Source: Synechococcus elongatus PCC 6301 (GTDB lineage: Bacteria > Cyanobacteriota > Cyanobacteriia > Synechococcales > Synechococcaceae). From it: 32,000 bases of DNA. Location: the NCBI RefSeq assembly GCF_000010065.1, contig NC_006576.1, positions 2,310,001 through 2,342,000 on the forward strand, read 5' to 3'. Shown piece by piece: positions 1-32,000 of the stretch (its first letter is position 1; every line of letters starts with the position of its first letter). The notes under the pieces were generated by a model that was not told the DNA's origin, made no database searches, and saw nothing but the letters and a program-made list of their open reading frames with translations. Both the position numbers and the translations under genes were made by a program.

Positions 1-448
1 CTAGCTGCTGAGCCTCTGCTGGCGTCACACCGTAGTTGAGTTGCACGGCGCCAAGGTTGGCAAGCAGCAAAATATCGGGCGCCAGATCCCGTACGTCAAA
101 GGTTGGCGTGGTCTCAGGCTGCCGCAGCATTACCCGTTGGGAACCCACACCCATGGCGAGCCGATACTTCTGCGCCGCGATCGCCAAACGACAGTTGATC
201 CGCTGCGCGGTTTCGGTTCCGCCGGTCATCGACGAGATCAGCAGCGGTGCCCCCAGCGATCGCCCCAAGAACTGCGTCCCTAGGTCCAGCGCCTGCAGAC
301 TCAAATTTGGCAGCGCACAATGCTGGAAACGATAGCGCTCCAACCCGGTCGTCACCTCGGGGCTTTCGACTCCAGCCTCAAGACAGAGTTGGAGATGTTC
401 AGCTTTCCGTTGGGGGAGGGACGACTCAGCTGCGATCGGGAAGTTCAC
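1..448 (-). CDS. fni: Isopentenyl-diphosphate delta-isomerase type 2 (FMN-dependent), N-terminal part; the gene continues past the window start
   Basis: The ORF track omits it because no stop falls inside the window. Hand translation of the minus strand gives [88 protein letters not shown], with the IDI-2 blocks ISSMTGG and MGVGSQR. A candidate GTG start at 446-448 lies 8 nt after the upstream gene's stop. Confidence 0.85.
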
Positions 449-456
449 AAGGTTTC

Positions 457-990
457 TCAGGGTTGAACCGGACGAATGTCAATCACACTGCCGCCAAACC
501 GATAGTCTTTGCCCTCGAGTTCAATTGGGGTGCCCACCTTCAGCTTGACGTTCCCCAAAACATAGCCATCGGGCGTTGGTTGGGCTTGCCCCGCCAAGGT
601 GATGATCGTATCGCTGGTGTAGGCCTGCTCAGGGCGAGGATCGGGTAGCGCCTTGACTCCGCCATCGGGCTGGGGCACCAGAACCGATCGCGGCAAGGGC
701 TGGATACTAACTAAATCGATCTGACCGTAGGGCTGGTTGCGGATGATCAGATTGGTTTTGGCCTCTTTCTCAATCGTGGCAAAGAGCGCAGTGGGATTCT
801 TGGCGGTGAGCCCGCGAATCATCACGTCCACCTGCAGGGCTTGACGCTGTCCGGTGACTTGGGCGACAGAAGTCGTCAGGGTTGGCGAGAGGAAAATCCC
901 TGCGATCGCTGCAACCAAAATGATCCCAGCGCCCAGATCGATCAGGCTAAACCGGCCAAAAAGACGACCTTGGGAATCGAGAATAGCCAT
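457..990 (-). CDS. Conserved cyanobacterial membrane-anchored protein (DUF4330-like, from memory)
   Basis: 177-aa ORF. The N-terminus [34 protein letters not shown] forms a hydrophobic anchor. It is tightly linked upstream of fni on the same strand. Confidence 0.7.
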
Positions 991-1211
991 GCTGGAGCTC
1001 TGAAGCGTCGGGCGCTATTCTACCGCTCGAGCGTGCTTGGGCACATCGTCCGGCAGAGACCGATGGAATTGACGACCCAGCGATCGCGACTGTGTTGGGT
1101 TCAAGCTTGAACGGTTGTTGTCGAATCGGTCGTCAGAGCCGCAGAAGCGAGGATTGGCATCAGTCGATGCTCTTCGCTTCGGCTCAACTGTCCTTGGGAC
1201 CTAACCGATCG

Positions 1212-1982
1212 CTAACTAGGACTGACCTGATCGCGAGGGTATCGTAGGAGCGATCGCCGACCCTTTGCTGGATTGGACAACACGGTCTGGAGGCGCTCTG
1301 CCAAATCGCAGACACGCGTTTCATTGCTCTGGGCCTGAACTTGAAACACCCGCTGGTTGTCCCAGTCCAGAGCCGTTAGCCAGCCGCTTCTGGGGTGATA
1401 GACCCCCGTATCTAGCCCCAACCATCCGGCACCCGCTGCTACATAGCCCGGCTGGATGCCCGCCATGGTGCAGGTGATTGTGTGGCCCACCAAAATCGTT
1501 TTGTTGGCAAAAAATGGCTGCGATCGCGCTAAAAATTGATCGCGAATCCAGCAAAACTCGTTGGCATCTTGGCGGCTCAACGGCAGGTCAGGATCGACGC
1601 CGGCATGCACGAGCCAAATCTCGCCTAAGTCTAGATAGAGCGGCAGTTGTTGCAGCCACGGTCGCAACTCTTCAAGAGCTTCCCAGCTGCCAAAACTGGC
1701 TAAAGTTGCCTGACCACCAGCTTGGAACCAATGCAATCGCAGTTCTGATAAGTCAGGGAAGGCCAGCACTTGGGACAGCAAGTGCTCGTGGTTGCCCATC
1801 AAACTCGTGTAGCCCTGCGATCGCACGAGGGCAACGACCTTGGCACTGTCAGGGCCGCGATCGATCAAATCACCCAGGCAATAGACCTGATCATCGGTAT
1901 CTGGGTCAGCCAGCTCTAGCAAGCGATAGAGACTGCGGTAATGCCCATGCACATCGCCAATAATCAGTCGTCGGCCTGCCAT
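1212..1982 (-). CDS. Metallophosphoesterase, PPP-family Ser/Thr phosphatase / ApaH-like
   Basis: 256-aa ORF carrying the calcineurin-like motifs GDVHGH, GDLIDRGPDS and GNHE in the canonical order. Confidence 0.85.
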   Translation of the reverse strand: MAGRRLIIGDVHGHYRSLYRLLELADPDTDDQVYCLGDLIDRGPDSAKVVALVRSQGYTSLMGNHEHLLSQVLAFPDLSELRLHWFQAGGQATLASFGSWEALEELRPWLQQLPLYLDLGEIWLVHAGVDPDLPLSRQDANEFCWIRDQFLARSQPFFANKTILVGHTITCTMAGIQPGYVAAGAGWLGLDTGVYHPRSGWLTALDWDNQRVFQVQAQSNETRVCDLAERLQTVLSNPAKGRRSLLRYPRDQVSPS

Positions 1983-1988
1983 GGTCGA

Positions 1989-2738
1989 TCAGCTCCCGAG
2001 GGCTCGGAGAAAGCGTTGTAATTCGTTCAAGAGACCGCCACGACTCGGTCGCGTAGGGGCTGTTGGAGCTGCCACCCCAAGGGGCACCTCGACATCCACG
2101 GGGGCAAGGCCGGCAAAGAGCCGATCGAGGTCTTCCCCGTTGGGTCGTTGGTCATATTCCTGCAGCAGCTCATAGCCAGTGTCGGTTTCTTGCCACACCT
2201 GCCAGCGCTGCGGGTAGGCCTGAAAAATGGCGGCCCCTTCCAAAGGCGAGAGGTAGTAAGCCGACTGCCACTGATTCAGAAAGCGTTCCCGCAGTTGCCG
2301 CGCTGCATAGCCAATGCCAATGGTGGCCACATCCTCCAATCGCGGGTTCAACAAGATCACGGGGCGATCGCCAATCTCTTGACAGAGTTGTTCCAACCGC
2401 TGGACTTCAACCGACGAGGGCTCAATGAAAATAAACAGCTCTTCCTCGGGCTGTACGGCTGCTTTCAGCTCCTCCATGCCCCGCACTGAAAACGGTAGCT
2501 CTCCCCAATCACGCCGAGCTAGGGCCGCAGCGCCCGGATCGGGGAAGAAGACCCGCAGCTTAGCTCCTCGGTCGAGGAAAGCCGCTAAAAACTGCCAAGC
2601 GATCGGCTGAATTTTGAGCTCTGGGATCGCTAGGTCAACTTGAATGCGGGTCAATCCGGCGGCAAGGGCCCGCTGGGCTGCCTCCTTGGCCTGTTCGACA
2701 GCGGTTTCAAGATCGGCGGGAAAAGCCAGCATAAGCAA
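1989..2738 (-). CDS. Conserved cyanobacterial/plastid-lineage protein (DUF1995-like, from memory)
   Basis: 249-aa ORF. It ends 6 nt upstream of the phosphatase start and begins 5 nt after the cysteine desulfurase stop, so it sits in the same-strand operon. The N-terminus LETAVEQAKEAAQRALAAGLTRIQVDLAIPELK is typical of that family as I recall it. Confidence 0.65.
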   Translation of the reverse strand: MLMLAFPADLETAVEQAKEAAQRALAAGLTRIQVDLAIPELKIQPIAWQFLAAFLDRGAKLRVFFPDPGAAALARRDWGELPFSVRGMEELKAAVQPEEELFIFIEPSSVEVQRLEQLCQEIGDRPVILLNPRLEDVATIGIGYAARQLRERFLNQWQSAYYLSPLEGAAIFQAYPQRWQVWQETDTGYELLQEYDQRPNGEDLDRLFAGLAPVDVEVPLGVAAPTAPTRPSRGGLLNELQRFLRALGS

Positions 2739-2743
2739 TCCAG

Positions 2744-3904
2744 TTAGGCCGGAGACAACAACGAGGCTTGGGGCAAGCTGTGGAGCGCCGATCGCAGGGC
2801 GATCGCCGCCGCTTCTACCTCAGCCAACTGGGTCGATCGACCCAGGCTGAAACGAATACCTGCCAAGGCTTCTTGGGGACTATACCCCATGGCTAGCAGG
2901 ACGGGACTGGGCTGGCTGCGGCCACTGTTGCAAGCAGAACCGCCACTGATGCCAAAACCCAGCCGATTCATGGCTCGTACCAGCTGTTGACTGGTCCCAG
3001 TTGTGCCACCTCGGGCGATAAAACTGGCATGATGGGGCAGCCGCTGGATGGGGTCACCTGTCAGCCTGAGACGGGGTTCGGTGGCCAGTACCGCAATGAG
3101 GCGATCGCGCAGGGATTGGAGGCGCGCCGTCTCGTGGGGGAGTTCGGCGGCGGCAAGCTGGGCGGCTTCACCAAAGGCCGCGATCGCAGCAATCGGTGGC
3201 GTTCCCGAGCGCAGGCCACTTTCTTGATTCCCACCCTGCAGGAGGGGCGCTAACTCAACACCTGGCCGAATGTAGAGTGCCCCAACTCCTTGGGGACCGT
3301 AGAGTTTATGGCTGGAGAGCGAGAGCAAATCGATCGGCAGCCGCTGCACATCGATCGGTAAACGTCCCGCTACTTGGACCGCGTCGGTGTGGAAGAGGAT
3401 GCCATGTTCACGAGCGATCGCGGCAAGCTCTGCGATCGGTTGGATCGTTCCGACTTCGCTTTGACCCCAGATCACTGAGATCAGGCGGGTGTCTGGGCGA
3501 ACCGCACTGGCCAGATCCGCGGGTTGAATGCGGCCGCTACGATCAACCGGCAAGCGCGTTACCTGCCAGCCCCGTTGCTCTAGCCAAGCGGCTGGCCGAG
3601 CGATCGCGGAATGTTCGACGGCGGAGATGATCAGATGCCCCGGCCGCGGGTCTGCAAGATAGGGACTGAGAATTGCCCAGTTATCCGATTCCGTACCGCC
3701 GGAGCTAAAGGCGATTGCCTCCGGTTCCGCTTGGATCAGGGCCGCGACCTGCTGGCGCGATCGCTCTAGCACGAGGGCTGCGCGATTACCCCACTGGTGC
3801 AAGCTAGCTGCATTGCCCCACTGCTCTTGGGCAACGGCCGTGAAACGCTCCAAAACCTCAGGCCGCATCGAGGTCGTGGCGCTGTAGTCCAAGTAGGTTG
3901 ACAT
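2744..3904 (-). CDS. Cysteine desulfurase, class V aminotransferase (NifS/IscS-like)
   Basis: 386-aa ORF. The PLP-lysine motif is SLSSHKLYGPQGVGALYIR, and the active-site Cys loop is SGGSACNSG near the C-terminus. Confidence 0.9.
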   Translation of the reverse strand: MSTYLDYSATTSMRPEVLERFTAVAQEQWGNAASLHQWGNRAALVLERSRQQVAALIQAEPEAIAFSSGGTESDNWAILSPYLADPRPGHLIISAVEHSAIARPAAWLEQRGWQVTRLPVDRSGRIQPADLASAVRPDTRLISVIWGQSEVGTIQPIAELAAIAREHGILFHTDAVQVAGRLPIDVQRLPIDLLSLSSHKLYGPQGVGALYIRPGVELAPLLQGGNQESGLRSGTPPIAAIAAFGEAAQLAAAELPHETARLQSLRDRLIAVLATEPRLRLTGDPIQRLPHHASFIARGGTTGTSQQLVRAMNRLGFGISGGSACNSGRSQPSPVLLAMGYSPQEALAGIRFSLGRSTQLAEVEAAAIALRSALHSLPQASLLSPA

Positions 3905-3957
3905 ACAGGTTCTGTCCTTACCGTCCTTCGCTGACGGAAATGGAGCCAGTCGGAACG

Positions 3958-4200
3958 CTAGAAATCGTCGGGACGAATGCCGTCTTCAGGAAACACCCAC
4001 TGCGGCCCACCATTGCCACTGAGGCGCTCAAGCTGACGCCGCCGCACGGCCTCAGCTGCCATTTCCAGCATTTGATCCAAGGGCGTCTCGCGGATGAAGC
4101 GCTCAGCATCCTCCTGAAACGGTCGACCCGGGCATCGATCGCCCAAGACGCATCCCTCAAGACAATCCACGGCACAGTTGACGCTGGCAGGCTCCGACAT
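3958..4200 (-). CDS. Small Cys-rich acidic protein of unknown function (80 aa from the ATG)
   Basis: ORF MSEPASVNCAVDCLEGCVLGDRCPGRPF.. with the pattern C-x3-C-x3-C-x5-C. The ATG is at 4198-4200; the track start at 4212 is a TTG. It lies between dapF and the cysteine desulfurase on the same strand. Confidence 0.55.
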   Translation of the reverse strand: MSEPASVNCAVDCLEGCVLGDRCPGRPFQEDAERFIRETPLDQMLEMAAEAVRRRQLERLSGNGGPQWVFPEDGIRPDDF

Positions 4201-4212
4201 GATTGGCAGCAA

Positions 4213-5055
4213 TTAGGCAGCTAGTTCCATGCTACCGCTGAACACCTTAACTGCCGGGCCAGTCATAAACAGATGACCGTCTTCTCGCCATTCAATTTGT
4301 AGCGGCCCGCCCGGAAGTTCCACCGTCGCTTGGCGATCGCTCCGACCGGTCAGGACAGCCGCGACCAAGGTGGCACAAGCTCCGGTTCCACAGGCTAGGG
4401 TTGCGCCAGCCCCTCGCTCCCAGACGCGCATCTTCAGGTAGTCGGGCCGGACAACCTCGACAAACTCAGTATTGGTGCGCTGGGGAAAGACAGGATGATG
4501 CTCAAACAGTGGCCCGATCTCCGCTAAGGGAACGGCCGCAACATCCTCGACGAAGGTAATGCAGTGGGGGTTACCCATGCTGACGGTTGTGACCTTCCAA
4601 GGGCGATCGCCTACTTCCAAGTCTGCTTCGACGACACGATCGCCAGTACCTGTCAGCGTCGTCGGGATTTCAACTGGTTTGAGGTAAGCCGGCCCCATAT
4701 CGACAGTGACTAAGCCAGTCTCGGTTAGCGTTGGCACAATCAAGCCAGCACCGGTAGCAATGCGATAGCGGGATTGAGCCCCGCCATCCAGCTCGCTCAA
4801 AAATTTGGCCAAACAGCGGATGCCGTTGCCGCACATCTCCGGTTCTGAACCGTCAGAGTTAAAGATCCGCATGACATAGTCGCTGTCGCCGCTGCCGGGC
4901 AGCGCAAAAATGACGCCGTCCGCACCGACCCCAAAGTTGCGATCGCAGACCTGCACTGCTTGCTCCGGGGTTAGCCTTGGTTCCCCAGACTCGCGGTTGT
5001 CCACCAGGATGAAATCATTGCCAAGACCGTGATATTTCGCGAACTGCAGAGACAT
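4213..5055 (-). CDS. dapF: Diaminopimelate epimerase
   Basis: The N-terminus [20 protein letters not shown] and the two catalytic Cys motifs ([17 protein letters not shown]) are present. I prefer the ATG at 5053-5055 over the track TTG at 5070. Confidence 0.92.
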
Positions 5056-5177
5056 AACTGCTGGGGACAAACCACGGTCTCGATCCTACGGCGATCGTGG
5101 CCTTGGATTTGCTGCAATCGCTGCAGAGGTGGGGTCAGGGTGCTAAGCTGCGGTCGCTAGCGCTCCCTACAATTTCT

Positions 5178-5390
5178 GTGGCCTTGCTCGATACCAGCCT
5201 GCCCAGTGTTCGACTTCTACAGCAATACATTCGCGAGCAGGTATTTCTAGAAGTCAAACTCAACAGCGGTGATATCTGGCAGGCGCGGCTGCTCTGGCAA
5301 GACCCAGACTGCCTCTGCCTCAAAACCCCTCAAGAAGAAACGGTGATCCTGTGGCGAGCGGCGCTCGTGTCGCTGCGACCCCTCCTCTAG
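5178..5390 (+). CDS. hfq: Cyanobacterial-type Hfq (Sm-like RNA chaperone homologue)
   Basis: DTSLPSVRLLQQYIREQVFLEVKLNSGDIWQARLLWQDPDCLCLK..ILWRAALVSLRP matches the cyanobacterial Hfq pattern (TSLPSxR..LQ..I....EIKL..GD....WQDP.C.C) recalled from the Anabaena and Synechocystis proteins. The track ORF starts at GTG 5097; an in-frame GTG at 5178 gives the usual length of about 70 aa. Confidence 0.75.
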   Translation: MALLDTSLPSVRLLQQYIREQVFLEVKLNSGDIWQARLLWQDPDCLCLKTPQEETVILWRAALVSLRPLL

Positions 5391-5453
5391 AGGCGATCGC
5401 CCGACTCAGTCTTCGCGAAATCACTGCTGGCTTACGCGATCGGGAACTCCATC

Positions 5454-6305
5454 ATGCTGCGTCCTCTGCTCCCCTCATTTCTCTCAGTGGTGGCGCTCAC
5501 ACCAGTGATTGTTCAGCCCACCGACGTGCTGACGGCAACCGTGACGCCGCTGGCACCGCGACAGGGCGAAACCCTGCAAGTCAGCATCCAGTCCTCGGCT
5601 GAAACGCCGCCTCAAGTGCGCTTTGGCCCCCGCACAATTCCTGTATTTGGGATCGGTGCAGGCCAGTATCGCGCCCTAATTCCGACAACACCTGTTCTGA
5701 AAACCGGCGGCTATTTACTAACGGTGCAAGGAGCGACCCAAGCGCGCCGCATCCCGATCGAAGTGGCACGCCGCAGTTTTCCGGTGCAGCGGATCTGGCT
5801 GCCGCCTGGTAAGTCCGACTTGGGCACAGACTTCGAGTTCGATCGTGTTGATGCCTTCAAGGCACTGATTACGCCGGAACTATTCTGGACTGGCCCCTTG
5901 CGCCGCCCAGCCCCTGGTCGCATCTCCACGGGCTATGGCGTGCGCCGCTACTACAACGGCGTGTTTGCTGAAGACTACTTCCATCGCGGTCTTGACTACG
6001 CCGATGCCACCGGAACTCCAGTGCGAGCGCCTGCGGCTGGCCGGATCGCCTTGGTCGGCTACGAGCAACAGGGCTTTGAAGTCCATGGCAACACGATCGG
6101 TATTGACCATGGTCAGGGCATTGCCAGCATTCTGATTCACCTCAACCGCATCAACGTTCGCGAAGGCCAGTTTGTCCAGGCCGGCGACGTCATTGGCACC
6201 GTAGGCAATACGGGCGCTTTTACGGGCCCGCACCTGCACTGGGGCTTTTATGTGCTGGGTGAATCGGTAGATCCCACACCATGGTTACAGCGAGGACTGA
6301 ACTGA
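5454..6305 (+). CDS. M23 family (LytM-type) metallopeptidase, secreted
   Basis: 283-aa ORF with a signal-like N-terminus. M23 motifs present: HRGLDYA, GNTIGIDHGQG and GNTGAFTGPHLHWG. Confidence 0.9.
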   Translation: MLRPLLPSFLSVVALTPVIVQPTDVLTATVTPLAPRQGETLQVSIQSSAETPPQVRFGPRTIPVFGIGAGQYRALIPTTPVLKTGGYLLTVQGATQARRIPIEVARRSFPVQRIWLPPGKSDLGTDFEFDRVDAFKALITPELFWTGPLRRPAPGRISTGYGVRRYYNGVFAEDYFHRGLDYADATGTPVRAPAAGRIALVGYEQQGFEVHGNTIGIDHGQGIASILIHLNRINVREGQFVQAGDVIGTVGNTGAFTGPHLHWGFYVLGESVDPTPWLQRGLN

Positions 6306-6832
6306 TGACGATCGCCTTAGAACAGTGCGTGGATGAAGCTCTGCGTCTGGGCTTTCTGACGCCAGCCCTCGAAGCCAGCGTCAACCAAGTCTGCGATCAA
6401 GCAACGGCGCTGTCGGAACTGCAGCAGTTGGCCTTGCGCCGTTTGATTAGTGCTCTGCGCAGCGGCGAAGTGATCGTGGTGCCTCGGCAGCAGCTATTCA
6501 ACCTGATGGAAGAGCTGGTTTTCTCAGAAGCGATCGCTCAAGTGAGTGCCTTTGAGTTGCGCGAGGAAGTCACCCTTGATCTGCCTGCGATCGTCGTCCA
6601 CGCCCTCAATCGCTTGCCGCCGCTTTACGCCACCAGCCTCGATCAGGCTCAAACCCTCCGCCAGCTGGGCCTGCAGCAGTATCAAGCTCTGATTGCAGCA
6701 CGGGTTAGCGAAGCTATCTCCTTGGGTTTTGGTTTGCGATCGTCGGGGCCAAGTACAGAGGTCGGTCGCGATCGCCAGCCACTACTCCTGCAAGTGGCAC
6801 CGCTGTTGCAGATGCTGGCTCCCGACGATTAG
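6305..6832 (+). CDS. ComFB-domain protein
   Basis: The ATG at 6305 overlaps the M23 stop codon by 1 nt (TGATG). The segment NLMEELVFSEAIAQV..LPAIVVHALNRLPPLYATS matches the ComFB signature (ALNxLPPxYxT). Confidence 0.7.
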   Translation: MTIALEQCVDEALRLGFLTPALEASVNQVCDQATALSELQQLALRRLISALRSGEVIVVPRQQLFNLMEELVFSEAIAQVSAFELREEVTLDLPAIVVHALNRLPPLYATSLDQAQTLRQLGLQQYQALIAARVSEAISLGFGLRSSGPSTEVGRDRQPLLLQVAPLLQMLAPDD

Positions 6833-7085
6833 CCTGCCTGCCTTTTTCCTGTACCGACAACTATCTCACTAGCTCTAACTCCTGTCTGGGTGAGCTAGAA
6901 CCTCTTGGTTGCCCAGCCCACATCCCAGTGGCACCGCGATCGGCTACTGTTGCCAGTCCAGGGCAGATGCCAAGCGGATTGACTAAGCCGAGCGATCGCG
7001 CCTTCCCGTTTAAGGGACTGCCCATAGACTGGCTCTGAGGCATCGCTCAACCCCGCAGCAACATGGCAGGATGACCCCATGACAG

Positions 7086-7110
7086 GGAACTTTTGCAGCC
7101 CAGAGTCGTC
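7086..7110 (+). promoter_or_regulatory. Candidate ECF-sigma-type promoter (GGAAC-N16-CGTC), probably autoregulatory
   Basis: GGAAC at 7086-7090 is followed by a T-rich 16-nt spacer (ttttgcagcccagagt) and CGTC at 7107-7110. The motif ends 31 nt upstream of the sigma-factor ATG at 7141. Confidence 0.5.
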
Positions 7111-7140
7111 AAAAGCTGCAATTGACAGGCGTCTGAGTTC

Positions 7141-7797
7141 ATGACTGCATCTGTTCCCTGTACTTGGTCTAATTCCGAGGCTACAGGTTCTCGCTTGCCC
7201 CTCTCCGCTGATCAGCTTCCGCTCGATGAACTGGTGCTGCGCTGCCAAAAACAGCCCAGCGATCGCCTTGCGTTTACGGAGCTGGTGCGGCGCTACCAAA
7301 ACCACGTGGAGCGCCTGATCTATCACCTAGCGCCCGACTGGGAAGATCGGGCTGATCTGGTGCAGGAAGTCTGGATTCGCGTCTATCGCAATCTCAAAAA
7401 TCTGCAGGAACCTCGCAGCTTCAAAGGCTGGCTCAGCCGCATTGTCACTAACTTGTTCTACGACGAGCTGCGGCGGCGCAAGCGTCGCCAGCCGGCCCTC
7501 TCGCTGGATGCCCCCCGCCTAATCGGCAACGATCAGCTGGATTGGGAACTGCCAACCGAGCAGGCAGGCCCAGACGAGGAGTTGGAAAAACAAGAGTTCT
7601 ACAACGAATTGCGGCGAGCGATCGCGGGGTTGCCTGAAAGTTTCCGCACCACGATCGTGCTGCGCGAAATCGAAGGCTTGGCCTACGAAGAGATTGCTGC
7701 CGCAACGGGGGTTTCTCTCGGGACTGTGAAATCTCGCATCGCCCGCGCCCGCCAGCGTCTCCAAGACCAACTCAGCGGTTATCTAAAACTCTTCTAA
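7141..7797 (+). CDS. ECF-type (group 4) RNA polymerase sigma-70 family factor
   Basis: 218-aa ORF. Region 2 reads DLVQEVWIRVYRNL..FKGWLSRIVTNLFYDELRRR. The region 4 HTH reads LREIEGLAYEEIAAATGVSLGTVKSRIARARQRL. Confidence 0.9.
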   Translation: MTASVPCTWSNSEATGSRLPLSADQLPLDELVLRCQKQPSDRLAFTELVRRYQNHVERLIYHLAPDWEDRADLVQEVWIRVYRNLKNLQEPRSFKGWLSRIVTNLFYDELRRRKRRQPALSLDAPRLIGNDQLDWELPTEQAGPDEELEKQEFYNELRRAIAGLPESFRTTIVLREIEGLAYEEIAAATGVSLGTVKSRIARARQRLQDQLSGYLKLF

Positions 7798-7880
7798 GAA
7801 GCCCTAAACTTCCTTGTCGTCCTGTTTAGGATAGGAATTAGGGCTAAAAGCTGTGAACGCAAACCCAGAGGTTGACGCCT

Positions 7881-8381
7881 GTGTCTGAGCAACGATCCTT
7901 CGAACGGACCTCAGAGCCATGTTTTGAACTGTTGAGCGCCTATCTCGACAATGCTGTCACGGCTACTGAACGGAAACAGGTTGAGCAGTGGCTCGCAGAA
8001 GATGCGGATGCTCAAGCCACCTTTGCCCAACTGCGAAAGCTGCAGCAGGTCTGGTCGCGGCAGCGATCGGCTGTGATCAGTAGCGATCGCAGTGCCGAAG
8101 CGATCGCGGCGGCTGTCTTTGCTGATCCCCGAGTCCGTCGTCGCCGCTGGCAACGTTGGGCCATTCCGACTGGTTTGGCGGCGATGGTAGCAGTGGCAGT
8201 CGGTAATTCTTTAGTGCCTGAATTCAGTGTTCGTACCGCTACCAATCGCGATCCGGTGATGGCTCCTTATCCTACGGGTGAGCCGCTTTTCTTGGCGCTG
8301 GATGAACCGGTGATCGAACTGCCCCGCAATCCCAACAATCGGGTCAAACCGGCTGCATTTCTGCCGGCCAGCCGCCGCTAA
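7881..8381 (+). CDS. Membrane-anchored anti-sigma factor (cognate to the upstream ECF sigma)
   Basis: The N-terminal anti-sigma domain pattern CFELLSAYLDNAVTATERKQVEQWL is followed by one TM helix (WAIPTGLAAMVAVAVG). The GTG at 7881 is 10 nt after AGAGG; the track uses TTG at 7872. Confidence 0.7.
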   Translation: MSEQRSFERTSEPCFELLSAYLDNAVTATERKQVEQWLAEDADAQATFAQLRKLQQVWSRQRSAVISSDRSAEAIAAAVFADPRVRRRRWQRWAIPTGLAAMVAVAVGNSLVPEFSVRTATNRDPVMAPYPTGEPLFLALDEPVIELPRNPNNRVKPAAFLPASRR

Positions 8382-8834
8382 TCACAGGCTCTGGCCCCAG
8401 AGTTCGGCCTGAATTGCTGCGCTCCAGTAGCCATCTGCTACAGCGATTCCCCCCTGACGTGTCACTTCTGCGATTGCCATGCGGTAGAGCCAAGCTTCCC
8501 CGAGTGGCTGTTGCTGAAGGTCGTAGACCGGTTCCCAGCAGCGCTGATAAAGATTGAGACTGCGATCGCGATTGGGAGCATAGCCTTCTAGATCATCGAG
8601 TCGATCCAAGAGGTCCGGCGATCGCAACTGCAGAAGCACGCCCCGTACCCAACCCTCTTCTTCAGTGAGGGCCGGATAGCCCGCTGGCAGTGCATAGACC
8701 CTCCCCGGTACTTGAGCGGGGACGGCTGCAACGAGCCATGGCTCCAGATTGAGCACTTGATAGTAATGCTGACCTGGCTGCAGCGTGCCGTAGACGAAGA
8801 CCGAGAGCGGTGCTGGAGAGGACTGCTGAGGCAT
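8382..8834 (-). CDS. Gamma-glutamylcyclotransferase-like (AIG2/GGACT family) protein
   Basis: [14 protein letters not shown] at the N-terminus is the family hallmark (YGTL..G). I prefer the ATG at 8832-8834 over the track TTG at 8849. Confidence 0.8.
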
Positions 8835-8891
8835 TGTGCGAAAATGCAAAATGGTGCCAATTCACGCTCGCAAGAATACCAAGGAGTTTCG

Positions 8892-11441
8892 GTGGACAGC
8901 CGCTACGATCCCCAGGCAATTGAAACGAAGTGGCAACAGTCCTGGGCCGCTGCGCAGCTCGATCGCACTCCCGAAGCGGACGATCGCCCCAAGTTTTATG
9001 CCCTGTCGATGTTCCCCTATCCTTCGGGGAACTTGCACATGGGCCATGTGCGCAACTACACCATCACAGATGCGATCGCGCGGGTCAAACGCCGGCAAGG
9101 CTTCCGAGTGCTGCATGCGATGGGTTGGGATGCCTTCGGTCTACCCGCTGAGAATGCAGCGATCGATCGCGGTGTTCAACCCGCCGATTGGACTTATCAG
9201 AATGTCGCGCAGATGCGCGAGCAACTGAAGCAGTTGGGATTGTCCTACGACTGGGATCGCGAGGTCACGACTTGCTCGCCGGACTACTACCGCTGGACGC
9301 AATGGTTGTTCCTGCAGTTTTTTGAGGCGGGGCTGGCCTATCAGAAGGAAGCCACGGTTAACTGGGACCCGATTGATCAGACTGTGTTGGCGAATGAGCA
9401 GGTCGATAGTGAGGGGCGATCGTGGCGATCGGGTGCCAAAGTGGAGCGCCGCCAGCTCAAGCAATGGTTCCTGAAAATCACGGACTACGCCGAGGAGCTG
9501 CTGCAAGACCTCGATCAGCTGACTGGCTGGCCGGAGCGCGTGCGCTTGATGCAGGCCAACTGGATTGGGAAGTCCACCGGTGCCTATCTGGAATTTCCGA
9601 TCGTCAATTCCAGCGATCGCGTCAAAGTCTTTACGACCCGTCCCGATACGGTCTACGGCGTCAGCTACGTGGTGCTGGCGCCGGAACATCCGTTGGTGAC
9701 ACAGGTAACGACGCCAGAACAGCAAACTGCAGTGGCAGCCTTTGCAGCGGAAGTCAGCCAAACCAGCGAACTAGAGCGGACAGCAGAAGATCGCCCCAAA
9801 CGCGGCGTGCCCACGGGCGGCTTCGTCACTAATCCGTTTACGGGCCAGGCGGTGCCGATCTGGATTGCCGACTACGTTTTGGTTGAGTACGGCACGGGTG
9901 CCGTAATGGGTGTTCCTGCCCACGACAGTCGCGACTTTGCCTTCGCCCAGCGGTATGGCCTGCCAGTGCAGCCGGTGATTCAACCGACAGAAGGCGCGAT
10001 CGCGGAACCTTGGCCGGCTCCCTTCACTGAAGCGGGTGTGATGGTCAACTCCGGCCAGTTCGATGGTCTGTCTTCAACTGAAGCGAAAGCCAAGATCATC
10101 GCCTTTGCCGAAGAACAAGGCTGGGGCCAAGCCCATGTGCAATATCGCCTGCGTGATTGGCTGATCTCCCGTCAGCGCTACTGGGGCTGCCCGATTCCGA
10201 TTGTCCATTGCCCCGACTGCGGCCCTGTGGCAGCAGCCGATCTGCCGGTGCAGCTCCCTGACTCGGTGCAGTTTAGCGGGCGTGGCCCTTCGCCACTAGC
10301 GCAACTGGAAGATTGGGTGACGACCACTTGCCCAAGTTGTGGCAAACCAGCGCGGCGCGAAACCGACACGATGGACACCTTCATGTGTTCGTCTTGGTAC
10401 TACCTTCGCTACAGCGACGCCAGCAATCCAGAAATTGCCTTCACCAAGGACAAGGTCAACGACTGGTTGCCGGTGGATCAGTACGTTGGCGGCATTGAGC
10501 ATGCAATTCTGCACCTGCTCTACTCGCGCTTCTTCACTAAAGTGCTGCGCGATCGCGGCCTCCTCAGCTTCGATGAGCCATTTAAGCGGCTGCTGACCCA
10601 AGGGATGGTGCAGGGGTTGACCTACAAAAATCCCAAGACCGGTAAGTACGTGCCCAGCGATCGCATTAGCGATCCCAGTCAGCCGGTCGATCCTGATACA
10701 GGCGATCGCCTCGAAGTTTTCTTCGAGAAAATGTCGAAGTCGAAGTACAACGGCGTCGATCCAGCCCGAGTCCTCGATCGCTATGGCGCCGATACGGCGC
10801 GAATGTTCATCCTCTTCAAAGCGCCGCCCGAGAAGGATTTGGAGTGGGATGATGCCGATGTTGAAGGTCAATTCCGCTTCTTAAACCGGGTTTGGCGTCT
10901 GGTGCAAACAGCCAGCCAAGTCGAAGCAACGACCGCAGCAGACGATAAGGCCGAAAAGGATCTGCGCCGCGCTGTGCATACGGCGATCCAAGCGTTCACT
11001 GAGGATCTGGAAGAAGATTATCAGCTCAATACGGCGATTGCGGAGCTGATGAAGCTGACCAATGCACTTAACGATGCACCCATGCCTGGGAGTCCGGCCT
11101 ATCTGAAAGGCGTGCAGACATTAGTACTACTGCTGGCACCCTTTGCCCCTCACATTGCCGAGGAACTTTGGCAGCAGCTGGGTGGCGAGCGATCGGTGCA
11201 CCTTGAAGGCTGGCCCGTCTTGGATGAATCGGCACTCATCGTCGATGAAATTCCTTTGGTGATTCAAATTATGGGTAAAACGCGGGGCACAATCACCGTA
11301 CCTGCCTCTGCCGACCGCGATCAGCTCCAACAGTTGGCAAAGAATTCTGAGATTGCCCAACGCTGGCTGGACGGTCAAACAATCCGCAAAGTGATCGTTG
11401 TTCCAGGCAAGTTGGTCAATTTTGTAATCGCTTCACCCTAA
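8892..11441 (+). CDS. leuS: Leucine--tRNA ligase
   Basis: Present are the class I HIGH motif ([15 protein letters not shown]), the KMSKS motif ([11 protein letters not shown]) and the zinc-knuckle region CPDCG..CPSCG. The start is assigned to GTG 8892 ([18 protein letters not shown]), preceded by AAGGAG at 8881-8886. The track's 909-aa version overlaps the divergent gene. Confidence 0.95.
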
Positions 11442-11710
11442 ATCAGCACTAAAGAGACAACTATGAGTTCTGGAGTCCTTAGTTGGGCTCCTATCTCTAG
11501 GATTTCAACCGAGTGATCCCAGAGTTTAAATGCAGGGTCTCTGGTGTGCCTGGTGTCGTATCATTCTCAAAGCTGGGAAATTTTAAAAGCCACTCTTTCT
11601 AAACAAAAGATGATTTCCCTATCTAGTACTTTTTTAGCCCTAAATACTGTCCAACTTGCCTAGAGAGAATTATTATTGAACGGTTGTAAACTCTTCCTGG
11701 CCGGTTGTTG

Positions 11711-12472
11711 ATGCCTTCGAGCAATTTCGAGATTGATAGTCAGCAGCGAGCTTTGCGACTTGCTCGCCTCGTTCAACAAATCCGCGCTAACCTAGCAGGC
11801 CGCTCGCTGCGCCCTTTCGCAGATATGCTGCCTGCTCCTGAGAACCTCTCGAAGCGTAAGCTATCGCGGTTACTAGGTGTCTCGCCTACCCTGATCAACA
11901 AATATGAATCGGGGGAAATTGATCCTTGGGAAATTCGTTGGGGCCTAATGCGAAGGCTAGCGCGGCTGGCTGAACTCTCTCTAGAGCAGCTAGACGCTAC
12001 TCTGAGTGGGGATGAAACCTTTACCCAGCCAGAACTCGAGCAGCGGTCTGTTCCACCCCATGAGCTGATCAGCTCCATTCGGGGAGCGCTTGATCGCCTT
12101 GAAGCTAGCCTTGAGCATGTGCAGGGAGATGAGTCCCGCGAGTATTTGGTGCCTTGGTTTGGGCGTTACCTGCGGACCCTCTTGGCGGATCAGGCGCGGG
12201 AATCCCGCAAGACCTTGAGTGAGCTGACCGATGCTCTGATTGCTGCCCTCCCCAGTACCGATGCTGATCGGAGTGCCCTGCTGCGGAAGGTTTTTGAAGG
12301 GCAAGCTGAATTGACCGATCGCCAAATTGAGGTTGAATGCGTTGCCTTGGCGGCTGCCCTCAGCGAAGTGATTGAAGTCCCCGTCACGGCTGGGCAATTG
12401 CTGGCGCTACTGCCCGATGCCGAAATGCGATCGCAACTAGAAGCCTCGGGCTCGGGACAAGAGGGGGAGTAG
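11711..12472 (+). CDS. Hypothetical protein with an XRE-type helix-turn-helix
   Basis: The HTH-like segment KRKLSRLLGVSPTLINKYESGEI lies near the N-terminus; the rest of the ORF has no recognisable motifs. It follows a 269-bp AT-rich gap. Its 3' end overlaps the convergent GT4 ORF by 36 nt. Confidence 0.6.
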   Translation: MPSSNFEIDSQQRALRLARLVQQIRANLAGRSLRPFADMLPAPENLSKRKLSRLLGVSPTLINKYESGEIDPWEIRWGLMRRLARLAELSLEQLDATLSGDETFTQPELEQRSVPPHELISSIRGALDRLEASLEHVQGDESREYLVPWFGRYLRTLLADQARESRKTLSELTDALIAALPSTDADRSALLRKVFEGQAELTDRQIEVECVALAAALSEVIEVPVTAGQLLALLPDAEMRSQLEASGSGQEGE

Positions 12473-13387
12473 CCACGCTTCTAGACGTTGACCCATCGCA
12501 GCCAAGGAAAACCGTGCTTCGGCTTGGGCTCGACAGTAAGCGCGATCGAGGCTAGACAGTTGCCCAATTGCGTTGACGAGAGCAGCCTGTTGATCGGGTT
12601 CTACCAGCCAGCCACTCTTGCCCTGCTCAATAATTTCCAAGGGTCCGCCGCGGGCATAGGCTATCACTGGTACGCCACAGGCGAGGGCTTCAATGGCGAC
12701 GTTGCCAAAGGCTTCCACCCATTTTGGGGTCATTAACAGGCCTTGGCAGCGGCCCAAGCCACGTTGCAACTCATCGGTACTGACGAAGCCCTGATAGCTG
12801 ACGGCCCGATCGCCAAACTGCTGTTGGAGTCGTTGCCAATAGTCGGGTTCAGTCAGGGCACCCCAGACCCGCAACGGGAGGCCAGCCTGTTGAGCGGCTT
12901 GAATGGCATCTTCTAGGCCCTTTTCTGGTGCAATCCGTCCTACCCAGCCCAAGACCGGCTCTGGCTCTGGGTTAAACCCATAGGCTGCTAGGTCAAGGGC
13001 ATTGCCGATACAAAGGCAGCGATCGCCAAAGGGAAAGGTTGCTGCCTGAGCCAGACTGTGGACAGCGATGCTGCCGGGATAGCGATCGAGGCTTGTGGCG
13101 ATCGCCTGATCCATCACCTCAGATAGGGATCCCATGCTGATCAAATGGGCGACAGGCATCTTGAAAAACGGCGTCAGATATAGCGGTAGCCAGTCGTAGG
13201 CGAAGTTGAGGATCAGGTCAAAGTCGGTTTGCTGCTGGTGAGCTCGATCCCAGAGCCGGGCTAAAACACTCTCAGCAGGAATCTCAGCAGGAGTGGCGCG
13301 CCCGTGACTTTGAGCCGTGCTTTGCCAAGTCCCAGGCACCGTTTCCAGCGGCAAATCGGGCAGCACCGATCCAGCCGGCGCGAGCAC
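12437..13387 (-). CDS. GT4-family (group 1) glycosyltransferase, intact C-terminal 316 codons
   Basis: The C-terminal GT-B domain motifs GRIAPEKGLEDAIQAA and EAFGNVAIEALACGVPVIA..GG..E are present. The open frame starts only at GTG 13387 and lacks the N-terminal Gly-rich loop, which is encoded upstream in other frames. Confidence 0.75.
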   Translation of the reverse strand: MLAPAGSVLPDLPLETVPGTWQSTAQSHGRATPAEIPAESVLARLWDRAHQQQTDFDLILNFAYDWLPLYLTPFFKMPVAHLISMGSLSEVMDQAIATSLDRYPGSIAVHSLAQAATFPFGDRCLCIGNALDLAAYGFNPEPEPVLGWVGRIAPEKGLEDAIQAAQQAGLPLRVWGALTEPDYWQRLQQQFGDRAVSYQGFVSTDELQRGLGRCQGLLMTPKWVEAFGNVAIEALACGVPVIAYARGGPLEIIEQGKSGWLVEPDQQAALVNAIGQLSSLDRAYCRAQAEARFSLAAMGQRLEAWLLPLLSRARGF

Positions 13388-13519
13388 GCTGACTTGGTGC
13401 CCCTCGCTGGGGTCAGAGCCTTGGCTAAATTGGGCAGGGTCAGTTCAACACCGCCCCCTCGCCCCGACCCCAAGGGGCCGACGGGGTGTTGATACAAACA
13501 GAAAACGGTGGGCAGTCAT
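13388..13519 (-). pseudogene. Displaced N-terminal coding remnants of the GT4 gene (apparent frameshifts)
   Basis: Three pieces read from the ATG at 13517-13519: MTAHRFLFVSTP (frame 1), VGPLGSGRGGGVELTLPNLAKALT (frame 2) and EGHQVSVLAPAGS (frame 1, continuous with the main ORF). Frame 1 hits a TGA at 13445-13447. Confidence 0.55.
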
Positions 13520-13576
13520 AGAGACGCCTCCGAGGGATGCTGGCGCGATCGCGGTTAGGAAAAGCTGGGGATGCTG

Positions 13577-14671
13577 CTACTGGGCTGAGCGATCGGGGAC
13601 TTCAGGTAGAGCCGGATCGATAACAGCGGGCTGGAGTCGGGTTTTCCAGCCTCGGGCTGTCAACCAATCCCGCTGACTGATCAGCAAAATACTGACCAGG
13701 CTAAGGCTGACCCCGACCCATTGGATCATGCCCAGCTTTTCACCCAAGAAGAGATTGCCAAATAACAGTGCAAAGACCGGCGTCAAAAAGGTCAGCGCAC
13801 TCAGGCTTGTCAAGCTGCCGCTGGCGGCAAAGTAAAAAAATAGCCCGTAGGCGATCGCACTGCCGAAGAGGGTGGCGTAGCTCAAGGCCAGCCAGTCACT
13901 GAGGCCGAGTTGCTGCCACTGTTGGCTTTCGAGGCTCCAGCTGCCCAAGACCAAAGGAATAGCCCCAGCGATCATGTGCCAGCCGGTTGCCGCGATTGGG
14001 TCGGCCCAGCGCGAGACATAGCGACTGAGGATGGTGCCGACAGCCATGGAAAGCGCTGCCAGCAACATCAGCCAGCGACCGTTGTTGAAGAGGGCGCTCA
14101 GCCAGCTTTGATCGGTGGGCCAGAGTTCTGCGATCGCGGGGCCAACCAACTGGACGGGAATATGCAGCCCCTGTAAGAGGCGATCGCCCAGGGCTAATAA
14201 CCACGTCTCAGGCAACCCCAATAGGCTGATGCCGACAATACCGATCGCTAGCCCCAGCCAGCCCCAAAGGCCAATCCGCTCGCCGAACAGCCAGTAGGCC
14301 AGCAGCGCCACGATCAGCGGCTGCGAATCGATCATGACGGAACCAATGCCTGCTCCGGTGCGGGTTAGCCCCTCAGCCAAAAATCCTTGAAAAAGGGTGC
14401 CATCCACCAGGCCAAAGAGCCCAATCCAGGCCCAAGCCCGCCAACCCTGGGGTTGGGGCCGTCCCAACCAAGCCGCAGCCAGCAGGACCAGGATGCCAGC
14501 CGGCAACAGTCGCACGGTGGCCAAAAAGAGGGGAGTGGTGTGGTCGGTCGTACCTTTCATGGCTACCATGGCCGTTCCCCAAAGGAAAAAGGGCGCCAGC
14601 AGAAGCGGAGTTTTGGCAAGCGCAGGCGGCCCAGCAGCAGGCATAGCAATGGCGGAAAGGTCGGCGCTCAT
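13577..14671 (-). CDS. EamA/DMT-superfamily transporter
   Basis: 364-aa polytopic membrane ORF with about 10 hydrophobic segments and the two-repeat architecture typical of EamA proteins. Confidence 0.85.
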   Translation of the reverse strand: MSADLSAIAMPAAGPPALAKTPLLLAPFFLWGTAMVAMKGTTDHTTPLFLATVRLLPAGILVLLAAAWLGRPQPQGWRAWAWIGLFGLVDGTLFQGFLAEGLTRTGAGIGSVMIDSQPLIVALLAYWLFGERIGLWGWLGLAIGIVGISLLGLPETWLLALGDRLLQGLHIPVQLVGPAIAELWPTDQSWLSALFNNGRWLMLLAALSMAVGTILSRYVSRWADPIAATGWHMIAGAIPLVLGSWSLESQQWQQLGLSDWLALSYATLFGSAIAYGLFFYFAASGSLTSLSALTFLTPVFALLFGNLFLGEKLGMIQWVGVSLSLVSILLISQRDWLTARGWKTRLQPAVIDPALPEVPDRSAQ

Positions 14672-14758
14672 TCTAACAAGGCCGCGATCGCCGGTTTCGG
14701 CTCCCCTCCTAGCGGGGATTTTCTACAATCAGAAGAATTCAGCATTCTTGGGTTCCCT

Positions 14759-15571
14759 ATGGTTTGGCCATTCCCGCGTCGTGCCCGCAAGCAAATTGCT
14801 CGCATCGAAGTGTCGGGAGCGATCGCCGGTGGGACCCGTCAACGGTTGTTGCGATCGCTGAAGACTGTGGCGGAACGGGGCTATCCGGCACTGCTGCTGC
14901 GGATTGACAGCCCAGGCGGCACCGTCGGTGACTCCCAGGAAATCTACGAAGCCCTAAAACGACTGCGCAGCCAGCATCAGACCAAAGTTATCGCTAGCTT
15001 TGGCAATATTTCGGCATCCGGCGGAGTCTACATCGGCATGGGAGCCGACAAAATCGTCAGCAACCCCGGCACGATCACGGGCAGCATTGGTGTAATTTTG
15101 CGCGGTAACAACCTTGAGCGCCTGCTCGATCGGGTTGGCGTCTCCTTCAAGGTGATCAAGTCTGGCCCCTATAAGGACATCCTCTCCTTCGATCGCGAGC
15201 TAACTGACAACGAAAAGGAGATTCTGCAAAACTTGATCGACATCAGCTACCAGCAGTTTGTTCAAACCGTGGCTGATGCGCGGCAATTGACCGTAGAAAC
15301 CGTCAAAAGCTTTGCCGATGGCCGAATTTTTACCGGTGAGCAAGCGCTGAGTTTAGGCTTGATCGATCGCCTTGGCACTGAAGAAGATGCTCGGCGTTGG
15401 GCGGCGGAATTGGTGGGACTCGATCCTGAAAAAGCAACCCTCGCTCCGATCGAAGAACCGAAACCTCTCACTCGCCGGTTGCTACCGCTGGGGCAGGTTG
15501 GTGCTGGCCTTGACTGGCTGGAATTTGAACTGACGGCCGCTGGCCAACCGCTCTGGCTCTACCGTCCTTGA
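14759..15571 (+). CDS. sppA: Signal peptide peptidase SppA, 36K type
   Basis: Diagnostic segments: IARIEVSGAIAGG, LLLRIDSPGGTVGDSQEIYEAL, ISASGGVYIGMGADKIVSNPGTITGSIGVI. The ATG at 14759 avoids the overlap with the divergent EamA gene that the track's 394-aa version implies. Confidence 0.9.
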   Translation: MVWPFPRRARKQIARIEVSGAIAGGTRQRLLRSLKTVAERGYPALLLRIDSPGGTVGDSQEIYEALKRLRSQHQTKVIASFGNISASGGVYIGMGADKIVSNPGTITGSIGVILRGNNLERLLDRVGVSFKVIKSGPYKDILSFDRELTDNEKEILQNLIDISYQQFVQTVADARQLTVETVKSFADGRIFTGEQALSLGLIDRLGTEEDARRWAAELVGLDPEKATLAPIEEPKPLTRRLLPLGQVGAGLDWLEFELTAAGQPLWLYRP

Positions 15572-15627
15572 GGTCTGGACTGAATCACGGGATACTCTGG
15601 AGGGATGATTGCCCAGGAGGATAGGCC

Positions 15628-16020
15628 GTGTCGTGGCGGGTCAAAGCGATTCGAGGTGCAACCACCGTTCGTGAAAACACGGCGGAAGCCATGCGCGAAG
15701 CAGTCAGTGAGCTTTTAGACGAGCTGGAGCGCCGCAATCCTCTCAACCCCGACGATATTGTCAGCCTGACTTTCTCAGTCACTCGCGACCTCGATGCCAT
15801 GTTTCCGGCTGCTGTTGCTCGTCAGCGGGCTGGCTGGCAGAATGTGCCGCTGCTAGATGTGCAGCAAATGTATGTGGAGGGCAGTCTCGAGCGCTGTATT
15901 CGTCTGCTCCTGCATTTCAACTGCCCCGAAGATCAGCCGCCGATCGAGCATCCCTACTTGCGGGGTGCCCAAGTGCTGCGACCGGACTGGGTACTCACTG
16001 AGTCTGCGAATCATCGCTAG
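15628..16020 (+). CDS. aroH: Chorismate mutase, AroH class
   Basis: VKAIRGATTVRENTAEAMREAVSELLDEL..IVSLTFSVTRDLDAMFPA..VEGSLERCIRLLLH matches the monofunctional AroH-type pattern. Confidence 0.85.
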   Translation: MSWRVKAIRGATTVRENTAEAMREAVSELLDELERRNPLNPDDIVSLTFSVTRDLDAMFPAAVARQRAGWQNVPLLDVQQMYVEGSLERCIRLLLHFNCPEDQPPIEHPYLRGAQVLRPDWVLTESANHR

Positions 16021-16187
16021 AACTCAGGTTAAGGTCTGATCACGCAATGACTTAGACCTGATTCGCTGCTGACCCAAAGTTTATCCAAACTTGTTGGATC
16101 AATCTTGAGTCGATCCAATCAAAGGCGATCGCTCAGACAAAATCTCAGTAGATGCCGCGATCGCCCCTCCTCAGGCTGAAAGCGGTG

Positions 16188-16646
16188 TTATAGGACTTGA
16201 TGCGTGTAGGCGTGCTGCTTGACGTTGTCTTCAGGACGCACCACCGGCGCTGCATTCAAGATGCGCTTGCGTTCCAGTGAATATTGGAAATCGCTGTAGC
16301 GATCGCCCAAAGGCAAGCGTTCACGGGTTTGTGGGTCGCGGCGATACGTTCTGGCCGCGGCCAAAAGGCGTTCGTGAAAGTCGGAGCAGAGCTGCGCGGT
16401 TTCCGGCCAATCCCTAGGCCGTTGCCAATCCGTCAGATCTAGCCAATCCGCGAGGGTGGTGGCGATCGCGGTTTGATAGGCCGTCGGCACACCCGCAAAC
16501 AAAGCACCCAACGCGGCCGCCGGGATTGGCTCAATAATTGTCAGCTCTTGCATCCCCTCCGGTTGCTTGAGGAAGCAAGTTGCCAAGCCCAAAACAACGT
16601 AACTCTCGGGGCTTAAATCATCGAGAGGCAGAGCGATCGCAGTCAT
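16188..16646 (-). CDS. Conserved hypothetical protein (152 aa from the ATG)
   Basis: The ORF has balanced composition, and the ATG at 16644-16646 (MTAIALPLDDLSPESYVVLGLATCF) lies 35 nt after the upstream same-strand gene. I could not recognise any motif. Confidence 0.55.
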   Translation of the reverse strand: MTAIALPLDDLSPESYVVLGLATCFLKQPEGMQELTIIEPIPAAALGALFAGVPTAYQTAIATTLADWLDLTDWQRPRDWPETAQLCSDFHERLLAAARTYRRDPQTRERLPLGDRYSDFQYSLERKRILNAAPVVRPEDNVKQHAYTHQVL

Positions 16647-16681
16647 GGAACAGGACGCAGAGAGGGGGTCTATGCGCCATC

Positions 16682-17065
16682 CTAACGACTGGTTTCGGGG
16701 CTGGACTCCTGCCACACAATTCGTTTCTGACCCGGCTGAATCCAGTTGCCCTGCTCTTGCATCACGGTTCGGGCTTCAGCGGTCGAGAAGACTCGCGCAA
16801 AATCGTTTTTTAAGATCTGCACCCGTCTTTCCGTCAGTTGCAGTTCTGCATCCAGTTCTTGTAACCGTTCAAGCCGAGTCGAAGCAGACTGTAGCAGGCG
16901 CAGACCCGATGTACTGAGCAATGTGGCTACAGCGAGCAAGAGGGTCAGCTTGAGGGTGGGTTCAAGCCATAGGCAGGGAGCCGCTGCAGCGGTCGACGTT
17001 TTGGCCACCGCAACAGGCGGGCGATCGCGATGGGAAGTGGAGCGAACTCTGGGAACAGCAGCCAT
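16682..17065 (-). CDS. Single-pass membrane protein with a coiled-coil segment (possible FtsB/FtsL/DivIC-like divisome component)
   Basis: A basic N-terminus is followed by a TM helix (LKLTLLLAVATLLSTSGL) and a heptad-like stretch, RLERLQELDAELQLTERRVQILKNDF. The function is inferred from architecture only. Confidence 0.5.
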   Translation of the reverse strand: MAAVPRVRSTSHRDRPPVAVAKTSTAAAAPCLWLEPTLKLTLLLAVATLLSTSGLRLLQSASTRLERLQELDAELQLTERRVQILKNDFARVFSTAEARTVMQEQGNWIQPGQKRIVWQESSPETSR

Positions 17066-17140
17066 GCGATCGAAGGGTTGGACGTTTGTAGGCCAAACTC
17101 TAGCGGGTTTCAGTAGTGAGTGCCAAGCTTTTTAGCGCCC

Positions 17141-17180
17141 TAAATCAAAAACTCTCTGGTCGCCGAGGTTCCCAGAGAGT
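17141..17180 (-). terminator. Rho-independent terminator of psaM
   Basis: On the minus strand a perfect 9-bp stem (ACTCTCTGG / CCAGAGAGT; plus coordinates 17172-17180 and 17151-17159) encloses a 12-nt loop and is followed by TTTTGATTT. Confidence 0.7.
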
Positions 17181-17221
17181 CAGTCGTGATTGTAGTGAAC
17201 GCAGACAGACTAGCGATAGCT

Positions 17222-17311
17222 TTAGCGATAGAGTTCGGTGCCCAGACGGTACGCCAAAACAGCTGGCACGAGGGCAAGGAGTAGGGCGACAAAGACTTGA
17301 GTATCAGTCAT
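17222..17311 (-). CDS. psaM: Photosystem I reaction centre subunit XII (PsaM), 29 aa
   Basis: Below the ORF-track size cutoff. Hand translation gives MTDTQVFVALLLALVPAVLAYRLGTELYR, close to known PsaM (..TDTQVYVALVIALLPAVLAFRLSTELYK). It is followed by its own terminator. Confidence 0.85.
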   Translation of the reverse strand: MTDTQVFVALLLALVPAVLAYRLGTELYR

Positions 17312-17434
17312 TACAGGCTCTCTCTCGATTTCAGCGCTAGATTGCTAATTACTTTCCGTGATCGAAAAGAGTCAAACCAGCGCTTTTCACATCATTTAAC
17401 AACTCGAGGTTCATCCCCTACCTTGCTCGACCCC

Positions 17435-18109
17435 ATGTTCCACAGCACCTTCGAGGGCTTGCCATCGACCCGTACTCGCTTCATGAAGCAGGTGAAGGAT
17501 GTTCAACAGGACATCCTCCGCATGGGAGCACTGGTCGAAAACTCTTGCTGGCTGGCTCGGCAAGCCCTGGTCGAGCGGGATTTGTCGGCACCGGATCAGA
17601 TCGACCAGCAAGATCAGGTGATCGATGCCCTCTACCGCAAGATTGAGCAGGACTGTCTGAGTCTGGTGGCGCTCCAGTCGCCCGTTAGCCGTGATCTGCG
17701 CATTTTGAGTGCGTTCATGCAGATCGTGCGAGACCTCGAGCGGATTGGTGACTACGCCGAAAACTTGGGCGAAATTGCGATTCGGCTGTTTGCTCTAGCC
17801 CCCCATCCGATCATTGAGCCTGTGGGGCTAATGCTGGAGCGATCGCGCTCGATGCTGGCCATGAGCCTGGCGGCGATCGCCAATATCGATGCGGAACTGG
17901 GGCGAGCCATTAAAGACAAAGATGATGCCGTCGATGCAGATTTTGACGCGCTCTACGATCGCCTCGTCCACGATTCCCAGGCGCAATTCAACCTAGAAGC
18001 AACAGTTTTGCTGGTACTGGTGATCCGCCACATTGAACGGATGGCCGACCACGCCACGAATGTCGGCCAGCGGATTTGCTTCATCCAGAGCGGCCGGATG
18101 CCGAACTAG
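17435..18109 (+). CDS. phoU: Phosphate-uptake regulator PhoU
   Basis: It has a two-repeat PhoU architecture with RDLERIGDYAENL and RHIERMADHATNV. The ATG at 17435 is preferred because the track start at 17297 would overlap psaM. Confidence 0.9.
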   Translation: MFHSTFEGLPSTRTRFMKQVKDVQQDILRMGALVENSCWLARQALVERDLSAPDQIDQQDQVIDALYRKIEQDCLSLVALQSPVSRDLRILSAFMQIVRDLERIGDYAENLGEIAIRLFALAPHPIIEPVGLMLERSRSMLAMSLAAIANIDAELGRAIKDKDDAVDADFDALYDRLVHDSQAQFNLEATVLLVLVIRHIERMADHATNVGQRICFIQSGRMPN

Positions 18110-18426
18110 ACCGGCCTCGATCGCAGGGGCACCGTAGAATAGACAAACGCCGTTGTTGCGTGATGCTGGTCTGCACCGTCTTTAAGAGCGATCGCTTAAG
18201 ATTTCGCCCTTGAGCCCAAGGAGAGTCAGCAAATCGCGCAAGGGTTCACCTGTCTACTCCGGCTGGCTATTCTCGTTGCCTTAGATTGGCAGCCCCGAAG
18301 GATTGGCACAGGTGCAGCCTCGTCTGAGCTGACAGTATTGTCCAACTGTCGTCACTGTCGCTTTCGCGATCGGCCCTCCGCTTCAGGCCATTGCCGCCCC
18401 TCAACTCCACCTCTATCCCCGACTCG

Positions 18427-20673
18427 ATGAACTTCTCGATTGCCACGCTTCTGACTCAGTTCAGTGAAGGAAAGTTTGTTGCCCCAAAACAGCTGGAAAA
18501 AAAACTGGGCTGTGAGGACGAGGACAAGAGCCGCAAATTGCAGATTATCTTGGACGCTTTGGACGCTTTGGAGCGTTTAGGGCTGTTGACCAAAGACCGA
18601 GGCAAATACCGGCGCAACGAAGAAAACGAGTGGGTAGAGGCGCGGTTGCGTTGCTCGAGCAAAGGCTTTTGCTTTGCTATTCAAGACGCTGAAGATGCGG
18701 AGGATATTTACATCCGCGAGCATCAGCTCAATCATGCCTGGAATGGCGATCGCGTTTTGGTGAACGTGCTGCGTGAGGGCAGTCGCCGTCGCAGTCCGGA
18801 AGGGGAAGTCAAGCTGATTCTGGAACGGGCAAACAGCAGCGTCTTGGCACGAATTACTGAAAAAGCTGAAGGCGAGGGCTTCCGAGCCGTCCCGCTCGAC
18901 GATCGCCTACTCTGTGAACTTGATTTAGAGAGTAACGGCCTTGATTTAGCCGCCAATCGTGATCACCTGGCGAGTGTGGCGGTTCAGCGCTATCCCTTGG
19001 CGCAACTGCCCCCCGTCGGTAAAGTAACCCAGATTTTGGGCAGTGACCCCGAGTCTGCTTCACCAGTCGACCTAATTCGTTGTAAGCACAACCTGCCGGC
19101 CGACTGGAGTGAAGCGGCGATCGCAGCGCTGACGGATTTGGCTCAAACGGCGGATGCCAATGCCATTCAAGGTCGCTTGGATTTGCGGTCTGTATTTACG
19201 GTGGCGATCGCAGCGGATGATTCCCGCCCGCTCGACGTTGCCCTGAGCCTGCAGCCGGGAGAATCTGGTGGATGGCAAGTGATGGTTCACACCGTTGAGG
19301 TGGCTCCTTATCTGCCGCTGCAGTCTGATTTGGATCTTGAAGCCCAGCGGCACGGGATTGATCTGCGTTTGGGCGAGACGGCCTTGCCCTTCCTGCCGCC
19401 CGTGCTGACTCAAGGGGTGGGTCGCTTTGCTGTGGGCGAGGATCGGCGCGCCGTCTCCTTGCTGATCCGCGTCGATGCGACGGGAGCTGTTCAGGACTAT
19501 GAACTGCAACCCAGTTTGGTGCAGCTCGATCAGGTGCTGTCTCCGGCTGAGGCAACAGATTTACTGGCTGACAGCAAAGCAAAGGGTGAAGGAATCAAAG
19601 CCCTTAAAGAGCTGCAGACGATCGCTGATCTGTGGCGAACCCAACGGCGGGAACGGGGCGGTTTTGAACTGACGGTGACGCCGGCGATCGGCAATGACGA
19701 GGGGGCGTTGGGCGTTATCTCGCGATCGCCCGCGATCGCTGGAGCAGTCCAAGAAATTCTGATTCAGGCCAATCGTCTGGTCACGGAACATCTGCAAGCC
19801 TTGGAGCTGCCAGTGCTCTACGTTGGGCAGCGATCGCCCGACCTCGGCAGCATTCAAGATGCCCAGCGGCTGGCAGCGGGTTTGGGCCTGGCGATCGAAG
19901 TTGATGAGAATGAGACCGAACTGAATCGCTTGGCGCTGCAGCAGTTGAGTGATGCGACCCAGACTTCCGAGCTGGCCAGCTTGCTTGACCATCTGCTGCT
20001 GCAAACCTTTAAGCCGAGCTTCTACAGTACTCTGGCCGTGCCCCACTTCAGCCTCGGCCTAGAAACCTATGGCCATTTTGTTGCCCCAAGCCAGCGCTAT
20101 GCCGACCTCTGGTTGCAGCGGGTGATCTTGGCACTATTCCAACAGGGTCGCGATCGCCGCTCTAGCCGCAGCAAAGAGGGCGTCAACATTCGTCACAGCA
20201 GCAGCCACGGCCAGATCAACTGGAGCGTGCTGCCACCGGAGGTGCAGACAGAACTCGAAACGGATCTGAAACTCCTAGCGCAGCAGCTCAGCGAAGCCGA
20301 AAAACGGGCTACCGAAGCCAGTGCAGACTACCAAGGGCTCCAGAAGGCGGCCGCCGCCAAGGCCTGCATTGGTCAGACTTTCGCTGGGGTGATTCGGGGC
20401 GTTCAATCCTACGGCTTCTTTGTTCAGATCGAAGCCTTGCAGGTTGAGGGACTGGTTCACGTCAGCTCGCCCAAGGACGACTGGTACGAATACCGATCGC
20501 GCCAGCAGCGGTTGATTGGCCGCAAGAATCGTCGTCAGTTTGGTTTGGGCGATCGCGTTGAGGTGGAAATTCGCAACGTCGATTACTACCGCCAGCAAAT
20601 TGACCTTGGGGTGCTGCCCTTGCCGGAAGCGCAGTCGGAAACCTCCGATCGCGAACCCTTGGAGATGCTGTGA
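18427..20673 (+). CDS. RNase II/R family 3'-5' exoribonuclease (RNB domain plus C-terminal S1 domain)
   Basis: The N-terminal cold-shock-like region reads GFCFAIQDAEDAEDIYI. The central RNB region reads HFSLGLETYGHFVAPSQRYADLWLQR. The C-terminal S1 fold reads GVIRGVQSYGFFVQIEALQVEGLVHVS. Confidence 0.9.
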   Translation: MNFSIATLLTQFSEGKFVAPKQLEKKLGCEDEDKSRKLQIILDALDALERLGLLTKDRGKYRRNEENEWVEARLRCSSKGFCFAIQDAEDAEDIYIREHQLNHAWNGDRVLVNVLREGSRRRSPEGEVKLILERANSSVLARITEKAEGEGFRAVPLDDRLLCELDLESNGLDLAANRDHLASVAVQRYPLAQLPPVGKVTQILGSDPESASPVDLIRCKHNLPADWSEAAIAALTDLAQTADANAIQGRLDLRSVFTVAIAADDSRPLDVALSLQPGESGGWQVMVHTVEVAPYLPLQSDLDLEAQRHGIDLRLGETALPFLPPVLTQGVGRFAVGEDRRAVSLLIRVDATGAVQDYELQPSLVQLDQVLSPAEATDLLADSKAKGEGIKALKELQTIADLWRTQRRERGGFELTVTPAIGNDEGALGVISRSPAIAGAVQEILIQANRLVTEHLQALELPVLYVGQRSPDLGSIQDAQRLAAGLGLAIEVDENETELNRLALQQLSDATQTSELASLLDHLLLQTFKPSFYSTLAVPHFSLGLETYGHFVAPSQRYADLWLQRVILALFQQGRDRRSSRSKEGVNIRHSSSHGQINWSVLPPEVQTELETDLKLLAQQLSEAEKRATEASADYQGLQKAAAAKACIGQTFAGVIRGVQSYGFFVQIEALQVEGLVHVSSPKDDWYEYRSRQQRLIGRKNRRQFGLGDRVEVEIRNVDYYRQQIDLGVLPLPEAQSETSDREPLEML

Positions 20674-21308
20674 GTTCGACCGATTCCCTTCCCCTCGTGC
20701 TAGGGGTCAGCGGAGCCTCGGGCATGATCTATGCGGTCCGGGCTCTGCGTCACCTCCTCTTGGCAGATCTGGCGGTTGACCTTGTCGCCTCTCGGGCTGC
20801 AGCTGAAGTCTGGCGATCGGAATCCCAAATTCCCTTTCCCTCTGCACCTGAGCTGCAAGAAAAGTTTTGGCGCGAGCAAGCGGGTGTGCCCGATCGCGGT
20901 CATCTGGTCTGCCATCGCAGCAGCAATGTCGGTGCACGCATTGCCAGCGGTTCTTTTCGAACGCGAGGCATGGTCATCCTGCCCTGCAGCATGAGTACGG
21001 TTGGCAAGTTAGCCTCAGGGGTCGGCAGCGATTTGCTCGAGCGATCGGCAGACGTCCACCTCAAAGAAGGGCGCTGCTTAGCAGTGGTGCCACGGGAAAC
21101 CCCCTTCAACCTGATCCATCTGCGCAACCTCACCACCTTGGCCGAAGCTGGGGCGCGGATCGTGCCAGCGATTCCTGCTTGGTACCATCAACCCCAAACC
21201 ATCGACGATTTGGTGGATTTTGTGGTGGCCCGCGTCTTGGATTGCTTCGGGTTGGACTGTGTTCCTCTCAATCGTTGGCAGGGCAATGTTGATCTAGCCG
21301 AGGATTAG
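20670..21308 (+). CDS. ubiX: UbiX-family flavin prenyltransferase
   Basis: Diagnostic segments: LVLGVSGASGMIYAVRAL, MVILPCSMSTVGKLASG, LAVVPRETPFNLIHLRNL. The GTG start overlaps the RNase stop by 4 nt (GTGA). Confidence 0.9.
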   Translation: MSSTDSLPLVLGVSGASGMIYAVRALRHLLLADLAVDLVASRAAAEVWRSESQIPFPSAPELQEKFWREQAGVPDRGHLVCHRSSNVGARIASGSFRTRGMVILPCSMSTVGKLASGVGSDLLERSADVHLKEGRCLAVVPRETPFNLIHLRNLTTLAEAGARIVPAIPAWYHQPQTIDDLVDFVVARVLDCFGLDCVPLNRWQGNVDLAED

Positions 21309-21310
21309 TC

Positions 21311-21907
21311 ATGCGCTCTGCGCTCGGACTTGGATTTTTGGCGATCGCGCTGGTGAGCGTGTTGCTGTTGATCAGTAACCTCGGCCTGCGCCTGCCGGTC
21401 TACTTTTTGACCCTGCAAACTCGTCCTCAACCCTTGGGACTCTGGTTGGTGTTGGCGATTGCGGCCGGCTTGCTCACTAGCGCTATCCTTCACCTTTGTC
21501 TGGGGTGGTTGGCATCGCCTGCAGGGGCGGCTCCAGCCAATGCAACGGCGGCTAATGCTACCGAACCGCGATCGCGACGACGCGGTGATTGGACTTTCAT
21601 GGGACGAGAAGCTGGGGGGCAACAACAACGCCGGAATTCCACTGCTGCCGACGCTCCCGAGCCTTGGGAAACCGCAGGCTGGTCGGCGCGAACCAGTGCA
21701 GAGGCGACACCGCCCCCGCGATCGCCTCGCCCTGAGGCATCGGCCTCCCCTCCGGCTGAACGCGTGATTGATACAGGCTTCCGGGTCATCAAACCGCCAA
21801 CTTCTGCTGCTGCAGAGCCCTCCCCAAACCGCCGCACGAACGCTGCGCCACCATCAGCAACTTCCACGGAAGACGATTGGGATTTTGTTGAGAAAGACGA
21901 TTGGTAG
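21311..21907 (+). CDS. Membrane protein with two N-terminal TM helices (LapA/DUF1049-like) and a Pro/Ala-rich tail
   Basis: 198-aa ORF starting 2 nt after ubiX. The TM segments are LGFLAIALVSVLLLISNLGL and LGLWLVLAIAAGLLTSAILHL. The C-terminal half is low-complexity. Confidence 0.6.
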   Translation: MRSALGLGFLAIALVSVLLLISNLGLRLPVYFLTLQTRPQPLGLWLVLAIAAGLLTSAILHLCLGWLASPAGAAPANATAANATEPRSRRRGDWTFMGREAGGQQQRRNSTAADAPEPWETAGWSARTSAEATPPPRSPRPEASASPPAERVIDTGFRVIKPPTSAAAEPSPNRRTNAAPPSATSTEDDWDFVEKDDW

Positions 21908-21967
21908 CGGAGCGGCGATCGGTAAGATCAACGCAACGCTGTCCTGTCTCACCCCCGATCAGTCCCG

Positions 21968-22402
21968 ATGTCTGAAGAACAAGTCGTCCCCACCCCCGAA
22001 GCAGCAGCCAAGCCTGCAGCTAAAAAAGAAAAGCCCCCTGCCCTCGAAGACAAACCTTTTAAAGAGTTTGTCCAGACTGATCTGTTACCCGCAGTGCAGC
22101 AAGCCCTGAGCGATCGCGGCTTAGCCGATCTCGACCTCCAATTTGTTGAGGCTCCGCTGCCGGTCACGGGCGATCGCTGTTGGCAGTTGCAGGGATCTTG
22201 GGCCAAGGGCCAGCGGCGCTTCCTGCTGGGTTTTAGTGAAGAAAGCCTAACTGCACCCAAGGTGTTTTCCTTAGCCGACGGCAAGGCTACTCCAGCGACC
22301 CTAGAAGCTTTCCTCGGCGATGAGCGCAAAATTACCCTGCCCCTGCTGCTCAATCGCATCCTCTCGCGTTTGAACGGTCAGAAATGGCTCGAGCAAAATT
22401 AA
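21968..22402 (+). CDS. Conserved cyanobacterial protein (DUF2996-like, from memory)
   Basis: 144-aa ORF. The Lys/Ala/Pro-rich N-terminus runs into KKEKPPALEDKPFKEFVQTDLLPAVQQAL, which matches my recollection of that family. Confidence 0.65.
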   Translation: MSEEQVVPTPEAAAKPAAKKEKPPALEDKPFKEFVQTDLLPAVQQALSDRGLADLDLQFVEAPLPVTGDRCWQLQGSWAKGQRRFLLGFSEESLTAPKVFSLADGKATPATLEAFLGDERKITLPLLLNRILSRLNGQKWLEQN

Positions 22403-22555
22403 CAAAGATGTAACACTTTGTCGTAACTCTTCACTCCCTGTCGGCCTTCCCTTTAGAGGCCGTTGATAGACTGAAGACGGTCTGGAGTTCTCACACGGCA
22501 GTGAGTGACTTGTGGCCATTTCAGGCGAACTTCACAACCAACTCCCAGCACAGCT

Positions 22556-23632
22556 ATGGTTGATTCCCTCCAAAAACCCGAACTCGAAGAATTGCGTCCG
22601 GGCATTAAGGCTCCTGCCAAAGAGACAATCCTGACGCCTCGCTTTTACACCACTGACTTTGAAGCGATGGCCAAGATGGATCTCTCGCCTAATGAGGATG
22701 AGCTACGGGCCATCTTGGAGGAGTTCCGCGCCGACTACAACCGCAAACACTTTGTCCGCACGCCGGAGTTTGATGGTTCAGCCGCTGACATGGACCCAGA
22801 GACCAAAAAGGTCTTTGTTGAATTCCTAGAGCAGTCCTGCACCTCCGAATTCTCTGGCTTCCTGCTCTACAAAGAGCTCAGCCGTCGCATCAAAAACCGT
22901 AACCCGCTCTTGGCGGAATGCTTTGAGTTGATGGCTCGTGATGAAGCTCGCCACGCTGGCTTCCTCAACAAGTCGATGAGCGACTTTGATCTGCAGCTCG
23001 ACCTCGGCTTCCTGACTGCTAATAAGAAGTACACCTACTTCAAACCGGCCTACATTTTCTATGCCACCTACCTGAGCGAGAAGATCGGTTACTGGCGCTA
23101 CATTACGATCTTCCGTCACCTTGAGCAGCATCCGGAATATCGGATTTACCCGATATTCAAGTTCTTTGAGAACTGGTGCCAAGACGAAAATCGTCACGGT
23201 GACTTCTTCGACGCCCTGATGAAGGCTCAACCTTCGACGGTGCGTGGCTTTGTTGCCAAACTCTGGTGCCGCTTCTTCCTGCTGGCAGTCTTCGCAACGA
23301 TGTACATCCGTGACGTCCAGCGTAAAGAGTTCTACGAAGCCTTGGGCCTAGATGCCCGTGAGTACGATCGCCACGTGATCGCCAAGACCAACGAGACTTC
23401 AGCTCGGGTCTTCCCAGTGGTTCTCGATGTCGATCATCCCAAGTTCTACGATCGCCTTGAAACCTGCATCGCCAACAACAACCAGTTGGCTGCAATCGAG
23501 GCAACAAGTGCACCTAAGCCAGTGAAAGTGCTGCGGAAGCTCCCCTACTACCTCTCCAATGGTCTGCAGCTCCTGAAGCTGTACTTGGTTAAACCGTTGG
23601 AGTCAGATGTCTACCAGCCTGCGGTTCGCTAA
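22556..23632 (+). CDS. acsF: Mg-protoporphyrin IX monomethyl ester oxidative cyclase (aerobic)
   Basis: The N-terminus [14 protein letters not shown] and the di-iron motifs [10 protein letters not shown] and [10 protein letters not shown] are present. The ATG at 22556 gives about 358 aa. Confidence 0.95.
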
Positions 23633-23656
23633 CGTTCAGCAGCCTTAGATTCCACC

Positions 23657-23697
23657 AAAGCAGGGTCGCTATCAGTTACCCTGCTTTACTATTTTCT
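23657..23697 (+). terminator. Rho-independent terminator after acsF
   Basis: A perfect 10-bp stem (AAAGCAGGGT at 23657-23666, ACCCTGCTTT at 23678-23687) encloses an 11-nt loop and is followed by ACTATTTTCT. Confidence 0.75.
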
Positions 23698-23795
23698 GAG
23701 TTCTAGCCTGCTTCCCAACTGAGAGCGATCGTGCTCAGAAGTTGACATTGTCCTTCTATGATGGGGAAGCTCTGAACTGTCCAATCCTTGACTCA

Positions 23796-24536
23796 ATGAC
23801 CTTGACGTCTTCTCAAAAACCTTTTCGGCTACTGGTGGGCGATCGTGAGGTTCAGGAAAGTGACTTAGCAGCACTGCTCCAAAAGCATCAACTCCTTCCA
23901 GAACTCGTCAAACGCATGCGCTTTGCGCAAGTTATTGAGGGGATTGAAGTCCAGCCCGATGTCCTTGAGCAGGAATGTCAGGCCTGGTGTAAGCAGAATG
24001 GCATTGCTCCACAACAGTTACCCCAACTGCTAGCGCAGCAGCAAATCTCGCTTGAGCAATGGATGTCATCGGTTGAAAATCGATTGCGCCTGCGCCTCTT
24101 TCAAGAACGTGAATTTAGCCACCGCGCTGAAAATCGCTTTCTCAAGCGGAAGAGCCAGTTGGATCTGGTGACCTACTCCTTACTCCGGCATTCGGATGGC
24201 CATCTCATTCAGGAGCTCTACCAGCAACTCTTGCATGGAGAAGCTACGTTTGAGGATTTGGCAACTCAATTTTCGCAAGGCCATGAGGCTAAGACGGCAG
24301 GTAAGTTGGGCCCTGTACCCTTGAGTCAGCCCCATCCAGCTCTTGCTGAAGTCTTGCGTACCGCCCAACCAGGGCAGATTCTCCCACCCCGGAATCTGGA
24401 ATCTTACTGGTTGATTATCCGCCTCGATCAGCTGCAGCCAGTGGCATTTAATGAGACAATTCGCCGGCAGATGCTGCAGGAATTGTTTGATGAATGGTTA
24501 GGTGCGGAAGTTCAGCAAACACTAAATACTCTGTAA
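23796..24536 (+). CDS. Parvulin-like (PpiC-type) peptidyl-prolyl isomerase domain protein with a SurA-like N-terminal region
   Basis: The C-terminal segment LLHGEATFEDLATQFSQGHEAKTAGKLGPV..PALAEVL..GQILPP..ESYWLIIRL follows the parvulin pattern (DF..LA...S......GG.LG), although degenerate. I prefer the ATG at 23796 over the track TTG at 23742. It is the first gene of the low-GC block. Confidence 0.65.
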   Translation: MTLTSSQKPFRLLVGDREVQESDLAALLQKHQLLPELVKRMRFAQVIEGIEVQPDVLEQECQAWCKQNGIAPQQLPQLLAQQQISLEQWMSSVENRLRLRLFQEREFSHRAENRFLKRKSQLDLVTYSLLRHSDGHLIQELYQQLLHGEATFEDLATQFSQGHEAKTAGKLGPVPLSQPHPALAEVLRTAQPGQILPPRNLESYWLIIRLDQLQPVAFNETIRRQMLQELFDEWLGAEVQQTLNTL

Positions 24537-24550
24537 GTTGTCCCTAAACA

Positions 24551-27500
24551 ATGGTTGCTATTCCTTCGAACCTCTGTGAACTTCTAGCAGGGCAAGCCTA
24601 TTTTCAGGCCTATCCTGCCGCGGCCTATGAACCGTGGCGAGCACAACTCCAGCTGGGTAAGTTTGCAGTTGGTCAACCTTTACTCCCCCCAGAGCAGCTG
24701 CCCAGTCATGTCTTAGTTGTCTTGAGTGGCCAGATTCGGGTTGTCTATCAGCCGGTGGGTCAGGTTCGAGGAATTAGCTTAGGCCGCTTCGGCGCTGGGG
24801 CTTGTCTTGGCTGGGCACCTCTGTTGCGGGGATGCCCCGGAGAAGCGAGTAGTGGATCTGAGGCAGGAGCTGTTCTCGCGATTCCAGCTGCTGCCTTCTT
24901 AGACATGCTGAAGCAGTTGCCAGACTTGGCTCAGGCTTTTGGCAGCCAAGCCGCGCCTAGTGAGGTGATGTCGGTTTTACAGGCCCAGTCTTGGCCCAGT
25001 CCACTCACCGTTCAGGAGTGGTCGGCCTTTGTCCAAGAGTTATTGCCCCAGACGCGGGTGCAGCTTGTGGATACGGTACATAGCGGTGCTAACACGCTGT
25101 TGTCTAGGGACTACGACTGGTATGTGAGTGGTAACAATGGCACCTCGGCGCTTGGTCTGCCGATTGATCTGGAGGCTGCGATTCCCTCGCCTAAGGGTAG
25201 TCTGGCCCTGCGCTTGCTTGGGTTGCCTGCAGGAACTGTTGCGCAACGGCAGACGCGCAACCACCATGACGCTGTAGGAACTTCAGAAGAACCTTCAACG
25301 GCTGCTACTACAGATAGTGCCACTGTTACCGATTCACCTTCGCCTTGGACCTCTACCGTCCCTGCTGATCTGTCAGCGGACCTCTACGACGGCAGTCAGC
25401 GCAGTCAAAAATTCCCAGTCGAGCGCGGAAATGATCCCGTGAGTGAGGCACAAGCCTGCCTCAAAATGATCGCGCGATCGCTCAAAATTCCTTTTCGCCG
25501 CGACCAAGTTCAACGCGTTATTGAAGAACAATATCGACGCCTCAAATCAATTTCTCTGCAAGAGCTCGCAGTGTTGCTGGAAATGCAGGCGCTGCGCAGT
25601 CAGATTTTGCAGCTACGTCTGGTTGATTTGCCCCGAGTGCCTTTACCTGCGCTGATTGCTTGGGAAGAAGGCCATGCTGTGCTTTACGCGGTTGATGCAA
25701 CTAGCATCACTTTTGCCGATCCTCGACAAGGCTTAATAACGCTTTCTTTGGCGGAATTTCAGCAGCGCTGGGGCAACGCTGGCACTATTTTGCTGGCCAC
25801 CAAAACCCAGTTCACCCAAAGTCAACGTTTTGGCCTGAGCTGGTTTTGGCCTTCAATCCAACGCTACCGAGTGCGCTTGATTGAGGTGCTGATTGCCTCA
25901 CTAGTCGTTCAGCTGTTTACGCTAGCCAATCCCCTAATTATCCAACAGGTGATTGACAAGGTTATCGGCCAAGGCAGTCTTAATAACCTCAATAGCTTTG
26001 CTGTCTTACTGGTTATCTTAGGTGTTTTCCAAGGGCTGCTCAGCAGCCTAAGAACCTATCTTTTTGCTGATACAACTAACCGTATTGACCTCAAGCTAGG
26101 CAGTGACATTATCGATCGACTACTGAAGTTACCTCTGCGCTATTTCGAGCGGCGACCTGTAGGGGAACTGAGTAGCCGGGTTCAAGAGCTGGAAAAAATT
26201 CGTAGTTTTCTGACTGGCACAGCTCTCACAACCGTGATGGATGCGATGTTCTCGGTCATCTACATCCTAGTCATGCTGGTTTATAGCTGGTTCTTGACAC
26301 TGGTTGCACTCTCGACAGTCCCCATCTTTGTAGCCATCACATTTTTTGCCTCGCCGGTAGTTAGACGGCAACTGCGGGAAAAAGCAGAACGGAATGCTGA
26401 AACACAGTCCCAACTTGTTGAGGTTTTGAGTGGTATCCAGACTGTTAAAGCTCAAAATATTGAACTCAAAGCCCGTTGGCAGTGGCAAGAGCGCTATGCC
26501 CGTTATATTGCCGCAGGATTCCGTAACATCAACACGTCAACTGCGGCGTCTTCACTCACCAATTTCTTTAACCAACTGTCAGGCTTACTCGTTCTTTGGG
26601 TGGGTGTGTATTTAGTATTCGACAACCAATTGAGCCTTGGTCAACTGATTGCATTCCGTATTATTTCTGGTTACGTTACCCAACCGTTATTACGACTCGC
26701 TCAGTTGTGGCAAAACTTCCAAGAGACAGCTCTATCGCTTGAGCGTTTGGCCGATATCGTTGACACCCCCCAAGAATCGGATGATGACGACCAGGGCAAG
26801 ATTCCAATGCCAATGATCAACGGCAAAGTTGAATTTCGGAATCTAAGCTTCCGCTTTGGCGAACAAGGGCCATTGCAGCTTTCGAACGTGACGCTGGAGA
26901 TACCTGCTGGTGAGTACGTTGGTATTGTTGGGCAGAGCGGCTCTGGCAAGAGTACCCTCATGAAACTTTTGCCAAGACTTTACTCGCCGCTTGAAGGTGA
27001 GATTTTGATTGATGGCTACGATATCAGCAAGGTTGGACTATATTCCCTTCGGCGCCAAATCGGCATTGTTCCTCAAGATAGTTTGCTTTTCCAAGGAACC
27101 GTCGAAGAAAATATCTCTTTAACGAAGCCGAATGCAACAACTGACGAAATCATTACTGCTGCTAAAGCGGCAGGTGCTCATGATTTCATCATGACTTTGC
27201 CTTTAGGCTATAACACTCGTGTTGGTGAGCGTGGTGGTGCCCTTTCGGGCGGCCAACGACAACGAATTGCGATCGCTAGAACCGTCTTGCAAAATCCTCA
27301 GCTTTTGATCCTTGACGAGGCAACGAGCGCCCTAGACTATGATACGGAGCGTCAGGTCAGCATCAACCTCCAACAACATTTCCGGGGCAAAACAGTATTC
27401 TTCATTACTCACCGCCTAAGTACAGTCCGACATGCTGACCGAATTATCGTTATGGATAAGGGAGCTATGGTTGAACAGGGTAGCCATGATGAATTAATGG

Positions 27501-27553
27501 AACTTAGAGGTCGCTATTTCTGTCTATATCGTCAACAAGATGCTTTGAACTAA
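24551..27553 (+). CDS. HlyB-type ABC exporter: cNMP-binding-like domain, then C39-like domain, then 6-TM domain, then ATPase
   Basis: 1000 aa. A CAP-like beta-roll pattern occupies roughly residues 30-130 (HVLVVLSGQIRVVY..LGRFGAGACLGW..AVLAIPAAAFLDML). The C39-like region lies around residues 290-420. ATPase motifs: Walker A GQSGSGKST (26930-26956), signature LSGGQRQR (from 27242), Walker B LLILDEATSALD (from 27302). Confidence 0.9.
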   Translation: MVAIPSNLCELLAGQAYFQAYPAAAYEPWRAQLQLGKFAVGQPLLPPEQLPSHVLVVLSGQIRVVYQPVGQVRGISLGRFGAGACLGWAPLLRGCPGEASSGSEAGAVLAIPAAAFLDMLKQLPDLAQAFGSQAAPSEVMSVLQAQSWPSPLTVQEWSAFVQELLPQTRVQLVDTVHSGANTLLSRDYDWYVSGNNGTSALGLPIDLEAAIPSPKGSLALRLLGLPAGTVAQRQTRNHHDAVGTSEEPSTAATTDSATVTDSPSPWTSTVPADLSADLYDGSQRSQKFPVERGNDPVSEAQACLKMIARSLKIPFRRDQVQRVIEEQYRRLKSISLQELAVLLEMQALRSQILQLRLVDLPRVPLPALIAWEEGHAVLYAVDATSITFADPRQGLITLSLAEFQQRWGNAGTILLATKTQFTQSQRFGLSWFWPSIQRYRVRLIEVLIASLVVQLFTLANPLIIQQVIDKVIGQGSLNNLNSFAVLLVILGVFQGLLSSLRTYLFADTTNRIDLKLGSDIIDRLLKLPLRYFERRPVGELSSRVQELEKIRSFLTGTALTTVMDAMFSVIYILVMLVYSWFLTLVALSTVPIFVAITFFASPVVRRQLREKAERNAETQSQLVEVLSGIQTVKAQNIELKARWQWQERYARYIAAGFRNINTSTAASSLTNFFNQLSGLLVLWVGVYLVFDNQLSLGQLIAFRIISGYVTQPLLRLAQLWQNFQETALSLERLADIVDTPQESDDDDQGKIPMPMINGKVEFRNLSFRFGEQGPLQLSNVTLEIPAGEYVGIVGQSGSGKSTLMKLLPRLYSPLEGEILIDGYDISKVGLYSLRRQIGIVPQDSLLFQGTVEENISLTKPNATTDEIITAAKAAGAHDFIMTLPLGYNTRVGERGGALSGGQRQRIAIARTVLQNPQLLILDEATSALDYDTERQVSINLQQHFRGKTVFFITHRLSTVRHADRIIVMDKGAMVEQGSHDELMELRGRYFCLYRQQDALN

Positions 27554-27594
27554 CGAGAATTCCTTTGCACTGCTTCCATTTTTAAGAGAAAGAC

Positions 27595-28920
27595 ATGTCT
27601 ATTTCATCGCCTACACCCAGTCCAGAACCAGCTCAAACCCCAGCTACGGATGCTTCTTTCAATCCTGATCAAGATGTAAGTCTGAATCAGAGTCGCTTAT
27701 GGTCGCGACTGACAATTTGGACGCTAGTTGGAGTGACAGCTAGTGCAACTGCTTGGGCTTGCATCGCACAAATTGATGAAGCCGTACAAGTTCAAGGACA
27801 ATTAGAGCCGAAAGCAGCAGTCAAGGATGTTCAAGCTCCTGTGGGGGGTGTTCTTGAACGGCTAGAAGTGAAGGAGGGGCAGCGAGTTACACAAGGCCAA
27901 ATATTAGCGAGATTTAATGCGACTACAGTTGCAGAGCGGATTCGGTCTCTAACAGAGATCCGGGAACGCTTAGTTGCTGAAAATCAGACCTTCCGAGCGC
28001 AAATTGGCGAATCATCTGAAGGTTCAGTTTCCGTCAACCAACAACAGCGAATTGAAGCAGCCCGCCGTGAATTTGAAAGTCGGCAAGAAGCAGCTCGTTT
28101 AGAAGCATCTCAGCTTAAGCAACAGCAACTTCAAGTTGAAAGTGAACTACAGCAAGTTCGATACTCGCTAGACTTGAACCAGCGAATTCTCAATGACCTA
28201 CGCCCCCTGTACGAGGAAGGGGGAATTGCTAGGACTCAGTACCTCAAGCAAGAAGAGACAGTTAGTCAGCTAGAAAGCACACTAAGAAAAAATCAAGCAG
28301 AACTCCAACGCTTGCAGTTTGCGGTCAGCCAAGCTGAAGCTCGCTTAACTAATACGCAAACAGTCACATTTTCAGAGGCTAGGGGACGTATTGAAGAAAA
28401 TGCCCGTCGAATCGCTGAGATTGATAGTCAAATTACAGAAGCTAAACAAACATTGAAATATCAGATCGTTCGTGCTCCTCAAAGCGGAACAGTTTTCGAT
28501 ATTACAGCTCAAGGGCCGGGATATGTAGCAAACACCTCAGAACCACTAATGAAGCTGGTACCTGATGATGAACTTGTTGCTCGACTGTATATTCCCAACA
28601 AAGATATAGGATTTGTTCGGACTGGTCAGGATGTGGATATTCGTATTGACTCCTATCCGTTTAGTGAATATGGAGATCTCAAGGGTAAGTTGACGCGAGT
28701 TGGCTCAGATTCTCTTCCTCCCAACGATACCTATCAATATGTTCGCTTCCCAGCAGAAGTGACGTTGCAAGAACAAAAACTTGTTAGCCGGGGTCGGGAG
28801 CTGCCAATCCAATCAGGGATGTCTGTTTCGGCCAGTATCCGTCTACGTCAAAGACCTGTCATCACTTTGCTTTCAGATCTCTTCTCGCGTAGTAGTGATG
28901 CACTCAAGACAATTCGCTAG
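27595..28920 (+). CDS. HlyD-family membrane fusion protein (type I secretion adaptor)
   Basis: 441 aa. It has an N-terminal TM helix (LTIWTLVGVTASATAWACIA), a lipoyl-like motif (VQAPVGGVLERLEVKEGQRVTQGQILARF), a long coiled-coil middle region and a C-terminal beta-barrel segment (GMSVSASIRL). Confidence 0.9.
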   Translation: MSISSPTPSPEPAQTPATDASFNPDQDVSLNQSRLWSRLTIWTLVGVTASATAWACIAQIDEAVQVQGQLEPKAAVKDVQAPVGGVLERLEVKEGQRVTQGQILARFNATTVAERIRSLTEIRERLVAENQTFRAQIGESSEGSVSVNQQQRIEAARREFESRQEAARLEASQLKQQQLQVESELQQVRYSLDLNQRILNDLRPLYEEGGIARTQYLKQEETVSQLESTLRKNQAELQRLQFAVSQAEARLTNTQTVTFSEARGRIEENARRIAEIDSQITEAKQTLKYQIVRAPQSGTVFDITAQGPGYVANTSEPLMKLVPDDELVARLYIPNKDIGFVRTGQDVDIRIDSYPFSEYGDLKGKLTRVGSDSLPPNDTYQYVRFPAEVTLQEQKLVSRGRELPIQSGMSVSASIRLRQRPVITLLSDLFSRSSDALKTIR

Positions 28921-28935
28921 CTCTTAACTATCTCA

Positions 28936-30066
28936 ATGGCTAATAATAACCAGCTACAAATAGATAGTCTAGTCGCTGCAATTCGCCGTGAGGCTACACA
29001 GCTCACAGATCATGAGGAAGCCTTTTGCACAACAATAGTCTCCTCTCAGCAACAGTCGTTAACTGAAATTGACAGATCAATCAATGCTGCAATACAAGCG
29101 GTGGAGGACTTGGTAAAGCCTCGTTTGTCCGCTCGGCCAAGCCCTCGTAATTTCTTCAAAAAACTCTGCACAAAAGTAGGGCTTACGATTCTTGATCGAC
29201 TTGAGAGGCGACGTTGTAAAGCTGAACTTACTCTCCTAGAGACCATTCAATATTTACGGGCTAGTCAGCAACAGCTCAGAGCGGAATTTAATGATTTCCA
29301 ATCTGTAACTGATCAAGCTTTAGTCCGACAGTTTAATCATCTTCAGCGGCAAATCGATCGCACAAGTGGTTGCGTAAACTTAAACCCTGACTTAGAAAAA
29401 CTATTAGAAGCTTTTTACTGTCAATTTGAATCTGAATATCGAGGGTCTAGTGAATCTGTTCGCCATCGACTGAGACCCTATCATGATCGCCTACTCAACT
29501 CTGACTATCCTCTAGAAATCGTTGACCTGGGTTGTGGTCGGGGTGAATGGTTGTCTTTAGTTAATCAGCTTGGTCACAAAGCGAAAGGCATTGACTGTAA
29601 CCCGGAATTCGTTAACCTTTGTAAGCAGCAAAATTTAGCGGTTGAGTTGGGAGATGCTATTGTCTGGTTGCATTCACAGGCAGATAACAGCTTAGATGTT
29701 ATTTCTGCTTTTCATGTGATTGAACACCTATCTTTTACAACTCTAGCTGATTGGTTACAGCAAATATATCGAGTTTTAAAACCCCAAGGATGGTTGCTTC
29801 TGGAGACACCGAATATTAGCCAGTTCCATGTTGGGCTTGTTGATTTTTATCGAGATCCTACTCATATTCATAAGGTTCATCCCCAAACAATTAAGACTTT
29901 ACTTCAATGTCTTCGGTTTACTGATATAGAGATAGGCTACGTTGATGCAAATGGAGATAAAGTTCAATGGTTGCCAACTGAAGAGGTAACGTTGCGAGAT
30001 CCTGGACAATATGGAGCTTTACCAGCTGATATGGGCATTATCGCCCGAAAAAGAATAGGGCTCTGA
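28936..30066 (+). CDS. Class I SAM-dependent methyltransferase with a roughly 180-aa predicted coiled-coil N-terminal extension
   Basis: Motif I is IVDLGCGRGEWLSLV, followed by DVISAFHVIEHL and LKPQGWLLLETPN. Just before the catalytic domain sits FYCQFESEYRGSSESVRHRLRPY. The N-terminal region is heptad-rich and Gln-rich. Confidence 0.85.
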   Translation: MANNNQLQIDSLVAAIRREATQLTDHEEAFCTTIVSSQQQSLTEIDRSINAAIQAVEDLVKPRLSARPSPRNFFKKLCTKVGLTILDRLERRRCKAELTLLETIQYLRASQQQLRAEFNDFQSVTDQALVRQFNHLQRQIDRTSGCVNLNPDLEKLLEAFYCQFESEYRGSSESVRHRLRPYHDRLLNSDYPLEIVDLGCGRGEWLSLVNQLGHKAKGIDCNPEFVNLCKQQNLAVELGDAIVWLHSQADNSLDVISAFHVIEHLSFTTLADWLQQIYRVLKPQGWLLLETPNISQFHVGLVDFYRDPTHIHKVHPQTIKTLLQCLRFTDIEIGYVDANGDKVQWLPTEEVTLRDPGQYGALPADMGIIARKRIGL

Positions 30067-30070
30067 GCTT

Positions 30071-31117
30071 ATGCGGATTGCGATCGCAACAGTTCAAGTT
30101 CCCTTCTGCCGAGGAGGTGCAGAACTGCATGCAGAGCGTTTGCAAGCTGCTCTACAAAACTATGGATATCAATCTAATATTCTGACCATACCGTTTGCCT
30201 TCTCTCCCCCACAAGTAGTTAGCGAATCCATAGATATTTGGCAATCAAGAGCAATTCAGCAGCTTGTTGCGGCGAGCTGTGATGCTTTGGTTACACTTCG
30301 CTTCCCCGCCTATCTCATTAAGCATCCGAAACGCGTTCTATGGCTATTGCATCAGCATCGTGCAGTCTATGACCTTTGGGAGACACCCTACACAGATGAG
30401 CTATCTAAGAGTTCAGAAGGAAAAGCTTTACAACATAAAATTCAGGCTATTGACACAAGAGAAATTAGTCAATATCAACATCGATTTAGTAACTCAATAA
30501 CGGTTTCTGAAAGACTTTATCAATTTAACGGTATCACCTCTGAATTTCTTTATCATCCACCACCACTGGTTGGTCGATACTACTGCCAGCCAGCTCAGCC
30601 ATTTATTTTCTGTCCTAGCCGACTAGAGGATCTGAAACGTCAAGATTTATTGATTGAAGCAATCGCGAAACTACCCGATGTATGTGTAATCCTCGCTGGT
30701 GAAGGCGGTAACCGGCATCGTCTTGAAGCACTAATCTCAGATTTAGGACTGCAAGATCGGGTACGGTTGCTGGGGCATATCAGCGAAGCAGAACTATTGG
30801 CTTTTTATGCCAATTGCCGGGCAGTGTTCTATGCTCCCTATGATGAGGATTTTGGCTACGTTACGCTTGAAGCAATGCTTTCCCGTAAGCCCGTTATTAC
30901 TTGTCTAGATTCTGGTGAACCTGCTCGTATTATTCAGCATCAACAGACAGGATGGATTTGCGAACCAACCCCTGATGCGATCGCTGAGGTTATTCAATGG
31001 TGTTGGCAACATTCACATCAACTAGAAGATATTGGCATTGCTGGATGGGACCACTATCAAAGCCTTGGTATTTCTTGGGAAAACGTGGTAAATCGTTTAA
31101 CTTCTTCGTTCGCGTAG
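30071..31117 (+). CDS. GT4-family (group 1) glycosyltransferase
   Basis: 348 aa, starting 4 nt after the methyltransferase stop. The N-terminus is MRIAIATVQVPFCRGGAE and the C-terminal domain carries EDFGYVTLEAMLSRKPVIT..G.P.E (the E-x7-E region). Confidence 0.85.
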   Translation: MRIAIATVQVPFCRGGAELHAERLQAALQNYGYQSNILTIPFAFSPPQVVSESIDIWQSRAIQQLVAASCDALVTLRFPAYLIKHPKRVLWLLHQHRAVYDLWETPYTDELSKSSEGKALQHKIQAIDTREISQYQHRFSNSITVSERLYQFNGITSEFLYHPPPLVGRYYCQPAQPFIFCPSRLEDLKRQDLLIEAIAKLPDVCVILAGEGGNRHRLEALISDLGLQDRVRLLGHISEAELLAFYANCRAVFYAPYDEDFGYVTLEAMLSRKPVITCLDSGEPARIIQHQQTGWICEPTPDAIAEVIQWCWQHSHQLEDIGIAGWDHYQSLGISWENVVNRLTSSFA

Positions 31118-31210
31118 AAGTTGATCTGTAGAACTTTGCGGGTGTCATTAATTGCTATCAAGAGTTACAATGACAGGTCATTCAGCTGTGTAATTGTGGC
31201 TTTTTAACTA

Positions 31211-32000
31211 TGCAGATTGGCATTATTGCTCCCAGCTCTGTCCCCTTCTGCATTGGTGGAGCTGAAAAATTTTGGTGGGGATTACAACGAGCCTTTAATG
31301 ATCTAACACCTCACGCAGCTGAATTAATTAAGCTACCATCGCCTGAAAATAATATCTACGACTTAATTCAAAGTTATCAACGGTTTTCACGATTTAATCT
31401 GAATCATTTTGACCTGCTAATAAGTAGCAAATATCCTGCTTGGATGGTTAATCATCCCCGCCATCTTTGCTATCTTCAACATCGTCTTCGTGGCCTTTAT
31501 GATACTGATAATGGTCATCAAGGAAATTTGAACTTAGCTCGCTATTCTCAACTCCAAAAAATTGAGAAAATCCTTGAAAAAAATGGCGATCGCTCCCAGC
31601 TAGAGCTTTTATTCTCTGAATTGAACGATTTCTTGAAAAATGAGCCTAGTGATTCTAAGCTTTTAGAGTTCCCTGGACAATTGATTCGGAAAGTTATTCA
31701 CTTTTGCGATCGCATTGCCTTGAGCCCTACTGAGATTGCTGGTTACGCTGCGATTTCCCAAAATGTTGCCCAGCGCAAAAACTACCTTCCTGATTCGGTA
31801 CGTCCGAAAGTAATTTATCATCCCTCTGATTTAGAAAAATTCTATTGTGATAAACAAGATTACTTTTTTACTATTAGTCGTTTAGATAACGCCAAGCGAG
31901 TCAGTTTGCTGATTTCTGCAATGCAGCAAGCTAAAACAGATATTCCATTACTGATTGCAGGGACTGGACCTGAATCAGAGAGTCTTAAAAAACAAGCTGG
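31211..32000 (+). CDS. GT4-like glycosyltransferase, paralogue of the preceding gene; 3' end lies beyond the window
   Basis: The track omits it because there is no stop in the window. Hand translation from ATG 31211 is open to position 32000: MQIGIIAPSSVPFCIGGAEKFWWGL..YFFTISRLDNAKRVSLLISAM..LLIAGTGPE. Confidence 0.75.

Follow-up and report, generated by a model that had tools for sequence, protein, structure and literature searches.

The window analysed in this work is a stretch of 32,000 nt whose distal part carries six open reading frames (ORFs) on the forward strand, which correspond to Synpcc7942_1906 to Synpcc7942_1901 of Synechococcus elongatus PCC 7942. An exact protein match to an S. 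elongatus chromosome was obtained, the lengths and the order of the ORFs in the window are identical to those of Synpcc7942_1901-1907, and the six genes lie beyond acsF (Synpcc7942_1907), 3' of which a leaky intrinsic terminator is found (positions 23657-23697, + strand) that consists of a G+C-rich stem of 10 bp with a U-rich tail behind it (-23.3 kcal/mol, z = -5.4). The first gene of the run (23742-24536, +) encodes a parvulin-like protein of the PpiC type (Synpcc7942_1906), the annotated start of which is the ATG at 23796, giving 246 aa, and not the TTG at 23742. It is followed by the genes for an HlyB-type ABC exporter of type I secretion (Synpcc7942_1905; 24551-27553, +) and a type I secretion periplasmic adaptor of the HlyD family (Synpcc7942_1904; 27595-28920, +), and we refer to these three genes as the triad. 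The remaining genes, referred to here as the cassette, encode a SAM-dependent methyltransferase (Synpcc7942_1903; 28936-30066, +) whose N-terminal region is made up of long, coiled-coil-like helices, a GT4 glycosyltransferase (Synpcc7942_1902, GT4a; 30071-31117, +) and a two-domain GT4 of 793 aa (Synpcc7942_1901, GT4b; 31210-32000, +), of which the window contains the first 263 codons, the gene extending past its end. A preliminary description of this DNA had reported six same-strand ORFs with these domains, and this is confirmed by the ORF coordinates and by the Pfam and NCBIfam profile searches from which the domain calls are derived. The gaps of 14, 41, 15, and 4 nt that it gave were also recovered, but the last gap measures 92 nt and not 93 nt.

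Synpcc7942_1906 is a predicted parvulin (PpiC-type) on the basis of a Rotamase domain (PF00639) that scored above the gathering threshold (40.8 bits vs. a cut-off of 21.7), the match covering only positions 21-96 of the model; its score against TIGR04500 (NCBIfam) was far under the cut-off. In Synpcc7942_1905, a cNMP-binding-like domain (aa 38-122; Pfam cNMP_binding, 25 bits, slightly under the cut-off) is followed by a C39-like domain (aa 294-419; Peptidase_C39), a transmembrane domain (443-713; ABC_membrane) and a nucleotide-binding domain (777-926; ABC_tran). This protein matched the HlyB-type model TIGR01846 with 751.8 bits (cut-off 725.55), and its best solved relative, also its best match in the PDB, is HlyB from E. 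coli (575 bits, E = 3e-171), the bacteriocin exporter PCAT1 scoring 376 bits. In a MAFFT alignment with HlyB and ComA as references, the column of the catalytic Cys (Cys in ComA, Tyr in HlyB) is occupied by E, G, or A wherever a cyanobacterial sequence covers it (seven sequences), and Synpcc7942_1905, which has Glu in this column, lacks the catalytic residue; the catalytic His is present in S. elongatus and not in the other orthologues. Judged from its sequence, the C39-like domain is of the substrate-docking type that is typical of protein exporters, and it is not a peptidase. The same three-part N-terminal architecture, on an ABC exporter of roughly 1000 aa, is found in HetC of Nostoc PCC 7120, which combines cNMP-binding, C39, and ABC exporter parts and whose cNMP-like domain binds ppGpp (PMC10986499). 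However, HetC keeps both the catalytic Cys and His, is an active peptidase and has no adjacent adaptor, whereas Synpcc7942_1905 is without the Cys and has HlyD adjoining it. An exporter of bacteriocins or double-glycine peptides was considered and ruled out, since the catalytic Cys is missing, the closest structural relative is HlyB, and small ORFs for leader peptides are absent from the vicinity; the NHLP and bacteriocin models of NCBIfam also scored far below their cut-offs on Synpcc7942_1905, which argues against membership of the PCAT group.

Synpcc7942_1904, located 41 nt downstream of the ABC gene, matched TIGR01843 with 239.6 bits (cut-off 208.65), and, relative to the other cyanobacterial orthologues, it has a shorter alpha-helical hairpin. 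In the 32-kb window and the 10 kb that follow, no gene was found for a TolC-like partner or for a substrate protein bearing an RTX or C-terminal signal, and no RTX-like gene is present in the same interval; the preliminary description was thus correct that the window holds no substrate ORF. In Synechocystis PCC 6803, as reported by Agarwal et al. (2018), the S-layer protein Sll1951 is exported by Sll1180 (HlyB analogue), Sll1181 (HlyD analogue), and Slr1270 (TolC). The S. elongatus pair is like Sll1180/Sll1181 in gene type, as a cyanobacterial HlyB-type ABC protein is combined with an HlyD adaptor, and probably also in that substrate and outer-membrane channel are encoded elsewhere; it is unlike that system in the shorter helical hairpin of its HlyD.

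In the methyltransferase Synpcc7942_1903, the Methyltransf_23 domain spans aa 175-324, with about 150 residues ahead of it, and in the AlphaFold model two long helices (residues 4-60 and 73-145) precede the methyltransferase fold, which has pLDDT above 90. Relatives of this protein carry the name 'O-antigen chain-terminating methyltransferase' in some sources. However, no match to WbdD was obtained by phmmer at E <= 0.001 or among the best 50 Foldseek matches, the best match being the uncharacterised methyltransferase 3dli. Its assignment to the WbdD family was rejected because no specific match by sequence or fold was seen, and we therefore claim only that it may work like WbdD; a capping or chain-terminating role is proposed for it. 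The GT4a protein (Glycos_transf_1, 100.9 bits) is 33.5% identical over its full length to a 348-aa GT4 from a manC-manB-wzm-wzt cluster of Ignavibacteriales. For GT4b, the fragment in the window reached 26.9 bits with Glycos_transf_1 (cut-off 26.4), two such domains are present in the full protein, and its best solved relatives are the mannosyltransferases WbaZ-1, PimA, and PimB. The sugar of the O-antigen is probably mannose or rhamnose-like.

Homologues of the methyltransferase are found in wzm-wzt(Wzt_C)-methyltransferase-GT4 clusters at all three of the loci examined (Mastigocladopsis, an Ignavibacteriales MAG and a further metagenome contig), and no HlyD-like gene is present in these three clusters. 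The preliminary description had noted the absence of wzm and wzt. This holds for the 32-kb window and for 10 kb past its end, but not for the genome, as PCC 7942 possesses both wzm (Synpcc7942_1126) and wzt (Synpcc7942_1244), located about 0.7-0.8 Mb away and apart from each other; the 432 aa of this Wzt are, by length alone, sufficient to include a Wzt_C domain.

In the polymannose pathway of E. coli O8/O9a, WbdA is a two-domain GT4, WbdB/C are GT4 enzymes, WbdD is a coiled-coil terminating methyltransferase and Wzm/Wzt has a cap-binding C-terminal domain; the P. aeruginosa CPA D-rhamnan cluster is a comparable O-antigen system. The cassette of S. elongatus is similar to these systems in that it combines one single-domain and one two-domain GT4 with a SAM methyltransferase bearing a long helical region, and in that its mutants group with those of wzm and wzt (see below). 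It is further similar in that its homologues adjoin wzm, Wzt_C-bearing wzt, manC, manB, and gmd/rmd-type genes. The helical region of Synpcc7942_1903 is, however, N-terminal and not C-terminal as in WbdD, a kinase domain is lacking, and, unlike the situation in O8/O9a, wzm and wzt are dispersed and distant from the cassette.

The co-transcription of the six genes that was surmised from their spacing is borne out by published data, in which a single transcript of 11,132 nt (no. 723) covers seven genes from Synpcc7942_1907 (acsF) to 1901 (Vijayan et al., 2011, Table S1, PMC3219970), and no terminator was found between HlyD and the methyltransferase. Although this transcript was called continuous, the published reads per nt are 115 at 1907 and 17 at 1906. 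In a set of 21 RNA-seq samples, the co-variation of neighbouring genes breaks most strongly between ABC and HlyD (SD of log2 ratio 0.36), the corresponding values being 0.16 for HlyD and the methyltransferase and 0.08 for the methyltransferase and GT4a. An additional promoter may be present near the ABC/HlyD boundary, and it would make insertions in HlyD polar on the glycan genes. A consensus scan of positions 23400-32000 yielded counts that were not above chance for either promoters (13 vs. 9.7 in shuffles) or terminators (8 vs. 8.4), the hairpin behind acsF being missed because of the loop-size limit of the scan, and no convincing -35/-10 pair was seen by eye just upstream of HlyD.

The triad was present in the same order at 10 other cyanobacterial loci (L003-L009 and L013-L015), at each of which a parvulin-like homologue is found directly upstream of the ABC gene and no methyltransferase or GT4 gene downstream. 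This phylogenomic sample is small, as the scan of genome contigs gave 8 loci, and it comprises about six independent lineages from that scan and three that were reached via HlyD homologues. The HlyD orthologues of these triads share 37-51% identity with Synpcc7942_1904. Large proteins adjoin the triad at some of the loci, viz. an RTX protein of 1508 aa (L006), giant cadherin/FG-GAP proteins (L014), and RHS/He_PIG proteins (L015). Beyond the S. elongatus lineage, linkage of the exporter with methyltransferase and GT4 genes is thus not observed at any of the 10 cyanobacterial loci. The triad of parvulin-like, ABC and HlyD genes is a separate type I protein-secretion module that is widely conserved in cyanobacteria. 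Near the triad of Pseudanabaenaceae, a divergent cluster of genes for a GT2, DegT, GFO/IDH/MocA, a hexapeptide transferase, and a methyltransferase was noted. This cluster was considered as a second case of linkage and judged to be due to chance, as it occurs in one lineage and on the opposite strand and its genes are unrelated to the cassette in the window.

Comparison of S. elongatus strains also separates the two halves of the block. The triad is 85-98% identical between strains, and the flanking genes are mostly 85-100% identical, whereas the corresponding values are 57-67% for the methyltransferase, 64-82% for GT4a, and 69-83% for GT4b. The identity of the DNA between strains collapses exactly at the stop codon of HlyD, and one strain has an additional gene of the GDP-mannose-dehydratase family within the cassette. 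The set of methyltransferase, GT4, and double GT4 behaves, in these respects, like a hypervariable O-antigen cassette. The junction of 11-16 nt between HlyD and the methyltransferase is nevertheless retained throughout the S. elongatus strains, and also in a relative with an 82% identical HlyD, and the GC3 of HlyD (0.34) is the same as that of the glycan genes, the value for the ABC gene being 0.49. In view of this GC3, HlyD and the cassette may have some history or function in common.

The phenotypes of mutants can be compared from published RB-TnSeq data, in which insertions were enriched in the flask biofilm by about 15-fold for 1901, 20-fold for 1902, 11-fold for 1903, and 10-fold for 1904, and were neutral for 1905 (ABC, 1.2-fold) and 1906 (parvulin-like, 1.1-fold). 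The two halves of the block therefore differ in mutant phenotype, since the insertions in 1905 and 1906 are neutral where those in 1901-1904 are enriched 10- to 20-fold and have in common a phenotype of the O-antigen type. This difference and the lack of linkage at the 10 other loci are two of the outcomes that the preliminary description had named as refuting its own reading. In the literature, 1901, 1902, and 1904 were grouped with wzm and wzt as genes for O-antigen production, 1902 being placed in group IG12, and the mutants of wzm and wzt have a phenotype in common with those of 1901 and 1902 (PMC9260433). The fitness effect of insertions in 1904 is weaker (T0b/T0a of 0.84 vs. 0.32-0.79 for 1901-1903), and such insertions are, per kb, about three times less abundant than those in 1905 or 1906. 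Both of these observations are as expected for partial polarity on the genes that start 15 nt downstream, and as the expression of HlyD varies together with that of the glycan genes, polarity is the simplest account of the phenotype of 1904 insertions.

Based upon these results, the six-gene run is best explained, with a probability of about 75%, as two independent and known modules that are placed head to tail and transcribed in one direction. The first module, the triad, would act with an unlinked TolC-like channel and presumably exports large proteins with a C-terminal signal, of the RTX, adhesin, or S-layer type, which are presumably encoded elsewhere in the genome. The second would be that part of an ABC-transporter-dependent O-antigen pathway which polymerises and caps the chain and which varies between strains. 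In it, the GT4 enzymes may build a lipid-linked chain of homopolymer type in the cytoplasm, the methyltransferase would cap and terminate this O-antigen chain, and the capped chain would be exported by Wzm (1126) and Wzt (1244), both unlinked, for its ligation to lipid A-core. Both modules belong to kinds of system that have already been described, and as two known systems adjoin each other here, the block is an ordinary one and not a new machine for glycoconjugate export.

It is unlikely, by comparison, that the adjacency itself is functional, in that HlyD is needed for display of the O-antigen or that an exported surface protein is attached by means of the co-transcribed O-antigen genes, although readings of this kind would explain why insertions in HlyD act like O-antigen mutants and those in ABC do not. 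A precedent is provided by Caulobacter crescentus, in which the rsaA-rsaD-rsaE type I locus for the S-layer is reportedly followed directly by genes for O-antigen synthesis (Awram & Smit, 2001). The two loci are similar in having an ABC and MFP type I pair immediately beside O-antigen glycosyltransferase genes, and the combination of type I secretion and O-antigen genes has thus been described before, contrary to the impression of novelty in the preliminary description. They differ in that rsaA, which encodes the Caulobacter substrate, adjoins the exporter genes and a tie between S-layer and O-antigen has been demonstrated there, whereas no linked substrate gene was found in S. elongatus. RsaA is anchored through smooth LPS (PMC3034196). 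An indirect coupling of the Caulobacter kind, in which a secreted protein of the S-layer or adhesin type is anchored to, or requires, the O-antigen and co-transcription coordinates both, we regard as improbable. Besides this anchoring of RsaA, the single annotated transcript spanning the block, the co-variation of HlyD with the glycan genes, the tight HlyD-methyltransferase junction that is kept despite the turnover of the cassette, and the export of S-layer and RTX proteins by cyanobacterial type I systems such as Sll1180/Sll1181 with Sll1951 all speak for such a coupling. However, no candidate gene for a surface protein is present in the window or its flanks, the linkage is absent from the 10 other cyanobacterial loci, and the ABC and parvulin-like mutants, when screened for biofilm and settling, were without any phenotype related to the surface. 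Moreover, an O-antigen cassette needs a conserved neighbour for homologous replacement in any case, for which no functional tie is required.

A direct role of HlyD (1904) in the production of O-antigen or surface glycan, independent of the HlyB-like ABC protein and perhaps as adaptor for another exporter, is highly unlikely. Its listing among the O-antigen genes, the roughly 10-fold enrichment of its insertions beside neutral ABC insertions, its cassette-like GC3, and its shortened alpha-hairpin are consistent with such a role, but Synpcc7942_1904 is a clear orthologue of the triad adaptor, both by identity and by its score above the TIGR01843 cut-off, and it is 90-98% conserved between strains where the cassette reaches 57-83%. 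The weaker fitness effect and sparser insertions of 1904 fit partial polarity, and none of the three wzm/wzt clusters contains a gene like it. Finally, it is most improbable that a product glycosylated and methylated by the methyltransferase and GT4 enzymes is exported by the HlyB/HlyD pump itself, as the preliminary description had suggested from the tight spacing (to which the single annotated transcript may be added) and the lack of substrate and wzm/wzt genes in the window, because the ABC protein is a close relative of HlyB with the docking domain of a protein exporter, its mutants do not have the 1901/1902 phenotype that the mutants of the distant wzm and wzt share, and the modules can be separated in every other lineage of the sample.

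The interpretation of this block as two adjoining modules carries a caution that tight spacing, and even real co-transcription, is no proof that neighbouring modules cooperate. As HlyD is grouped with the glycan genes by its transcription, the published phenotypes of 1904 insertions should be re-read as probable polarity. If, on the other hand, the surface-protein reading were true, the S-layer/O-antigen locus of Caulobacter would have its counterpart among cyanobacteria in this block. For S. elongatus, the two-module reading delimits a strain-variable O-antigen cassette that is bounded exactly by the stop codon of HlyD and by dcd, and the variability of this cassette bears on grazing, phage resistance, and the flocculation traits that are used in biotechnology.

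The six open reading frames that follow acsF on the + strand were all confirmed in position and orientation, and Pfam and NCBIfam bear out the domains that the preliminary description had assigned to them. They encode, in order, a parvulin-like protein with a PpiC-type Rotamase domain (23742-24536; Synpcc7942_1906), an ABC protein comprising cNMP-binding-like, C39-like, ABC_membrane and ABC_tran domains, which passes the curated HlyB model TIGR01846 (24551-27553; 1905), an HlyD adaptor that passes TIGR01843 (27595-28920; 1904), a Methyltransf_23 protein (28936-30066; 1903), and two Glycos_transf_1 (GT4) proteins, GT4a (30071-31117; 1902) and GT4b (31210 to the window end; 1901). The intergenic gaps are 14, 41, 15, 4 and 92 nt, and gene order and lengths are the same as those tabulated by Vijayan et al. 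(2011) for Synpcc7942_1907 (acsF) to 1901. An S. elongatus chromosome of 2,695,906 bp encodes the GT4 protein without any difference. In the AlphaFold model of the methyltransferase, two long helices (residues 1-150) are followed by a confident methyltransferase fold. On the full contig GT4b is complete (793 aa, a two-domain GT4) and is followed by dcd on the opposite strand and then by housekeeping genes; no wzm/wzt or RTX-type gene was found up to 10 kb beyond on this contig or elsewhere in the window. Another GT4 gene, about 10 kb upstream on the minus strand (12437-13387), is by position Synpcc7942_1918, annotated as a UDP-glucose:tetrahydrobiopterin glucosyltransferase, and is unrelated to the block.

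Downstream of acsF lies a hairpin of high stability that ends in a U-rich tail. The co-transcription proposed for the block is supported by transcript 723, a single 11,132-nt unit of 7 genes extending from 1907 to 1901 (Vijayan et al., PMC3219970, Table S1). As 5' ends inside ORFs were outside the scope of that method (PMC3219970), it leaves room for internal promoters. Co-variation was assessed with RNA-seq counts per gene from Simkovsky et al. 2022 (PMC9260433; 21 samples): for neighbouring genes, the SD of their log2 ratio was 0.14 for acsF and the parvulin-like gene, 0.26 for the latter and the ABC gene, 0.36 for ABC-HlyD, 0.16 for HlyD-methyltransferase, 0.08 for methyltransferase-GT4a and 0.20 for GT4a-GT4b. 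Coverage in the same counts is 0.82 reads per bp for the ABC gene and climbs to 1.26 for HlyD. On these data the block behaves as one read-through unit, with a probable extra promoter near the ABC/HlyD boundary, and HlyD is expressed together with the glycan genes, not separately. A promoter-like pair (GTGTCA-18-TACAAT, 31142-31171) is present in the 92-nt gap before GT4b; published read density still drops across this gap, from 0.31 to 0.10 reads per bp. Table S2 of Vijayan et al. gives an antisense transcript of low level (no. 570; 28649-28949, minus strand; PCC 7942 coordinates 1978100-1978400) that covers the HlyD/methyltransferase junction, and four further ones opposite the parvulin-like gene and the ABC gene. 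A promoter-like site (TAGACT-17-TATTAT) is present on the minus strand at 28971-28943.

The secretion half forms a module of its own, and a conserved one. When species-representative genomes were scanned with the first 760 residues of the ABC protein, seven cyanobacterial loci were identified, and three additional ones were reached via HlyD homologues. All ten (L003-L009, L013-L015) share one gene order, a parvulin-like gene directly upstream of a cNMP/C39-like ABC gene followed by HlyD, and in none of them are methyltransferase or GT4 genes found downstream. This three-gene module appears to be conserved, and its neighbours vary from lineage to lineage: in an Acaryochloris MAG the gene immediately upstream encodes a 1508-aa RTX protein, L014 has giant cadherin/FG-GAP proteins, and a Scytonema locus has RHS/He_PIG proteins. 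The nearest solved structure to the ABC protein is E. coli HlyB (575 bits, versus 376 for a bacteriocin exporter), and in every orthologue another residue takes the place of the C39 catalytic cysteine, as in HlyB. All features of this half point to protein export. It matches the Synechocystis Sll1180/Sll1181 type I system, and its ABC protein is built like Nostoc HetC (cNMP-C39-ABC), minus the active peptidase. No described role for the PPIase-like member was found in the literature. In Pseudanabaenaceae (L003:1-8434 and the syntenic L005 and L007-L009) a set of sugar-modification genes on the opposite strand (GT2, DegT aminotransferase, GFO/IDH/MocA oxidoreductase, hexapeptide acyltransferase, amine oxidase and Methyltransf_23) borders the triad, and an AbrB-like regulator and a Ser/Thr kinase follow downstream.

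In its behaviour the glycan half resembles an O-antigen cassette. In four other S. elongatus-type genomes or contigs, amino acid identity to the window is 85-100% for flanking genes (63% for one 198-aa ORF) and 85-98% for the secretion triad (82% for HlyD in one relative), and it is 57-67% for the methyltransferase, 64-82% for GT4a and 69-83% for GT4b. DNA alignment places the collapse of identity exactly at the HlyD stop codon, and dcd, on the other side of the cassette, is 99-100% identical. In S. elongatus GCA_036630085.1, an extra GDP-mannose-dehydratase/epimerase-family gene (L017:12264-13217) sits between the GT4 and the double GT4 in the opposite orientation, which suggests a different (6-deoxy-hexose) O-antigen chemistry in this strain. 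The 198-aa ORF (21311-21907; Synpcc7942_1909 by position), which has no Pfam match and whose neighbours are 85-97% identical between strains, is a second, small hypervariable gene near the block. Methyltransferase homologues from Mastigocladopsis repens, an Ignavibacteriales MAG and a further contig are each located in a cluster of the type wzm - wzt (carrying Wzt_C) - methyltransferase - GT4. Among the genes of these clusters are a 776-aa double GT4, manC, manB and gmd/rmd-type genes, and GT4a has a counterpart of 33.5% identity over its full length in the Ignavibacteriales one. Several relatives are named 'O-antigen chain-terminating methyltransferase' by JGI. The wzm gene of PCC 7942 (1126) and its wzt gene (1244, 432 aa) are about 0.7-0.8 Mb from the block. 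Functionally, the cassette is comparable to the O8/O9a pathway of E. coli and the CPA pathway of P. aeruginosa; a test for homology of the methyltransferase to WbdD found none.

Simkovsky et al. (PMC9260433) list 1901, 1902 and 1904, along with wzm and wzt, among the genes for O-antigen production. Based upon their insertion counts, normalised to a neutral gene, enrichment in the flask biofilm is about 15x for 1901 (GT4b), 20x for 1902 (GT4a), 11x for 1903 (methyltransferase) and 10x for 1904 (HlyD), and 1.2x and 1.1x for 1905 (ABC) and 1906 (parvulin-like), respectively. For essentiality, genes 1901-1903 are called 'beneficial' and 1904-1906 'non-essential' (PMC9260433 supplement). Hence, the glycan phenotype does not extend to the ABC and parvulin-like genes, and HlyD insertions share it more weakly. 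The proposal that the block forms a new export system for a glycosylated and methylated product is thus not supported, as the triad recurs without the cassette in all ten loci and ABC insertions lack the phenotype.

The simplest account of the HlyD phenotype is polarity, because this gene is only 15 nt upstream of the methyltransferase gene and the two are co-expressed. Insertions in the ABC gene would escape such an effect if they are followed by a promoter, as the expression data suggest. Two other readings are of low probability: that HlyD has a direct role of its own, or that a secreted surface protein is tied to the O-antigen as in Caulobacter crescentus, a species already described as having a type I secretion pair right next to O-antigen genes. 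In that species RsaA is anchored to smooth LPS (PMC3034196). Both are kept alive by three characteristics of HlyD. Its GC3 (0.34) is at the level of the cassette, compared with 0.49 for ABC and about 0.65 for the genome; across 24551-32000 the values step from about 0.65 in ordinary window genes to about 0.50 in the parvulin-like and ABC genes and 0.32-0.35 in HlyD and the three glycan genes, so that the second step is at the ABC/HlyD boundary, whereas between-strain divergence begins at the HlyD/methyltransferase boundary. Further, HlyD (441 aa versus 492-540 aa in other cyanobacterial orthologues) has an alpha-helical hairpin with one arm about 55 residues and the other 18 residues shorter than in five other cyanobacterial orthologues, and the shortened hairpin is also present in the relative with the 82%-identical HlyD. 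Lastly, the short HlyD-methyltransferase junction is kept in all S. elongatus strains. The block consists of two systems that are already known, from a model organism, and for most of its genes a published role is on record.
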